Source: a virus
Taxonomy: Duplodnaviria > Caudoviricetes
Virus record (IMG/VR): IMGVR_UViG_3300042258_000071
Span: 64,001 to 128,000 of that record
Length of the DNA stretch: 64,000 nucleotides
Strand: one strand, 5' to 3'
Notes under the pieces: generated by a model
What the model was told of the DNA's origin: nothing
The model's input: the letters and a program-made list of their open reading frames with translations, nothing else
Databases searched by the model: none
Shown: positions 1-64,000 of the stretch, piece after piece
Layout: every line of letters starts with the position of its first letter
Numbering within the stretch: position 1 is the stretch's first letter
Position numbers and translations under genes: made by a program

Positions 1-2752
1 TACTGCTGCAGGGGGTTGGGTTGGATCTAAATTGACCTCTGCAAAAAATGTCATTAAAAAAGCAGGCAAATCTATTTCAAGAGTAGGCGCTAAAGCGATT
101 TCTAAAGTTGGCGGTACCGCTGTTGTCAAAACGATTGCAAAAGTAGGCGGGAAATCTATTGTTAAGAAGATTCCATTAATAGGTCTTGTTGCTGGTGCAG
201 GATTTGGGATCGACCGTGCGATCGATGGAGACTACTTAGGTGCCCTTGGAGAGATTGCATCTGGAGCCGCCTCTATTATTCCCGGTCTTGGTACGGCAGC
301 ATCTGTTGGGATTGACGGATGGCTTGTCTATCGCGATTATGCAAGTGGTGGTCCACAAAAGGCTATCATCGATGCCCGTATGGAGGCTTATGGCTTTAAA
401 AATCACTCTAAAGATCAAGTGAAAACAATTTTATTGCTAGAAGAGAAAGCTCTTAAAAAAATTAAAGCAGGTGCTGAAGTTTTCAACATCGATGATGTGA
501 AAGAAGTTACTACCAGTCTTGGATTTGACGCTGCATCAGATGATGATGTTGCATATGTTGCAGGATGGCTTAAAGCACGATTCTTGCGCATCTACAGCAT
601 GTATTTATCAACGATTGGTGATCTAAGATTGAGTGTAGACGAATCTAATAAATGGGATGACGTTCAAATTGAAGCCGTCATTACAAACTTTAAATCTCGC
701 AGTAAATCTATTTTGGAACTTGCAGTTGATTTCGTTCCTTATCCAGAAGGATATCGACGTCTTACAAATGCAAGTGCTCTTTCAAGCGATCCCTCTAAAC
801 GATCGGGAACAACGATTCCCCATCAAGAGAGATCTCGCGCAGAAGAAATTATCAAGAAACAAACTCTTAATCACATTAATACCCAACGACACTCTAAAGG
901 ATCTTCTACACAAGTGCAAGTATCCTCTCCTTTTACATCAACATTTGATGCCTTAGGAGACGGTTTTCACTCGATGAGATTTAAAGCCTATGGAATGAAA
1001 ACCTCTGAACAACGAAATGCTGTTATTAAAGCAGAACGCCAAATCACCCGGTGGGCTAAATTTAAACGGTATGTTAAATATGATGACCCTATTACAGAAA
1101 TAAATCTTGATAGACTCGCAATTGCATTTAGGGTTAAATTATCAGATACTGATCAGGTGTCACACTTTAATGCGTGGGTTCTCCATCGGTTTCTTCCAGT
1201 ATTAAAAACCTATGTTAAAAGTGCTGATATGTTTAATCGTGATTATGTCTCGGTTATCACATTAGAAGGTACTGAAGCAACTGATTTTCAAAAACTCTTT
1301 ATCTCTGAAGTATCTAAACTTAATTTTGGAACTGATCTCACTCCATATCCAGATACCTATGACGTCACGTCGCTTGAAGGAGAGACGGGATCGACAGCAA
1401 AAGCAAATGAAGTCATAAGTCAAACAACTGCTAAAGTTAAAGGGCAAAGTCGACGAACGGCTTCTGTTACTGTAAACTCTTCTAGAAAATCTTCTGAAAT
1501 GATAGCTTCTGTTGAAAATAACTCTGCAGCTAACGATCTAAGTGCAGGATATGATTGGAAGGGACTTGGATCTTTAAGTGCCCTACATGAATCTAATAAG
1601 AGTGGATCTGGTGCGATCGGGTATGATCGTCAAGGTGGAACGTCTTATGGGAAGTATCAGATCTCCTCTGCACGAGGGACATTTAGTAAGTTCTTAGAGT
1701 TTCTAGATTCACAAGGTGGGAATGGTGCTAAGATTGCCCAGCGGCTTCGAGAGGCAGGGAAGTCTAATACTGGATCAAAATCTGGTGGTGTTCCTGAAGA
1801 GTGGAACAAGATTGTGTCAGAAGGATTAATGGGGGATTACGAACATGCGTTTATTAAAGCAACGCATTATGATCCTGTTATGTTTAACCTCCCTGATGAG
1901 ATTAAAGATCTTGTAAACTCCTCTAAGACTCTTCAAGATGTAGTATGGTCAACAGCCGTACAACATGGTTCACTTGCAGCAACCTCCCTTATCATGAAAG
2001 CAGCCTCTGGATCTAAAGATCCTGAATCTTTTATTCGAAAGCTCTATGGAAGTCGCGTTACGCAGTTTGGAAATTCTGATGAGAACATTCAAAAATCTGT
2101 TGCAAGACGATTTGGTGAAGAGAAGAACCAAGCGCTTACGATGGTACGAGCAGAACGTCTTGAGAGGGGAGAAGACCTTTATGCAGGTCCAACCCGTCAA
2201 CCTATCAAGGATGCTTTTCGTCCAGTCACAGATGATGACGTAACGGCCCTTAAAGACAGTCTAAAAAGTCCTTCTAAAGATACGGCGTCAGTGGCACTTT
2301 CTCCTTTAACGAAATCTTCAAATATTAAAGTTACAGAGAAACCGTCTATTTTCAACACCCTGGCTCAACCCTCCCCTTCTACTACAAATACCCCAGCACC
2401 TGTTGGTCCAAGATCGTCACCTCCCAGTGCAGAAATGTATAACAAATCCATAGAGAACCAAATCTCAGAGCTTGCAAGACTGTCTCCACAAGAGATGGAA
2501 AAGGCTATCGCGAGAGGACAAACTGGAAGTTATAATGAGCTTAAGATCATAAGTCAGCATCTTGAAAAACTTGTCGCTGCAACCACAACTGCGTATGGTC
2601 GAAATGGTGCTATGGGGCAACTTGCAAAATCTATTGAGAACACTTCTAATCGACCGATCAACATCTCTCCGGTTATCATGCCTGCTTCTGAACGATCGTC
2701 TTCAAGCATTGATATCAATGTAAGACGTACTGGCACGGATACTGGGTATTGA
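1..2752 (+). CDS. Tail-associated peptidoglycan hydrolase / large tail protein (phiKZ gp181-like position), 5'-truncated
   Basis: The frame is open from position 2. It contains a lysozyme-like domain (LGSLSALHES...GGTSYGKYQISS...HAFIKATHYDP...DVVWSTAVQHG), two copies of an R-x-x-AYG helical repeat and a Gly/Ala-rich hydrophobic stretch (KKIPLIGLVAGAGFG). Confidence 0.8.
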   Translation, partial: TAAGGWVGSKLTSAKNVIKKAGKSISRVGAKAISKVGGTAVVKTIAKVGGKSIVKKIPLIGLVAGAGFGIDRAIDGDYLGALGEIASGAASIIPGLGTAASVGIDGWLVYRDYASGGPQKAIIDARMEAYGFKNHSKDQVKTILLLEEKALKKIKAGAEVFNIDDVKEVTTSLGFDAASDDDVAYVAGWLKARFLRIYSMYLSTIGDLRLSVDESNKWDDVQIEAVITNFKSRSKSILELAVDFVPYPEGYRRLTNASALSSDPSKRSGTTIPHQERSRAEEIIKKQTLNHINTQRHSKGSSTQVQVSSPFTSTFDALGDGFHSMRFKAYGMKTSEQRNAVIKAERQITRWAKFKRYVKYDDPITEINLDRLAIAFRVKLSDTDQVSHFNAWVLHRFLPVLKTYVKSADMFNRDYVSVITLEGTEATDFQKLFISEVSKLNFGTDLTPYPDTYDVTSLEGETGSTAKANEVISQTTAKVKGQSRRTASVTVNSSRKSSEMIASVENNSAANDLSAGYDWKGLGSLSALHESNKSGSGAIGYDRQGGTSYGKYQISSARGTFSKFLEFLDSQGGNGAKIAQRLREAGKSNTGSKSGGVPEEWNKIVSEGLMGDYEHAFIKATHYDPVMFNLPDEIKDLVNSSKTLQDVVWSTAVQHGSLAATSLIMKAASGSKDPESFIRKLYGSRVTQFGNSDENIQKSVARRFGEEKNQALTMVRAERLERGEDLYAGPTRQPIKDAFRPVTDDDVTALKDSLKSPSKDTASVALSPLTKSSNIKVTEKPSIFNTLAQPSPSTTNTPAPVGPRSSPPSAEMYNKSIENQISELARLSPQEMEKAIARGQTGSYNELKIISQHLEKLVAATTTAYGRNGAMGQLAKSIENTSNRPINISPVIMPASERSSSSIDINVRRTGTDTGY

Positions 2753-2771
2753 TAATTTTTTTAATAAAAAG

Positions 2772-2803
2772 ATAAGGGAGTGGGGTTAACCCCACTCCCT
2801 TAT
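2772..2803. terminator. Intergenic palindrome / bidirectional terminator
   Basis: Perfect 32-nt palindrome ATAAGGGAGTGGGGTT|AACCCCACTCCCTTAT. Confidence 0.75.
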
Positions 2804-2863
2804 GTATTCACAAGTAGATGCTGCCATAATTTGATATGTTAAATCCTTTAGGAGTATTAAGAC

Positions 2864-4804
2864 ATGATCTCAGGTATCTATAAAGACAGTAATAATTTTG
2901 TTAAAGCAACCTTTATCGTATCACTAGGTCAGCCTTTTGAAACATATAAAGAACTTGTAGAATATTCAGTCTCAGATAGCATATTTGGGACTGCAGACAC
3001 CCCAAAAGTAAGTCCTCAGATACAAGATCTTCTTGATCAAGCAAATGTCGCGAATGGTCCAACACCCATGTTCTTTACCAGGCGTGTGTGTAGGGACACC
3101 TCTTTGGGAGGCAATGATGCGATCAACTGCTATTATCAATATTGTGAAAATGATGATGTTCTCTACCCTTTATTTAAAACCACCCATGGAGATGGTGGTA
3201 TGGGGCGGGTTTATGAACAGCAGATTAACGCTAACCAACAGATCCTGTATATGACAGCTGGGTTACCTGAGTATAATAGTTTTGTAGGATTCTTTTCAGA
3301 TGCTGTAGATGCCTCTTTAGCATCCTTCATGAATGGGGGTGGTCGCTTCTCACCTTCGTCTCTTGGAAGTCTTGTTGGGACTGCTTTTGTTGGAGCTGTT
3401 TTATTACCAGTTCTCCCTCTCGTGTTTATCTATCATTCTTTAAAGAAATTAGGATCTGTTCGTATTACAAAATATTACGACTTTAGATCTGAACAAGCCA
3501 TGTATTACCGGATTGTAAATACGATCATCATTACCCTTGGAACTAACATGGGGCTTGCTAAAAATGGTATGTTAGAAGGTCCTGAGGATTCCAGAAACAC
3601 AGGGTCTCCAAATTCTGTTAAGACGTCCCAAGAGTTAAATCTAGAAGCAAGTGGCGGAACAGATGATAACTCCAATCTTCCAGATATTTTTGGTACAGCT
3701 GGTTGGGACATTCACAGGATCATGCTCAAGAAAACCTTTTATGAGACAGGTCTTGATATTAAAAACCGTAAAGATCTCTCAACAGATCAATACCTTTTTA
3801 ATCAACGAGAGGACGTGTCTCTTGAAGAGAAAAAAGATGAGGTCATTGCTGATCTTCCAAAATATTGGTCAGAGAAACTTTGGAATGGTGGGATGGCGGC
3901 ACTAGCCACGCTTCATGATGCACATCTTTTTGTAGGATTTCGCGTTGAGAAAAGTGTTGACACCTCAGAGTCCTTTTCAAATGAAACAGGGGAATCTCCT
4001 GTCAAAGCAGCTCTTGATTCTAAATATGAAACTGTTAAGAACTTAAAACATTCCATTGCAAATGGTAAGATTATTGGAGGACCGATCGGGTCTGCTATTG
4101 GGGGTATTTTTGATTTCATCACAGGTGCCGTTGGGTCTGCAACGGATGCCATAGGGTTGAGTGGTGCAACACATCTTTTAACAGCTGCAGGTAAAGTTGA
4201 TATTCCAGATATTTGGTCTGGTGCTTCTTCTCAGAAAAACTATAGTTTTAATATTAATTTAAGATCATATCTCGGTGATCCGGTATCCATCTTCCAGTCA
4301 GAATACATCCCGCTCGCAATGCTTCTTGCTCTGTTTCTTCCTCGAGCAGTTGGGACTAATTCTTATACAACACCTTTTTTAGTAAGAGCATATTGTAAAG
4401 GTCAATTGTCCGTCCCTCTAGGTATCATAGATGGTGTTACGATCCGACGTGGATCAGATCAGCATGGGTGGAACTATCAGAGACTTCCAACATCTATTGA
4501 CATCTCCTTTACCATTAAAGATTTGTCACCTGCGATGTATCCTGCCATCGGGGATGAGAGTTTATGGGGGACGATCATAGGGGAGACATCTGCTTTTCAA
4601 GAATATCTTACAACCCTCTCAGGTATGGGTCTTCGGGAGCGTATGTTGTTCTTAAATCAGATCAATCGTCGTGCAAATATTGCGATCACAACCTTATTTA
4701 ACAACACTCTTAATCCTCTCGCGTGGGGTGTTGGTGTTTCAGATACAATGATAGGTCGCACCATCGCAAGGGTTATCCCTGCAACAGGTCTCCCAACAAA
4801 TTAG
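2864..4804 (+). CDS. Virion structural (tail/baseplate) protein, phiKZ gp182-like
   Basis: 646 aa with RBS TAGGAG. Motifs DTSLGGNDAIN, IPDIWSG and PFLVRAYCKG...LGIIDGVTIRRG. Follows the tail lysin gene. Confidence 0.65.
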   Translation: MISGIYKDSNNFVKATFIVSLGQPFETYKELVEYSVSDSIFGTADTPKVSPQIQDLLDQANVANGPTPMFFTRRVCRDTSLGGNDAINCYYQYCENDDVLYPLFKTTHGDGGMGRVYEQQINANQQILYMTAGLPEYNSFVGFFSDAVDASLASFMNGGGRFSPSSLGSLVGTAFVGAVLLPVLPLVFIYHSLKKLGSVRITKYYDFRSEQAMYYRIVNTIIITLGTNMGLAKNGMLEGPEDSRNTGSPNSVKTSQELNLEASGGTDDNSNLPDIFGTAGWDIHRIMLKKTFYETGLDIKNRKDLSTDQYLFNQREDVSLEEKKDEVIADLPKYWSEKLWNGGMAALATLHDAHLFVGFRVEKSVDTSESFSNETGESPVKAALDSKYETVKNLKHSIANGKIIGGPIGSAIGGIFDFITGAVGSATDAIGLSGATHLLTAAGKVDIPDIWSGASSQKNYSFNINLRSYLGDPVSIFQSEYIPLAMLLALFLPRAVGTNSYTTPFLVRAYCKGQLSVPLGIIDGVTIRRGSDQHGWNYQRLPTSIDISFTIKDLSPAMYPAIGDESLWGTIIGETSAFQEYLTTLSGMGLRERMLFLNQINRRANIAITTLFNNTLNPLAWGVGVSDTMIGRTIARVIPATGLPTN

Positions 4805-4923
4805 GTCTAAGGAAAAACGAGTTATAACCCATCCCTTCTATCATTTCTAATGAAATGATATGATTTTAGTAGGTGCTTAGTGTAGCACTTTTTTAGTTTA
4901 TCCATAATGAGGATTTACAGGAA

Positions 4924-6534
4924 ATGAGTATTCGAGCGTTTGTTACACATCAGATTCTCAAAGAACTTTCATATAAAACCATCACGGTATTTAGCAGTGT
5001 AACATCAGACCTTCCAAATGACACCTTGACAGGTATTGTGAATGCTAAAATTAATGAATTAAGCATTGCTCCGGCAAAAACCGATGACAGCATCGGCATT
5101 CTCATTGGTCAGGTTACGCAACAAGTGCGTGATTATGTAACAGATACTGTTGCACAAGATGAAGCATATGCCATTGTCCGTAAAGACAATGATTATATTA
5201 ATTCTATTTTGAATGATATCTCAGGTAAGCTCGCTTCTAAAATTCAAATGCTTCTAACGGCCATTCGGGTGACGATCCGAGATAAAGTGGATGCTATTGC
5301 AGCAGAAGTACGAGCAAAATCATCTACACTTCTCACACAACACAACCCCTATTCTTTTGGGGAGGTTGAAATCTTTAATTGGGCGGGGTTGTCTGATAAT
5401 TATATTCGAGAAAAAGTGATCACTTTTTTCAATGAATCTATTCGGATTTTCATCGATGGTAAAGTAAATTATTCTGATAAAAACAGCATTCTCGATCGTC
5501 TCACTTCTACGATCACTCCTGCTTTAAGCGCGGCACCTATTACGGACATTGAAACAGTTAAGATGACACTCCGTGATGCTATTACAGCATCTGATTTAAA
5601 TGTGAAAATTGAAAACTGTAATGATGCAATTTCATTAATCATTAATACCTCTAAGTTAAATGATTTTGCCATTACAGTGAAAAATTCCATGGGAGACGAT
5701 TATCAGGAATATAAGTACATTCCTGAATTAATTCGTCGTGCAACAGACTATTTCATTTGTGTTGAGAATCTTGTTGATAAATTCTCTACATATGAGGATG
5801 ATCTAGGGTCCAATGCAAAATCTGTATATGCAAAATTATTGGCTCTTAAAAATCTGTGTCTTATGACGCTTGGACTCGGATATGTCTTTAAAGAAAAACT
5901 ATGGCGAGATGCCATTATTCTCCCTAAGAATTATGCATCCGAAGTTGTAACGATACCACTTATCAATGCGGATAATTATCCCACCGATGGAAATCTTGAA
6001 GATTATAACGTTGAACTTTCTAAATATGCAACCTATCTAAGGCAAGGTCAGACTTCCATCGCCTCGCAAGCCTCCATGCTCCTTGTAAGGATGGAAACTT
6101 ATAAAAAGAACAAAGAAAACTATATTGCAGCACTGGATCAAAAACAGTCTGAAGATAAGAACTCTTTAGACATCTCGAATCGTGAAGCACTGGTCTCTGC
6201 CACAAAGGTGATTCTTAATACTCATATCACTGATGAGTATGTTTCCTTTGGTCCAAATCTTCAGGCGGTCAAACCTCGTCACGACAGAGGACTTGTTCGT
6301 GTTGAAGCGATCCTTGGTCGTAAAGAGGTTACCCTCGAAGATGCCATCACTCAGTATTATTTAATCTTATTTGACAACCCAGTCCTTACACGATTTTATG
6401 AAGTGTTTAATACATATATCCGCACCAACCTTGAATCGTATGATGATCTAACCGCTCTTCGAAATTATGGTTTTTGTGAGGCTATCCTTGATGTCTTGGT
6501 AAATTATTTTAAAACACGTACCTTAGTATCATAA
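4924..6534 (+). CDS. Hypothetical (probably virion) protein
   Basis: 536-aa helical ORF with RBS GAGGA, ending at a palindromic terminator. Confidence 0.5.
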   Translation: MSIRAFVTHQILKELSYKTITVFSSVTSDLPNDTLTGIVNAKINELSIAPAKTDDSIGILIGQVTQQVRDYVTDTVAQDEAYAIVRKDNDYINSILNDISGKLASKIQMLLTAIRVTIRDKVDAIAAEVRAKSSTLLTQHNPYSFGEVEIFNWAGLSDNYIREKVITFFNESIRIFIDGKVNYSDKNSILDRLTSTITPALSAAPITDIETVKMTLRDAITASDLNVKIENCNDAISLIINTSKLNDFAITVKNSMGDDYQEYKYIPELIRRATDYFICVENLVDKFSTYEDDLGSNAKSVYAKLLALKNLCLMTLGLGYVFKEKLWRDAIILPKNYASEVVTIPLINADNYPTDGNLEDYNVELSKYATYLRQGQTSIASQASMLLVRMETYKKNKENYIAALDQKQSEDKNSLDISNREALVSATKVILNTHITDEYVSFGPNLQAVKPRHDRGLVRVEAILGRKEVTLEDAITQYYLILFDNPVLTRFYEVFNTYIRTNLESYDDLTALRNYGFCEAILDVLVNYFKTRTLVS

Positions 6535-6541
6535 TGCAAAC

Positions 6542-6575
6542 ATAAGAGTGGAGGGCATCTGCCCTCCACTCTTAT
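6542..6575. terminator. Intergenic palindrome / terminator
   Basis: ATAAGAGTGGAGGGCA-TC-TGCCCTCCACTCTTAT. Confidence 0.75.
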
Positions 6576-6688
6576 ATCTTAATATTTTACCTTAAAAAGT
6601 TCAGTATAGGTTAACTTTTTATATCCATATACTCCAAAAATAAGGTATCACATATAACCCCTACCGAGGAAGTGATGTATATTTCGGG

Positions 6689-6698
6689 TATATATTAC
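6689..6698 (+). promoter_or_regulatory. Early-type promoter motif TATATATTAC
   Basis: Contains the phiKZ early consensus TATATTAC. Upstream of a small non-structural ORF. Confidence 0.6.
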
Positions 6699-6734
6699 TA
6701 TTATGTAAAACCTCATGAAATTTGGAGAATTAAA

Positions 6735-7169
6735 ATGTTTGACGATGATCATAATGAAACAGCATCCGAGATGAAACTCGTGTATATGGAGTCGATGGAC
6801 AATGTAAGGAACAGACTTTTAAATATTGTCAAAGATCCAGAAATCGATCTGAACACTCTCGATTATAAAAGAGTTGTTACAGACATATGTACTTTTATTT
6901 TAGATTCTTCACATGTTGACGACGTCAGATTGGAAGACGGTGGTGTTTCAACTGATAGAGGTCTGACATTTCAATATGTATTTTCTGTACAATGTCGACT
7001 GTTGATCATCCTCTGTATGGATGGTGACTTTGATCGAACAAAAGAATTGTACACCAAACTTAAAACAAAAGAATGTTTGAGTTGTGTACTTTTCGTGAAT
7101 TCTAAAGTCAATATCCAATGGCGAGACATTTATAAATTTAACTTCCCTTTCAACTTCTGGAGAACCTAA
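6735..7169 (+). CDS. Hypothetical early protein
   Basis: ATG 6735 follows GGAG. TATATATTAC promoter-like motif at 6689-6698. Confidence 0.6.
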   Translation: MFDDDHNETASEMKLVYMESMDNVRNRLLNIVKDPEIDLNTLDYKRVVTDICTFILDSSHVDDVRLEDGGVSTDRGLTFQYVFSVQCRLLIILCMDGDFDRTKELYTKLKTKECLSCVLFVNSKVNIQWRDIYKFNFPFNFWRT

Positions 7170-7254
7170 CTGTGTACACAATCGACGATATTCTCGATGC
7201 GCGTGACAGTACGCATAATCGAACTGGTGTTCTGCTAGCCATTCGTATGTAAAA

Positions 7255-7282
7255 GGGAGAGGGTCCATATGGACCCTCTCCC
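7255..7282. terminator. Palindrome between convergent genes
   Basis: GGGAGAGGGTCCAT|ATGGACCCTCTCCC. Confidence 0.75.
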
Positions 7283-7303
7283 CTACTTGATTGTTATTTT
7301 TTT

Positions 7304-10231
7304 CTATTCAGCAAGTTTCCACTCAACAGTGATATCACGTTTAAGACTAAGAGACCCATCCTGATTAAGAGTTAGTTTACGACCAACCATCGGAGAAATA
7401 TCATTGTCTTTAACAAAGAGTGTTTGAGTTGTTGTAACACCATTGATACCAAGGGAGTCAATAGATTCAATGTTATCTTTAAGAGCAGCTTTAAGTTCTT
7501 CAGACATATCTTGAAGAGAAATGGTTTTCTTAGACATCTTCTCTTCAATGATGCGTTCAGTCGTGTTGATCATGGAAGTTTTAAGAGCATCATCTACGTT
7601 AACCGCGCGGGTTACATAGTAAACAATCTTAAATCCTAACCCTAAAGACATTCTCACTGTAAGCTCATTTCCGAGACTGAAATCTGCAGAACCAATGGTT
7701 CTAACAGGTTTGAAATACATTTCAGTTCGATCAATAAGGGCTCCATTCATCTCTTTAACCTGATCAACATATGCATTAATTTCTTCAGAAATGGAAGCAA
7801 GGTAGGTGATATCACTAGGCGAACTTGATGCATAAAGTCGCGCATCTAACATAAAAGATTCGATAAAATAAACTATTTCACGATTTTTGAAAATAACAGG
7901 TGCAAGATTACCCTCACTATCCCGCTCATATTTGATACTGTCTTCAGCATGTTTAAGAGTGGGTTGCCCTTCTGAATTTAAAATAATGTCTCCTTTAGAA
8001 TGTAGAAGATATGTCTTGAGAAGGTTGGGTTTAGAATTGGGATCTTGATCATCATAATCAGGATTTGGAATAACATCTACTTTAAGAGATCCATCCCCAT
8101 CAAGTTCATATACATCTTCTTGATAGGTATGATACACATCTTCAGGCCAGGTAACATACTCTTCTTGGGACCACAGTGCATCAGTTATATTAAAGATTGC
8201 CGTAGACAGATCCTTCCCAAATGAAATTGTAATCTTCTGATGTACAAGAAGGGTCTTATCTGCAAAATCAGCAGGAACATCTGGAAGTGAAAACCCCTGT
8301 GCGGTAGAGGGGAGTACGTAAGAGTCCACTAAGAAAAATACATTAAATTCTGTATCGAGAAGAATGTCTGTAATAGTCACCCCCTCACCATCATGAATCA
8401 TGGAGGTTCTAATATACCCATCTTTAGTGATGCGATAATTTGTTGGTAACACCACTTCATATTCGTCCATGTCTGGGAAGGACTGGACATATGACGCCTG
8501 AAGATAGGCTGTGTTGCTATTTCTGTCTTTTGTTGAGATGAGAATCGTAACATCCTCTCGATCTATAAGATCGAAACCAACAGATTTAATACCAAGACGA
8601 AGTGTGTAACCACCAGTACCACTGGAAAGATGCACCATCTTGGCATCAGTGATCGTCATTTGAGGGATTGCTTGAACATTCTCTTCTACGAATAAAACGT
8701 TTGTGACTTCAGGGGTGTTTAAATTGAAAGTTTTTGAAAAAGGATATTTATCATCGCGATATACAACGATGTGAAAAGGATTGCGTGTGTAGGTATTTGT
8801 ATTGAGCTCCGCTGCAAGAGCTTCCTTTGTGAGGGCTTCAAGGCTCGAGCGGGTTAAATCATCTAGCGGTGTACAAATTTCTGAAGATTCACTGTATTTA
8901 TACAGGGTGGTTGGAAGAATGACCACTGAATCGTCGTCATGTTTGAGGAGTGTTTGTGTAGTATCTACAATGTTTGATGTAAGGTGAATTTGACCAATCG
9001 TGATGGGAACTGATCGATTATCAGCATCTACCATAGTTTTGTTAGCGTAATAGATTCGAGAGGTTACATTGTCTAAATATTTGGTAAGTTTAAATCCATT
9101 ATCTTCTACAAACTTCCCAATATCAATTGCTGTAATAGGATCAGTTTTAAATGTTGATCCATAAATAACCCGTTCTTTAAGATCATTAAAGGTGATCTCA
9201 TTTCGACCGCCTTTAATAAGCTTTTGATTTGGAAGCATGTGTTGAAAAGTAAGAGCTGTTAGCATGGAAGAATATGTATTATCTGTGTCTTCTCGTAATC
9301 CAAAGTTAGCTGTGATGTTGTTAACATCTTCTGTCGTAATAGGGAGATTAAGTTCCCCCTCTGTTGTAAATATCTGAACACGGATCTCGTTACTTACAAG
9401 ACCTTGTGTAAAATAAATTTGAGGGATACTGATTTTAATACGACCAATATTACTTAAAGGTGTAATCTTAGCTGTGGGGTGGTCCCTATCGTAAATATTT
9501 TCAGATAATGTATATGAAAGTTCTTGCCAGCTCCCATTCCGTTTATGATACACACGTGCCGCCATGAAGCGATTTGTATACGCATACGAAACATTAAACC
9601 CTTGTTGAGGCGTTGTTGTTTCAATGTGTGTTTCTCGTAAAAACTGATGTGCAAGAATATCAATAGAGATGAGATCTAATCCTTGGGTTGTAAATGTTTG
9701 ATATGGGACAAGATTTGTTGATAAAGAGTGTAGGGGATTTAGTTCAGATGTGTCATATGTGACAATCATATTGCCGGTTCTAATATTAGTACGAATTTCA
9801 ATAGGGTAAAATAAACTAAAGGGTCGGTCTCCTAAGAAAATGATTGTATCTTTTGGGATCACAAGCTTTTTATAATCGACATTAAATACTTCAGATCTGC
9901 TAGCAATTTCATTGCGATCAAGGATAAACCTAAACGACAGTGAAGCAGGGTTCGCAGTCATGTGAATATAATCAAAGTCACTCATGTGTTTATAAAGATC
10001 TTCAGGTGTCGTAGCACGATAAGGATATCCGGATTCAAACTCTCGTATCATATTTCGATAGAGTTGTGACACCATAGATGACGAGGCCTCTAGAGCAGAG
10101 AACATCCCATTGTTTGGATCGGAGGGGACAAACTTTCCATCTGTTCTATTAGAAAGTTCTTCTAAAACTTTATATTGTAATCTCCCAGGATCACTTAAGA
10201 TTTCTGATGTGAGATTTTCATCATCGAACAT
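7304..10231 (-). CDS. Virion structural protein (baseplate wedge-like, phiKZ gp87-like)
   Basis: 975 aa. N-terminal DP-x-x-x-Q...DP-x-N...LE-x-S...YP-x-RA-x-T-x-EDLYKHMSDFDY. Divergent from the head-protein cluster, as in phiKZ-like phages. Confidence 0.65.
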   Translation of the reverse strand: MFDDENLTSEILSDPGRLQYKVLEELSNRTDGKFVPSDPNNGMFSALEASSSMVSQLYRNMIREFESGYPYRATTPEDLYKHMSDFDYIHMTANPASLSFRFILDRNEIASRSEVFNVDYKKLVIPKDTIIFLGDRPFSLFYPIEIRTNIRTGNMIVTYDTSELNPLHSLSTNLVPYQTFTTQGLDLISIDILAHQFLRETHIETTTPQQGFNVSYAYTNRFMAARVYHKRNGSWQELSYTLSENIYDRDHPTAKITPLSNIGRIKISIPQIYFTQGLVSNEIRVQIFTTEGELNLPITTEDVNNITANFGLREDTDNTYSSMLTALTFQHMLPNQKLIKGGRNEITFNDLKERVIYGSTFKTDPITAIDIGKFVEDNGFKLTKYLDNVTSRIYYANKTMVDADNRSVPITIGQIHLTSNIVDTTQTLLKHDDDSVVILPTTLYKYSESSEICTPLDDLTRSSLEALTKEALAAELNTNTYTRNPFHIVVYRDDKYPFSKTFNLNTPEVTNVLFVEENVQAIPQMTITDAKMVHLSSGTGGYTLRLGIKSVGFDLIDREDVTILISTKDRNSNTAYLQASYVQSFPDMDEYEVVLPTNYRITKDGYIRTSMIHDGEGVTITDILLDTEFNVFFLVDSYVLPSTAQGFSLPDVPADFADKTLLVHQKITISFGKDLSTAIFNITDALWSQEEYVTWPEDVYHTYQEDVYELDGDGSLKVDVIPNPDYDDQDPNSKPNLLKTYLLHSKGDIILNSEGQPTLKHAEDSIKYERDSEGNLAPVIFKNREIVYFIESFMLDARLYASSSPSDITYLASISEEINAYVDQVKEMNGALIDRTEMYFKPVRTIGSADFSLGNELTVRMSLGLGFKIVYYVTRAVNVDDALKTSMINTTERIIEEKMSKKTISLQDMSEELKAALKDNIESIDSLGINGVTTTQTLFVKDNDISPMVGRKLTLNQDGSLSLKRDITVEWKLAE

Positions 10232-10238
10232 CTTTTAT

Positions 10239-11390
10239 TTACTCCGCTTTTGTTTTATATCGGGCAATGATTTCTTCAAACTTACGGTCAGCAGGATTGT
10301 CAAGTTCATCAGCCGTTGCTAAGAACTGAAGTTCATTAGTTCCATTGTAGATATCAATATAAGGAATGCCTACAAAATTATTTTCAGGTAAATTAGTGGT
10401 AATTACATAGTCAGATCTATTCTGATAGTTCCGCCCTGCGAAAGTGCTCATGATCATATTAAAGTCCATTAAGATTTGAGGATTTGCATATTCAATATGA
10501 TTCACTGCAAATGGCACAGTGAATCTTGTTGAGGACGATAAGTGAGATTCATATTCATTAACATTAAACATGTTCCCAATTGGAAATGCGCGTGGGAAAC
10601 ACCCTGTTGCTTTTGACCACATAACAATGGTTCGTTTAGAGGTATCTAAAATAAATCTGTAAATAGAACATGTATAGGGGAGGCGTCTTGCTGCGATATC
10701 TTCTGGGTACGCATTCACAACACCCTTTGCGGCAAGAGCTATCCAAAATACCCAGTAATATAAAAGAGACCTTAAAACGCCCCCAGGGATGTCTCGAAAG
10801 GTTAAACTGAGATCAGTCGCCCGATTAAGCATATCAGATCCTTTTGCAAAGATCTGATCCCCTGAAAAAATGTCCCCTTCAGTGGTTTCAGTATCTAACA
10901 CAAAATCACTCCATCCCGTGATAGACTCCATTCCGTTTGTGAGAGGGATAATGAAGGGTACATCATTGTTTAGAAAGGCAGAAGCATCTGCCTGTTTAAG
11001 TATCTCCATGCGTGCTTTTCTAAGAAGATCAGTATCTCTAAGTCCAGGCGATTTACCTGCAAATTTAGTATCTAATAAACATCGAATGGCAAAAGTTAGA
11101 GATTGGGCATAACTTGTATCCATCGTTGCAAGAACAGGATGTTGTTTAATATTACCACTTGTTAAATTGAGTTTAGGTCGGGTGATAAATGTTAACCCTG
11201 CAACTTCTGCATTCATGAGATTAAAGTTAACACCATAACGGTTAATCTTAGACATGAATGTCTGATAAGTGCCATGATAGCTGCCACCTCCAGAATATTT
11301 TCTTGACTGTTCAGATACAGCTTCTAGGAGTTGAGAGAGATCTTCTTCTGAAATGGAATCCAAGCTTGGAAGTGCATCAAATAAACTCAT
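10239..11390 (-). CDS. Virion structural protein (phiKZ gp88-like)
   Basis: Likely start MSLFDAL after AAAGGA. Motifs GLTFITRPKLNL, YTCSIYRFILD and ATGCFP. Confidence 0.65.
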   Translation of the reverse strand: MSLFDALPSLDSISEEDLSQLLEAVSEQSRKYSGGGSYHGTYQTFMSKINRYGVNFNLMNAEVAGLTFITRPKLNLTSGNIKQHPVLATMDTSYAQSLTFAIRCLLDTKFAGKSPGLRDTDLLRKARMEILKQADASAFLNNDVPFIIPLTNGMESITGWSDFVLDTETTEGDIFSGDQIFAKGSDMLNRATDLSLTFRDIPGGVLRSLLYYWVFWIALAAKGVVNAYPEDIAARRLPYTCSIYRFILDTSKRTIVMWSKATGCFPRAFPIGNMFNVNEYESHLSSSTRFTVPFAVNHIEYANPQILMDFNMIMSTFAGRNYQNRSDYVITTNLPENNFVGIPYIDIYNGTNELQFLATADELDNPADRKFEEIIARYKTKAE

Positions 11391-11590
11391 TGTTATAAAT
11401 CCTTTTATAGTCGAAGATCGTAGCGATCTCCCGTCATAATGCAATGCTTGTCATTAAGATGGTGACAAAAAATAAAAAAAGAAGGCCTTATAATAGAGAC
11501 TAAAAGCCCCAGACCATACTATAGCCCAAGGCCCATTATACTGGGAATCTGGCATTTATTAATACGTTTTCAAACTTGGAGTGGACACTT

Positions 11591-12778
11591 ATGAACGTAC
11601 CTATCATCGCAGGTGGTGTTGCAAAAATTCTTGATGTTGCAGCACAAGCCCTTAATTTTAAAGAAGATTACGATCAAGCAAAAAACACATCATTATCTCG
11701 TGCTGCAAAACGCGCCCATATTCCAGCTCGTATGTATGTGGATGGGAATATTGCTGGGGACGCCATCGTTGGTAATATTGCACGTGCAGCACAATCTCTT
11801 TATATCTCACTCATTATCTCTGTTCACCAACTTAATCAGTTGGTGTCTGGAGGTAAAACCATTACGGATTCTTTAAAAACAATTTCTACTGAATCTCTTC
11901 TTGCTTATCGCGATACTGGGGATGATTTTGGTGATTTTGTCGGCCTCGATACTCCTGCAACCGAATCTACAGATGCGAGTCGAATGGCAGAAGATGCTAT
12001 TAATGAACTTAAAGATGAAGATTCTAAGCAGAAACTTCGTGATAAAGATAAAGATTTTGAAACCAAGTATCGTTCTAAAAGCATTGCCGTCATGGATGAC
12101 AGTGGCGCCATCCCCTCAGGTCGTCTTATTGAATTAAAATTTGCTGCTGAAAAAGGTAAAGAGATCTCAATTAATGTTCTTGTGCAACTCTTCCCAATTA
12201 TCATTCGTCCGTCGATTGCTGTTGAATTTATCAAACTTGATGCAATGGCATCTTGGGGACAACGGTGGTTGCAATGGCGGGTTGGTGAGATTTCGTTTTT
12301 AGATCTGTTTTTCTCCCTTGATCAAATTCGTCAGCGCCGTAACATTATTCGCAGTGATCGGGATAATGTTCTTGTTGATTATATTGGTAACCGCATAAAG
12401 AAAGAAGGGAGTCGTTGGAACAGACTCTTTGAGGTCATTTCAAATTCTGCTTCTAAATCCAAAACAGCTGTTTCTAATAACCTCGCGTCTTCGATCATGG
12501 TGTTTTCTGAAGATACGGTTCTTCGAGCTAAATCTCAGACGGGAGGATTTGATCTTCATAATACATCTGATCGTAACAAATATTTCAATAAAACATTTTC
12601 TTTAATGATCTTTATTGTGGATCCCATGTATGACAAGATAACTCTCTATTTAAACGGTCTTGACATCAAAGGAGAATATTCCTTCGATCAGTTTAAGCCA
12701 AAAGGATCAAATAATGAAGTTGTTGAAATTATGAAAACCATTCAAGCCATTTCTCAAGGTCGTACACCAACTTTCTAA
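11591..12778 (+). CDS. Inner head / inner-body protein (phiKZ gp89-like)
   Basis: ATG after GGAG. S/A-T-E maturation-protease motifs (ISTES, PATES). Motif WLQWRVGEISF-D. Confidence 0.65.
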   Translation: MNVPIIAGGVAKILDVAAQALNFKEDYDQAKNTSLSRAAKRAHIPARMYVDGNIAGDAIVGNIARAAQSLYISLIISVHQLNQLVSGGKTITDSLKTISTESLLAYRDTGDDFGDFVGLDTPATESTDASRMAEDAINELKDEDSKQKLRDKDKDFETKYRSKSIAVMDDSGAIPSGRLIELKFAAEKGKEISINVLVQLFPIIIRPSIAVEFIKLDAMASWGQRWLQWRVGEISFLDLFFSLDQIRQRRNIIRSDRDNVLVDYIGNRIKKEGSRWNRLFEVISNSASKSKTAVSNNLASSIMVFSEDTVLRAKSQTGGFDLHNTSDRNKYFNKTFSLMIFIVDPMYDKITLYLNGLDIKGEYSFDQFKPKGSNNEVVEIMKTIQAISQGRTPTF

Positions 12779-12816
12779 GGTTTCCCCCCTTAGGTATAAT
12801 TAAGAAGGATCCCCAG

Positions 12817-13788
12817 ATGAGCATTTTTGCGGAGATCAGTGCTTTTATTAAAGGTGCTGTAAATAAAATATCAAAAACTTCTTTTCAACGACCAGCGATC
12901 CTTCAGGAGATGGATACTACTCAAACGGCCGTTCAGACGGTGTATGATGAAGCCTCTCGCATTGAAACGATCAAGCTTCTTGAAGGTGTGGCTCGAAAAA
13001 TTAAGATGCACGCCTATAAATCTCCTACCGATCGTCAAGTTCTAGCAGTCTATGAAACCTATCGTAAGGCATTGGGGGCTTACACCGTTAAGGAGAATAA
13101 GCTCTATCTTGGTGCCATCGTGTCATCTGTTAATCTCATCATGACAGATCTTGATAAATTGTTTTCACAAGCACTTCAACTGTTTTCTGATCTTAAAGAT
13201 AAAGAAGACCTTCGCGTATCGCATAGTTACATTCTAGGATATCTGCATCTTGCAGAAATGACATCTATCTTTTTTGGGGATATGCTGTATCTTCTTGATG
13301 TTCCTAACGGAGAACGTCCTCCAAAATATTTATTTGAACGTGTTGAGAAGTATGCTGCGCCAGTTGGTAAATTTATTAACATGCTTCTTATTCGCCCAGG
13401 CACTATTACGATACTTGCCGATATCAATGAACTCCGTAAAGGTGGGACGGACATCTATATGTCGTCTGATGATTCTCATATGAATCTCGAAGACTATGCA
13501 CATGATGCAGATTATTCTTCACGTGTTCAGACAGGTCTCTCGCAAGGGTTTATTGGTAATCCTTTCATTATGATAGGTGATGCCATCACAGTCTGGCAGC
13601 GCCAGCGTTATGAGCGCAATAAAAAGCATCGTGAGTGGATCTCTGCAAAGATTGCCATTCTTCAGATGGATCTCGATGGTGTAGATCCGAACTCTTCTGA
13701 CTACAAGAAACAATTAGAGATCATTCGTCGCTACACGGATGAACTGGCAACTCTTGACAAGAAGATCAATCAATATGAAAACACCTAA
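12817..13788 (+). CDS. Inner head protein (phiKZ gp90-like)
   Basis: 323 aa with RBS AAGGA. GFIGNPF...W..RY followed by a C-terminal coiled coil. Confidence 0.6.
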   Translation: MSIFAEISAFIKGAVNKISKTSFQRPAILQEMDTTQTAVQTVYDEASRIETIKLLEGVARKIKMHAYKSPTDRQVLAVYETYRKALGAYTVKENKLYLGAIVSSVNLIMTDLDKLFSQALQLFSDLKDKEDLRVSHSYILGYLHLAEMTSIFFGDMLYLLDVPNGERPPKYLFERVEKYAAPVGKFINMLLIRPGTITILADINELRKGGTDIYMSSDDSHMNLEDYAHDADYSSRVQTGLSQGFIGNPFIMIGDAITVWQRQRYERNKKHREWISAKIAILQMDLDGVDPNSSDYKKQLEIIRRYTDELATLDKKINQYENT

Positions 13789-14680
13789 ACTCACCACAGA
13801 CAATGTAAAAATACCCCCTCCTGTTCCTCAACTTGTTAAGACATTAACGTCTATCTATGCATATATCGATCTCATCTCTAAGATGGATATTCGAGCTGCA
13901 GATGATGATCTTCTTAATCTTTATGGTTTATCGTCAGGATCTATGATGACGGTAACACACACAGGTGATGAGATTAAAGAACATGTCAAAAAAGCAACAG
14001 GGCAGGATTTTAAAAGATCTCTCCAAGAATTCGCATTTTCTCTTATATTACGAAAAGTCTCGGTACAACTAAATTATTTATATGAAGTATGTCGTAGTAG
14101 TTCCAATACTTTACAAAGTAATTATGACCCATTAACTTTTCTACCAGTATGTTGCCCAACCACGGATCTCATCACACGTTCGAGGGAACTCCAAAATATC
14201 ATTTTTAAATCTGCCTTTTCTAAACTTGAAACAACAGATGTTGGTGATGTTATAGCCCCATGGATTCACATGATTGAAGCTCAGGCATCTGGGCGTTATA
14301 CGGATACTGTAGAAACCATTCACCGTACACATGTAGACGATATCATTAAAACTTTTGGTGCGGTCCTACATCGATGTACTACTTTAACAACTTATGACAC
14401 AGAACGCCAAACTCTGATTAACCAACAGTTAGTCTTACGAGGAGCATTGGCACTGACCTGTATGGTGACAGGATGTCATCCACATGCCATCACGCGACAT
14501 TATGGGAAACTCTTCACCTATAATGGCTTTGAAGATCTCCATGTGAGTGACATTGGCCTTGCATGTCTTCCTGTTGTAACACTTGATTCTCTTAAAGTGA
14601 TTACCATCCCAAACAAACATATGGTGTCAACCTCCTCAGGTATCCGATATGCCCGAGCTTCATGTGGACTCTTGTGGTAA
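13775..14680 (+). CDS. Hypothetical protein in the head-protein operon
   Basis: The ATG overlaps the end of the upstream gene. ~301 aa. Confidence 0.5.
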   Translation: MKTPKLTTDNVKIPPPVPQLVKTLTSIYAYIDLISKMDIRAADDDLLNLYGLSSGSMMTVTHTGDEIKEHVKKATGQDFKRSLQEFAFSLILRKVSVQLNYLYEVCRSSSNTLQSNYDPLTFLPVCCPTTDLITRSRELQNIIFKSAFSKLETTDVGDVIAPWIHMIEAQASGRYTDTVETIHRTHVDDIIKTFGAVLHRCTTLTTYDTERQTLINQQLVLRGALALTCMVTGCHPHAITRHYGKLFTYNGFEDLHVSDIGLACLPVVTLDSLKVITIPNKHMVSTSSGIRYARASCGLLW

Positions 14681-14748
14681 TATTTGTCAAAAGACATTTA
14701 CCCTAGACGGTCATTTGATTTAACACGTTGAAATGGAGTTTTCCAACG

Positions 14749-16131
14749 ATGGACCAGCTTGCTCAATTTTTGAACTCTCTTGTGACCACTGATCCTGCCG
14801 ATCAAGTGGCTCATGTGAAAAACCCTTCTATGCAGACCATGGTGCGGTACCACAAAGCTGTAACAGGCATGACCTATGCCGTTGAAAATTTAAAACATCT
14901 CCGAAAAGACCTCAAAGATCTACATCGTCTGAACAATATTGTTCAGACAACAGGCCTTCCGAAAGCATTAGCAGCTTTTGTAAATCACAATGGTTCCATT
15001 CAAAACATTGTTAAAACCTTCCCAGCAACAGAATCTCTTGATGATCTAGGGTACCGTTCTAACGATGTTCGTTCAAAACGTGTTGTTGCAGGTATTGAAC
15101 ACATTCTGGCAACAGAGTCTTTGGCAACCACAGAGGGTATGAGGGACGTGATCATGCGTCTGAAGACCGTCTTGGATGTTACCCAGGATGTTGTAGATGA
15201 ACGTGAAGATCGCGCTGAAGCTGTTGCTGATACCATCGACGGTATGAGTGAAGATGCGGTTGTTGATATGTCACAATCTGTAACAGCCCTTTCGGCAGAG
15301 CAGTTCAAAGAGGTTCTTGAAGCGCTTCTCCTGGCCGTATCTGACCTTTCAGATGTTCCTGACTTTGACACTGAAGAAGGTGTCTCAACTGTCACTGAGA
15401 AAGTTAACGGTACGGTTGATAAACTTAAAACCATCGTGGGTCTAAAAGCTGGGGATGTTGTATCGGTTAACCCGGCTGGGGTTGCTGAGGGTTACACTGC
15501 AACGGAGGGGACGCTGGAGTCTCTTGGGTACACTGCAGATGTCGTAGCCAGCCTACTTCGTCAGGTAGCAAGCTTAGTAGACGCCGTTGAGAACATTCTT
15601 GATCAGAAAGATGCGATCGTTGAATCTCTAATTTCCTCATTTTGTGGTGAAGTAACCAACAAAGGTGAGAATGGTGATTCAACGAACCTCGACGACGATA
15701 CGTCGGTTCCTGCAGACCCGCCTGAAAATGGTGGCGAACCAGCAACCGAAGAGGACGATCCTGCCGATGAAGAAGAAGAGGAAGACACGTCTTCTGATGA
15801 CGACGATGGCACCGACCCAGCTGGTGAAGAAGAAGATCCGGAAGATGAGGATACCCCATCTAACTGTGATATCGCTTGTAGCTATATCACGGTGCTAACG
15901 GCATCGGTGGATGCCTCTATGGCCCTCGTCGCTGAAATTTCTTCCATCGGGGCTCTCTTCCTTGAGGGTGCAACTGCAGCAGACCCTGAGGATGAAGAGG
16001 GTGACTCAGAAGATAAAGACTCCTCTGACACTGAGGGTGATGACACTTTCGAAGAAGATACTGTGGATGACGATGATACAGACACTGCTGCATCTGAAGC
16101 CATACATGCCTGGTTGAATGGTGACGCGTAA
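14749..16131 (+). CDS. Internal head protein with a very acidic C-terminal region
   Basis: ATG after GGAG. Several A-T-E/A-S-E cleavage-type motifs (PATES, LATES, PATEE, AASEA). Long D/E tracts. Confidence 0.6.
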   Translation: MDQLAQFLNSLVTTDPADQVAHVKNPSMQTMVRYHKAVTGMTYAVENLKHLRKDLKDLHRLNNIVQTTGLPKALAAFVNHNGSIQNIVKTFPATESLDDLGYRSNDVRSKRVVAGIEHILATESLATTEGMRDVIMRLKTVLDVTQDVVDEREDRAEAVADTIDGMSEDAVVDMSQSVTALSAEQFKEVLEALLLAVSDLSDVPDFDTEEGVSTVTEKVNGTVDKLKTIVGLKAGDVVSVNPAGVAEGYTATEGTLESLGYTADVVASLLRQVASLVDAVENILDQKDAIVESLISSFCGEVTNKGENGDSTNLDDDTSVPADPPENGGEPATEEDDPADEEEEEDTSSDDDDGTDPAGEEEDPEDEDTPSNCDIACSYITVLTASVDASMALVAEISSIGALFLEGATAADPEDEEGDSEDKDSSDTEGDDTFEEDTVDDDDTDTAASEAIHAWLNGDA

Positions 16132-16161
16132 CAGTTAGGTGTTACCTCATATCTGACAGCT

Positions 16162-16193
16162 TGTAAGGGGATGGGACCCCCCATCCTCTTACA
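16162..16193. terminator. Intergenic hairpin of the same family
   Basis: TGTAAGGGGATGGG...CCCATCCTCTTACA. Confidence 0.6.
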
Positions 16194-16221
16194 GTATTCC
16201 ATCGGCATCGATCGTGAAGGG

Positions 16222-17739
16222 ATGAACATGTTCGACCATCTAAATGTAGCTCTAGAACGTATCAACTACCAGCCTCAAAGTCCTTTTGCAAAAGAGCTCG
16301 TGGAGCTATTCACAGAAGCCTTTAAGTATGTAGATGAAACGGCTCCTAAAAAAATTAAATTTACAGATCGTGAAAGTATTAAATGGAAAAACCAGTTGGT
16401 CTTAAAATTTAATAGGGAAACTGGTCTTACTGGAAACTTAAGAAAAATTATTAATAAGCATACAAATCTTACTGTTAAAGCTTGCTCCATACAAGTATTT
16501 GGACAAATCAATGCCTACATGATTCCACGTTTCAAAGTCTCAGATAAAGAAGTTCTAAGTGCCTTTAACCGAGTAACAGGGAAGGCACAGAAAGAATATA
16601 CTGCTAAAGACATACCTGATATCCTTAAGACGGCGCAATCAAAATTTGACCCTACAAATGGAAATTTTAATAAATCCATTTCTGAAGTCTACGCCTTCGA
16701 TTTATCCTTGGCCATAGAACTTTTTACCACAAAACATCTGATGTTAAGCGATTCTCATGTTAGTCCTGAAATGTTGACAGCCGTTGTCCTTCATGAAATT
16801 GGACATGCAGTAACCATGCCAGAGTTACTTGGGAATGCATTTTATCGTGCAACAGAGGCAGCTGATAGCCTTAAAGCCCTAGCCACAACAGCTAAAGTAG
16901 TTGATGCTAACGAATTTATAGCTCAGGCTAGAGACGCTGTAGATCTTTTAACAGATGAAAAACAGAAGAAAGACTTTATATCTCTCATTGACAAAGCATC
17001 TTCTGGATCCCCTGAAAAGAAGATTCCTGTTGCAATGGCCGTGGTTGGATCCGTTGTTCATCAAGCTATCTTTGACATAAGTCGTATGATTATAGATTTT
17101 GCTTCTCGTGAATTCTTAAAAAGTCGTGCAGATGTCACATTTAGAAATTATAATGTTAAAACAAGTGACACAGTCTTTACACAGCGTAACAGTTCAGTTA
17201 TTGAACGCGTCGCTGATGAGTATGTATCCAGGCATGGGATGAGTCAATATCTAGCACAGATGGTCCCTCTTTTTGTACGTCTACGGCCAAAATACTGGGG
17301 CGGACCTATTGTAAATGGGGTTATTAGGGTAGTTGCTGGGACGTTGGATATCTTAAATGCTGTCGCATACCCACCAATGATCACCCCCCATGCAACAACT
17401 TATGATACCGATTTGGAACGTATTGAAAATATTCTCTCAAATATTTATGCAGGATTTAAAAACCAAAATCTCCCTAATGAAGTGTATGCATCTCTTATAA
17501 CAGAAGTTGAAGAAACAAAACTTGCTATTGTTAAACTCAAAAAGATATATAGTTTTAAAATAAATAATTTTATTTGGAAAACGCTTCTTAAATTAGTAGA
17601 GCCTGGATCACTTGCTGGCATGGTACGAGATGCTAACATGGCTGCTGATTATGAGAAACTTCAAAAGATTTCTAAAGGCATGATTCGATCCCCGTTGTAT
17701 TATCAAGCTGCACGCGTTAGAGCAATTATAGAAACATAA
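16222..17739 (+). CDS. Virion protein with a zinc-metallopeptidase motif
   Basis: AVVLHEIGH (HExxH) plus downstream ERVADEYVSRHG. N-terminal VALE cleavage-type motif. ATG after GAAGG. Confidence 0.65.
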   Translation: MNMFDHLNVALERINYQPQSPFAKELVELFTEAFKYVDETAPKKIKFTDRESIKWKNQLVLKFNRETGLTGNLRKIINKHTNLTVKACSIQVFGQINAYMIPRFKVSDKEVLSAFNRVTGKAQKEYTAKDIPDILKTAQSKFDPTNGNFNKSISEVYAFDLSLAIELFTTKHLMLSDSHVSPEMLTAVVLHEIGHAVTMPELLGNAFYRATEAADSLKALATTAKVVDANEFIAQARDAVDLLTDEKQKKDFISLIDKASSGSPEKKIPVAMAVVGSVVHQAIFDISRMIIDFASREFLKSRADVTFRNYNVKTSDTVFTQRNSSVIERVADEYVSRHGMSQYLAQMVPLFVRLRPKYWGGPIVNGVIRVVAGTLDILNAVAYPPMITPHATTYDTDLERIENILSNIYAGFKNQNLPNEVYASLITEVEETKLAIVKLKKIYSFKINNFIWKTLLKLVEPGSLAGMVRDANMAADYEKLQKISKGMIRSPLYYQAARVRAIIET

Positions 17740-17761
17740 TTGTTATTCAAATAAATTCACT

Positions 17762-17771
17762 TATATATCAC
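17762..17771 (+). promoter_or_regulatory. Early-type promoter motif TATATATCAC
   Basis: One-mismatch copy upstream of small accessory ORFs. Confidence 0.5.
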
Positions 17772-17808
17772 TATAGTGATCTGCGTCAATTATCCCGTTA
17801 TGGAGATA

Positions 17809-18060
17809 ATGATTATGAAGTGTGAAAATTTCAGAAGAGAAAGTGACGAACAAGTGTGTTCTGTTTGTCACAGAAGATGGGCGGTGGATGAAGAAGCACC
17901 TGAGTGCTCCCCACCCCAATCACATTCTTCTCAAATTCATCGAAAAGATATCCCACAAAGGCAGTACTATAAACCTTCTCAAAAAGAAAAGAAGGCACTA
18001 CCGACTCCGTGGGAGTTATATATGAAAGATCTCAAATCCCACCAGGGAGGGAGCAACTAG
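17809..18060 (+). CDS. Small early protein with a Cys-rich (Zn-ribbon-like) N-terminus
   Basis: GGAG RBS. C-x11-CSVC-x12-C. Promoter-like TATATATCAC at 17762. Confidence 0.55.
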   Translation: MIMKCENFRRESDEQVCSVCHRRWAVDEEAPECSPPQSHSSQIHRKDIPQRQYYKPSQKEKKALPTPWELYMKDLKSHQGGSN

Positions 18061-18101
18061 CTCCCTCTTTCTATTTTCTGCATCCTGAAAGGACCTTCAT
18101 C

Positions 18102-18518
18102 ATGCTGTCTATCATTCTCAACCTCATCCTTGTAACTGTTGCTGCCTACGTCATCATGTTCATCGCAACCCCAGCTTTGATGGCGTGGGTTCGACTCGAC
18201 AAAAAGATCTTCTTCCCGAGGATGGTGGAAATGTCGAAGACCTACAAAGATGTCTTTACCACCAGATACACCATATATTCGATCCTGGTTATCGCATGCA
18301 TTTTCATGCGAGCCGTGTCTCCCTGGAAATTGATAGTCTGCATGTTTAGCCAGAGTGCGAGCAGAACCTTCATGCTTGAACATTACGACAGTGTAATGAA
18401 CAAAGGTCCTGAACATGAAGATTATGAATGTCTCGCCTTTCAACCAATCAAATTTGGATTTGAAAGTGTGAAAAATAAAATGAAAGCTGGCGGGACAGTA
18501 GTGAACCATATCGCCTAA
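18102..18518 (+). CDS. Hypothetical membrane protein
   Basis: ATG after AAAGGA. Hydrophobic N-terminus and a second hydrophobic segment. Confidence 0.55.
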   Translation: MLSIILNLILVTVAAYVIMFIATPALMAWVRLDKKIFFPRMVEMSKTYKDVFTTRYTIYSILVIACIFMRAVSPWKLIVCMFSQSASRTFMLEHYDSVMNKGPEHEDYECLAFQPIKFGFESVKNKMKAGGTVVNHIA

Positions 18519-18534
18519 CGTCATATACACTTTA

Positions 18535-18566
18535 AAGGGGAGTGGGCATACATGCCCACTCCCCTT
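18535..18566. terminator. Intergenic palindrome / terminator
   Basis: AAGGGGAGTGGGCA-TACA-TGCCCACTCCCCTT. Confidence 0.75.
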
Positions 18567-18605
18567 CTTATATGTTGTATTTCTTTTATACAGATGGGAG
18601 GTCCT

Positions 18606-18613
18606 TATATTAC
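18606..18613 (+). promoter_or_regulatory. Early-type promoter motif TATATTAC
   Basis: Exact 8-mer between a palindrome and an accessory ORF. Confidence 0.5.
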
Positions 18614-18708
18614 CCAATGTAAGATCTTATCCTCACTCTCCTAGTCATTTGACTTATTTCTTTTTTCATAAAAATTTGTACAACCAGAAAAGAAAAGGAT
18701 ATAAACAC

Positions 18709-19140
18709 ATGCTTCTTCAAACACAAGAAGATTGCATTAACTTTATTATGAGTGGTATTATAGCACATGTCTCTCATAAAGATTTTAAAGCTTTAAAAAT
18801 TCATACAAGTAAGGGAATTAAAATCTGGGCATATGGGGATGGGGAGACTATGGATGCACTATGCCTATGGATTGAATCGCATAGAGTTTTGAAACAAGAG
18901 CTTACATTCTCTAAACTGGAGACCGTCGGAGACTCTAGTCAGCTCCATAAGTTACACTATGAGTGGGTAGATATCCCGCTAATTCAGCGAGTGAAAGGCC
19001 TCTTCACTCCATGGCAAAATGGTCATCGATACTCAATGGTCCTCCATGAGGTGTACATAGCTCTCAGATATGGAAAGAGAGAGCCTTTCCAGTTTAAAGT
19101 ATCTGAGGAAATATTTCTCATGGCGAATAATCTTTATTAA
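18709..19140 (+). CDS. Hypothetical early protein
   Basis: ATG after AAAGGA. TATATTAC at 18606-18613. Bracketed by palindromes. Confidence 0.55.
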   Translation: MLLQTQEDCINFIMSGIIAHVSHKDFKALKIHTSKGIKIWAYGDGETMDALCLWIESHRVLKQELTFSKLETVGDSSQLHKLHYEWVDIPLIQRVKGLFTPWQNGHRYSMVLHEVYIALRYGKREPFQFKVSEEIFLMANNLY

Positions 19141-19146
19141 ATAGAA

Positions 19147-19184
19147 TATAGAGGGAGGGTGCCCGATGGCACCCTCCCTCTATA
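19147..19184. terminator. Palindrome between convergent genes
   Basis: TATAGAGGGAGGGTGCC-CGAT-GGCACCCTCCCTCTATA. Confidence 0.8.
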
Positions 19185-19201
19185 CTTGTATCATTCATTT
19201 T

Positions 19202-19621
19202 TTATTCAACAACATTTAAGATGCGACAATTATCATATCCATTTTGCTTAAGAACGTCAAGAATGTTCGTATGATTATTTGTGTTGATATCATAAACCAC
19301 AATGTTAACACGAACAGTATTTGCAATAATTTCCAGGGATCCTGGTGTGATCCATTCATTTGCAAAAACTCGAAGTTTATTCGTACCAGAAGGGGCCTCA
19401 TCTAGTTCATATAGAAAAAAAGTACAGTCTTCCAATGCTGGTATACCAGCATCTGTTTGAAGAACAGCGCCTTGATAAGACACGATATCCCCATGCATCT
19501 TAGCGATGGTGTAATCGATAATCCCTTTAACGACCCCACGCCAAATTACATTATCTTTAGAATTCTTAGATCCAAATGTGATGCGAGATCCAACATGCAT
19601 CTGTGAGACGATGTCAACCAT
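19202..19621 (-). CDS. Conserved-type hypothetical protein (small beta-rich)
   Basis: 139 aa with RBS AGGAG, co-oriented downstream of the chaperonin gene. Confidence 0.55.
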   Translation of the reverse strand: MVDIVSQMHVGSRITFGSKNSKDNVIWRGVVKGIIDYTIAKMHGDIVSYQGAVLQTDAGIPALEDCTFFLYELDEAPSGTNKLRVFANEWITPGSLEIIANTVRVNIVVYDINTNNHTNILDVLKQNGYDNCRILNVVE

Positions 19622-19639
19622 TTAAAGTATCTCCTATAC

Positions 19640-21601
19640 TTAAGTATTGTCACTCACATCATGACTGTTTAAGAAGGTAGTTGTTGATAAGTATTTAGGA
19701 ATGAGTTCTTCAATACGTTTAAGAAGTTCATTATACCCGACAATAGGCTGCATTAGCAACCCTTGATAGTGTCCAGCTGTGATTACAGCTCTAACACTTT
19801 CTTTATCAGACAAGGTTCTCATCTCATTAAGATCGATGTCATACACATTTTGGTAATAAGCATTCGTACCTTCAGACGTATGAGAGGGTAGAGTCTCACC
19901 TGTAATGACTGTTAAGATGTCTTGAAGACAAGTCTGAAGAATACTTGCAATGTAAATCTCAAGATCAGAATGAGGTGTTAGAGTTATATCGTTACAAATG
20001 CGTTCGATCTTAGAAAGTCCATCAAACACGATACCATTGTTAAGAGCAGACACAGCAGCCCCATAAGCATCATCAACAACGGAGAGCATCGCACGTGCGC
20101 TGTGTGTCGATCCTCCGATCTGAAGATTGATTTGTTTACGGCAAATCATGTATCGATACAGTACAAGATAGTCCTGATATGCTGTAGCATCAAGAGAGGT
20201 AATCTCGTGCGTATTCATGTATTTATTAATTTGATCTGTAAGCTCTTTAATGGTTTCTTGATAGAGAGATGGTGCACTTTTAAGATTGACATACCAAGGG
20301 TTAAAAATAGGGTCATCACCTTTAGGGATCACGTTCCAAAAATCTAAGATTCGTCTCCCATAATAGTGCACTTTTACATCTTTAATAACGTCATTTTCAA
20401 GTGATCCGGGTAGGTACCTTACCTCCCCATTTCTAGCTAGAATGCGCAGCCCCCTTAGGTGGAGACGTTGAGAGGCCTCACCCCCTCTAAGGAGGTTAAT
20501 AAGGACGATCTGGCGATACCCTTTTTCTAGTAAGATTTTATTGTATTCTAAAATATTAGAAAGGAGAGATGAAGATTCCACCTTAGATGCTAGGATAACA
20601 AGATCCTTATTTACTTTAAAGAAGGTATCTAATTTTTCAACCTTCTTTTTAGATAATGCATAGTTTTCAAGGATACGCTGTTTATGATCCTCATCTTCTG
20701 CATTTTCAAGAGTATATTCTAAATTAAAAGCATTAAAGGTTAGAAGTGTTTTAAGAGCCGAGTTGATGTCATCATGAAGAGAAGCATATCCGGTTAGAGG
20801 ATCTTCTGACACCAAAAGATCTACAGTGTCTTTTTCATATTCAGTTTTAAAGAGATCATTGCAGACACCGGGTGTTGACAGGAATACCTCAAAAGAAAAT
20901 TCAGCATCCTCAACAACTTCAAAAGCGATATCACTCTCTTGTGACTTGACATCTCGGACATACTGTCCAAAGAGTTTCTCAACAGGTACTTTTTCAACAA
21001 TCTCAGAAATGGCTGTTGCCAGTTCCGTATTCCCTTTTGATGCAATGTATGCTTGGACATACGCATACAGTTTGCGAACATCATTTAAGGGAATGTCGAG
21101 ATCGTTCGTAAGTTCTTCTGGCGTGAAAGAACATTCATTAAGACGTTCTTTAATTTCACCAAGGCAACTGTGAAATGCACTTTCAATTTGTTTGTAAGAA
21201 TAGTTGTTCTCAAAAGCTGACCAGTCTTCACTCATCACTTTACGAAGAATGGATGTAAACAACATCATCGACGTCGTCGTACCATCATGGCAGACATTAT
21301 CAACACGCGTTCCAACGTATGCAATAGAAGACTTAAGACTGTCTTCAAGACTATCTTTCTTAAACTTAAGATGACGAACAATGGAGATACCATCTTTAGA
21401 AAATGTCATATCCGTCATCTCCCCTGTATGGGAGAGAGATGGCCATGCAGCGTGAGATGCGCGGGGACCACAATGACGTTTTAAAACGTCATACACAGTG
21501 TCACACACATCTTTAACAGTTTTTTTATATTTAGTGGTGCTGATCTCGTTTAGCAGCATTTTTCTTCTTATCCTCTTTGGGTTTCTTGTTATAGATTTCA
21601 T
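19640..21601 (-). CDS. groEL: Divergent GroEL/Cpn60-like chaperonin
   Basis: Collinear equatorial and intermediate motifs: HCGPRA (TLGPKG), FSKDGISIV (ITKDGVSV), HDGTTTS (GDGTTTA), IGGST...VVDDAYGAAVSALNNGIV (VEDALHATRAAVEEGVV), LMQP...YLST (ILDP...MITT). Confidence 0.8.
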   Translation of the reverse strand: MKSITRNPKRIRRKMLLNEISTTKYKKTVKDVCDTVYDVLKRHCGPRASHAAWPSLSHTGEMTDMTFSKDGISIVRHLKFKKDSLEDSLKSSIAYVGTRVDNVCHDGTTTSMMLFTSILRKVMSEDWSAFENNYSYKQIESAFHSCLGEIKERLNECSFTPEELTNDLDIPLNDVRKLYAYVQAYIASKGNTELATAISEIVEKVPVEKLFGQYVRDVKSQESDIAFEVVEDAEFSFEVFLSTPGVCNDLFKTEYEKDTVDLLVSEDPLTGYASLHDDINSALKTLLTFNAFNLEYTLENAEDEDHKQRILENYALSKKKVEKLDTFFKVNKDLVILASKVESSSLLSNILEYNKILLEKGYRQIVLINLLRGGEASQRLHLRGLRILARNGEVRYLPGSLENDVIKDVKVHYYGRRILDFWNVIPKGDDPIFNPWYVNLKSAPSLYQETIKELTDQINKYMNTHEITSLDATAYQDYLVLYRYMICRKQINLQIGGSTHSARAMLSVVDDAYGAAVSALNNGIVFDGLSKIERICNDITLTPHSDLEIYIASILQTCLQDILTVITGETLPSHTSEGTNAYYQNVYDIDLNEMRTLSDKESVRAVITAGHYQGLLMQPIVGYNELLKRIEELIPKYLSTTTFLNSHDVSDNT

Positions 21602-21983
21602 CTGGATGGAGATTGAAATATACAGTTATGAGCTCAAGGCATTTTGCCCGAGGGAGATTAATGATGTCATGAGGTGTCAGCATGAGTTTAGAACAAATGT
21701 TAGAAAAAGACAATTGTTCTAAAAGCTCTGCTTCTTCTTCTGCATATTTGTTTTTATAAGCATTTGTTTTGGACTTTAACACAGTGGCTAGGGGATGATC
21801 TGGAAGAGATGGTTTTAATCCTAAAAACTCTTGATTAAAATAATCAAGAGTATTTGATTGAACCAACTTAAGGTCCATCTCCTCTGAGGCATGAGCTGCA
21901 ATCTCTTCTAAGAGAGAAGATCGTTTGTCGAAGTAATATTGAATATCACTATCATTGACAAACGATCTCTCCTCAGATGTCAA
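21531..21983 (-). CDS. Hypothetical protein (possible baseplate/tail assembly factor)
   Basis: 150 aa between the CxxC baseplate-hub-like gene and the chaperonin. Confidence 0.4.
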   Translation of the reverse strand: MTSEERSFVNDSDIQYYFDKRSSLLEEIAAHASEEMDLKLVQSNTLDYFNQEFLGLKPSLPDHPLATVLKSKTNAYKNKYAEEEAELLEQLSFSNICSKLMLTPHDIINLPRAKCLELITVYFNLHPDEIYNKKPKEDKKKNAAKRDQHH

Positions 21984-21994
21984 ACGATCGCGTA

Positions 21995-23605
21995 TTATCC
22001 CCGATTTGATAGTTTGCTCATGCAGATCAAGAAAAAAGTGTCAAGAGGATCAATAATAAAATAACCTGTCCGTGTCTTTGGACTGTGACCACATTTAGGA
22101 CAATCCCAGGTTGGGACGCCAATGTGTGTAAGTTTATGGTCGTGGATCGCATCTAAAATTGCATTGATAACAATATTGTCTTCATCTTCAACTTGGATAC
22201 GATCAAGAGCAAGTTCTACATCTTCAGGGAGATCGATCTCAGCTGTCTTACCTTCTCCAAGTTTCAAATATACCTTAGAGACCCAAGGGGTAAACTGTTT
22301 AAGAGCACGACTTTTAATAGCCTGTTGAACAGTAGTTGGATCGTTATCTGTAAGATTAGAAGAAACCTCCCGAATGAAACGATCTCCACATTCATTGTAA
22401 TCATACCAACTTGGAGATTTCATAACGACAGTGAATCGTCCCCAAGTGATATGGTTATCCTCCCCATCAAGACCCCCATCAATAAAGGGTACGAGCTTCT
22501 GATACTCCGCAATCTGAGCTTGTGTAACCTCAAGTTTCATCGCGCGTTGCATGTGAGAGATAGCATCTGGAGATAGTTTTTCAAAACTATGAATGATACA
22601 TTCTCGAAGATCAATTGTTCCACTGACGATATGGTCACAATTCTTATCTGGATTAATACATGAGTACTGTGCAGCATCATATCCATCAGGATACATCATA
22701 GAAGCGAGGGCCATGAGGATCGTGTCATAATCTTCAACACGCACACTTTTAACAAGATTATCCCCCCGATCCCAGGACTTCAATGTGGATCCAACAACAT
22801 GTGACCGCCAAAGTTTCATAGCGGCATGTTTTAGAAAATAATCGATATATGTAAAGAAGAATGCACCATAAGAACGTCCGATCGATTGTACATTAGAATA
22901 TGCACTATCTACGTAATTGCGTAATGACGATAATGATGGAGATATGAGATCTATGCAAAATCCACTATTAAGAAGCGGGACCCTAAGAGTTGATCCCTTC
23001 TTAGACGTATCTTGCAGGGCAATAAGAGCGTCAATGCCCGTTACTTTAGTAATACCTTCCCCCAACTCTTTAAACTTAGGTTTGGCAAGTCCGATGGTCT
23101 TACGACCTTCTTTATTAACGTAACTCGATGATAATTTACGATCATTCTTCTTTGCAAGACCGATGCGTGTTGCCCGGGATAAAATTTCAGGGGTTTCAGT
23201 GCACATGCGGGCTAAGATATTGTCATAAGATCCGTTCTTAGAGGACTCCAATTCAAAGGCACTCTCTGAATTAAAGTAATCAATTCTTCGCTCTAAACAG
23301 GTGAGAAGAACTTCTTTCTCAAACCCAAATACTGGAATAAATATTCCAACATCATGATCATCGTCAAATAACCCTGAGGTCTCCTCATCCGTAGGAGTGT
23401 CCTCATTGTAGTCAAGGTCAATATCAAGCTCCTGATCTTTATGTGAAGCAGTTTCAGGTTCAACCTTTTTAGTATCAAGGGGTTCTAACGGATCTGACTG
23501 CTTCTCTTTAGGAGGCTCAGATGGAACAGTCGTATCTTTAAGAATGTCTTCATCATGAGAAGATACTGAGTGATCTTCTGGTACAGGCGTGTCTTCATGA
23601 GACAT
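21995..23605 (-). CDS. Baseplate hub assembly-like protein (T4 gp26-like / phiKZ-family conserved)
   Basis: Acidic N-terminus, PLLNSGF, YPDGY...C-x6-C, and C-terminal CPKCGH...IDPLDTFF. Confidence 0.5.
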   Translation of the reverse strand: MSHEDTPVPEDHSVSSHDEDILKDTTVPSEPPKEKQSDPLEPLDTKKVEPETASHKDQELDIDLDYNEDTPTDEETSGLFDDDHDVGIFIPVFGFEKEVLLTCLERRIDYFNSESAFELESSKNGSYDNILARMCTETPEILSRATRIGLAKKNDRKLSSSYVNKEGRKTIGLAKPKFKELGEGITKVTGIDALIALQDTSKKGSTLRVPLLNSGFCIDLISPSLSSLRNYVDSAYSNVQSIGRSYGAFFFTYIDYFLKHAAMKLWRSHVVGSTLKSWDRGDNLVKSVRVEDYDTILMALASMMYPDGYDAAQYSCINPDKNCDHIVSGTIDLRECIIHSFEKLSPDAISHMQRAMKLEVTQAQIAEYQKLVPFIDGGLDGEDNHITWGRFTVVMKSPSWYDYNECGDRFIREVSSNLTDNDPTTVQQAIKSRALKQFTPWVSKVYLKLGEGKTAEIDLPEDVELALDRIQVEDEDNIVINAILDAIHDHKLTHIGVPTWDCPKCGHSPKTRTGYFIIDPLDTFFLICMSKLSNRG

Positions 23606-24476
23606 TTGATGTGTCCTTTTCTTTGGATTTTAATCTCTCGATATCTTTACGATATCGTTCATAGGAGAGATTGCCGAGTAGGAAGACATTAAGTCGCCCT
23701 GATAAAATTGAAAAACGAGGGTCTTCATAATACCCCCCATAGCAAATATCTGTTTGTTCAGATGGTGACCATATCTTTAATCCGAAAATATAATCGTTAC
23801 ACCCTTTTGGGATAACCTTTGTAGGAGTTAAAAGTTCATATCCTTTAGAGATTGTAAACTTTAAGGGGTGAGTGATAATCTTAGAAAGAGCAGTGTTCTT
23901 AAACGTATTCTCATCTAAATACATTTTAACCAGTGTATACTTTTGATATTTTTCAACATTAAAATTTAACATGGCCGACGTAGGAGAGTACACTCCTTTA
24001 ACAAGTACATCGGCCTGTTCACGAAGGCGGATGTATGTGAAATAGGTATCGATAGGGGACCAGATTATTTTTAAAGATTTTCCAGTTGCAGATACACATG
24101 TACAACTATGTGTTTTTTTATCTATATAGGGGTTAAAGCTTTTATCTATCTTCCATTTAAGAGCATTCGCAATTGATATGAGTTCTCTCAAATGTATAAC
24201 GCGGAGAGTTTTATCAAAAATGTTTAAATCAAAGCATTTAAAAAATTTTGTTAAAAGAGATAAATGCTTTTGAGACTTTATTGTAAGTACCCCACACGTA
24301 AGTTCTGCTTGTCCAAATTGAAAATCTTCTTCGATAAAATTGCCAACAAGAAACTGACCCTTCACATTTGTAAAGCCTTGATATAAATATCCCAGACGTC
24401 GGTCAGAAATACGTGTTAAGATTGCCTGTATCTCTTCAGATTCCTGCTTAGTAAATACCTCTGGCTCATCGGTCAT
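23595..24476 (-). CDS. Hypothetical protein
   Basis: 293 aa, translationally coupled to both neighbours. Confidence 0.5.
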   Translation of the reverse strand: MTDEPEVFTKQESEEIQAILTRISDRRLGYLYQGFTNVKGQFLVGNFIEEDFQFGQAELTCGVLTIKSQKHLSLLTKFFKCFDLNIFDKTLRVIHLRELISIANALKWKIDKSFNPYIDKKTHSCTCVSATGKSLKIIWSPIDTYFTYIRLREQADVLVKGVYSPTSAMLNFNVEKYQKYTLVKMYLDENTFKNTALSKIITHPLKFTISKGYELLTPTKVIPKGCNDYIFGLKIWSPSEQTDICYGGYYEDPRFSILSGRLNVFLLGNLSYERYRKDIERLKSKEKDTSNVS

Positions 24477-24739
24477 CCAACTTTCTTCTCCATGAGAAGT
24501 TTTGAAGCTTTAGACAGAACATTTTCTATACGGCGACTGAGACTGATAAGAGTCTGAGTGTCGATGGTTTTTGCAATATTACGTGTCATTACAATTGCTA
24601 AGATATCCGTGATTTCAGTATCAATATTCTTAGGGATCTTTTTGAGTTCTTTAAGAAGATTCTTACGTGCTAAAGTTAAAGCAGTTTTATACTGTGTGAT
24701 CTCTTCTTCAACAGATTGAGGGTGATTCATTTGATTCAT
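24473..24739 (-). CDS. Small hypothetical coiled-coil protein
   Basis: Probable ATG (MNQMNH) after GGAG. The stop overlaps the next gene (ATGA). Confidence 0.45.
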   Translation of the reverse strand: MNQMNHPQSVEEEITQYKTALTLARKNLLKELKKIPKNIDTEITDILAIVMTRNIAKTIDTQTLISLSRRIENVLSKASKLLMEKKVG

Positions 24740-24875
24740 CTTTGTAACTCCATGTAAATATGTCGGGTAACAACCTACCACAGGTAACTCTATAGAGTGA
24801 CATCATTTCTGGGAAAAGTATTATAATTAGGGCGCGAATCGTATAGAGATAATGGAGTAATAAAAAGGATTTTAA

Positions 24876-27059
24876 ATGTCAGAATCATCACTTTTTAAGA
24901 ATGATATTCATTCATATACCCCACATCGAGAAAAACCGACATCAGCATACGTTCGAAAGATGACAGATTACCTTCAACGGAAGTATCCAGATGCTTCTAA
25001 TGACACTATTATTGCATTCGTTAGAAATCAAGTTATTAAAAACATTAAACGTCCTAAGGTTAAGCTTTTAACTCATCCAGTGTATGGGACGACAGTTGAG
25101 CGAGAAGGTGATCTTCTTACAATATTAGAGGATTATAAAACAGATATCATCACACCATCTGGGGCTATTTATATGCCCCCTTCTGAAAAGAAGTCTGTTA
25201 TTGCATCTATGATTGAATCTAAAATTGTAGAAAGAAACCTTTATAAAGGGGAAATGCTTGAAGCCCTCTCTATGGGAGATTCTGTTAGGGCCATTGTGGC
25301 AAAAAATTTACAAGCATCTGCTAAAATTTTCAACAATTCAATCCCAGGCGCTATGGGGACAATTTATAGTTTCTTATTTGATCTCCCAGGATACAATGCG
25401 ATCACATCCGTTGGACAACAAGGTGCAAAACTTGCCTATGCACACGCCGAGCGCATGTTGTGTGCAAATATGTATCTTAGCACTGTTGATGCTGTTATAA
25501 ACTTTATTCATACTTTAAGCTCTAAGACACCTTCAGATAAAGTTGATGCAGTAATTAAGATGTATAACCTTCATATTCCAACGTGTGAAGAAGTTACAAA
25601 TGATTTGTTGGAGTGCCTTAAGTTCTATCAGAACACAGAGAGCTGTTTTGATCCCATATTTGAATGTGTAAAAACTTTAACTGTTCAAGAGAGATGCTAC
25701 CTTACTTATGCATACTGCTACTGGAATTTCCTTAAATATAACAACACTTTTATGCGTAAGTTTTTTTCGAAGTTCTTTGATAGAAATGTTTTTATAGATA
25801 AAACCTGGGACCCTAAAGATATCTTTAAGGTAGAAGGGGACCTTTTGAATATGGCGATGTCTATAAATTTTGAACTGATTCATCATGTAGATATCGATGG
25901 TAAAAACAGTTCTAATCTTGGAAGTGCTATTGATATTGTACCGGAGGGTGTTTTAAATCTTTTAGCTATTTGTCGACATATGCAGAACTGTTTAACAAAT
26001 ATGACATCTCTGTTTACAACGTTCTTTAAAGTAGATTACACCTTTCCAGATGTATGGTCACATCCTAAAATTGTTCGTAAGTGTGTTGCAGTTTCTGATA
26101 CCGACTCTGTCATCTTTCAGACAAGTGATATCGTTAGATGGTACACTCCAGAAAAACATTTCTGTCAGAAAGCATATGACATTAATGCTTTTTCAGTATA
26201 CATGATCTCCCAAACACTTGAACATGTATTTGCGAGACTTGCAACTGCATTTGGAGCTGAGGGTAATGATCGTAAACTTATTAAAATGAAAAACGAATAT
26301 TACTTCCCTATCTTTATTCGAACAACTAAAGGTAAACATTATCTCGGACAGATCCGTATTCAGGAAGGTAAGATCTTGCCAAAACCTGAAAGAGATATTA
26401 AAGGTGTTGTCTTTAGAGGGTCGGATCTCCCTGCTGATGTTGGGAAACGATTTGAAAAATATTTTGATTGGATATGCGACACCCTTACAACGGGTGATGA
26501 AAAAATCAGTGTTAACGATCTCCTTTCCAGTGTTGTTGAATTCGAACTTCATATGTTCAAATCCTTAAGTGAAGGGAAGAAAGAATACCTTCCGACTGCA
26601 CAGGTTAGGGTTGAAAGTGAATACCCTAATCCTATCAGAACTAATTATTTTGCATATATGCTCTGGGAAGAAGTATTCCAAGATACATTTGGAGAATTCG
26701 TTATCCCAAACAAAGGGTACACCATTCCTCTTATCTCAAATAAAGTTCTCACCAATCCAGAATGGCAGGATAAATTAAGTAAAGTGGATCCTACACTTCC
26801 TCAGAAATTAAACACGTTCATTGCAAAGTATCCTTATCGTAAAATTAACAGTATTATTCTACCGCCATCTCTTCTAGAGGTCCCTGAAATCTTTAGACCC
26901 ATCATGGACATTCGAAAGCTGATCTTTACATGTACACGATCCTTTGCACTGTGCCTTAATCAATTTGGATTGTCCTTTAATGATACAAAAACTAAGTATC
27001 TCATATCAGATTTTATTAGTGACAGTGGTATGAATGCCAAAGATACCAAGAAATCCTAA
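24876..27059 (+). CDS. Family-B DNA polymerase, catalytic subunit (split phiKZ gp50-type)
   Basis: Motif B QASAKIFNNSIPGA, motif C VSDTDSVIF, MKNEYYF, KHY and IKGV. No exonuclease domain recognisable. Confidence 0.85.
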   Translation: MSESSLFKNDIHSYTPHREKPTSAYVRKMTDYLQRKYPDASNDTIIAFVRNQVIKNIKRPKVKLLTHPVYGTTVEREGDLLTILEDYKTDIITPSGAIYMPPSEKKSVIASMIESKIVERNLYKGEMLEALSMGDSVRAIVAKNLQASAKIFNNSIPGAMGTIYSFLFDLPGYNAITSVGQQGAKLAYAHAERMLCANMYLSTVDAVINFIHTLSSKTPSDKVDAVIKMYNLHIPTCEEVTNDLLECLKFYQNTESCFDPIFECVKTLTVQERCYLTYAYCYWNFLKYNNTFMRKFFSKFFDRNVFIDKTWDPKDIFKVEGDLLNMAMSINFELIHHVDIDGKNSSNLGSAIDIVPEGVLNLLAICRHMQNCLTNMTSLFTTFFKVDYTFPDVWSHPKIVRKCVAVSDTDSVIFQTSDIVRWYTPEKHFCQKAYDINAFSVYMISQTLEHVFARLATAFGAEGNDRKLIKMKNEYYFPIFIRTTKGKHYLGQIRIQEGKILPKPERDIKGVVFRGSDLPADVGKRFEKYFDWICDTLTTGDEKISVNDLLSSVVEFELHMFKSLSEGKKEYLPTAQVRVESEYPNPIRTNYFAYMLWEEVFQDTFGEFVIPNKGYTIPLISNKVLTNPEWQDKLSKVDPTLPQKLNTFIAKYPYRKINSIILPPSLLEVPEIFRPIMDIRKLIFTCTRSFALCLNQFGLSFNDTKTKYLISDFISDSGMNAKDTKKS

Positions 27060-27117
27060 CCTGTTTAAATTCAAATATGTTCAAGCTACCGACGTCTCTT
27101 AATGATAGACATGCAAA

Positions 27118-27150
27118 ATAAGAGGAGTGGGGATTCCCCACTCCTCTTAT
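27118..27150. terminator. Palindrome between the convergent DNA polymerase and RNase H genes
   Basis: ATAAGAGGAGTGGGGA-T-TCCCCACTCCTCTTAT. Confidence 0.8.
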
Positions 27151-27854
27151 GTCTTCGTTTTATTTCTAAGATAGGATGCATTTAACTTTTTAGATAGCGC
27201 ATCTGGTAGTTTTAAATTCACCACAGATTGCACTTTCTGTTTAATATCTGTAGTAATGACATTTTCTTTCTCAGGTCTTTTAAGTTTACCGCATTTCATA
27301 TCTAGAGTGAGTTGGGAGCAGATTTTGTCAACTGAATCATTATACCGATTTTCACCTGTATGAGATTTTATATGGAAAGCTCTAATCATGAATTTATTCT
27401 TAAGCTCATAGAGCCGCTTCATAAGGTCCATGTTTTTGACTTTTCCACCAGAAGCAGTTCTCCAATTGGATCCTTTCCAATAGTTGATCCACACCATGAT
27501 CGACATAACTGCATACAAACTATCACTTACAATAACAATTTTCGCAACTGGATCTGGAATGGCCTCTAAGCCTTTAATGATAGCTGTAAGTTCCATACGT
27601 GAAATGGTCGTATCAAATTCATGTCCAGATAGAATTTCACGTTCATCATAATCACTATCTAAAATAATTGTTGCCCACGCTCCGTAACATGGAGGCCTAA
27701 ACGATCCATCGGTATAGATAGTGTACTGAGGAACATCATGCTTTTTAAGTTTACGAGAAGACACTTTAGATTTCTTAGGAACATTCTCAGAAGTCTTCTT
27801 TTTGGAAGTGCTAGCTCTCTTAGATACAGTTACAGTAGGAGGTATATGTGACAT
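27147..27854 (-). CDS. rnhA: Ribonuclease HI
   Basis: YTIYTDGS, TTISRMELTAII, SDSLYAV, W...NWRT...VKNMDL, HIKSHTG...NDSVD. Confidence 0.9.
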   Translation of the reverse strand: MSHIPPTVTVSKRASTSKKKTSENVPKKSKVSSRKLKKHDVPQYTIYTDGSFRPPCYGAWATIILDSDYDEREILSGHEFDTTISRMELTAIIKGLEAIPDPVAKIVIVSDSLYAVMSIMVWINYWKGSNWRTASGGKVKNMDLMKRLYELKNKFMIRAFHIKSHTGENRYNDSVDKICSQLTLDMKCGKLKRPEKENVITTDIKQKVQSVVNLKLPDALSKKLNASYLRNKTKT

Positions 27855-27948
27855 GTAAGTCTCCTTTAAACACCACGGTTAGATCGTCTTTATTATACTT
27901 TTACAGGTATATCTAAACTTATAAATCTGTTGTTCATCCATATTCAGA

Positions 27949-27958
27949 TATACATTAC
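27949..27958 (+). promoter_or_regulatory. Early-type promoter motif TATACATTAC
   Basis: Upstream of the 28045 ORF / peptide / structured-RNA unit. Confidence 0.5.
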
Positions 27959-28044
27959 TGATATGATTGAACTGTAATATGTTTCAATTAACACTGGTAG
28001 TGTACACCATCAGTGCACTATCACCATCCTGAAGGAGCCCAGCT

Positions 28045-28347
28045 ATGACTGATACTAATACCACCAAGAACCCAAGCACAGATACAGATACCGCACACCC
28101 ACCGGCGTTGGACGATCTGTCCTTTTTGTATACCACTACGGCCGGTGAAGGTGACAACATTGTCACCTTCAAAGAACAAGACTTTTTCAAGTTTCGGCAG
28201 GAACTTGAAGCGTCTGCCGCCAGACGTGGCGTTTGGAAAGGTGCCGGTATTACTCTCGCCACCGTTGCGGTGGTCGGGGCCGCTCTATGGGCGATCCCAA
28301 AAATGGTAGGTGGTGGGGGTGGAGACACCTCCCCTGCTGAAGTCTAA
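28045..28347 (+). CDS. Small C-terminally anchored membrane protein (early)
   Basis: Strong RBS AAGGAG. TM segment GAGITLATVAVVGAALWAI. TATACATTAC at 27949. Confidence 0.7.
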   Translation: MTDTNTTKNPSTDTDTAHPPALDDLSFLYTTTAGEGDNIVTFKEQDFFKFRQELEASAARRGVWKGAGITLATVAVVGAALWAIPKMVGGGGGDTSPAEV

Positions 28348-28353
28348 CAACTC

Positions 28354-28390
28354 AAGATAACCACGGAGGGTTACCCTCCGTGGTTATCTT
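28354..28390. terminator. Intergenic palindrome
   Basis: AAGATAACCACGGAGGG-TTA-CCCTCCGTGGTTATCTT. Confidence 0.7.
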
Positions 28391-28415
28391 CTTTAACCTC
28401 AAACACAGGTGCCCC

Positions 28416-28499
28416 ATGGCAAACTTCATCTATTTTATATTTGCAGTGATAGGTTTGATATACGTATTTCATCTGGCTTTTCGCGGCAGAAATATGTAA
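28416..28499 (+). CDS. Unannotated 27-aa hydrophobic peptide MANFIYFIFAVIGLIYVFHLAFRGRNM
   Basis: ATG 28416 preceded by ACAGGTG. One TM helix with a basic tail. Below the ORF-track length cutoff. Confidence 0.5.
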   Translation: MANFIYFIFAVIGLIYVFHLAFRGRNM

Positions 28500-28517
28500 T
28501 GCCCTTAATATTATTAA

Positions 28518-28948
28518 GCACATACAGGTCATCATCTTCATCCTGTATGTGCGTGACTTATACACATATACTTTTTGATTTTATAAAAGTATATCTTTAT
28601 ATGTCTCAAGCTTAAGTATATCAGAATTCATGTTGCCTTAGATCCCTGTTAAGTGCTACGAATAGGGTCTCCCGTATGTCATATACAGGGTATGAGTGTA
28701 ACATGAATAGGAGAGGGGTGTTTGGAGTTTGAGATCCCAGACATGCTTCTCTTAAGATTTCTATGATGTGGGCTAGTCAGGTATGCGCCCTTTCCATAGA
28801 AATCTACGAGGACTGGAGGTGATATGATGAAGGTCATCTCCAGTCCTCACCCTATACTTGTTGTTCACTCAACAAGGAAACTCGAAGAGAGATACATCCA
28901 GGTGTCGTTCCCCCAGAACCCATGGATGTGTCTCTCTTCTTTTTTTTT
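28518..28948 (+). ncRNA. Candidate highly structured non-coding RNA (tandem stem-loop array)
   Basis: Eight consecutive stems read by eye, several with G-U pairs on the + strand. The tract ends in a stem plus a long T-run. No credible ORF. Confidence 0.55.
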
Positions 28949-28968
28949 GTAAATAATTTAATAGGTAG

Positions 28969-29004
28969 AGATAAGAGAGGTGGGATCTCCCACCTCTCTT
29001 ATCT
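28969..29004. terminator. Palindrome at the end of the lysis cassette
   Basis: AGATAAGAGAGGTGGGA-TC-TCCCACCTCTCTTATCT followed by a T-run. Confidence 0.8.
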
Positions 29005-29027
29005 TATTTTTTTTTATGGTAAAGAAT

Positions 29028-29507
29028 TTATTTACCTGACTCTTTAGGTTGCACATCTTTTGTGATAGGAACTTCCACTTCTTTGACAAACAAATCTTTA
29101 AACGTGTCACTTCTATAATAATCAAATAACTGATTACTCTGTTCGATATACCGAAGGATGTCTTGGTTGTAAGATCCTAAAAGAAGGTAATCTTTTTCAG
29201 TAAGACCATAATACACAAAAGGACCATTAGAGCTTAATATTAAAACACATTCACGTTGAGCATCTTCAGTGGTCGTAACTTTCTTACAAATGGTCTGGGG
29301 AGTAAGAACGGTAATGGTGTCAATGTGTCCTAAGTTTCGAATCGGAGTAGGCTTTGCAGGGTGAAAGACACTAATCGGTTGCGTGCGTTTCTCCACGACT
29401 AGCGGCTCTGATACTGTCGAGCACGCGATTAGTGGCAGCAGTAGCAAGACGACTGATGGCTTCAGGGTTTTGAAGAGCGATACGATCCAATCGCTCACGA
29501 TACTCAT
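29028..29507 (-). CDS. o-spanin (outer-membrane lipoprotein)
   Basis: Signal peptide with lipobox VLLLLPLIA-C, Pro-rich segment. Overlaps the 3' end of the i-spanin in another frame. Confidence 0.7.
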   Translation of the reverse strand: MSIVSDWIVSLFKTLKPSVVLLLLPLIACSTVSEPLVVEKRTQPISVFHPAKPTPIRNLGHIDTITVLTPQTICKKVTTTEDAQRECVLILSSNGPFVYYGLTEKDYLLLGSYNQDILRYIEQSNQLFDYYRSDTFKDLFVKEVEVPITKDVQPKESGK

Positions 29508-29835
29508 TGAGTTGAGCAATCTGATCATCACGTGACTCCTGTACGCGTTGATAGTCTTGCGTTAAGGTGTTATATTTTTGTTGTTCTAGTTCTCTAACTT
29601 GATCATACAACTTGATTTGCTGATTAAGTCCTCGAACTTCACCTTCTAAACGCACCATGTCACTTTGTTTAATACCTAGTTCTATATTTAAATTCTGATT
29701 TTCGCTATGGAGTATGGATATGGTCACACCTAGTCCAACGATCGTAAGAATGAGACCAACCACAATGAGAATTTTAACAGGACCTGGAATAAACGACATG
29801 GCTTTAGAGGCGATCGATGTTACCACACCAAACAT
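29371..29835 (-). CDS. i-spanin
   Basis: N-terminal TM helix (ILIVVGLILTIVGLGVTISIL) followed by a long coiled coil. Located in the lysis cassette. Confidence 0.7.
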   Translation of the reverse strand: MFGVVTSIASKAMSFIPGPVKILIVVGLILTIVGLGVTISILHSENQNLNIELGIKQSDMVRLEGEVRGLNQQIKLYDQVRELEQQKYNTLTQDYQRVQESRDDQIAQLNEYRERLDRIALQNPEAISRLATAATNRVLDSIRAASRGETHATD

Positions 29836-29840
29836 GTTAA

Positions 29841-30347
29841 TTATCCCTCTTCTTTTTTATCTTCTTGTTTTGAAAGAATTTGATCAAATATCTGAATCTT
29901 ATCATCCCAGACAGCATTAAAGACATAAGCTCCTAAAATAAGCGATAGGGCAAGGAGGGAATATGATGCAGATGCTTCTGCAACTGCCGTTTGACTTTTA
30001 GTATACAAAGGGAGAAATCCAAAGATCATCAAACTGCAAGTTACGATATACAAATACATTTTACGATAGAACCATTTTGTATGTTTTAAAAATTCAGGTT
30101 CTTCATAGGTGACTTTTTTTCTCTGAGAATCTGACACAACAGCGCCTGTTACATAGATCATAGTGTTTATAACCAACGCAGCGATCCCGGTTTTAACGGA
30201 CGATATAGCAGGGAGAGTATCTAAGTTAAAATATAGAGAATACAAGATGATCCCGATCATATAAAACGAAATAACAAACAGATAGATCCTCCGATCTCGC
30301 CATGTTGTTAAATCTTTATACGAGTTAGATTTACCTGTCGTTGTCAT
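29841..30347 (-). CDS. Putative holin (4 TM, internally duplicated)
   Basis: Four hydrophobic helices and a charged C-terminus, between the endolysin candidate and the spanins. Confidence 0.55.
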   Translation of the reverse strand: MTTTGKSNSYKDLTTWRDRRIYLFVISFYMIGIILYSLYFNLDTLPAISSVKTGIAALVINTMIYVTGAVVSDSQRKKVTYEEPEFLKHTKWFYRKMYLYIVTCSLMIFGFLPLYTKSQTAVAEASASYSLLALSLILGAYVFNAVWDDKIQIFDQILSKQEDKKEEG

Positions 30348-30900
30348 AGAAGGATATTGTTAGATCGCCAGCTTGCGCTGCAGCGATCACTTTCTTATAC
30401 AATCTTTCGTATGCAATGGCAGAGCTGCCAATAGACATATTTTGTGCATTGGCAGATGTTCCAACTAAGAGACACCCATTTGTATTACGATCAAAGTTTC
30501 CAACATGAATCAAAATATCTGTGAATCCTGGGACGCCTTTAATTTCAAGCATCCCTTGGTGGAAGTCTTTAAAACGAGAATCTTCCGAATATCGACTGTG
30601 GAACCCCCCAAATGTACGAACAATAACTTTGTAGGTACCTGCCGGGATACGCGTTTCACCAAAGACTTTCTGTTTAAGAGGTCGATACTCATCTTCAAGA
30701 CCATAACATTCAAATTTTTTGTCGATACTTATACGAGATAGCGTGGCATTAGGGTTTCCAAGATAACGGTCAACTTCTAAATGCATGGAGGACTCCTTTG
30801 GGAGATGGTGTGGAGACACAGTAATGTGTGGGGTAGGTGGGGTTTTAGGAGAACGAGTGAAGATATTTATTAAGAATTTAAGTACAGATTTCACACACAT
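30331..30900 (-). CDS. DUF5675-type (YkuD/L,D-peptidase-like) putative endolysin
   Basis: T-LED...K-GETRIPAGTY...GML-I--VPGF--ILIHVGN----TNGCLLVG. First gene of the lysis cassette. Confidence 0.7.
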   Translation of the reverse strand: MCVKSVLKFLINIFTRSPKTPPTPHITVSPHHLPKESSMHLEVDRYLGNPNATLSRISIDKKFECYGLEDEYRPLKQKVFGETRIPAGTYKVIVRTFGGFHSRYSEDSRFKDFHQGMLEIKGVPGFTDILIHVGNFDRNTNGCLLVGTSANAQNMSIGSSAIAYERLYKKVIAAAQAGDLTISFYDNDR

Positions 30901-31033
30901 TTCTCCTTAATAAAAGTCAGTTAAATCTTATGACAAGAGGGTAGAGAAACGTATACATCCAATTGATATGTCAAAAGAGGCTACATAAGCCACTCCTTCG
31001 TCCCCATAGTATTTTCCTAAGGACATTCCCAAC

Positions 31034-32071
31034 ATGGTTGTTAGTACAGATTTCAATCGCATGATTGATTCGATGAGTCTTACGTCTTCTGAGGTCCGTA
31101 AATTCTTAGATAACGGAATGGTCACGCTACATGTCGATGAGGATAATGTTACACCAGAAACAACTTTCAACACCTGTGTAACGCGCTTCATTGGTGATCT
31201 TGAAAACTACGGTATTTCAATCACGCTTCCCTTAGAGGACATTTTCTTAAATTGGAGACGTATTGATAGATTCTTTAAATTTACAACATACCTTCTTCCT
31301 GAAGGGTTAGGGTTCAAGTTAACCTCAGATGACACATTTTATCATCAAGTTCTCATGATCTTAAATGGGTCATATGGGGAAGAAGGGGATGTCTTTACAC
31401 AATACCTTAACCTCCTTAAAGAAGTTGAAGGAGGTCGATATGAAGGGATCGTTGAAGACCTTCTCGGAAATATCTATGCCTCCCCTATTTTTACCATATA
31501 CCTTAATAACATTTTTAAATATGTCACCGATACAAAATCTAAAGAAGTCTCAGAAGAGCAACTAACTCTTGTACGTGAGTACATTAAAGAACTGTCCTCA
31601 ACCATGTTCTTTACGTTAGATACCCTAGATGTGCAACTTAATCTAGGAGTCTCATTAGAAAAGATTGATAAGCGCATTACAATTTACTGTCAGCAACTTC
31701 GAAATATTGATCATATCGTAAAATTAGCTTGGCTCATAGACTTTCAAAAAAGGAAGGCTCAAAAGAAGAATATTTTATATGAAGAAATTATGCTAGAGAC
31801 CATTTACACGAGAACCATTTTAAATTCAACCAAATTAAATCCTGAACATTGGAAATACCTAGATGTAAAACCTGATGTAGCTGATATATTTGGCATGTTA
31901 GCATGGCGATATGCAAGTTCTAAAATAGCTAGAAAAGACGTCATTCTTAAAGAATGTTTTATGTCGATGGATCTCGATGTCTTACCACGAGATCAGTATT
32001 TTAAAATGGAAATGATGGTTAAGAAATTTGATGGGAGAGTATCACAGATGGATAATAAGGCTTTAACCTAA
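31034..32071 (+). CDS. Hypothetical/virion protein upstream of the vRNAP subunit (phiKZ gp79-like position)
   Basis: 345 aa with RBS AAGGA. Coupled (TAATG) to the RNAP gene. Confidence 0.5.
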   Translation: MVVSTDFNRMIDSMSLTSSEVRKFLDNGMVTLHVDEDNVTPETTFNTCVTRFIGDLENYGISITLPLEDIFLNWRRIDRFFKFTTYLLPEGLGFKLTSDDTFYHQVLMILNGSYGEEGDVFTQYLNLLKEVEGGRYEGIVEDLLGNIYASPIFTIYLNNIFKYVTDTKSKEVSEEQLTLVREYIKELSSTMFFTLDTLDVQLNLGVSLEKIDKRITIYCQQLRNIDHIVKLAWLIDFQKRKAQKKNILYEEIMLETIYTRTILNSTKLNPEHWKYLDVKPDVADIFGMLAWRYASSKIARKDVILKECFMSMDLDVLPRDQYFKMEMMVKKFDGRVSQMDNKALT

Positions 32072-33414
32072 TGGAAGCATTCATTCCCTATTTTTTAGAT
32101 AATCTACATCTGCTCTTTAAACGAGACTATCTCTTAGACCTTTTTACGATCCCAGATCGTGTGATAAGTCAAGATGGCACAACACTCATAACACAATCTC
32201 CTATGTATGTGGGAAAACTTGTAGTCTTCAATGAAACGCTCCATGCCATTATAGATTATCAACCCATAGACCTTGACGATCACCTGTATCAAGTAAATCT
32301 ATCCTCCCTAAATGTTCCAGATCCTAAAACAAAACCAATCTTCTCCTTTAGAGATAAAGTGCTTGTTGAAAAACACAAACTTTCCACATACACAGATGAC
32401 ACCCCTCTCGTATCTACAGTTGGACTGGTTATCTGGAATTACATTGCCCTAGCAGCCCCATTTGGGGAGGTTATGCCATATATTAACACGTCGTGGAATC
32501 GTAAAGTTATCGAAGATCTCCTTGCACATGCGGTGATAACCGAGACCATCTCAACTGATCAACTTATGACATGCATGAAGAATGTATACTACTTAGGACA
32601 TTTCACAGAATTAGGTATTGTTGCCTTTACAAAAAAATCTCTTACAACGGATCCTGAGATCCCAAAGAGACGGGAACAACTCTTACGAGAAAACCGTGAC
32701 GCCCTTCTTGCTGGAGATGCGGTCGTCATGAACAAGATTGAACAAGAACTTATCAACATGGATAAGGAGTGGGTTAAAGACGACCCTGTCATGTTGTTCT
32801 ATGCTAAGAATATGGGTAAGGTCTTTAATATTCAACGTAAGAAACTCTTTGCCACAGGGGGTATGACTGAGAAGTTCGGGGATAAAGGGAACTTCGATTT
32901 TGTACCCTCATCCTTGTCAGAAGGATGGGATCCTGAATATTTTGATGTTCAAGCTTCTGAGATCCGTTCAGGGTCATACTCTCGTGCAAAAGAGACCGCT
33001 ATCGGTGGTGAGGATATTAAGTTTATTCTTCGTGTTTTCCAAAATAGTCGTATTCTAGAAGAAGATTGCGAAACAACTCAATACCTCCCGGTTCATATTA
33101 CTCAAATTAATCATAAATTTTTTATGTATCGGTATATGAAAACATCTGGAAATAATCTAAAGGAACTTACAGAGGACAATATTAAATCCTTTATTGGGAA
33201 GACTATCTTGATCAGATCCCCTATGAAGTGTAAAACGGATGGGGGGTACTGCCGTACCTGTATGGGTAAAATCTTCTCAGTTCTAGATCAGAAACAGTTA
33301 GACCTTAGAGCTAATATTCTAGGAAGGTACTTCATTACGAGTTCTTTAAAGGCATTCCATGGTTCAAGCTATAGTACATTTGAAATATCCAACCTGAATG
33401 ACTTTATGTTTTAA
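32071..33414 (+). CDS. Virion RNA polymerase beta'-like middle subunit (phiKZ gp80-like)
   Basis: SLSEGW...RSGSYSRAKETAIGG, EEDC-T, IRSPMKCKT-GGYCRTCMG (beta' Zn site), LKAFHG. Confidence 0.85.
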   Translation: MEAFIPYFLDNLHLLFKRDYLLDLFTIPDRVISQDGTTLITQSPMYVGKLVVFNETLHAIIDYQPIDLDDHLYQVNLSSLNVPDPKTKPIFSFRDKVLVEKHKLSTYTDDTPLVSTVGLVIWNYIALAAPFGEVMPYINTSWNRKVIEDLLAHAVITETISTDQLMTCMKNVYYLGHFTELGIVAFTKKSLTTDPEIPKRREQLLRENRDALLAGDAVVMNKIEQELINMDKEWVKDDPVMLFYAKNMGKVFNIQRKKLFATGGMTEKFGDKGNFDFVPSSLSEGWDPEYFDVQASEIRSGSYSRAKETAIGGEDIKFILRVFQNSRILEEDCETTQYLPVHITQINHKFFMYRYMKTSGNNLKELTEDNIKSFIGKTILIRSPMKCKTDGGYCRTCMGKIFSVLDQKQLDLRANILGRYFITSSLKAFHGSSYSTFEISNLNDFMF

Positions 33415-33420
33415 AACATC

Positions 33421-33452
33421 CAGTAGGAGTGGGGATTTCCCCACTCCTACTG
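33421..33452. terminator. Intergenic palindrome / terminator
   Basis: CAGTAGGAGTGGGGA-TT-TCCCCACTCCTACTG. Confidence 0.75.
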
Positions 33453-33476
33453 AGCATATATTTTTTAATCAATGAA

Positions 33477-33486
33477 TATACATTAT
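33477..33486 (+). promoter_or_regulatory. Early-type promoter motif variant TATACATTAT
   Basis: Between a palindrome and the HNH gene. Confidence 0.4.
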
Positions 33487-33511
33487 ATAGTCAATGATTG
33501 AGAGGATTAGA

Positions 33512-34727
33512 TATGATTGATATCAATATGGGTCAACTTAAGATGGTAATGACCCTTAAGAAATTACCAGAACCTTACAACGTCTTTGAGTCTGCAACTG
33601 TATATCTAAATACTCATCGGAAGCGAAGAGTTATTATTTTAAAAGGAAAGAATACTGCAAAAATATGGAAGGAAACAGGATTGGCATATCGAACTACTTA
33701 TGCACGTTTTCTTTATCAAATTGATTACTGGTCTAAGTATAAAAAATTAATACCCAACGGAATGGAAGTAGACCATATTGATGACAATTCTTTAAATGAT
33801 ACACTTTCCAATTATCAATTGTTAACTACTTTTGAGAATGCTCAAAAACGAGATTTCAACAATCGTAAATACACCGAAGTATCTAAAGAACTTCTCTCTA
33901 AAATTAAGCACCTTCTTGATAAGAAGATAAGTTATGTTAAGATATCACAAAAATGCGACATCTCTCCAGGTAAGTTAAAATACATTTTAAATACTCATTT
34001 TGGATATTCTTTTCCTGAGAAGTTTAAAGGTTTCGATGATGAGAAAATTAAGAAAATGCTCAAAGAAGGAAAGTCTCATAATGAGATTGGATTTGAATTA
34101 GGAATAAGTTATTCCTCGGTTCGAAGACATATCAAAGATAAACTCCCTCCAGAGTATCACGACATGGTAGGGGGTCGTAATCGTAAAGAGGTTCTAAAAG
34201 AGATTGAGTCGCTTCTTAAGTCTGGTGAAACTAGTAATTCCGTTATTGGGAAGAAAGTTGGATATACAGATAGTAATGTCTGTATTATTATTCAAAAAGA
34301 ATTCCCTGAGTATTATAAACAAATAAAAGAAAAGGAACAGGACGATCGATCTTCTATTATCACAGCTCTTAAGTCTAAATTAGATGAATATGGGATTATG
34401 GCTAACCTAACTCAAGTTAGTAAAGATTTAAATTTAACACAACAAGTTGTACATTCTTTAGTTGAGAAGTATATTCCTGAATATTCGTTTTATGAACTTC
34501 AGAAGCGTCGTATGAAATATGTTGTAGAATTGTTTCATAAAGATGCGACTCAGAGAATATCGTATTATGTTAAAAAGTCAAAATTAGGTATAGCAACATT
34601 CTTAAAAGCACTTAGTGAAGATTGTGGATATATCAATCCTACTGGAGTACGATTCATTGAAGTTAGAGATTGCTGGTTAAGATCTAAGTTTAAAGGGGCA
34701 CTATTATCTCAGAAGGTTTTAGGGTAA
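33512..34727 (+). CDS. Free-standing HNH homing endonuclease with tandem HTH modules
   Basis: YARFLY...MEVDHIDDNSLNDTLSNYQLLT--EN--K (HNH), then several HTH-like repeats (SYVKISQKCDIS, SHNEIGFELGISYSSVRRH, SNSVIGKKVG, NLTQVSKDLNLT). Start codon uncertain. Confidence 0.8.
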
Positions 34728-34729
34728 AT

Positions 34730-34755
34730 AGGGAGATGGGTTAACCCATCTCCCT
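34730..34755. terminator. Intergenic palindrome / terminator
   Basis: AGGGAGATGGGTT|AACCCATCTCCCT. Confidence 0.75.
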
Positions 34756-34803
34756 GTCTATTTTATGATTTATTTTTGAATCTTAAATTAAGGACCATTT
34801 TAG

Positions 34804-36855
34804 ATGTTTGAAAGTTTATATCGGTATATTGGGGTTATAAGTGTTAAAGATGTTCCTGAAGGTGTTCAGATCTCAGGTCTCCCAATAAAAACGTTTTATC
34901 CTGATATTGTAAAAGCGTGGGGAGGGACATCAGTTCCTGTTAAGTACATGCTTACCTCTAAGGGATCAAGTTCTTTTACCATCCCTAATTTCTATTTACC
35001 AGACTTTATCCATACTCTTGACATTCTTATCAACTGGGATTATCGTAAAAGACTTTATACGAAACATAATGCTTTTGTAAAGTTAAAAGACGAACTCATT
35101 AAGAAAACTTGGCTGAATAAGACACAAGTGCCTTCACCCTCTATTTTGAATTTTCAGAAGTTATCGAATTTAAGATGGTCTCCACTTTCTCACCAGAATG
35201 ATTATTTAAAAGAGTTTGATAACGTTGTTCCGGCTTATAACTTAAAAGGTCTTCTTCTTTCTGCAGAGCCAGGTTCTGGTAAAACATTTACATTTATGAT
35301 GTTAGCAGAAGCCTTAGAGCGTAAGGTAAAGATATGTATTGTCCCTCAGAATTCTGTAAAGAAAGTATGGGAAGATACAGTTCTTAAAGTTTATAAGAAC
35401 CCTCAAAAATACTGGCATTCACTATCTGGAGATCCCCTAATTTTAGGGAAGGATTATTATATTCTTCACTATGAATATCTTCCTAAGTTCTTAGAGTTTG
35501 TTAAAACCAATTTACAATTTTTCAGAAATCGCCCTATCATTAGTGTCGATGAGTGTCATAATTTTAATGAGATCAAATCTCTAAGGACACAACATCTTGT
35601 TACTCTACATAAACTTCTTTGGAATGACATGTACACCTGCTTCATGAGCGGGAGTCCCATTAAAGCGATGGGACGTGAGATTATACCATTCTTAAAATGT
35701 AGCGACCCTTATTTTGATACTGTATCTGAAGATAAGTTTGTTAAGATATTTGGATTGAGTTCTGTTCGTGCATTAGAAATCCTGTCTGCCCGTATTGCGC
35801 GCATCACCTTTAAAGTGGATGAAAGTGTGGTCACTGGAGATAAGCCACCCATTTTAAAAGAACTCCATGTTAAATTACCAGTGAGTGATAAATATCTCCT
35901 CTCCACCATACGTCAAGATGTTGGAGTATACGTTGAAGAACGATCTGCGTATTATCGGGAATACATGGACGATATGATCTCGCGATATGGAGAAATTCTA
36001 GATCTATTTGAAGCAACCCTAACAACTGATCGAGAAAAAGAGGATTATCAGAAATATCGAGCATATGCTAATCTTATACGGTATCATTACGACATGATAC
36101 TTCATAAAGCAGAAGCAGCCTACTGCTCCCAATATGAAGAGCGTATTATTATCCCAACATTAAATTCTAATGATAAAAAAGAATTCCGGAAGATCAAAGG
36201 GGTTTACAAATATGTGAACCTTGTTATCATTGGGGAAGCACTTGGAAACATTGTTGGGAAGAGACGTCAGGAATGTTTTACCGAGATTGCCAATCATGCT
36301 GACATTGTACCCATCATATCTGAAGCAGCTAAAAAGACAGTATGTTTCACGGAATACATAGAGACTCTTAAAATCCTTAATCAGAGACTTCTTAAAGAAG
36401 GGTATAAAACTGAAATGGTGTATGGGGATACGAACAAGGATGTTGATAAGATCGTAGATAGATTTACACAAGATCCTACAATGAATCCTTTATGTGCAAC
36501 ATTTAAGTCGCTTTCTACAGCAGTTCCTATTCTCGCCGCTAATACTGTTATTTTTATGAACTCACCCTTTAGACATCACATTCGAAAACAGGCTATTGCC
36601 CGCGTTGCGAGATTAGGTCAGACCGAACAAACTTACGTTTATGACGTCATATTAGACACTGGAGGTGAACCTAATATTTCGACACGTTCGATGGACATCG
36701 CAGAGTGGTCTAAAGATATGGTTGACGTTATGTTCGGGGGCGCTAAGCTTGACACCCATGAAGAAGAGCTTGTACTTGGTATGGTGACAGGTAACCTGAA
36801 ATATAAAACAGCTCTTAGCAAACTCACTTCTCGTGTTATATCTTTCTTTAAATGA
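34804..36855 (+). CDS. SF2 (SNF2-like) DExH helicase
   Basis: EPGSGKT (Walker A), VDECHNF, MSGSP, SLSTAVP, QAIARVARLGQ. Confidence 0.85.
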   Translation: MFESLYRYIGVISVKDVPEGVQISGLPIKTFYPDIVKAWGGTSVPVKYMLTSKGSSSFTIPNFYLPDFIHTLDILINWDYRKRLYTKHNAFVKLKDELIKKTWLNKTQVPSPSILNFQKLSNLRWSPLSHQNDYLKEFDNVVPAYNLKGLLLSAEPGSGKTFTFMMLAEALERKVKICIVPQNSVKKVWEDTVLKVYKNPQKYWHSLSGDPLILGKDYYILHYEYLPKFLEFVKTNLQFFRNRPIISVDECHNFNEIKSLRTQHLVTLHKLLWNDMYTCFMSGSPIKAMGREIIPFLKCSDPYFDTVSEDKFVKIFGLSSVRALEILSARIARITFKVDESVVTGDKPPILKELHVKLPVSDKYLLSTIRQDVGVYVEERSAYYREYMDDMISRYGEILDLFEATLTTDREKEDYQKYRAYANLIRYHYDMILHKAEAAYCSQYEERIIIPTLNSNDKKEFRKIKGVYKYVNLVIIGEALGNIVGKRRQECFTEIANHADIVPIISEAAKKTVCFTEYIETLKILNQRLLKEGYKTEMVYGDTNKDVDKIVDRFTQDPTMNPLCATFKSLSTAVPILAANTVIFMNSPFRHHIRKQAIARVARLGQTEQTYVYDVILDTGGEPNISTRSMDIAEWSKDMVDVMFGGAKLDTHEEELVLGMVTGNLKYKTALSKLTSRVISFFK

Positions 36856-36869
36856 TTCAAAATAGGATG

Positions 36870-36899
36870 GAGAGAAGGGTGATTAATCACCCTTCTCTC
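36870..36899. terminator. Intergenic palindrome / terminator
   Basis: GAGAGAAGGGTGATT|AATCACCCTTCTCTC. Confidence 0.75.
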
Positions 36900-36958
36900 T
36901 ATTATCTTTCTATATATCTCCCCTATGAAATAGATCAATCTGATGGGACAGGATTTAG

Positions 36959-37432
36959 ATGAAAACCATTACCATTCGCCCCGCTCATCCATTTTTTGGG
37001 TATTATAGGGGTGTCATTTATAGTGACCATGAAGGTCAGAAAGTTATAGATCTCATCCCTCCAAGAAGTACCTCTAAAAATAAAAGACAAGTGAAGCAAA
37101 AGACTATTCCATATTTTCACTATGTTGCACAATGCTTCATATATAAGTCTTGTGGGTATATCTTAAGTCCTGATGATCTCATTTTTATTAAGAATGGTGA
37201 CATTGCAGATCATAGACCTGGCAATCTTATTGGCTTAAGGCATTATCGTAATGCCCTTAAGTCGTCAACCCCGTATCTGTCACATAGTCCAGATGTGTTA
37301 GTAACTTATGATCTTGAAGATACAGGATCTTTTACGTATAATGAGAAATTAGCTAATTTGAGTATTCTACCAGATACCCTTAAGTGTAATAGGGGTCTAC
37401 TTATTCCAGTTTTGGCTGAAAATTATCTCTAA
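36959..37432 (+). CDS. Degenerate HNH-like protein
   Basis: The N-terminal ~90 aa is collinear with the HNH domain of 33512-34727, but the catalytic residues are replaced. Confidence 0.45.
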   Translation: MKTITIRPAHPFFGYYRGVIYSDHEGQKVIDLIPPRSTSKNKRQVKQKTIPYFHYVAQCFIYKSCGYILSPDDLIFIKNGDIADHRPGNLIGLRHYRNALKSSTPYLSHSPDVLVTYDLEDTGSFTYNEKLANLSILPDTLKCNRGLLIPVLAENYL

Positions 37433-37490
37433 TCCTATAGGTGTAAAAGTGTCTTTCTGGCACCTATTTCGAGATAAAGGATATCGGGTA

Positions 37491-38228
37491 ATGACTAAAC
37501 GAAAAAGGGCGAAACCAATGACGCACTCTGAAAACACGACCTCCGTTAAGAAGACTGAAGACGACACTGTGAAGACCTCTGAAGTTAAGGCATCTCTTCC
37601 TGATCAGGATACTCTAGCAGAAGAAGTATATAAACACGCTGATACGGAAGAGTTCTCTGAGGAAACTCAGGATGTCAGTGATAACTCATCAGACTCTGGA
37701 GATGAGACTGAACCTGTCAAGATCGACGAGGATCCGGTTGATATGAAATTCCAGGTTCCTGTATCGTCGGCAGAGTCCTCAACTGAAGCGCCTACTGAGG
37801 AACCCCGGATTCTTAAGATTCGTGCGGAGCTCAGCCGATATAAAGAATTGATGGGTCGTCTCGTTATCTCGAATCCCAAAGATTTGCAGGCTGGCGCTAA
37901 ATCTCTAAGTTATCTCCTTCATCTACCTATCATCACAAAAGATCCTGAACTTCGCAAGAAAATGATTGAAGAACTTCTCAAGTTCTTTATTGCTGAAAAG
38001 GATGGTCTTGCAAAGGAGAATTCCCTGTTCAGGGGGTTTGATGCTCTTGAAAAAGATGTCACGCAGCGTGCATCTATGATTGCAACCATCTTTCGCATGA
38101 AAACGACCGGGCGTAGTAACGAAGCTATTAATGAAAAGTTTTTTATCACCTCCTTTAAGAAGGTTACTAATGCCGATCCTGTTGGGTTTCTACAATACTT
38201 TGAACTCCGCAGGAAGGGTATGAAATAA
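37491..38228 (+). CDS. Hypothetical protein (acidic disordered N-terminus, helical C-domain)
   Basis: ATG after AAAGGA. Ends at a palindrome. Confidence 0.55.
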   Translation: MTKRKRAKPMTHSENTTSVKKTEDDTVKTSEVKASLPDQDTLAEEVYKHADTEEFSEETQDVSDNSSDSGDETEPVKIDEDPVDMKFQVPVSSAESSTEAPTEEPRILKIRAELSRYKELMGRLVISNPKDLQAGAKSLSYLLHLPIITKDPELRKKMIEELLKFFIAEKDGLAKENSLFRGFDALEKDVTQRASMIATIFRMKTTGRSNEAINEKFFITSFKKVTNADPVGFLQYFELRRKGMK

Positions 38229-38250
38229 CCCCTACATACACATACGAAAT

Positions 38251-38285
38251 AGATAAGAGAGGGGCATTTTGCCCCTCTCTTATCT
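38251..38285. terminator. Palindrome between convergent genes
   Basis: AGATAAGAGAGGGGCA-TTT-TGCCCCTCTCTTATCT. Confidence 0.8.
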
Positions 38286-38297
38286 TTCTATGTTTTA

Positions 38298-38771
38298 TCA
38301 TCCGAGGTGATACGGATCTTCTCGAAGTTCTGTATCTTTAATAGGGTCATCGGATCCATCAATTTCAGATTCGAGATCAACCATCATTCTGTCAGATTCA
38401 TCTTTGAAAGTTGTGGTCATCCGCTCGATCGGGGATCGTGCAAGCATTTCAGTGACGATCTCTGCCATACTTTGTGCAGTGTCTGTATCTTTCTTCTTAA
38501 GTTTAAGAGATGCTCGTTTGAACTCAGCAGCTTCAGCATCTTTGACAAGTGCGAGTGCCGTGTTCACAGCAGATAATCGACCACTAGCATCTGCGAGTCC
38601 TTCAGGTTTTTTAGTGAAGTCTGTTGCATTAATAAGATCAGTTACTTTATTGAGAAGGAACCGTCGAACATCTTGAGATTCATCAACAACATTATCATGT
38701 CTCTGAAGATCTTCATCAAGAGATGTAAAAGCGATCGCTCTCACAGCCGATTCTGTTGGCATAATGGTCAT
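38298..38771 (-). CDS. Hypothetical helical protein
   Basis: 157 aa with RBS GGAGG. Confidence 0.6.
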   Translation of the reverse strand: MTIMPTESAVRAIAFTSLDEDLQRHDNVVDESQDVRRFLLNKVTDLINATDFTKKPEGLADASGRLSAVNTALALVKDAEAAEFKRASLKLKKKDTDTAQSMAEIVTEMLARSPIERMTTTFKDESDRMMVDLESEIDGSDDPIKDTELREDPYHLG

Positions 38772-38914
38772 AGTGTCAAGACCTCCAGTAGTATAATCTT
38801 AATAAATTACTTAACGTAAAATTGTGATAGAAAATGATGTCCATATTGGGACCATTCGCTATACTATCATAAAACCCTGCACGCAGGGTAGGTTTTACTC
38901 ACACTTATTTCAGC

Positions 38915-38924
38915 TATATATAAC
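38915..38924 (+). promoter_or_regulatory. Early-type promoter motif variant TATATATAAC
   Basis: Upstream of the gyrB operon. Confidence 0.45.
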
Positions 38925-39028
38925 TACTGTGATGTCTCTTTAATAAAAGTTTATAGGACCTCCTGATCTTATGTGGTCGTATGAATTTGTTAAGTTATTT
39001 ACCTCAAAATAAAGGAAAAAGGTTACCC

Positions 39029-40657
39029 ATGACCGAGTTAGACCTTTCCTATGAAGATGGCAGTATCGCAACGCTTAAAGGTCTTGCGATCATGCGACAG
39101 TCTCCTTCTGCATATCTTCCAGATGCCGAGCATCGGGGTATCTCTCATCTTATTATTGAAGCTCTTGATAACTCTGGTGACGAAGTTCTTTTAAAAGGGG
39201 AACATGGTCAGATTGAAGTTATGTTGTGCCCTGACCCTAAACGTCAAACTGTACAAGTTATCATTGGGGATAATGGACGTGGTATCCCTCTTGGGGACAT
39301 GTGGCGTGCTCTTACACAGCCAAGTTCTTCTGGTAAATTTAACCCTAAAGGAGGCGCTTACCAGTATAGCTCTGGGCAATTCGGTGTCGGGGGTAAAGTT
39401 ACAGCAGGACTGTCCCAAGATTATCGTGCCATCAGTTATCGTGGTAAAGATGGATATGGATCTCTCCATGTTCACAAAGGGGACCATCCAGATGAGAATG
39501 TGTGGACTAAGAAGTATCTCCATCGTGACATCAAGACCGATCGAACAGGTGTTCTTACCATACTGGAGCCCGACTCCGACATTTTCACAGGGGTAGAGTC
39601 TTATTGCCCTGAAGGATGGTTTGCACTTATTGAGCGTATGAAAAAGTATGCATTCTTTCACCCTCTAACCAATATTAAATTTTATCAATCCTCAAAACCC
39701 CTCCCATCAAATGTATGGACTGTAGATCTAAGTGGTATTGATAAGATTCTAAAAGATACGATTGCAAACTCTGCGATCATTTTTGACTCTCGTACATTTG
39801 ATCGTGAGTCATGGCTGAACAATTATCTTGGGGTAAGTAAGCCCTTCGTGTGGAGCCATCATTTCATAAAACATGCCGAACCACCCAATGATAGTCTGAT
39901 GTGTGATATCCGTATACTGTATCATGATAAGGACACTGCAGCAGCTAAACTTGGGATGGTTAATTCGGTTCCTATTGACCACGGTTCTAGTAATCACATT
40001 TCAGAGCTCCTTTCCACGCTTAAAGAGAGACTTGAAACTCAGATCTCAGATAAAGCTATTCGGACGTTTTTTAAAGAGACCTACCGTCTCCCAATTTATC
40101 TTACTGTAAACGTTAAATATCAAGGTGCTAAATTTAGTGGGACAACAAAGGATGCATTCTTCTCTCAAAAATTTAGGGATGACTACAACGAGTATCTAAA
40201 CCAGTACTTCACAAAGACAGCAGAGGGTAAGGCCTCCATTGAGGAGTTGTATGCTCTTTTAGAACCTGATATTACTGAAAAATATCTTGCGTCTATAAAT
40301 GGGGCGTCTGTTGTTAAAGTTGAAAACCGTCTCTTTAAAGATCTTGCGAACCCTAATAAGTTTGCAAACTGCTTTGCTAAAGATCGTAGTGAAGCAACGC
40401 TTTTTCTTGTAGAGGGGGATTCTGCTGGTCGTGGGGTTGCTAAACTTCGTGATGGGGAGACGATGGGGATTTACTATATGAAAGGTAAATCTCTTAATGG
40501 TTTTGCCAAATGGGGTCGGGATCAAATTTCTCGTGAGATCCGTAAAAAGAAGTATGGGACGTATCACGATATCCTTAAAATTCTGAAACTCGATCCTGAT
40601 AACCCTAATCTTAATAGTCTCTATTATAACAAACTCGTAATAATGACAGACGCAGAT
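39029..40657 (+). CDS. gyrB: Type IIA topoisomerase/gyrase B subunit, exon 1
   Basis: EALDNSGDE, DNGRGIP, SSGKF, GQFGVG, LFLVEGDSAG, ending at LVIMTDAD at the intron 5' splice site. Confidence 0.9.
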
Positions 40658-41020
40658 TAAAGAATTATAGTCCACCTGATTAGAAATAATCATAGTGAAT
40701 CTTCCTTAATTGCTGGAAAGTCCTAAAGCCACATGCACTACAACGTAGTTGGAAACGACAAGCGTGATAGTTCAAAAAGCATATGGATATATGGACGATC
40801 AGCAGCGAAGCGCCTTATACATGTCGTGATGACAGCAGTGTGGTGAACGTTCAACGACTAACCGGTTGCGCGGAGTAGGGGTCAAGGGACCTCGAAATAG
40901 GAAGCATCTAAGAGTCCTTAAGGATTTAGGATGAAGATATAGTCTCGGCATATGAGGAAACCTCATAGCAGTGCTTAAGTGCACGGGTAGAGTGACAACC
41001 TAACTTTACTGAAGATATCG
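40658..41020 (+). mobile_element. Group I self-splicing intron (IA2-like), no ORF
   Basis: The exon ends in U and the intron ends in G. P1 GAU/UA..UAGUC; P3 CUUCCU(40701)/AGGAAG(40899); P4 UGCUG(40711)/CAGCA(40800); R GUUCAACGACUA; S AAGAUAUAGUC; P7 GACUA/UAGUC; P8 and P9 hairpins. Splicing restores MTDAD-SHGKHI in frame. Confidence 0.92.
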
Positions 41021-41914
41021 TCCCATGGGAAACATATCGCCTCCATCATCACAGGTAATATGTACGCCCTCTGTCCTGAGTTTGTAGAAGCAGGGAAACT
41101 CTTTGTGGTAACACCTCCTTATTACAAAATTCAATATAAGAAAGGTGATAAGGATAAAGCTCACTACATTAAAGATTATAATGATCTTGTGTTATGGTTT
41201 TGTGATCATGTTTATCGTCCAACCTTCAATATAAAGCTTGGGCATGTTCACCCGAACCCTAAAAATTTAAATAAGCGGGTCGAAACAATTCACGACTTAA
41301 ATGATCATCCAGAGGTGTTCGATGCTTTTATGCGAAACATTCTCACCTTTGGAGAGATCCTCATAAACCTAAGCCAAGAGCTCATGATAAACGCCCTTAT
41401 TCTTGAGAAGCTTACTTATATTTCGTACTATCTTGATGTTCACACCGTAGACCCCATTGCTATTAAACACATCCTATGTGCTGATGATGTCAGATATGAC
41501 GATGTTGGACACATCATCACCTTAACTTATGGCAGAGATGATTATGTCATTCCTCTTTTTAAAGTTAAGGAACGTCTAACAGATGAGCTTCTTCCTCTTT
41601 TAAACCGTATGAGATGGAAAGATCTGAGATTATATATTACTGCTAAGCGGTATAATGGCCTTAAAGATCAAGTCATGTCTCTTGGGGAATTTTATTCCCT
41701 TCTTAAAGGATTTGAGAAAGACTTTAAGATTGAGAAGCTCAAAGGTCTTGGCACCATGGAGCCCCAAGATACATACCAGACATGTATGGACCCAAGATAC
41801 CGGACCATGTATCAGATTACCTCTGTGAAGGATGTTAATTTGATATGGGATCTTCTGGGGAAAAACAGTGATAAACGAAAGAACCTGCTCATTGACCAGA
41901 CCATTAGAATTTGA
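41021..41914 (+). CDS. gyrB: Gyrase B subunit, exon 2
   Basis: SHGKHIASII...PEFVEAGKLFVVTPPYY...KLKGLGTM...TCMDPRYRTM...LLGKNSDKRK. Confidence 0.9.
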   Translation, partial: SHGKHIASIITGNMYALCPEFVEAGKLFVVTPPYYKIQYKKGDKDKAHYIKDYNDLVLWFCDHVYRPTFNIKLGHVHPNPKNLNKRVETIHDLNDHPEVFDAFMRNILTFGEILINLSQELMINALILEKLTYISYYLDVHTVDPIAIKHILCADDVRYDDVGHIITLTYGRDDYVIPLFKVKERLTDELLPLLNRMRWKDLRLYITAKRYNGLKDQVMSLGEFYSLLKGFEKDFKIEKLKGLGTMEPQDTYQTCMDPRYRTMYQITSVKDVNLIWDLLGKNSDKRKNLLIDQTIRI

Positions 41915-41939
41915 GCACATACCTGACTTTATAGAAGAG

Positions 41940-42674
41940 ATGGATCGATCCATCTCTTCTTTCTCACCTCTCAACAGTATGGAACATGTTTTTAAATCTA
42001 TCTGGTTAGAGCTCAGTAGTTTCTTAATGCATCCAACGCTTCTATCTGAAGAAATGTGCTATCATGATCTCAAGCATCCAGTGCAAATTCCAGGATACTC
42101 AGAGACCATAAATTACTTCTGCAAACACAATTATGGTACCACAGATCACTGTGCCACTTCTAAAAAAATAGAGGGGTTAAGACTTTACCCTACAACCCCC
42201 TCGGACATGCTTCAACATACTCTAGATTGGTTATATATCACACGTGAAATGTCTACTCTTAGATATCGACCTTCTACTTTAAATATTTTCAAATATCTTG
42301 GATACATCGCAATGCATCACAATAAGATCATGTATACACCCTTTAACCTTCCCTATTTTGAAGAAGGTAATTTTAAACGAAGTCTAAACGTACTCCCTCG
42401 TACAGCAGTTGGGTATCGTAAACGCATCATACACGTATCAACAAAATTAGAACGTGTTATCATCAACATCCCACGCCATGACGATGATGTCATAAAAACC
42501 TCGTACATATGTCTCGTCAGTGGATGGTGTTATATCTATCTGTGTTCTTTGTTAGAACGCGCTTATCGTTATGTAGGATATGTATCTGGTCCTAACAGAG
42601 TTCCGATTTCAAAATTTATCTCAACATTTGATCTCTTTACATCAACACTTGTTAAAGGGAACCACCTCCCATGA
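41940..42674 (+). CDS. Hypothetical protein between gyrB and gyrA
   Basis: Long ORF with uncertain start (41940 or 41979). The stop overlaps the next ATG. Confidence 0.5.
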   Translation: MDRSISSFSPLNSMEHVFKSIWLELSSFLMHPTLLSEEMCYHDLKHPVQIPGYSETINYFCKHNYGTTDHCATSKKIEGLRLYPTTPSDMLQHTLDWLYITREMSTLRYRPSTLNIFKYLGYIAMHHNKIMYTPFNLPYFEEGNFKRSLNVLPRTAVGYRKRIIHVSTKLERVIINIPRHDDDVIKTSYICLVSGWCYIYLCSLLERAYRYVGYVSGPNRVPISKFISTFDLFTSTLVKGNHLP

Positions 42675-43228
42675 GCACACTTCTGTTCACCAGAGAAGAT
42701 GTGAATAAATCCAGATCGAGCGAACTCATAAGACTCTTAAGAGTCATTGCGTATCGTCTGGGTATTGATAATTCAGCCTTTGCAAAACAGCATTATAACT
42801 GGTGTATGCGAGTTGGATATCAAAAATCAAAAACACAAGGCCTGTATAATAACCACCGGAGTATGGTGACATCGAATACAACGATGTCCATCAAGACCTT
42901 TTTCATATTCATTAAAGAGTGGATGAACTTCTCTATTGTTAGACTTTCAGTAACACTCCTCGATCCCGAGACTGGGAAGGAGATGGTTTTTCACAGTGAT
43001 GACATTGTCGATGATGATGATGCTGGAAGTCATAGTCCAACGAACCTTCCTGATATTGACATGGCGATTGATTTCGCAATTCGAAATGCTCCCGCATGTA
43101 AAAGTGCTGAGGAAAAGCAGTGGTTAATTGATCAGGTATTAAGATCACTCACAAAAGATACCTATAATGAGGCGATTAAACTATCTCCAGAAAAATGGGA
43201 AGTTGGAACGCCTCCTAAGGTTACATAA
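42671..43228 (+). CDS. Hypothetical protein
   Basis: 185 aa, ATGA-coupled to the upstream ORF. Confidence 0.55.
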   Translation: MSTLLFTREDVNKSRSSELIRLLRVIAYRLGIDNSAFAKQHYNWCMRVGYQKSKTQGLYNNHRSMVTSNTTMSIKTFFIFIKEWMNFSIVRLSVTLLDPETGKEMVFHSDDIVDDDDAGSHSPTNLPDIDMAIDFAIRNAPACKSAEEKQWLIDQVLRSLTKDTYNEAIKLSPEKWEVGTPPKVT

Positions 43229-43331
43229 GCTGCAATAACATTCAAATACGTGAGGACACTTTATAAGAGGAGTGTCCTCACCTCTTTTCATTAACACATT
43301 TTTGACCAAAATTAGACAATTGGGAAACCAC

Positions 43332-45575
43332 ATGAGTGATGTGCAGAAAACATATGAAGTTAAGAAGGCCATTGGAATCGATGCATCAGACCTCATTAGA
43401 GATCACCATATCGAATATGGAGAAGACATCTTTAAAAATCATTTCCCTCAAATAGGGGATGGTCTTAAAACTCTTTATCGAAGAATTCTTTGGGCACTTC
43501 AAGATACAGACGACTCAATTAAGGCTACTGCAGCCATTGCCTTAGTTATGAAATATCACCCTCATGGAGATACTTCTATTTATGATGGGATCGTTCGACT
43601 TGGAGCATATCTCCCTGATCCTAAAAACAAGTCGGCACCAAGAGAGGGTATCGTCTTTAATCCGCCACTTCTAAAAGCTATCGGTAATATGGCGGACCCA
43701 AATTTCTATGCAGCACCTCGATATACCAATGTTGCTATGGGGGAGTTTGGGAGAGATTTATTCTTTAAGGGGATTGAAAAGGCATCTATACCCATCACCC
43801 TTAATAGTGATGGATTTATCGAACCTCTATATCTCATCCCTGCTATACCTACAAATCTGTATTTTGGTAATACAACCGTCGGGTTCGGCCATGGATCTAA
43901 ACTTCCCCCTCGAAATTTTAATGAGGTGTGTGATCTTGCCATTGCATACTGTGATCATATTGGAAAGTTCGGGTTCGACATCCAGTACCCTTTTGAGATA
44001 GGGAAACATGCGTCCAAGCTTCTCCCAGATTTTTATATGGATAACGTCATTCTTAATGAAGACGCTCTTCTCAAAGCATATCGTCTCGGGGAATTCGATC
44101 ACGAGATCATATATACAGGATCAGTAATACTTACAAAAGATACGATTCATATTAAATCTCTCCCATATGGATCTTCAAAAAGTGCGTATGAGAAGTTGCA
44201 AGCCCTTCTCTTAGATCGAAAAATGAAGAACTCTTTTCTAGATCAAAACATCACAGATATCATGGACGAACCTGATCGGGCAACTGTGTATCTTAAGAAG
44301 AACAGTGTGTCAGTATTTGAAGTATGGCATGCTCTAAAACAACACATCGAATTTACAACAAGCTTCCATCCGAATTATAACTATTGTACTCCAAATGGTC
44401 ATCTCAATATAGATGTGGATGTTAACGTTCTTCTAGAGGTTTGGTATAAACGAAGAAGCTCTCTCATCTTAGGGACTAAAAGGAGACAACTCGAAAGACT
44501 TGCAAAAGCGATCCGTATTGTCGATGCACGATTGAACATTATCGAAAATACGGATAAAGCACTTAGGATCATTCGAAATAATGACATGGATAATGCTATT
44601 CAACTCCTTATGAAAAGTTTTAAACTATCATACTCTCAAGCAGACTACATCGTCACATCACGACTATCCATATTAACTAAGACGGGTCGTCAAGAACTCT
44701 TAGATGAACATGTTCGTCTTAAAGAGAAATTTAAAGAATTACAAGACAGTTTTCATCTCATCCCTAAAGAGATTATCTCAGATATTCTAGATCTTAAAAA
44801 GAAGTATCATCGAACGCGAATTACAAAAGTCCCTCATTATGTTGGATGTGTGAAACTAGGCTCTGGATATGCCCAAATAAGTGACTTTTCAGAGCTTGAA
44901 ACTCTTCTTTTAGACTTCCCCCGGGTACCTACCCAGGTCATCGATTATCAGCATAATAACGTCATGGTGATCGATCGAAAAGGGCGAGTCTTACAGAACC
45001 CAAAAGAGAAGTATGGTGAAGGAGATATCTATCTCACACCCCCATCTTTTCCTCATACAGTTCACCTGGCTCCAGATAAGACAGGTATGTGTGTAAAAGG
45101 TATTGTTCCTTATAGTGGGAGTGGAAAACTCTTCTATGCATCTCTTAGATCTAAAATTGTTTATAAAGATGGTTGGGTTAAATCTGAGAAAATCACGGAC
45201 GTTCTAAGTGTTCGTAAAACCATCTCTCGGGGGGCGAAGACAGATATCATTGCTGTGTATCCTAATTATCTTAAAGAACATTTTATCGTGATTGTAAGTG
45301 ATAAAGATTTAAATGTCCTAACCTTATATCGCGTTCCTGAAGGCTCTGAAGCAAAACTTGTCATGAACCAAGTTGGCATGAAGCACGTTATTGCACATGA
45401 GACCGGTAAAGACTGGTATTTAGACATCCCTGATAAGTATCTAACGCGAGGGAATGTAAGACTGTTTAACATCATTGATGCTCATGAATTACTTGGTACC
45501 AACAATCGTACCCGGATTGAAGTCACTGCTTCTAAATGGAGACGACATTCTCTTTTTAATGTCATCTCATACTAA
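43332..45575 (+). CDS. gyrA: Type IIA topoisomerase/gyrase A subunit
   Basis: DGLKTLYRRILW, KYHPHGDTSIYD, catalytic AAPRYT, G-T-VGFG, LSYSQADYI, beta-rich C-terminal domain. Confidence 0.88.
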   Translation: MSDVQKTYEVKKAIGIDASDLIRDHHIEYGEDIFKNHFPQIGDGLKTLYRRILWALQDTDDSIKATAAIALVMKYHPHGDTSIYDGIVRLGAYLPDPKNKSAPREGIVFNPPLLKAIGNMADPNFYAAPRYTNVAMGEFGRDLFFKGIEKASIPITLNSDGFIEPLYLIPAIPTNLYFGNTTVGFGHGSKLPPRNFNEVCDLAIAYCDHIGKFGFDIQYPFEIGKHASKLLPDFYMDNVILNEDALLKAYRLGEFDHEIIYTGSVILTKDTIHIKSLPYGSSKSAYEKLQALLLDRKMKNSFLDQNITDIMDEPDRATVYLKKNSVSVFEVWHALKQHIEFTTSFHPNYNYCTPNGHLNIDVDVNVLLEVWYKRRSSLILGTKRRQLERLAKAIRIVDARLNIIENTDKALRIIRNNDMDNAIQLLMKSFKLSYSQADYIVTSRLSILTKTGRQELLDEHVRLKEKFKELQDSFHLIPKEIISDILDLKKKYHRTRITKVPHYVGCVKLGSGYAQISDFSELETLLLDFPRVPTQVIDYQHNNVMVIDRKGRVLQNPKEKYGEGDIYLTPPSFPHTVHLAPDKTGMCVKGIVPYSGSGKLFYASLRSKIVYKDGWVKSEKITDVLSVRKTISRGAKTDIIAVYPNYLKEHFIVIVSDKDLNVLTLYRVPEGSEAKLVMNQVGMKHVIAHETGKDWYLDIPDKYLTRGNVRLFNIIDAHELLGTNNRTRIEVTASKWRRHSLFNVISY

Positions 45576-45582
45576 CCTTAGT

Positions 45583-45608
45583 ATAGGAGTGGGTTAACCC
45601 ACTCCTAT
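45583..45608. terminator. Palindrome / terminator after gyrA
   Basis: ATAGGAGTGGGTT|AACCCACTCCTAT followed by a T-run. Confidence 0.8.
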
Positions 45609-45660
45609 CTTATTTTTTTTCAATGGTATGTACTTTAACACTTTAAAGGATTGATTTGCC

Positions 45661-46167
45661 ATGAGTGTTACTATAGGACTATGGGTTCTTACAATTCTAA
45701 TATCGGGTACGCTGTATCGCATCCCTCGTGGAGGTGGACTTGGACCTGGTAAATCTTTTGAAGGTGCTCTTATTTGGGCACTGACATCAGCCCTTCTTAT
45801 GTGGGTAACTCTCAGTGCACTGAACTGGTGGATGATCCCTGTTATTGTAGTCCTTATGATGTTTGGGGAAGCCCCTGGGTGGAGTCAGTGGTGGCCAAAC
45901 TCTCCTACCGCTTCTAAGGTTCGACTCTCATTGCGAGGAATGCTTCTCCTTAATCCCCTAATGGGGCCCATTTATTTTTATTTTTATGAACAAAGAGAGC
46001 GCCTTCCTCTTAATAGTGGATTTTTTGATGGATGGACGGGGTGGTCTGAAATTGTATCTGGTATGGTTACTATTACAGGTTATCTTATTTTGTTTAGTTT
46101 CTATAAAGAAGAGTATGTTTATACTTGGATCATTAAGCCTCTTCAGTCTTCATTTTTAATGTTTTAA
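45661..46167 (+). CDS. Integral membrane protein
   Basis: RBS AAAGGA, several TM segments, Trp/Gly-rich. Stand-alone between two palindromes. Confidence 0.65.
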   Translation: MSVTIGLWVLTILISGTLYRIPRGGGLGPGKSFEGALIWALTSALLMWVTLSALNWWMIPVIVVLMMFGEAPGWSQWWPNSPTASKVRLSLRGMLLLNPLMGPIYFYFYEQRERLPLNSGFFDGWTGWSEIVSGMVTITGYLILFSFYKEEYVYTWIIKPLQSSFLMF

Positions 46168-46181
46168 TATAACAACGAGAG

Positions 46182-46211
46182 GATAAGGGGTAGCATATGC
46201 TACCCCTTATC
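46182..46211. terminator. Intergenic palindrome / terminator
   Basis: GATAAGGGGTAGCAT|ATGCTACCCCTTATC. Confidence 0.75.
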
Positions 46212-46255
46212 TTTATAGTGCCTGTTGGTGATGGTATAGTTTATACAGATTTTAC

Positions 46256-46939
46256 ATGAAAGTGATTGGTATGACCCCTAAACGTAAAAAAGTTCAAGAT
46301 CGTATTTTACAGATTGTTAAAACTGCAGATCCTACAGGGCTCAATGCACAGCGATATGAGAAGTTATTTGATAGGTTAGATGATAAACAATTCCACCATT
46401 GGATGGAAGAATTAAGAGTGAATAAAAATAATCGAAAATTAACGCTGTTTGCACCAAATCTTAAAAATAATCTGAAGGTAGATAATTTACTAAAAGCTGC
46501 AGATGCATTGAATCTTAAATTGTTTGAACGTGTTAGGATTTATGATGCTGTCTCCAAACGTTACTTTTTAACACCTGTAGAATATCTCATATTGGATCTC
46601 CCCGTTCGGAGACTTAAACAATCTCTTGAAGACAAGATGTCGATTCCAACTTCAGATCGAAGAACTTCACAGTTGACAGGTCAGGTCATAAAGCCAGATG
46701 CGTCATCATCGGTCTCGATGGTTGAACAACAGATTATGGTTTCTAAAGGCCTTATTAAAGTTGCAACAGAACTTGGGAACATTCGAGGGGGTAACATTGA
46801 AGGGTATGCCTCTTTTGTATCGGATATCGAAAATACCGGGACAGGTAATTTATCAGAAGTAGATCCTTCCACACGACCAAGGTCTGCCGATACTGTAAGA
46901 AGCCTCTTCCTCGCCATGCATCTCGATAATAATCTTTAA
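46256..46939 (+). CDS. Virion RNA polymerase beta-like C-terminal subunit (phiKZ gp149-like)
   Basis: LFER, LPVRRLKQSLEDKMSIP...LTGQV...S-VEQQ...RGGN...FLAMHLDNNL. Confidence 0.8.
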   Translation: MKVIGMTPKRKKVQDRILQIVKTADPTGLNAQRYEKLFDRLDDKQFHHWMEELRVNKNNRKLTLFAPNLKNNLKVDNLLKAADALNLKLFERVRIYDAVSKRYFLTPVEYLILDLPVRRLKQSLEDKMSIPTSDRRTSQLTGQVIKPDASSSVSMVEQQIMVSKGLIKVATELGNIRGGNIEGYASFVSDIENTGTGNLSEVDPSTRPRSADTVRSLFLAMHLDNNL

Positions 46940-46954
46940 AGGTGTAAATGTATC

Positions 46955-48625
46955 ATGAGTTTATTTGACAGAACACTCATCGGATCAACGACGTCATCCC
47001 CTTCTCTTGCAGCAACACCTTATGTTACGAAGAACTTTCCAAGTAGAGCAACTAAGATTATAAAAATGGCACAACGTGTTGGACGGGCAGTCCCTAACAC
47101 GACGGCAGAATTAGAAGACCTCATAAAGTTAAATCAGGACATGGATGCCCAGGCGTCAGCATTAGTACCGACACCTTATATTCTAAAGAATTTTCCTAAT
47201 AGGGCAGATAAGATTGTAAAGATGGCCCAGCGTGTTGGGTCATCAGTTCCTACTACAACAGCTGAACTTGAAGAACTTATACGCTTAAACAAAGAGAAAG
47301 ATGCTCAAGCTGCTGCCACCCTTGGATCATCAACACCTTCAAGTTCAGCAACTGCTGCATCCGTTGCAAATGGATCTGGGTCAGACTTGGGAACAAGTAT
47401 ATTCTCATCTGCATCTGCAAGTCGAACCACTTCTTCAACCTCTCCTCAGATTTCAAAAACATCTAAAGATCCAGTCTTTCAAGCTTTTAATACAAAAGCT
47501 AAAACAGCAGCATCCGCTTTTTCCACCAATTCTACAACAGGGGGTGTTGACCCTCTAAAGCCTGGAACGACATATGCTAAAACCGTACTCTCAGCAGATC
47601 AATTTGAGAAGCTAGCAACCATTGCAGCGCGTCTCGGTAAGGGTGGGGATGTTAATACTGCTCGAGGGGTATCAGACGTTTTATCCTTTGCAGGGGATCT
47701 TGTAAAAACACAAACCTTCACACCTGAATTCTTATCTTCTGGTAAAGGACCTTTTGAACAAGCAGAAGCTTATGTTAATACACTTGTTGATGATATCGAA
47801 GTCCCAGAGTCTCTTAAGAAAGTTGGACAGTTTATAACCAAGTCTATCAATTCTCATGGATCCCTTGTTGGTGCTGCAAATGACATTATTGAAAAAGGTG
47901 TTACAGAGGGACTTCCTTTAATTGCAGATGAATTTGGGAAAGCGATTCCTAATATTCCAATTAATTTAGATCCTAATGTTTTAAACGCTCTAAAAGGGAT
48001 CGCATCCGCTACTCTCGGTATTGCTACAGATGCGATGTGCAGTAATGCATATCCTTATGGGTATAATCAAAATTTATTCAATTCTCTTTTAGGATTTACA
48101 GCGTCTGAGGGGATCTTATGTATGCTCATGGGGTTTCTTCAAACAAATCATTTTAATGCAACCTCTCGAAATATCCTTAGGAATAACTCATGGGATATCT
48201 CAAACAAAGGTATGGCATCCATTCTTAATGCTGTTGCGATCTCAGTCGGACCAGGTACTCTTAAGAATAGCCTTGGGATGGCTACGAATATCGTGAGAAA
48301 AGGATATACGTCGTATGATGCTGCTGAAATTGCAGATACGATCGACACTCTAGGGTTAGAAGTGAAAACGGTTTTTGCCCATCAAAATAAAACAATCCCT
48401 CACACGATCTGGAATCCAGATAAGATCAATGCTGCAAATAGTTCTACTGTAGATCATCTCACACAAGAAGAGTTTTCAGTCTTGATGAATGAGTCTCGGG
48501 AGTTAGAAATCCCTGGTACTGACCTACCATGGAATACTCCTTCATCAGGATCTTCAAATATTGACAATCTTCCTTGGTTAGAAGCCTCCTCAACGGTTAC
48601 AGATCTTCCTTGGTTAAAATCATAA
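46955..48625 (+). CDS. Probable virion protein with a 52-aa tandem repeat and a (D/N)LPW tail
   Basis: 556 aa with a Ser/Thr-rich linker. Repeats are described under findings. Confidence 0.55.
   Translation: MSLFDRTLIGSTTSSPSLAATPYVTKNFPSRATKIIKMAQRVGRAVPNTTAELEDLIKLNQDMDAQASALVPTPYILKNFPNRADKIVKMAQRVGSSVPTTTAELEELIRLNKEKDAQAAATLGSSTPSSSATAASVANGSGSDLGTSIFSSASASRTTSSTSPQISKTSKDPVFQAFNTKAKTAASAFSTNSTTGGVDPLKPGTTYAKTVLSADQFEKLATIAARLGKGGDVNTARGVSDVLSFAGDLVKTQTFTPEFLSSGKGPFEQAEAYVNTLVDDIEVPESLKKVGQFITKSINSHGSLVGAANDIIEKGVTEGLPLIADEFGKAIPNIPINLDPNVLNALKGIASATLGIATDAMCSNAYPYGYNQNLFNSLLGFTASEGILCMLMGFLQTNHFNATSRNILRNNSWDISNKGMASILNAVAISVGPGTLKNSLGMATNIVRKGYTSYDAAEIADTIDTLGLEVKTVFAHQNKTIPHTIWNPDKINAANSSTVDHLTQEEFSVLMNESRELEIPGTDLPWNTPSSGSSNIDNLPWLEASSTVTDLPWLKS
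47015..47326 (+). repeat. Coding tandem repeat, 2 x 156 nt (52 aa)
   Basis: TPYVTKNFPSRATKIIKMAQRVGRAVPNTTAELEDLIKLN... versus TPYILKNFPNRADKIVKMAQRVGSSVPTTTAELEELIRLN... Confidence 0.85.
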
Positions 48626-48632
48626 TTTAGAG

Positions 48633-48664
48633 ATAAGAGAGTGGGGATCTCCCCACTCTCTTAT
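48633..48664. terminator. Intergenic palindrome / terminator
   Basis: ATAAGAGAGTGGGGA-TC-TCCCCACTCTCTTAT. Confidence 0.75.
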
Positions 48665-48727
48665 TTATATATCTATATGAATGAATACGGTATGTATGTG
48701 TTCTAGGAAAGTCATACCGTTCTAAGA

Positions 48728-48737
48728 TATATATTAC
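48728..48737 (+). promoter_or_regulatory. Early-type promoter motif TATATATTAC
   Basis: Upstream of the operon encoding the nvRNAP subunit, which is expected to be early. Confidence 0.65.
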
Positions 48738-48788
48738 TCCATTGACTGTGTAAAGTCGGAATTGTTTACAGTGTTGGAGTAAGACCTT

Positions 48789-49949
48789 ATGCGAGCATTT
48801 GGGTTGATTGATCTTAATGAATTTGACGATGTTGAACGTATTTTTATGGATAATGCAAATCAAAATATTAAAACAGATGCAGACGACTATCATTCGGAAT
48901 ATTCAATTAGAAATGAAACTGAAGAAGCAATTTATGTCAGAGACTCTTCTAATGTAAAAACAATTGTACGACCGTTCTATCCGTGGAGATCAGATGGGAG
49001 GGTTGTTATTCAGGTCTATACGACACGTAATCGTACAGGAGGCCCTGAAACTTTATCTCGGAATCCAGGTGGGAAGTGTGGTGAGTATCTCACTATAAAT
49101 ATTCAACAAAAGGATCTTTTAGAAGGCCCTATTTATGTCAAAGAAATTGATAAAATTATTTCACTTAAAGAATTTGAAAACACCGGACATCATCCTTTCG
49201 CAGAAGGTGCTGAAGAAAAATTCTTCGAGCATTTTTCGTCAAATTATTACAATAGGGCTATTTATGAGTCCACACCTTTCCAAGTTTATATTAATGATCC
49301 TTTTCGGAAATATACAGAATTTTATTTTGCGATTGGGGATGAGATTGTATCCATTCCAGTGACCCATCACCCAGAGCATTGTGCAAAACATGAATTCTCA
49401 ATACACTATCATAAAGGGACGGCAGATAAGAGAACGTGTCGGACACGCATCTATTCTTTTAAAGATTTAATTGAACTAAGTGGAAGTGAAGATTTCTGGG
49501 TGGTTGATGGGATCTCTTTCTCTCATAATAAAAGTATCTTAAGAAAAACACTTTTAGAACGTAAGAAGGAACAAGAAGAGCAGTTTATTGAAGAGATTCG
49601 ATATTCACCCTATGACCTAAGTACGATGATTAAACGCGATCTACATGAAAAAGAACTTTCTAAAAAAGATGAAGAATATAAAGATGCCCTTAAACTTTCA
49701 AAAGCATCAGAAGAAACTTGTAAATCAGAAATTAAACGTATAACCCAACTTGCAAAAACCAAGGATGATCATCTTAAAAGAGTCATAGCTGAATATGAAG
49801 ATAAGAGAACTGCTGAAAAATTAGAATGGGATTATAAAGCTTCTAAACTTAAAGAAATTACAAGAAGACAGGATCTGCTCCTTAAAACAGTAACCACCAT
49901 AAGCACTCTTGCCTTGATCTTTATAAAGTTTTTCCCTAAGAAGGCATGA
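48789..49949 (+). CDS. Conserved hypothetical protein with a coiled coil and C-terminal TM (phiKZ gp122-like position)
   Basis: Directly upstream of the nvRNAP subunit. TATATATTAC at 48728-48737. Confidence 0.55.
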   Translation: MRAFGLIDLNEFDDVERIFMDNANQNIKTDADDYHSEYSIRNETEEAIYVRDSSNVKTIVRPFYPWRSDGRVVIQVYTTRNRTGGPETLSRNPGGKCGEYLTINIQQKDLLEGPIYVKEIDKIISLKEFENTGHHPFAEGAEEKFFEHFSSNYYNRAIYESTPFQVYINDPFRKYTEFYFAIGDEIVSIPVTHHPEHCAKHEFSIHYHKGTADKRTCRTRIYSFKDLIELSGSEDFWVVDGISFSHNKSILRKTLLERKKEQEEQFIEEIRYSPYDLSTMIKRDLHEKELSKKDEEYKDALKLSKASEETCKSEIKRITQLAKTKDDHLKRVIAEYEDKRTAEKLEWDYKASKLKEITRRQDLLLKTVTTISTLALIFIKFFPKKA

Positions 49950-49974
49950 GGCTAAACGTAGAAGGATAAGCTAT

Positions 49975-51528
49975 ATGGATGACATCATCAGAGCTGTTGG
50001 TGAGGCCCTTCCTACCTACAATAAATATCTCCTTATAGATTACCCTGAACAGCAAGTTTCCTCTATGAGAGGGTTCATTGAGGATACATTCAAAGAGGCC
50101 ATCCGTCGTTTTGATGGCATGGTGATCTATCGAGGCTGTCGTACTTTATCTCCTAAAGAGCGTGTCCTCTATGAAGTGAGTGGACCTCGAAGATCGGGTG
50201 CAAAGATTTCTAAATCTGAATTAGAATTGTTTGCTTTTGATTTTGAAATGGATGGGATTATTCATACCACCCATCAATATGTTCCTTATCTAAAAGAAAA
50301 TCAGTTAATCATCAGAGACACTCAATATGGCTTCATGTATGCCATAACTGAAAAAGTGTTCTCACGGATTGACAATGGGATCATGGTGAGAGTCATTCAA
50401 AAACCTCTCCCCTTTTGGAGGTCTCGACATTTCACCTTAAAATCTCTTACATCAAAACTTCTCTACAATGAATTTATTGTTGATACGCAAATTCATGCTA
50501 AGAAACCAAGAAAAGGGATAAGCACGACAGTTGTCCATTATCTGCTCTGTAAGTTTGGATTTCCAGGCGTACTACAACGTTTTGGAATGGACATGGATGA
50601 CATGCATTTCTCTAAAACCATCGATCCTTTAGATATGAAAGATTACGAATATTTTTATGCTAAATACATTAAGGTTCCTGAGAAAAGAGATGAGGATAAA
50701 AATCCGATATATCTGAAAGTTAAACGGCACATCTTTGACGATCCAACCCGTCGGAAATTTGTTGCCAATATCTTGTATATCACCTCAAAGTGGGAGCATC
50801 TAGATGTTGACGAATTACACAGTCCGTCCACATCAGATTGGCTTGTGATGCTAGGGGAAATACTCTACCCCTCAGTTGCAAAATTAATTGCAGAAAATCA
50901 CGCCATCACTCACATTGAGAGCATTGACCTCTTCTTAGACTCTATTGTAAAATCTCGACTAGAAGCATTTGGCGTTCGAGTTGAGTCTATTTATGATCTT
51001 CTTCAATATATATTTTGTGAGATTGATAACTTGCTTGTTAGTATGATCCATCAAAATCTGTATGATAAGCGCCTTGCTATTGTTGATGATTTCTTAATCA
51101 AATCTTTTGTTACAACAATCTTTAAGCGCGCCTATGTAAGTTCTCAGAAACTTGATCGGTTCAAATCAGACAGTCTTAAGAAGTATTGTAATATTCCAGC
51201 ATATGATTCTGTTCGGAACCTTGGGGGTATTGCTAATATATCCATGATTGGAACCTCCATCATTAATGCCAACATGTTACTATCTTTCTCTACACGGAAG
51301 ATTCGTATGAATGGTGCCCTTAGAAATCCCTCTCCTAATCTCAAAGCACGCGATGCGCGCTTCCATGGAAGCATTCCTGTGGTTGAAACAATGGTGGGGT
51401 TCTCAGGTAAATCACCTGGGATTACAGGAACCATAAATCCTTTCTTGACCATCTCAGAAGATGGATCAATTATCATTCCTGACTATGCTGAAGATATAAA
51501 CAAAATATCTGAATACCTCCCCTATTAA
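49975..51528 (+). CDS. Non-virion RNA polymerase beta-like N-terminal subunit (phiKZ gp123-like)
   Basis: Y-G-R-LSP-E, YVPY, TTVVHYLLCKFGF, H-ES-D-FLD, N-YDKRL, C-terminal H-S...P---G-INPF. Confidence 0.75.
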   Translation: MDDIIRAVGEALPTYNKYLLIDYPEQQVSSMRGFIEDTFKEAIRRFDGMVIYRGCRTLSPKERVLYEVSGPRRSGAKISKSELELFAFDFEMDGIIHTTHQYVPYLKENQLIIRDTQYGFMYAITEKVFSRIDNGIMVRVIQKPLPFWRSRHFTLKSLTSKLLYNEFIVDTQIHAKKPRKGISTTVVHYLLCKFGFPGVLQRFGMDMDDMHFSKTIDPLDMKDYEYFYAKYIKVPEKRDEDKNPIYLKVKRHIFDDPTRRKFVANILYITSKWEHLDVDELHSPSTSDWLVMLGEILYPSVAKLIAENHAITHIESIDLFLDSIVKSRLEAFGVRVESIYDLLQYIFCEIDNLLVSMIHQNLYDKRLAIVDDFLIKSFVTTIFKRAYVSSQKLDRFKSDSLKKYCNIPAYDSVRNLGGIANISMIGTSIINANMLLSFSTRKIRMNGALRNPSPNLKARDARFHGSIPVVETMVGFSGKSPGITGTINPFLTISEDGSIIIPDYAEDINKISEYLPY

Positions 51529-51561
51529 AAATAACCCAATCCCCAACAAAAGAAGGTTTGG

Positions 51562-53187
51562 ATGCAACAAGTTAGTCGATACCAGTATGACACAACTACG
51601 ACAATCATCATAGACATTCTAAATGAGAATGTCAGGCAAGGGAGTATATCACCAGCACTTGCTGATCAGTTTAAACGTGATCTTGCCCAAGATAGGGCGT
51701 GTCAGTCAGAAATTGTGTCGATCATCTCCGAATTTGCACAAAGGACAGGATGGCGGGATGGTGTGTATGTTGACACCAACCATCTCTCTCAGTTCATCGC
51801 ACCATATCTCGAACGCATGCTCACGGCTGCGAGTGTGAGAATGAATCAGATGACCTCTCAGTACAACCCCCAACAGAACTATATTCGGAGCACAAATAGC
51901 ATGTATAATACGGCATCAGGGTTTGATGGTTATGGTGGCAACCGTGGTACAGTAACTGTCAATCGGGATCTATATGGTGCTGGATATGCAGATGATCCCA
52001 AAGATGGGCCCTCGCGAAGCATGTTTGACCACGCAACTGCAGCTCCGGGACCAACACGAAACCCATATCACCAAGTTTCTGAACCACACATTCCTACTCA
52101 GGAGCAGGCTTCTTTCTTAACTGAGAGTCCTGTTAATACCTTCACTGATATTGATAAGATGACGATTGAGCAAATTTCCTGGTCGGACAAAATATATGCT
52201 CAAGACATCCTTGCCAAAGAAGGGGTTCACGGGGTTGCCGGTGAAGAACATCCTGTAAGTTTAAACTCATTATCTCTCAATGCGTCATTTACATCTCATT
52301 TCGATGCCTTCCGTTACGTATGGAAAAATCTCCCTAATGAAGCTAAAATGAATTACTGGGGCATTCTTGTTAATTACAAAAAGCCTTTGGTGATCAACAT
52401 TGGAGTTGATGCTTTCCGACGGATTCGTCGTCTTGTTCATGCTAAATCTGAAGGAGCTCTTACATTCGAAAATGTACATGAGGTCCTATCAGGACTCCCC
52501 ATGGGGGAATACCAAATCCTTGAAAGTGCTATTCTTCGAGGAATTAATTCTCGGACGAAAAGGTATCTTCGACTTAAAGAAGACTTCACCCGAAAAATTA
52601 ATGACATAACTCTTCTTAAGAATATCTCTGAACTTAAAGACCCTACTGTAAAGCTTACCTTGGCAAAACATCCCAATTTCTTTAAAGTTCTTGATACCAA
52701 CATCATCTCACCAGTTCTTGAAGAAATCTTTGGGACAGATGCTAATGATGCAGAAGAGGGTGTCATTGGGCCAGATAGTGATCGTCGTGGGGACTACATC
52801 TTAAGTGATGAAGTCCAGTATAAACCGTCTTCCAAGATCCACGTATCTAAACTTGATATCGCAGTTGGGAATAAACCTGACTGTGACACAATGCTAGCCG
52901 CTCTTACCAGTCGTTACTCTATTGTGCGCACATCAGCATCCTTTGGAGCTACAAACTTCCTCCCGGAATTCGATGACAGTATCGCCATTTCGAGTGGGAC
53001 ATTTGCATGGAAGATGTTTTATGTAAATGAGAAGTTTAGTGAGAAATTTGATGACACCTCGTTATTTTTCCATCTTAAAGATAATCTCCCACCTTCTGAA
53101 AATCTAACTTTTAGCTTGAAACGTCACACGCTTGATCATCACGTCATATTTGAAAAACAGTACGGCGTAATTCCTGGATTCATCTAA
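51562..53187 (+). CDS. Hypothetical protein
   Basis: 541 aa with RBS AAGG, co-transcribed with the nvRNAP subunit. Confidence 0.55.
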   Translation: MQQVSRYQYDTTTTIIIDILNENVRQGSISPALADQFKRDLAQDRACQSEIVSIISEFAQRTGWRDGVYVDTNHLSQFIAPYLERMLTAASVRMNQMTSQYNPQQNYIRSTNSMYNTASGFDGYGGNRGTVTVNRDLYGAGYADDPKDGPSRSMFDHATAAPGPTRNPYHQVSEPHIPTQEQASFLTESPVNTFTDIDKMTIEQISWSDKIYAQDILAKEGVHGVAGEEHPVSLNSLSLNASFTSHFDAFRYVWKNLPNEAKMNYWGILVNYKKPLVINIGVDAFRRIRRLVHAKSEGALTFENVHEVLSGLPMGEYQILESAILRGINSRTKRYLRLKEDFTRKINDITLLKNISELKDPTVKLTLAKHPNFFKVLDTNIISPVLEEIFGTDANDAEEGVIGPDSDRRGDYILSDEVQYKPSSKIHVSKLDIAVGNKPDCDTMLAALTSRYSIVRTSASFGATNFLPEFDDSIAISSGTFAWKMFYVNEKFSEKFDDTSLFFHLKDNLPPSENLTFSLKRHTLDHHVIFEKQYGVIPGFI

Positions 53188-53218
53188 ACCGCCAGGGATT
53201 TTGTAAACATCTAATATA

Positions 53219-53256
53219 TAGGAAGAGGGGAGCCCATATGGGCTCCCCTCTTCCTA
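53219..53256. terminator. Palindrome between convergent genes
   Basis: TAGGAAGAGGGGAGCCCAT|ATGGGCTCCCCTCTTCCTA. Confidence 0.8.
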
Positions 53257-53283
53257 ATATCTTTATTTATTTTTTTATCACAA

Positions 53284-54108
53284 TTAAGATGTGAGAACGG
53301 CTGTTTCACTCTGAATACTGTATGTGTATTCAAGAATATCTGATGCCGATTCTAAACTGTCACCTGTCCAGGTACGATGGAATACAAGTTGGGTCATAAT
53401 GGATTCAACATAATTAAAAGGGTTACCGAGATAATCATTTGCTGAAATGGATCGATCTTGCCCTTGATAAATACCCAATTCAGAAATCCGAGCGAGGTTT
53501 AGATTGCCACCATATTTGTAGTTGATGGCTTCATGAATCTCAGCGCCTGTCAAAAGAACTTTAGTATCAACTGATACCGTGATCTGATCTTGAGCATTCT
53601 GATTAACACCACCAATAGAGGGTACGGGAGGTGTTGGAGAGAGATTACCATAATCAAATTCATAAGGTGTTTCAACACCATTCTCATCGGTAATGGTGAA
53701 TTTGACACTAGGATCAATGATCTCTAGTTTCTTGAGATAATAACATGCATATTCAGGACCTCCACTCTCAAATGTCTCAACAACACGCATGCGCAAATTA
53801 GCGCGCTCAGCAGCACTAAGATCATTTTCAACTGGAACACATCGAATGGGGAACGGAGTATACAGGTTCATGTTAGATGTCTGAACAATGTGGGGTTCGG
53901 AAGCATTCGTATCGCTGATATTGCGATATCCGTTGATGCCCACCCCAAAATATTGAATCTTTGGAACGGTATTTACGGTTAGAACTTCGTTTGGTGCAAC
54001 GTTATACCATCGATTCAACGTGGACTGAGTGTCCTCGATGGGAGTGATCGGTAGAGCACTTTCTAGACGGCGCTGTACATTTAAGATTGTTTTTGTTTCG
54101 TTTGCCAT
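53284..54108 (-). CDS. Virion structural protein (phiKZ gp127-like)
   Basis: TLN...P-IQYFGVG-NG, PFPIRCVP--NDLS--ER-NLRMR, ACYYLKKL, ISELGIY-G-D. Confidence 0.65.
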   Translation of the reverse strand: MANETKTILNVQRRLESALPITPIEDTQSTLNRWYNVAPNEVLTVNTVPKIQYFGVGINGYRNISDTNASEPHIVQTSNMNLYTPFPIRCVPVENDLSAAERANLRMRVVETFESGGPEYACYYLKKLEIIDPSVKFTITDENGVETPYEFDYGNLSPTPPVPSIGGVNQNAQDQITVSVDTKVLLTGAEIHEAINYKYGGNLNLARISELGIYQGQDRSISANDYLGNPFNYVESIMTQLVFHRTWTGDSLESASDILEYTYSIQSETAVLTS

Positions 54109-54124
54109 AGGTAATTATCCCCTT

Positions 54125-56353
54125 TTAGTTGGCAGGTTCGAGGGTAGAACTAATACCGATCGTATCCGATATTTTAACAACTTTAGTTCTAGCTTTCACA
54201 GTATCACCTGTAAGGTAAATCATATCATCAATATGGGACACAGATTTCTTACCTTTAGAATGTAATTTGAGATTTGCAACATCAAGATCATTATGCGATG
54301 ATAACTTCTTATTACTTTGTTTAAGTGTATACCTTCCAAAATCAAATGTAACAAGACCTCTCTTTTTTAGATACCTTGGAAGAATATCTAAAAACTCTGT
54401 TAGATCATGTATGTTCCCTATTTTAGATTTGTAAGGGGTGTGTGAGGAGATATCTGGAAGGAATAGCCAGCGACGTTTATCTCTCTCGGTATCTAAGAAG
54501 AGGACTGTATAACTACAAAGTTGTGTAAAAAGTTCTTTAATTCGATTATACGAAGCACGGTCTTCATCCGCATCTAGATATGCTCGAATGGAGGGATGAG
54601 TTTCTGGCATGAGTGTGGCTATAAGAGTTTGCGATAACTCTGCGTATAAATTCTTTTTATTAACGGAATTATCATACCCTGAGATAAGAGAAGCAACTTC
54701 CCCAATTCCAGGATCTGATACCCACTGAGAATATAATGTATGATGTGAAAGATTTAGCATGTAATGCTGATTTTCAAGAAGTGAAAATATAGCTGTTTTT
54801 GTTCCAACAAGATCCGTTAACATAGATCTAGTTCTTAAGAATTGGAGTTGTAAGATGAGAGCGTTAAAAGAGGTGCTTAATTCTGTCATGAAGAAATCGA
54901 TGGTACTATATGCTACTTCCTGAGGAGAGGCGTTTAAAAAGAATGTTTCTCTATCTAAGACATTTGACATGTATTGAAGGGAATTACCGTTAAAGGTAAA
55001 TGTTTTAGGAATATCTTCATATGTTTTATTATACGAATATGCTCCAACAAGAGGTGTGTACTGAACGGGAATGTATTCAGGCTCTTGTTCAAGTGATTTG
55101 TAAAAACAGTAATATGAAAATATCAACACATCTTTAGGTTGTAGACGCAGTGTTATCCCTGTGAATTCATCAACGATAACGGATTCAAAATCATACCGAT
55201 TATTATTCACAGTGTATATTAGAGTGTCGTTCATGAAACTTCTTAAGAGTGCAGAGTACTGACGATTGATAACAACGGGTTGAATCTCAAGAAGTTTCGT
55301 AGGGAGTCTATTTGATGAGGTTGCTTGAAGGTCTTTTGTCCGTGCTTGTACATATTCAAAAGACCCGTCGATTTCATATCCCAGAGACTTTAAACGATTG
55401 GTGATATCGAATGTAGTTTGAGGGGGCTGTTGTGGTACTGAATCAGAATAGCGGGTCTCTATGGGTTCGGATACGAATTCAGGTGTCCAAATACAGGTTT
55501 CTACATTATCAAAGGTTTGTTGATAAAGCGTTTTTCCAACCATACCAACACTTAATTCACCAAGAAGCTCATTTACGAGCAGAATTAGATTGTCATTACG
55601 CCCACGACGTTCGGTGATATATCGAATATTTCGATATAAAAACATCGACTGTTTTCGAGTTAGGATATCCTTATAATTCCCAATCCCGTGAGACGTGAGG
55701 TAATCCCAAACATGATAACTATGCACATAAGACGTTCGCATATTTTGGACACGACTATCACAAATACATGCAAACAAGACCTGCCATAAAGTTCCCCAAA
55801 AGACTGGAGGATAATAAGGTTCATATGTTAAAAAAGTGTGATACCATCTTTGACCAGCATATGTGAGAAAAAGTTCTATATCCCTAATAATTTTAGGAAG
55901 TTCATCAATTTCTAGATACCCTGTTCCATAAGCTAAGATTGTTAGATCGTTTGCAGTAATCGCTTCAGCGATATCATTTACAGGAAACAGGATATTTTTT
56001 ATAAGATCAGATTGTCCAGGATAGAGAGATATCAAATCATTATACAACGGAAGCCCAGGACGATAAGCAGCTCGCGTTCTTGGATGACTGTTGATGATGC
56101 TTTTCCTAAATTCAATCTCTTGTTGTGTATCTAAAGATAAAATCTTCATGACAGTATCGGATTCGTGATACTTCCCATTTAAGTTCAGATAATATTTCCA
56201 TGTCGAAGGATCTGATTCATCGATAGCGTACCCTTTATCTAATAAAGAAGCATTTAACATAGATGCTTGATAGGAGTTTTTAAGAGTAAGTGTTTGTAAA
56301 AAATTGAGGATCTCATTTCTGTATGTTATGAGATCGGAGGCTATAGTTGCCAT
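54125..56353 (-). CDS. Virion structural (baseplate) protein (phiKZ gp128-like)
   Basis: DPSTWKYYLNLNGKYHESD, HSYHVWDYLTSHG, LTRKQSMFLYRNIRYI---G, QLCSY. Divergent from the portal gene. Confidence 0.7.
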   Translation of the reverse strand: MATIASDLITYRNEILNFLQTLTLKNSYQASMLNASLLDKGYAIDESDPSTWKYYLNLNGKYHESDTVMKILSLDTQQEIEFRKSIINSHPRTRAAYRPGLPLYNDLISLYPGQSDLIKNILFPVNDIAEAITANDLTILAYGTGYLEIDELPKIIRDIELFLTYAGQRWYHTFLTYEPYYPPVFWGTLWQVLFACICDSRVQNMRTSYVHSYHVWDYLTSHGIGNYKDILTRKQSMFLYRNIRYITERRGRNDNLILLVNELLGELSVGMVGKTLYQQTFDNVETCIWTPEFVSEPIETRYSDSVPQQPPQTTFDITNRLKSLGYEIDGSFEYVQARTKDLQATSSNRLPTKLLEIQPVVINRQYSALLRSFMNDTLIYTVNNNRYDFESVIVDEFTGITLRLQPKDVLIFSYYCFYKSLEQEPEYIPVQYTPLVGAYSYNKTYEDIPKTFTFNGNSLQYMSNVLDRETFFLNASPQEVAYSTIDFFMTELSTSFNALILQLQFLRTRSMLTDLVGTKTAIFSLLENQHYMLNLSHHTLYSQWVSDPGIGEVASLISGYDNSVNKKNLYAELSQTLIATLMPETHPSIRAYLDADEDRASYNRIKELFTQLCSYTVLFLDTERDKRRWLFLPDISSHTPYKSKIGNIHDLTEFLDILPRYLKKRGLVTFDFGRYTLKQSNKKLSSHNDLDVANLKLHSKGKKSVSHIDDMIYLTGDTVKARTKVVKISDTIGISSTLEPAN

Positions 56354-56459
56354 ATCTTTCTCCAGTTAATATTACATATGCAGCAGCTTACAGTATGCTG
56401 CAATTTATAAATTAAATCTATAACGTAGCTGAAATATTACTATTTTCCAATAAGGAGAC

Positions 56460-59087
56460 ATGTCATTGGTCGAGAAAAAGTTATCCCCCAGTAGATTCGC
56501 AAAGATATTTGATCTTATTAGGGGGCAAGGGGACTATTCTAATTCAAAGGCATCTGACTATAAAAACCCCTCATCTCTTACAGGTCATAAACGGTCCTTA
56601 TATAGTCATTCTGAAAAAGTAAATCTTTTAAGAACCATTGTTCCAGCAGCTACAAATAAAAGTAAACCTGTTGAGGCAGCCTCTATTATGTCTCTGGTTA
56701 AAGAAACTGCAAATCGGATTGGTAAAAATCGTTCTGAAAATATTAAGATCCTTCAGATGGCGCCGGAAGTTTTTCAGGCTGCAGAGTCTATTATCATCCC
56801 ATCCATCTTATCTCCAAATGATTTAAGCGATTCTCTTTTAAATATTGTTATTGACTTAGAAGATGAAGTTGCAACACCTGACAAACGAGATAAAATCCGA
56901 GAGATCATATTAGATCATTTTAATAATGAACTTGATGTGTCTTCGAAATTGTTTGACTGGATTTATGAAGCCCGTTATAAATCAGGAGCTAAATGTCTGT
57001 TGACCATCCCAACTTCTGAAATGGATGCTCAATTTAATACCCCTGACAATTTCAATCTTTCCTCCAAAAAAGTCAGTATGGAGAGTCTCCACACCAAATT
57101 TAACACGATTGAAGATGAAACGTTATTTGGCCTTTCAGATACCAAAACTGGGTTCTCTCTTGAAAACTTCAAAACAGATTTTAAGATAGGAGATCACCAG
57201 AGTTTCACACGCAGTATAGCGTTAGAGATGGCATCCCTGTATACCTATCTTGAATCTCTAAAATCCGAGAAATCAGAGAAGAAAAAGCCCCATAAACCTA
57301 ACTATAATTCACAAAAAATAGATGATAAACTATTGTCTACCCTCTTCACTGACGTCGTTGGTCTTGAATCTATGAAGGTCATTGACAACCCAGACATTCT
57401 TAAAAAAGATTATTTTCAAAAGAAGAACATTTATGCTAAAGCCAATAAAGGTGTTGGCGATAAGTATAAAAATAGTGTCATGCTTTCACTTGGACAAGCG
57501 AGTGAAGATGCGGAGAATATGGATCACCCTCTTCTTATCGAAGTTGCAACAGAAGCTGTTATACCCATCGGCATGCCTAATTCTAAAAAAGATCATATTG
57601 GGTACATCATCCTTCTAGATGAAAAAGGATATCCGTTAAACGTATCAGATAAGGATCCTAATCACGCAGAGGCTCTTGATCAACGTATTTCAGAATCTGC
57701 AAAACGATCCCCTTTTAATGACTTATTTGCAGCATACGGAATCGATGATATCAAAGCTTCTATTGCGGGTTCTAAAGGCAAATCTGATGCCATGTTTAAC
57801 GTATACCAGAACATTGTTGAATATCATCTGAAAACAAAATTTAAGAAGAGTGGGTTTGGGGATGTTGAACCTGCGATGATGTCAAGTATCTATCGCCATC
57901 TCTTCTCTCGTTATCTTGAAGGGCGCCAAACTAAACTTCTTTATGTCCCAAAAGAGTTTCTTCAATATATCGCATTTGAATATAATGAAGATGGGACAGG
58001 TAAGTCTATTCTTGATAAATTTAAATTCATTCTAGCCCTTCGCATCACAACCCTTGTTGCGAATACGATGGGGGCGCTTAATGATTCCATCAATCGAAAA
58101 ACAATCAATGTCACATTCCCTGAAAATGCCTCCTCAGGAGATGCCCTCCAGCTGCTCTCTGAAATTGAACGTGAAGCAACACGGAAAGAGACGTTTGGGA
58201 TTTCATATGATCCTGATACGGTTGTTCGAGGTATTGGCCAGAAATCTCTTACCGTTAAGGCTGAGAATCTTCCAGGCCTTCAAGGGTTCTCAACCAGTCA
58301 TGACTCTACACCAAGACAGTCTGTTCGGATAGATTCAGATCTTAATGATGATCTTAAAAATCTCACAATCCTGATGCAAGGGGTCCCCCCTGCTGCTATG
58401 AATAACCTATCTGATGCAGAATTTTCACGATCTGTTGCAACTATGAACATTCTATTCGCACGTATGATTAAGACGCAACAAAAACCTTTCATCCGACATA
58501 TTTCTAAATGGATACAAAAATATCTCATGTTCGATGGCATCTTAAAGAAGAAAATCATGGTCGTTCTAGATGAATCTTTCACTAAAGAAAACTCTCCTAC
58601 TGACAGTAAAGAGATACCTTCTTCTGAAACCGGAACAGTCGAAGATGTAAAATCTACAGATAAAGAACGTGCCTTTAACATGAAGTATGTTGATGTTGTA
58701 AAATCTGTTAGGATGCTTCTTCCTGAACCTACTGTTGCACCCTCTATTAGTCAGTTTAATAATCTTAATGAGTTCTTGAACTCAGCAACAACTATCTTTA
58801 ACAACATCTATGCAGATGAACTCGTATCTTCTAACAGTGAGCTCACTGATACATTAAGATCTATCAAGGCACAAATGCTCTCAACAGCAATTCGGGACCA
58901 TATTCAAACTCTCGGATTTGGGGATGAGTTCATTGTACCAGATCTTGCAGATCTTAGAAATCATGACATCACAGATGTACATCAAGTTATCACCAACCTT
59001 AAAGCCCATATGGACAGAATCCAAAAGCTCACAGCACCTGTTAGTTCTGAAGCTTCTGGAGATCTTGGAAATGATAGTAGTTTTTAA
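56460..59087 (+). CDS. Portal protein (phiKZ gp129-like)
   Basis: 875 aa. SILSPNDL, HP-----ATEAVIP, HIGYIILLDE-G-P, LYVP, YNEDGTGKS, EFSRSV. Also S/A-x-E motifs. Confidence 0.7.
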   Translation: MSLVEKKLSPSRFAKIFDLIRGQGDYSNSKASDYKNPSSLTGHKRSLYSHSEKVNLLRTIVPAATNKSKPVEAASIMSLVKETANRIGKNRSENIKILQMAPEVFQAAESIIIPSILSPNDLSDSLLNIVIDLEDEVATPDKRDKIREIILDHFNNELDVSSKLFDWIYEARYKSGAKCLLTIPTSEMDAQFNTPDNFNLSSKKVSMESLHTKFNTIEDETLFGLSDTKTGFSLENFKTDFKIGDHQSFTRSIALEMASLYTYLESLKSEKSEKKKPHKPNYNSQKIDDKLLSTLFTDVVGLESMKVIDNPDILKKDYFQKKNIYAKANKGVGDKYKNSVMLSLGQASEDAENMDHPLLIEVATEAVIPIGMPNSKKDHIGYIILLDEKGYPLNVSDKDPNHAEALDQRISESAKRSPFNDLFAAYGIDDIKASIAGSKGKSDAMFNVYQNIVEYHLKTKFKKSGFGDVEPAMMSSIYRHLFSRYLEGRQTKLLYVPKEFLQYIAFEYNEDGTGKSILDKFKFILALRITTLVANTMGALNDSINRKTINVTFPENASSGDALQLLSEIEREATRKETFGISYDPDTVVRGIGQKSLTVKAENLPGLQGFSTSHDSTPRQSVRIDSDLNDDLKNLTILMQGVPPAAMNNLSDAEFSRSVATMNILFARMIKTQQKPFIRHISKWIQKYLMFDGILKKKIMVVLDESFTKENSPTDSKEIPSSETGTVEDVKSTDKERAFNMKYVDVVKSVRMLLPEPTVAPSISQFNNLNEFLNSATTIFNNIYADELVSSNSELTDTLRSIKAQMLSTAIRDHIQTLGFGDEFIVPDLADLRNHDITDVHQVITNLKAHMDRIQKLTAPVSSEASGDLGNDSSF

Positions 59088-59102
59088 CCAAAACATATAA
59101 AG

Positions 59103-59136
59103 GAAGGAACCTCACCCCATGGGGTGAGGTTCCTTC
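59103..59136. terminator. Palindrome between the convergent portal and tail-tube genes
   Basis: GAAGGAACCTCACCCCA|TGGGGTGAGGTTCCTTC. Confidence 0.8.
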
Positions 59137-59153
59137 TTGTAATGTAACATCCA

Positions 59154-60014
59154 TCAAACGACTGTGAACTGATCCATGATATCGGTGACTTCTTTTTGGA
59201 TACCCATATTGGCCAGGTTTTCTGCAATCGTCTCGGCAACAGGTTTCGCACGATTGTAATCAGCACGATGGATCTGAACAAGCTCAGCAACATTTCGGCC
59301 AACACGACGCGTGTTATCGTTATGCTGCAAGATGCCATGAAAAGGAATGGATCGTTCGATGAGTTTGGACTCAGCGATTGTCCGTTCATATCCTGCCATG
59401 CCTGTTCGATCTGGCCACATGGCCGTGATGATGTAAGCATCGAGAATATTACGTGCTCGCATAGTGGTGTCATATTGGATAAACAGCGTATCAAAAGTAA
59501 AAGAGGATACCAATTGTGGATCGATTTCACCAGACTCAAGAATCCCTACCATAGAGGCTTGGGTATCTGGGTGTTTAATGAGATCTAAATAGGTTCCAAA
59601 GAAGTTAAAGATCACATTCCCAGTTAATTCGTTCCATGTAAATTGAGGATTAACCTGAGAGCGCCTGGCAGTTGTTGGCATGTTAAGCATTTGCCCATCA
59701 TTACCAATGTTCACCTGTTGCGCATCGATAGACTTTTCAAAGTCGATACCGGTAATGCTTTTAGCACCACGTTCGATCAGAACCTTTAGAAAGGAATCGA
59801 AATTTTGAAGTTGAGGAGAAAGAGAGAACATCGTTGGAGACTGTAAGACAAAAGGAAAGGTACCTCCCATAACAAGAGGTGTTGCAACGTCAAGCTGGGT
59901 GAGATGCGGACCGATACCAAGCTGTGCCCCTTCAGGAAGGTTGGCAACAGCAGATCCATCGAGAGATCCTAATCGACCAGCATTACGGATAAGGGAATTG
60001 ACTGATTTTACCAT
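59154..60014 (-). CDS. Tail tube protein (phiKZ gp30-like)
   Basis: 286 aa immediately after the sheath. RSQVNPQFTWNELTG...F---Y...DTLFIQYD...MWP--TG. Confidence 0.7.
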   Translation of the reverse strand: MVKSVNSLIRNAGRLGSLDGSAVANLPEGAQLGIGPHLTQLDVATPLVMGGTFPFVLQSPTMFSLSPQLQNFDSFLKVLIERGAKSITGIDFEKSIDAQQVNIGNDGQMLNMPTTARRSQVNPQFTWNELTGNVIFNFFGTYLDLIKHPDTQASMVGILESGEIDPQLVSSFTFDTLFIQYDTTMRARNILDAYIITAMWPDRTGMAGYERTIAESKLIERSIPFHGILQHNDNTRRVGRNVAELVQIHRADYNRAKPVAETIAENLANMGIQKEVTDIMDQFTVV

Positions 60015-60025
60015 GATCGTTTACC

Positions 60026-62032
60026 TTACTCTTCAATGCGATCTACAGGGATTTCGAAATGATAGATGCGGTCAGGGATATTACCTGACAGTGTCACACG
60101 AATCGTTTTGCGATATCCAAGAGCATTGTCAGCAGCTGTCTTAAAGACAGTCACTTCCACTCGGACTTGTCCCCCAAAGGTGTTATAAATCCACTGCTCT
60201 AGATTATCAGAAATTAGTTTGTTAATCTTGTTGTCCGGAAGGTTGGAACCAGAATGGGTAGCCCACTCGAGCCGACAACGCTGTTTAACATACACAAGCT
60301 TATTGACAAAGAGAGAACTTGAGAGAATGGAATTGTCATATGGGTATACCGTACGATAATCAGGCCAGTGAAGACCGTTAGTATCATAGTACTGCATGTA
60401 ATTGAGACCATTATCCCATAAGCGACGTTTCAGGCTATCCGTTGCTGGAGTCCAGTTTACTTCACTAAAGACAGTGACTGCAGAATTTGGAAGACCCCCG
60501 GGACTATCAGTGATCTGATTATTTGCAGCACCTTCATATAGAACTGTCTTAAGAAGAATATCGTAGGTAGCAGGTACCCAGTTCTTCCAAAGCGGTTCCG
60601 CTGACAGCTTACCAGCCTGCGTGTAAATATCTGCTCGTGCAACAGGTGTTCCAAAATATGTAGATTCAGGATATAAGGAAGCTGCAGCTCGAAGGGCGAT
60701 ACCGGTGGAGATATCCTGTGCTGAAGTGTTTCCAGGGTTATTAAAATCCTGTGAACACATCATCGGGCGAACATCCCCGCGAAGACCCAATACGCTAAGC
60801 ATTTTTACTTTAGTTTCGAACCGATATCCTGGGTCCCAAAGAAAGTTAAAAGGATAACGCGCTTCATCAAGCATCTCTGGGTAGAGTTCTCCCTCCAACC
60901 ATAGACCGGTTAGATCTTGGAGACCATTCCATGTCAGATCACCATCTGCTCCACCTTGAAAATAATTAATGCGGTTCGGATGGAAGAAGGTGGATCCTCC
61001 ATTAAGAACTTCCATGTGATCATATGGACGACCCTCCGTATCTGTTCCAGATAGAATATTGATACGATAAGCTGTTATCCCAAGATCTGAAAGTTCAGAG
61101 GATACCGCAAGAATGCGATCACCAATAGTTTTAACATGTTCAGAATAAACATGAAAGTCCATGGGGAAGAGACTGTGGGGATATGCACCATCCGTTGCAA
61201 TGTATTCACTCTCAAGTTGTTCATTGAGATCATAATACATGCGCGTGGTGGTATCAAGTGCGTTCTCTTTAAGAGAGATATCTAGAAACTGCCCGTTCGA
61301 AATACCCCGAACGGAGGTTACAATGTTTTCATTAACATTAAGTTTTACAGGTTCGAACCGATAGGTAATAGAATCGATCCGGTCAAATACTGAAGATTCG
61401 GCATCCCGTGTAAAATAGAGACGGAACCCCATGCTGTTTGCAAAGGCACCCAAATCTTTCGCACGAATAGCCATGATGGGATAGGTTGTAATTTCATCAT
61501 CACCAACTTGAGCTGTTGATGTGACAAGATTTGTAAGGGTCTCACCTCCAACAATATCAAGTGCACGAACAACCCATTCAATGTGGATACCGGGTTCAGT
61601 AAGAGGTGTTGCCCCATCTAAGATCGGGATGGGGAGGTCGTCTTCATCAAGGACCCGGTTACCGCTCGCATCTTTTTCATACTGGATAAGACTTGTTGTA
61701 TGAACCTTTGCTTCTAGCACAAGTGTTGATGCGCTCATATTGGATTCATCCCCAACACGAACATACCACACTTCCTGCCCAGTAAGCGCTGCCTTCATCA
61801 GCATATTTGGAGGTTGGAAGAATTTTGACTGAGTGTCGAAAATCTCTTCCCCATAGATTTCTTGAAGAAACTGGGTACTACCTCGAGTTGGGACGTTCAT
61901 TGGGCCGCGAGAAGCATACCCAATAAACAGAGGCTTATGAAGCCCCTGGGGAGTTTCAACAATCTCAGGACGTCGGGAAATATCATCCACATTGATAAGT
62001 GCATGTGGAAACCTGTCATTAAAATTCGGCAT
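60026..62032 (-). CDS. Contractile tail sheath protein (phiKZ gp29-like)
   Basis: D-S...PQ-LH-PLF-GYASRGP, YG-E-FD, GGADG, YPF---WDPGY, YPES-YFGTP--RA, W-NGLNY-Q-YD----HWP---TVY. Confidence 0.8.
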   Translation of the reverse strand: MPNFNDRFPHALINVDDISRRPEIVETPQGLHKPLFIGYASRGPMNVPTRGSTQFLQEIYGEEIFDTQSKFFQPPNMLMKAALTGQEVWYVRVGDESNMSASTLVLEAKVHTTSLIQYEKDASGNRVLDEDDLPIPILDGATPLTEPGIHIEWVVRALDIVGGETLTNLVTSTAQVGDDEITTYPIMAIRAKDLGAFANSMGFRLYFTRDAESSVFDRIDSITYRFEPVKLNVNENIVTSVRGISNGQFLDISLKENALDTTTRMYYDLNEQLESEYIATDGAYPHSLFPMDFHVYSEHVKTIGDRILAVSSELSDLGITAYRINILSGTDTEGRPYDHMEVLNGGSTFFHPNRINYFQGGADGDLTWNGLQDLTGLWLEGELYPEMLDEARYPFNFLWDPGYRFETKVKMLSVLGLRGDVRPMMCSQDFNNPGNTSAQDISTGIALRAAASLYPESTYFGTPVARADIYTQAGKLSAEPLWKNWVPATYDILLKTVLYEGAANNQITDSPGGLPNSAVTVFSEVNWTPATDSLKRRLWDNGLNYMQYYDTNGLHWPDYRTVYPYDNSILSSSLFVNKLVYVKQRCRLEWATHSGSNLPDNKINKLISDNLEQWIYNTFGGQVRVEVTVFKTAADNALGYRKTIRVTLSGNIPDRIYHFEIPVDRIEE

Positions 62033-62103
62033 TTTAAAGCTCCTAAACTATGCCCTAAAAGTAAAGCCATGGCCATCCTATAGGCCAATATTCATAATAA
62101 GGA

Positions 62104-63132
62104 ATGCCTATGAAACATCGCAGTATTTATGAGACAAACGTTTCGAAGACGACTCTTAATACGAATCAGATAAATGATCTTGTAAAATACTTAATCACTT
62201 ACCGTAATGAAATTATCATAGACCAAGGACAGCAAAAGCAAATTCTCTCTCAGAAATCAGGGTTGAAAACCCCAATATCGGAAATCTTTGCACATCTCAT
62301 CAGAGAAGGTATTGAGGATATTTTAAAACTGATTGTTATTCCAAAATCAATTATAGATACACCTGAAGTCTTAACATATCCTCATTTAACATTCGACATT
62401 TACCAACTGTATCCTGTTGCTGAAAATGCTGCAAGATCTTTAGGTGTTACAGACTTTAATAAGAAAATTATTACAAATGTCACTCCCTGGTATAGTACAA
62501 GAACAGAGCAGGTAACATCACTCTCTTCACTACAATCTTCTGTCGTAAGAGATCTGTTCTCACGCTCCTATTTTACGAGTGATAGAACATGGATTTCCCC
62601 CCGTGTGGTGAGGTCTACGGGAAAAGTCTATACTATGTCCCTAGCCACCACTGTGGCTGGAAAGTATCAATTAACGGCACCTCAGATGAAAATTATCAGC
62701 ATCCCTATCGCGTATTATTACTTCTCACAGATCCTCGATCCTTCTGAAATTGAACCTTTTTTAATGGGTAGTTCTGGAGCTCTTAAACTTGATCGATCTA
62801 CAGATGTTCAAGGCATTCTAGCTGTGATTAATGAGCACATTAAAGACCCTGCAAGAATGACACTTGACGATCTCTGTCTTGTCCTTAGAAACATCGGGAT
62901 TCAGAAACTTCAGATTAATCCAATGATTTTAAACACCATTACAAAATCTTGGGGTAAAGATATTTATACAAGTAAGATGTCTCTAGAATATCCCCCATAT
63001 TGGGTATACAATCTTCTTCTTGCAGGGTCTGGTGAGAAGACAGGTCTATACCACCTTCTCAAACGGATGGGGGCAGATCGTGAAATAGATGAAATTGTTA
63101 AAAACATTTTAAGTTCTCCCTCTCTTGTGTAA
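62104..63132 (+). CDS. Virion structural protein (phiKZ gp28-like)
   Basis: 342 aa, divergent from the sheath gene. SIYET, HP-like YPH, LEYPPYW. Confidence 0.55.
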   Translation: MPMKHRSIYETNVSKTTLNTNQINDLVKYLITYRNEIIIDQGQQKQILSQKSGLKTPISEIFAHLIREGIEDILKLIVIPKSIIDTPEVLTYPHLTFDIYQLYPVAENAARSLGVTDFNKKIITNVTPWYSTRTEQVTSLSSLQSSVVRDLFSRSYFTSDRTWISPRVVRSTGKVYTMSLATTVAGKYQLTAPQMKIISIPIAYYYFSQILDPSEIEPFLMGSSGALKLDRSTDVQGILAVINEHIKDPARMTLDDLCLVLRNIGIQKLQINPMILNTITKSWGKDIYTSKMSLEYPPYWVYNLLLAGSGEKTGLYHLLKRMGADREIDEIVKNILSSPSLV

Positions 63133-63158
63133 CATGTCTTATAATAAGGTGTGTAGAT

Positions 63159-64000
63159 ATGACCCCTGTTGAACAAACCCGAATGATTGATGCACTCAAT
63201 CGGTATTGCTTTCACAATATTTGGAATGCAACACTTCAAGAGTATCGTGTTAATGTGAAACCCAATCAGATCTTAGCAGGACGCTACCTTAAAGGTAGCG
63301 TCTCTGTTGGATCTGAGAGATTCCCCCTTCCAACCCCAACCGACCAATATATTGCGTATTATGCTCCACAACAATCTTTTTTTGGAGGATTACGCCTTCA
63401 GAAAGGAGTGTGGATACGGTCTGATACTTTTTTAACACATTACAAAACACTCCTTTACAGTTACGATACAGAAGGACGTGTTCTTCCCCGAAATTCTGTG
63501 TATCTTTATTTATCTCCTATTTCAAATCGTGTTATTATTGCACTCTTAAAGAACCCTCTTTTAAAAGTATTCGGTCCTCACTTCGATGCTTTCTATATGA
63601 CCGTCTATAGAGACAGTGATCAACCTAATCCAATCACTTTACAGACGTGGTATGTTGATCCTACAAATGCCTCTGGAAGTGTCAATGGTCTTGTAACATT
63701 TCTCAGCCAATCTAAAACAAAAAATTTTGAAGGAACACAGATTCTTATTAATGGTAGAGAATTTTCACAATCCAATCCCCTCTCCTATCAACCAGGTGAT
63801 TACATTGAGATTCTCTGTGATGAGAATGTTATTGGTGCCTACGATGTTAATGTCTCTAATAATACAACAGGTTTCTACAGTGACATAGATTCTAAATATA
63901 AAGAGATCCTACACTGTCCAAAAACGATTAATCCAAACAATCAGCTCATCACCCACAATACTTGCATGCTATCTATCCTGACATCTGAAGGTATTGGGCG
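63159..64000 (+). CDS. Virion structural protein (phiKZ gp27-like), 3'-truncated
   Basis: ATG 63159 after AAGG. MTPVEQTRMIDALNRYCFHNIWNATLQEY..., apparently open to the window end and so absent from the ORF track. Confidence 0.6.
   Translation, partial: MTPVEQTRMIDALNRYCFHNIWNATLQEYRVNVKPNQILAGRYLKGSVSVGSERFPLPTPTDQYIAYYAPQQSFFGGLRLQKGVWIRSDTFLTHYKTLLYSYDTEGRVLPRNSVYLYLSPISNRVIIALLKNPLLKVFGPHFDAFYMTVYRDSDQPNPITLQTWYVDPTNASGSVNGLVTFLSQSKTKNFEGTQILINGREFSQSNPLSYQPGDYIEILCDENVIGAYDVNVSNNTTGFYSDIDSKYKEILHCPKTINPNNQLITHNTCMLSILTSEGIG

Follow-up and report, generated by a model that had tools for sequence, protein, structure and literature searches.

Between a small early transcription unit and a convergent lysis cassette of an uncultured jumbo phage lies a tract of eight inverted repeats (positions 28518–28948), which raises the question whether this stretch acts as an RNA of its own, as part of a messenger or as a DNA element. 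The initial annotation had taken it for an undescribed jumbo-phage ncRNA. The analysis presented here bears out an undescribed structured RNA of the + strand, which may be either an independent ncRNA or the 3′ part of an early mRNA.

Genomic environment of the hairpin array

The window, i.e. the entire stretch of 64,000 nucleotides that was analysed, corresponds to bases 64001–128000 of a 236,443-bp IMG/VR virus record with direct terminal repeats. The source phage is an uncultured, phiKZ-like jumbo phage of 236 kb. Its DNA polymerase is 25–28% identical to those of phiKZ-like jumbo phages (Serratia, Erwinia, Ralstonia and others), and the phage also encodes a divergent chaperonin, an RNase H and a group I intron. 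The latter (40648–40968, + strand; Rfam RF00028, 74.5 bits) interrupts a gene starting at 38981 and is the sole Rfam match of the window at the gathering threshold. Only one diverged relative was found (Logan run SRR22428450, contig L016). It has the same gene order at the locus, and the homologous gap measures about 670 nt. The elements of the locus are, from left to right, an early promoter, a gene for a 100-aa protein, the hairpin T1, a 27-aa ORF, the hairpin array, the terminator T3 and the convergent lysis cassette.

The early-type promoter assigned to this region by the initial annotation is represented by a phiKZ-type promoter core, TATACATTAC, at 27949–27958 (+ strand). The same motif is present at the homologous place in the relative (L016:11494–11503), and the core at 27949 is the probable start of the transcript that carries the hairpin RNA. 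Throughout the 236-kb genome, TATA[CT]ATTAC is found in 23 copies on the + strand and in one copy on the − strand, every one of them followed by T-A/T-N3-TGA. The motif resembles the promoter strings of phiKZ (TATATTAC) and 201phi2-1 (PMC7058600, Table 2), and its 23 copies on one strand and single copy on the other provide a ready-made map of probable early transcription units. Within the window, early-promoter-like motifs are located at 6689, 27949, 41631 and 48728 (+ strand).

The first gene of the early unit (28045–28347, + strand, taken from the ORF list) encodes a protein of 100 amino acids with a C-terminal hydrophobic segment and is also called on the JGI and Logan contigs. In the relative, a 73-aa gene without detectable sequence similarity to the 100-aa protein occupies the same position (L016:11199–11420, − strand). 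Both proteins combine an acidic N-terminus with a C-terminal hydrophobic helix. The gene is followed by T1 (28358–28395, + strand), a GC-rich hairpin with a short U-rich tail that was read from the sequence and is possibly a partial terminator; the hairpin at this position in the relative has no U tract. Neither a sigma-70-like nor an early-type promoter was found between the 100-aa gene and the first hairpin of the array.

Situated directly 5′ of the array is an ORF for a single-helix membrane peptide of 27 amino acids (28416–28499, + strand) with a Shine-Dalgarno-like AGGUG. This ORF is unannotated; its product consists of a hydrophobic helix and a basic tail, as does the 31-aa version encoded at the same place in the relative (L016:11039–11134, − strand). 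In a six-frame comparison the two peptides are 41% identical over 27 amino acids (E 1e-4), and default BLASTP of one peptide against the other gave no alignment. The 27-aa ORF probably represents a real early micro-protein adjoining the lysis cassette. The JGI annotation places a 56-aa gene on the − strand (28371–28541), overlapping T1, the 27-aa ORF and the first hairpin; this call is probably spurious, and nothing corresponding to it is present in the relative.

Downstream of the array, the terminator scan detected T3 (28968–29015, + strand), a canonical terminator composed of a 17-bp hairpin (28968–29005) and U9. T3 is conserved, with a homologous hairpin and U8 in the relative, and is possibly bidirectional. 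Beyond it, the convergent lysis cassette on the − strand comprises spanin-like genes and a DUF5675 enzyme. The last gene of the cassette (29028–29396, − strand; PHROG Rz-like spanin) forms the right-hand border of the locus and encodes a spanin-like protein of 122 amino acids, which is 63% identical to that of the relative; only these two were found in a search of 5.8 billion proteins. Upstream of the cassette, a block of 12 nt, GTCATAAGATTT, is identical in both phages (window 30880–31040, − strand; L016:8515–8775, + strand). It may be part of the lysis-cassette promoter, and no recurrent copy of it was found elsewhere in the genome.

Overall architecture of the array

Minimum free energy (MFE) folding recovers all eight inverted repeats as hairpins of the + strand, in agreement with the stem-loops described initially. 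The array opens with H1 (28518–28552), an 11-bp stem whose 13-nt loop (28529–28541) carries the partner sequence of the H6 loop. H2 (28555–28605, core 28566–28594) is an AU-rich hairpin with a basal extension. It is followed by H3 (28626–28708), a long irregular hairpin ending in the tip UAGGNUCUCCCG at 28663–28674, and by H4 (28709–28753), a 17-position helix that requires several G-U pairs. H5 (28755–28805) is interrupted by a 4×4 internal loop (AUGU, 28766–28769; UUUC, 28791–28794). In H6 (28808–28848), a 16-bp stem carries the loop UAUGAUGAAGG at 28823–28833, and its 5′ arm holds a sequestered Shine-Dalgarno-like GGAGGUGAU. The short hairpin H7 (28857–28876) leads over to H8 (28884–28948), a 19-bp hairpin (28884–28939) with GUUCCCC (28907–28913) in its loop and a subsequent U9 tract (28940–28948), by which it adopts terminator form (T2). 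All eight hairpins are read on the + strand.

In one detail the fold departs from the initial description, which had assigned a multibranch structure to H3. The single irregular hairpin is predicted to be the more stable form in both phages, by 2.7 kcal/mol in the window and by 4.5 kcal/mol in the relative, although the multibranch form is possible as well. Both H8 with its U9 tract and T3 fit the form of an intrinsic terminator. U tracts are lacking after H1 to H7, so the array in its entirety does not represent a series of terminators. A tRNA-like array was likewise discarded, as ARAGORN found no tRNA in the hairpin region.

Folding energy and strand preference

With an MFE of −176.4 kcal/mol, the + strand of the window RNA is far more stable than its dinucleotide shuffles (−110.5 ± 5.5 kcal/mol; z −11.9). 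The − strand reaches −151.9 kcal/mol (z −8.4). An even larger asymmetry of 40 kcal/mol is displayed by the RNA of the relative, with −196.3 kcal/mol for the sense (z −10.7) versus −155.7 kcal/mol for the antisense strand (z −5.4). Among the 20 longest gaps of the genome, counted between ORFs of 70 aa or more, none folds with a lower energy per base than the hairpin gap (−0.404 kcal/mol/nt), which is followed by a gap with −0.341 kcal/mol/nt; the z values of this comparison are derived from few shuffles. Simulated random divergence of the observed size would lower the stability to −0.27 kcal/mol/nt, as compared with −0.46 and −0.41 kcal/mol/nt for the real RNAs (z −8.6 and −5.5).

Other ORF-poor gaps of low folding energy are located at −38636..−38290, 72615..73311 and 129233..129587 in window coordinates, all of them outside the window. 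Their energies amount to −0.34, −0.32 and −0.26 to −0.30 kcal/mol/nt, respectively, with rough z values of −7 to −14, and further structured RNAs may be contained in them.

The strand preference bears on the possibility that the palindromes operate at the level of DNA, as a replication origin, a packaging site or a protein-binding array. Such an element would suit the position of the locus, at distances of about 1.5 kb to the DNA polymerase gene and 0.7 kb to the RNase H gene, and the sequence conservation of H2 is what one would expect of a protein-binding site or a promoter. However, the stems contain 9 G-U pairs in the window and 14 in the relative, all of which would be C-A mismatches in the complementary strand, and the folding energies of both strands lie 25–40 kcal/mol apart. 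Furthermore, no GC-skew turning point is found nearby and the motifs are not repeated in the genome. The G-U pairs, the asymmetry between the strands and the absent skew signal thus contradict a function at the DNA level, which is considered highly improbable, and the idea of a replication origin was dropped for want of a skew signal. The G-U pairs were already taken to imply an RNA of the + strand in the initial annotation, and the weaker fold of the − strand is in line with that view.

Structural conservation in the diverged relative

The homologous RNA of the relative is located at L016:10601–11023. Encoded proteins of the two phages are 64% (RNase H), 65% (DNA polymerase), 66% (DUF5675 protein) and 54–63% (spanin-like genes) identical. 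Contigs of the same species (JGI 3300042259 and SRR35174882) are 100% identical to the window over the region and therefore uninformative.

In a global MAFFT alignment, the two RNA cores share 53% identical positions. The eight hairpins nevertheless all recur in the relative, in unchanged order and with stems of similar length. When Infernal models were derived solely from the window sequence, they located the homologous parts of L016, both for H5–H6 (model R1; 41 bits, E 1e-7) and, with filters off, for H3–H4 (model R3; 36 bits, E 8.5e-8). In the R1 alignment, 31 pairs of H5–H6 are 100% paired and 13 of them are changed on both sides, as against 0–1 when the partners are slid; in the R3 alignment, 97.6% of the 42 pairs of H3–H4 are paired and 18 are changed on both sides, versus 0–4 with slid partners. 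Combined, H3 to H6 comprise 73 pairs of which 98–100% are still paired and 31 are changed on both sides (slid-partner controls 0–4), although two sequences are too few for phylogenetically controlled (R-scape-type) covariation statistics.

The changes are distributed over most of the array. H3 contributes 26 pairs, all of them paired in both sequences and 11 changed on both sides, H4 contributes 16 pairs, of which 7 are double changes and 2 fail to pair in the relative, and the values for H5 and H6 are 15 pairs with 7 double changes (100% paired) and 16 pairs with 6 double changes, respectively. The same six double changes of H6 are obtained by structure-blind MAFFT alignment and RNAalifold, a procedure that also recovers, with double changes, parts of H2, H3, H7 and H8. 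H1 contains one double change from A-U to G-C and the basal extension of H2 contains two double changes, while H7 is conserved in sequence, with 5 shared pairs and no double change. For H8, a gap-free alignment of ambiguous register yields 10 double changes; the stem of the relative contains four G-U pairs and its U tract is weaker. In a hand-made, helix-anchored table of 125 pairs, 68 are identical, 13 are changed on one side, 38 are changed on both sides and 6 are paired in one sequence, and all such counts are approximate, as they are drawn from two sequences only, are inflated by alignments fitted to structure and involve ambiguous registers in H5 and H8.

Every helix, its length and its position in the order are thus retained by compensatory changes at only 53% identity, which is the mark of selection on structure. 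The tract at 28518–28948 constitutes an RNA-level structure of the + strand whose eight hairpins are under purifying selection. The abundance of compensatory change, albeit in a single relative, makes the hairpin RNA a real, conserved and uncatalogued structured RNA element.

Searches for further members

The initial annotation had recognised no RNA class in this tract. Among the 4227 models of Rfam 15, no family matches the hairpin region at the gathering threshold, at E≤10 the region gives nothing but sub-threshold hairpin noise, and with the RNA of the relative nothing is returned at E≤0.1. Among the outcomes that the initial annotation had named as refuting, folding no better than shuffles, a homologue lacking compensatory change and a known Rfam family could be checked, and each of these checks spoke for its proposal. 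The search for homologues extended over 5.8 billion proteins, IMG/VR, JGI metagenomes and GTDB genomes and included motif and model scans. Neither the window RNA nor that of the relative had a blastn match among 50,697 phage records. In IMG/VR, the invariant 19-mer of H2 retrieved 7 loci, all of them chance matches without further similarity, a three-motif pattern retrieved none, and none of the 19 loci retrieved with an H6 stem-loop pattern was matched by model R2. Nor did this model detect a paralogue elsewhere in the phage genome or any match in three records of distant jumbo phages.

Queries with the RNase H, DUF5675, spanin-like and DNA polymerase proteins in viral, metagenome and genome collections led to the one relative, the remaining matches being 23–41% identical. 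DUF5675 matches on P2-like prophages were set aside, because they lie in unrelated contexts. The hairpin RNA appears to form a separate family with two known members. This phage lineage is very rare (two genomes in billions of sequences) and still keeps an elaborate RNA.

The reading frame in the H6 loop

A six-frame comparison of both regions yielded only the upstream 27/31-aa peptide and a match that reflects the invariant nucleotides of H2, whose frames have no shared start. However, the AUG in the H6 loop opens a frame in both phages, of 42 codons in the window (28824–28952) and 28 codons in the relative. H6 could accordingly be a translational operator of a small ORF that starts at the AUGAUG in its loop, with the H1 loop as an anti-start element. 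A G-rich, Shine-Dalgarno-like run 4–5 nt before AUGAUG is kept in both RNAs, the frame is open in both, and the H1 loop is complementary to the start region. Yet the encoded peptides have no significant similarity (best match 6 residues, E 0.88), and base counting on the two folds reveals that the frames run out of register across H7. In addition, the frame would cross the covarying terminator stem H8 and, in the window, its U tract, and a 16-bp stem of about −27 kcal/mol sequesters the Shine-Dalgarno-like sequence. An operator function of this kind is judged to be very unlikely. The related idea that H6 mimics the start region of a phage gene was abandoned, as no similar start region exists.

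Invariant elements and pairing between the loops of H1 and H6

Despite the overall divergence, a small number of elements are unchanged: the apical 40 nt of H2, the tip of H3, the internal loop AUGU/UUUC of H5, the loop of H6 with its flanks, and GUUCCCC in the loop of H8. In H2 the apical part is nearly invariant, with 20 identical nucleotides at 28564–28583, and the motif is unique in the genome. Two promoter assignments were tried for H2 and rejected. As a second early promoter it has no ATTAC core, and its sole near-copy lies inside a gene; a middle or late promoter motif common to H2 and the region upstream of the lysis cassette was not upheld, as no recurrent motif emerged.

The loop of H1 behaves differently, since it differs in length and sequence between the two phages and is otherwise unalignable. 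Nonetheless, the complementarity between the loops of H1 and H6 that was noticed initially is kept: a pairing of 7 bp is predicted for the window (ΔG −7.0) and one of 8 bp for the relative (ΔG −9.6), in overlapping registers. Among shuffled H1 loops, 38 of 2000 for the window and 1 of 2000 for the relative reach an equal pairing with H6, and H1 with H6 is the strongest loop-loop pairing common to both RNAs. As the H6 loop is invariant, this contact cannot covary.

The conserved loops might also be regulators in their own right, in which case the array would be a precursor that is cut by RNase III or RNase E into several small RNAs. Long and nearly perfect stems of 16–19 bp in H4, H6 and H8 would agree with such processing. 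So would the invariant, AU-rich loop of H2, UGAUUUUA, which resembles sequences preferred by RNase E, and the conserved C-rich loops UCUCCCG and GUUCCCC, which look like seeds for pairing with Shine-Dalgarno sequences. On the other hand, comparison of the conserved loops with the start regions of the neighbouring lysis genes gave nothing convincing as a target, and the conserved complementarity of H1 and H6 suggests one folded unit instead of independent pieces. A precursor role is hence regarded as distinctly improbable.

Proposed function

Taken as a whole, the locus is best explained by a folded, early-transcribed ncRNA domain that is compacted or multimerised by kissing loops and acts as a scaffold or decoy, an explanation that is put forward tentatively and with a little less than even confidence. 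Its anatomy would imply that the RNA is transcribed at an early stage of infection, by read-through from the phiKZ-type promoter at 27949, as the 3′ part of a transcript of roughly 1 kb that also encodes the two small membrane proteins. Transcription would end at H8-U9 or at the conserved terminator at 28968–29015, and thus stop before the convergent lysis genes. Within the RNA, the covarying stems could serve as rigid spacers, while the kissing contact of 7–8 bp between H1 and H6 would either close the chain into a compact body or join copies of the RNA. The H2 hairpin, the H3 tip UCUCCCG, the internal loop of H5 and the H8 loop GUUCCCC may then be the surfaces that bind a protein or RNA partner.

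Since no promoter of its own was found and T1 is placed between the early promoter and the RNA, the array may instead be a purely cis-acting 3′ UTR. This main alternative, which is possible but doubtful, would have the hairpins shield the early mRNA of the two membrane proteins from 3′ exonucleases, and the array together with its tandem terminators would insulate the lysis cassette by blocking early + strand transcription that would otherwise enter it in antisense orientation; nothing would act in trans. The array indeed lies directly 3′ of the 27-aa ORF with no promoter detected between them, two terminators in succession close it shortly before the lysis genes of the opposite strand, and the relative has the same layout. 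However, protection or termination would require no more than one or two hairpins, U tracts are confined to H8 and T3, and the spacers at other convergent gene ends of the window measure only about 70–140 nt. A 3′ UTR would leave unexplained why seven further helices keep their lengths at 53% identity, and likewise the invariance of specific loops, of the 4×4 internal loop and of the whole H2 hairpin.

A more specific version of the scaffold or decoy model is an early jumbo-phage RNA of a new class that folds or self-assembles through the kissing loops of H1 and H6 and captures a host factor by its invariant loops, be it ribosome-associated, RNA-degrading or immune. This version is considered unlikely. 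If true, the RNA would represent an RNA-only device for host takeover or counter-defence without any homologue among proteins or RNAs. Irrespective of the function, eight helices have outlasted about 47% divergence, and the few invariant loops mark the probable contact surfaces.

Comparison with known systems

Several characterised RNAs share single features with the hairpin RNA. The pRNA of phi29, an RNA of about 174 nt that is part of the packaging motor of small podoviruses, assembles into a higher-order structure by pairing between complementary hairpin loops. Complementary loops are also a feature of the hairpin RNA, which in contrast has no match to the pRNA models of Rfam and resides in the genome of a phiKZ-like jumbo phage. 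Sponges of the CsrB/RsmZ type are strings of hairpins closed by an intrinsic terminator and act as protein decoys by means of GGA repeated in their loops. The string of hairpins and the intrinsic terminator are found here as well; however, GGA is absent from all hairpin loops of the window RNA and occurs in only two loops of the relative.

The mRNAs of type I toxin-antitoxin systems (hok/sok, tisB, aapA1) are similar in that a tiny hydrophobic ORF, here of 27 or 31 aa, is carried on a structured transcript with potential long-range pairing, and both ORFs have the small, hydrophobic, toxin-like character of this class. In the window, however, the whole structure lies 3′ of the ORF and leaves the start region of the ORF outside. 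The H6 loop is complementary to codons 3–6 of the 27-aa ORF of the window, a complementarity that is absent in the relative, and neither an antisense RNA gene nor a convincing − strand promoter was found at the locus.

Closer in scale are ROOL (RF03087) and GOLLD (RF02032), large and ornate RNAs of phages and prophages that were seen by cryo-EM to form homo-oligomers (PMC12286853). Like these, the hairpin RNA is a large, structured and putatively non-coding RNA borne by a phage, and in ROOL and GOLLD conserved loops make RNA-RNA contacts. In contrast, the hairpin RNA is smaller (about 430 nt) and is built as a near-linear string of hairpins instead of multi-way junctions, and its loop-loop contact is predicted from complementarity only. 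The models of both families have no match in the hairpin region even at E≤10, and they are absent in the relative.

Small RNAs of the chimalliviruses 201phi2-1 and phiKZ, which were mapped by ONT-cappable-seq, are bounded by the phages' own promoters and terminators (PMC11512511). They are shorter than 250 nt and mostly stem from premature termination in 5′ UTRs, e.g. upstream of the tail gene gp182/gp277, and for one of them both position and fold are maintained between genera (PMC11512511). The hairpin RNA resembles them as a putative ncRNA of a phiKZ-like jumbo phage that is accompanied by a phage promoter and terminators. It differs from 201phi2-1 sRNA005 and the phiKZ gp182 leader in its length of about 430 nt and in its position next to the lysis genes, where it forms the 3′ end of an early unit, and does not belong with them.

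In conclusion, the hairpin RNA is a member neither of ROOL/GOLLD nor of the chimallivirus sRNAs. Jumbo nucleus-forming phages have been studied mainly through their proteins, and what is known of their RNAs amounts to a few small sRNAs in cultured Pseudomonas phages. The hairpin RNA would extend the so far short list of large structured phage RNAs by a new family.

Follow-up and report, generated by a model that had tools for sequence, protein, structure and literature searches.

The segment at positions 40658-41020 (+) of the analysed DNA is very probably a phage-type group I intron (IA2-like) that has no ORF, is competent for splicing and interrupts a gyrB-like type IIA topoisomerase gene. 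This conclusion is based on covariance-model searches, a conserved fold and comparison with uninterrupted homologues. The stretch analysed here (the window, 64 kb) runs from base 64001 to base 128000 of a virus record of 236,443 bp, which has direct terminal repeats and was judged complete. The interrupted gene is a divergent gyrB-like (topoisomerase II large subunit) gene of an uncultured jumbo phage with a genome of 236 kb. Positions below are those of the window, and all features lie on the plus strand unless stated otherwise.

Exon 1 occupies positions 38981-40657, as judged from the ORF list, Pfam and PHROG matches, the start context and the N-termini of homologues. Its reading frame is open from 38981, and the ORF 38981-40660 ends with ...VIMTDAD followed by TAA. 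Translation probably begins at the ATG at 39029, which follows AAAGG; from there exon 1 encodes 543 aa. The exon 1 product contains the Pfam domains HATPase_c and Toprim and matches PHROG 543 'DNA topoisomerase II large subunit' (6.8e-46). The Toprim match covers positions 1-66 of 96 and is cut exactly at the last residue, 559. Exon 2 (41021-41914, 297 aa plus stop) matches Pfam DNA_gyraseB_C and PHROGs 543 and 7229. In the frame of the downstream ORF it opens with TCCCATGGG at 41021, and the encoded protein begins with SHGKHIASIITGN; its earliest ATG, at 41060, lies 13 conserved codons in. PHROG 543 spans both exons, and the Toprim and PHROG 543 matches stop and restart at the intron. A gene encoding the gyrA-like partner subunit (43272-45575, 767 aa; Pfam DNA_topoisoIV, 1.2e-51) is located downstream of gyrB. 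The two ORFs between gyrB and gyrA (41868-42674 and 42671-43228, 268 and 185 aa) and the two ORFs upstream of gyrB have no match in Pfam or PHROG, and thus no free-standing endonuclease was found beside gyrB.

An Rfam cmscan search of the whole window produced a match to RF00028 at 40648-40968 (+) with 74.5 bits and E 4.5e-17, covering the full model (1-253). It is the sole match above the gathering score (50) in the 64-kb window. With R1, a covariance model built here from relatives, the intron scores 280.6 bits. Exon 1 ends with ...GACGCAGAT at 40657, and TAA, in frame, is the opening triplet of the intron; the 3' end reads ...GATATCG at 41020, the final base being the omega G. The intron is 363 nt long, has phase 0 and directly follows the codon for the last Asp of the TOPRIM DxD motif. 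A previous reading of this DNA, made from the sequence alone, had proposed an ORF-less group I intron in gyrB at this very motif, with U before the intron (U40657), G as its last base (G41020) and an in-frame TAA as its first codon. All of these assignments are borne out by the Rfam score, the truncated Toprim match and the sequence itself, and the cmscan check against RF00028 suggested in that reading gave a match above threshold. The ORF list contains no plus-strand ORF of at least 40 aa inside the intron. An antisense ORF of 61 aa at 40799-40984 is taken to be a chance ORF.

The core helices could be placed from P1 to P9.1. P1 (40655-40672) is formed by exon GAU 40655-40657 and intron UA 40658-40659 with the guide UAGUC 40668-40672. 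The 5' splice site follows U40657, which forms a wobble pair with G40670. The GAU/GUC pairing of P1 is common to the introns of the viral gyrB loci L069 and L179 and of the phage MarsHill, with C-G versus G-C at position -4. P2 is at 40677-40692. P3 (40701-40706 with 40899-40904 in the RNAalifold pair table) encloses P4 (40711-40716 with 40799-40804), P5 (40721-40723 with 40793-40795), P6 (40805-40807 with 40848-40850), the 5' strand of P7 (40854-40860) and the hairpins P7.1 (40862-40873) and P7.2 (40878-40893), of which P7.2 covaries. P3 is followed by P8 (40905-40933), the J8/7 segment AAGAUA (40934-40939), the 3' strand of P7, UAGUCU (40940-40945), P9 (40951-40967) and P9.1 (40971-40984). 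The 52 nt from the end of the Rfam match (40968) to 41020 form a P9.1/P9.2 extension, which is kept in four paralogous introns.

The consensus fold derived by RNAalifold from six sequences (the five copies of this genome and L069) contains 86 pairs, and compensatory changes occur in 42 of them. In P3, CG, UA, GU and GC pairs are seen among the six relatives. The full core, including the extra helices between P7 and P3 described in the sequence-only reading, is thereby recovered. Subgroup IA2 is a plausible but provisional assignment, as P7.1 and P7.2 occur as extra helices between P7 and the 3' strand of P3.

We infer that the gyrB intron is spliced in the following way. Pairing of exon GAU and the first two intron bases with the guide UAGUC would create P1, in which the splice site has a U.G wobble. 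An external guanosine held at P7 would attack behind U40657, and the released exon 1 would then attack behind the terminal G41020. The joined exons would encode a protein of 840 aa (from the ATG at 39029) reading ...VIMTDAD-SHGKHIASII... across the junction, and on unspliced RNA the TAA at the start of the intron would halt ribosomes.

The predicted junction can be compared with intron-less relatives. A homologue search in 5.8 billion proteins retrieved a small clade, in which the closest homologue, P0004 (843 aa, 68% identical), is colinear and uninterrupted. Across the predicted junction P0004 reads DADSHGKHIASIITGNMYALCP, exactly MTDAD-SHGKHI, and its wider context ...VIMTDADSHGKHIASIITGNMYALCP... 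matches the predicted ligation product. Removal of the intron produces a frame colinear with P0004, which has MTDADSHGKHIASIITGNMYALCP and no gap; the first 19 residues of exon 2 are identical in both. Both the MTDAD-SHGKHI junction and the length of about 840 aa had been predicted from the letters alone, and the comparison upholds them. The search for intron-less alleles proposed at the same time was also successful, as P0006, P0007 and P0008 (830-844 aa) are likewise uninterrupted. Since 13 conserved codons of exon 2 precede its first ATG, this part would be translatable only after splicing. No other stand-alone proteins resembling exon 2 were found, the search returning only that of the window itself. 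The exons of the window, P0005 and P0125 were also used to search IMG/VR for related loci, and nothing was found.

The site is polymorphic for the presence of an insertion. It is empty in P0004 and P0006-P0008. By contrast, P0005 (537 aa, 46% identical) has ...VIMTDAD as its very last residues, and another 21 clade representatives are also truncated at the site. These counts come from an exhaustive phmmer search of 1.84 billion representatives, which identified 147 clade members reaching the site. Twenty-two of them (15%) stop 0-20 residues past DxD, with tails unrelated to the conserved xHGxHI. The truncated proteins most likely represent further interrupted alleles, since contig ends would not cluster at one codon. 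As a control, 80 metagenome gyrB genes, mostly of the bacterial type, were compared at this site: 78 show no interruption, one is cut off by the end of its contig, and the remaining one contains an intein (locus L098, see below). The nearest relative of the gene has no intron, and thus the intron most likely entered gyrB secondarily.

Other explanations of the split gene are much less probable. One possibility is that the B subunit consists of two polypeptides like gp39/gp60 of T4, the intron being an inactive relic and exon 2 being translated from the ATG at 41060. Split yet functional topoisomerase II large subunits do exist in T4, the ATG at 41060 is preceded by AGG, and gene callers do predict the resulting 284-aa product. 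However, a start at this position loses SHGKHIASIITGN, with which the TOPRIM motif ends and which is conserved (100% identity with P0004), and a separate start codon where the second conserved segment begins, as in the gp39/gp60 type, is absent. Neither are there C- or N-terminal extension peptides such as the T4 MobA cassette has, and the ribozyme core is undamaged, with a score as good as those of its paralogues; we consider a two-polypeptide subunit very unlikely. Marginally less probable still is a decaying intron that splices poorly or not at all, gyrB being a pseudogene and the phage using the host gyrase. The intron has no ORF for a homing endonuclease, P1 consists of five base pairs only, and no P10 pairing with exon 2 was found. 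The short P1 and the lack of P10 count against splicing competence, and all three features agree with decay, endonuclease loss being a known step of the decay cycle of homing introns. On the other hand, every core helix is kept, with covariation; the exons are full-length, motif-complete, free of internal stops and 68% identical to P0004; and the gyrA-like partner is intact.

Ribosomal bypassing across the gap, as in T4 gene 60, hardly deserves credence. In its favour, 9 nt separate the site from the gap in T4, and the last sense codon is directly followed by a stop. However, this stop codon is all that the gap has in common with a bypass of the gene 60 type: the gap is 363 nt long versus 50 nt in T4, matched take-off and landing codons are lacking (the codon before the gap is GAT, and the triplet before exon 2 is TCG), and the complete ribozyme core accounts for the gap. 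An ORF-less intron that is removed by splicing is thus retained as the preferred explanation.

The genome contains five RF00028 matches, namely the gyrB copy and four matches in jumbo-phage multisubunit RNA polymerase (RNAP) genes. The latter belong to PHROGs 2986, 3148, 3295 and 2987, and the profile positions are contiguous across each intron. All four RNAP introns (L001, L003, L004 and L005) are ORF-less; they are located at G000:C1 57952-58270 (-), 51794-52105 (-), 10952-11313 (+) and 231183-231500 (+), respectively. The gyrB copy is 71-78% identical to them (70-77% in an alignment made with the covariance model), and none of the five copies has space for an endonuclease ORF. The exon preceding L001 ends with ...LGAD, and TAA is the next triplet. 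The idea that all five copies stand behind a GAT Asp codon was dropped, as according to the alignment it is true of only three of the five. The same intron family was observed behind an ORF ending with ...CFIVADSQTTDAD in L170, L172, L173 and about 45 other IMG/VR loci.

A search of the genome for the GIY-YIG and HNH families gave no Pfam match. The only HNH-type match in the 236-kb genome is HNH_3, found in a free-standing ORF of 409 aa at 33498-34727 (+), which also contains several helix-turn-helix motifs. This ORF lies about 6 kb upstream of the intron and 3.9 kb from the host gene, and its product is a candidate free-standing homing endonuclease. It is not similar to the endonuclease encoded in the gyrB intron of locus L204.

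In the covariance-model alignment, the core of the gyrB intron shares 76% identity with an intron in an RNAP gene of Serratia phage 2050HW, but only 60-70% with other introns at the gyrB site. The L069 and L179 introns are 85% identical to each other and group together with support 0.997 in an intron tree built on only about 260 columns. The simplest reading is that the gyrB copy arrived separately from the RNAP-type intron pool, because P0004 has no intron and the copy is nearer in sequence to RNAP introns than to gyrB introns. Concerted evolution within the genome might be an alternative to separate arrival.

Eighty viral gyrB loci from IMG/VR were screened by motif and tblastn, and an exact-pattern DNA scan was added. 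A number of other insertions are known or were found close to this site. Offsets give the distance in nt from the 3' end of the DxD codon. The site of the intron described here (363 nt, ORF-less, offset +0) is also occupied by a 353-nt ORF-less intron in L069 (188 bits with R1), by a 1156-nt intron with a LAGLIDADG ORF in L179, and by introns of the Staphylococcus jumbo phages MarsHill, Madawaska, LY01, Machias, PB50 and AH12. In MarsHill this is a mini-intron of 155 nt (R1 38.9 bits, E 1e-11), whereas Staphylococcus phages S6 and UFV_DC4 have an empty site. The metagenome contig Ga0079996_126994 (L098:4983-6545) has a LAGLIDADG intein at +0, with the boundaries ...ATDAD / SVTGDTPLL...GILLHN / TDGSHI. 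An intron of another type, with 24.2 bits against RF00028 (below threshold), is located at +2 in L038. Two introns occur at +6, one ORF-less (L182) and the other encoding a protein with HNH_3 and NUMOD4 domains (L204), with P1 formed by CCGGAU and GUCCGG. Finally, at +9 in L082 an intron of 1040 nt, which contains a GIY-YIG ORF (Pfam 3.3e-11), separates DADIDG from AHIQ, and the annotated 50-nt gap of T4 gene 60 (DADHDG / gap / LGSIY) falls at the same position as the L082 intron.

The introns at +0, +2, +6 and +9 in unrelated viral gyrB genes and the intein at +0 support the conclusion that the insertion point lies within a 9-nt DxD-x-DG stretch repeatedly hit by homing elements in viral gyrB genes, a recurrent hotspot such as the sequence-only reading had supposed. 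As a general rule, introns and inteins insert at conserved catalytic sites (PMC2814812). A broader joint reading, which we regard as equally open to being right or wrong, is that the 9-nt TOPRIM DxD-x-DG stretch is a pan-viral hotspot for multiple homing elements. The elements that entered it independently would comprise at least two types of group I intron, with three endonuclease families among them, a LAGLIDADG intein and the MobA/bypass cassette of T4. The 50-nt gap of T4 would then be one of several interchangeable 'immunity inserts', and the intron of this phage would have come separately from the RNAP-type pool.

Some uncultured viral gyrB genes contain one to three insertions each. These were observed in L069 (7078-7371, 7525-7877 and 8091-9136), L068 (7324-8683 and 9161-10262), L038 (5766-6112 and 6354-6566) and L072 (7321-7734). 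Several of these insertions have a core of a second group I type, which is sub-threshold in Rfam.

A group I intron in gyrB is not new as a kind, being annotated and published at the identical site in Staphylococcus jumbo phages. The literature reports introns in DNA gyrase B of MarsHill-like Staphylococcus jumbo phages and in gyrase A of AR9 (10.1101/2020.12.14.422802); the GenBank record of MarsHill (MW248466) annotates the gyrB exon junction at the identical site. The list of known phage intron host genes in the sequence-only reading was therefore incomplete, as it did not include the published gyrB introns, and the novelty was overstated. The introns of MarsHill, Madawaska, Machias and LY01 resemble the present one in their insertion point (behind the GAT codon for the DxD Asp, in phase 0), in the logic of P1 (GAU with GUC), in the homologous core segments AAUUGCUGG, GUUCAACGACUA and AAGAUAUAGUC, in the jumbo-phage host and in the existence of sister phages with intron-less alleles. 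However, the MarsHill-type intron is a mini version of 155 nt without peripheral helices, as opposed to the full 363 nt here. Of the unprinted positions in the R1 alignment, the MarsHill intron lacks 64 of 67 between the two strands of P5, all 35 between P7 and the 3' strand of P3 (the P7.1/P7.2 region) and 24 of 25 in P8. Moreover, identity between the host genes is only about 25%, and the Staphylococcus phages are AR9-like, whereas the present phage is phiKZ-like. Mini-introns of the Staphylococcus jumbo phages, at about 140-155 nt unusually short for group I, were located at L087:3840-3994 (MarsHill) and at L088:1561-1709 and about 2340-2478 (LY01), and there are 8-31 similar places per genome; Rfam does not report these mini-introns.

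The closest introns in sequence are those in RNAP genes of phiKZ-like phages (Serratia phage 2050HW; PhiPA3 gp210, PMC11620839). However, these reside in genes of the beta and beta' subunits and often contain an endonuclease ORF, whereas the present intron resides in gyrB and has none. The introns of T4 td, nrdB and nrdD (IA2), Twort and SPO1 share with it P7.1 and P7.2, location at catalytic-motif sites of DNA-metabolism genes and early in-frame stops; they differ in the host genes, and many of them have endonuclease ORFs.

In T4, exon 1 of gene 60 ends with MTDADHDG, directly followed by the annotated 50-nt gap. The annotation agrees with the earlier placement of this gap three codons (9 nt) downstream of the present site; the gap falls exactly at the site of the GIY-YIG intron in L082. 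In both the T4 gene 60/MobA system and the present phage, DNA encoding the TOPRIM DxDxDG motif of a phage topoisomerase II large subunit contains an insert that is, or here would be, removed from the product, leaving the protein unchanged. However, in T4 the 50 nt are hopped over at translation and the gene is split by an HNH endonuclease gene, whereas in this phage the insertion would be resolved by RNA splicing and the gene is in one piece. The parts of a recent bypass-cassette survey available to us state that in T4-like phages the 50-nt insert shields DNA from nicking by MobA, and treat introns in general terms, not at this site (10.1101/2022.08.31.505936).

Standard annotation deals poorly with such genes. 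Gene callers break the gyrB gene of this phage into fragments of 559 and 284 aa, two fragments having been foreseen in the sequence-only reading, and the public record of phage LY01 contains the same error in the form of a gyrB fragment and a 'hypothetical protein'. Rfam searches at the gathering score and at E<=1 returned nothing for L038, L069, L082 and MarsHill; a narrow search of the L038 introns gave sub-threshold matches only (about 24 bits). The region L069:7560-7781 was not reported by Rfam cmscan at E<=1, yet it has 188 bits with R1, and thus the miss appears to be a false negative of the filter. For this reason, negative Rfam results are not evidence of absence here. As Rfam misses the L069 and MarsHill introns and scores that of L038 below threshold, gene splits of this kind are under-recognised.

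The intron described here adds a phiKZ-like lineage to the phages known to have introns in gyrB. Together with the related loci, it makes the catalytic DxD-x-DG motif of the type IIA topoisomerase B subunit one of the busiest homing sites in phage genes. The main added value lies in this busy homing site being shared with the T4 hop: the hop of gene 60 gains a comparative context that is absent from the available parts of the recent survey of bypass cassettes.
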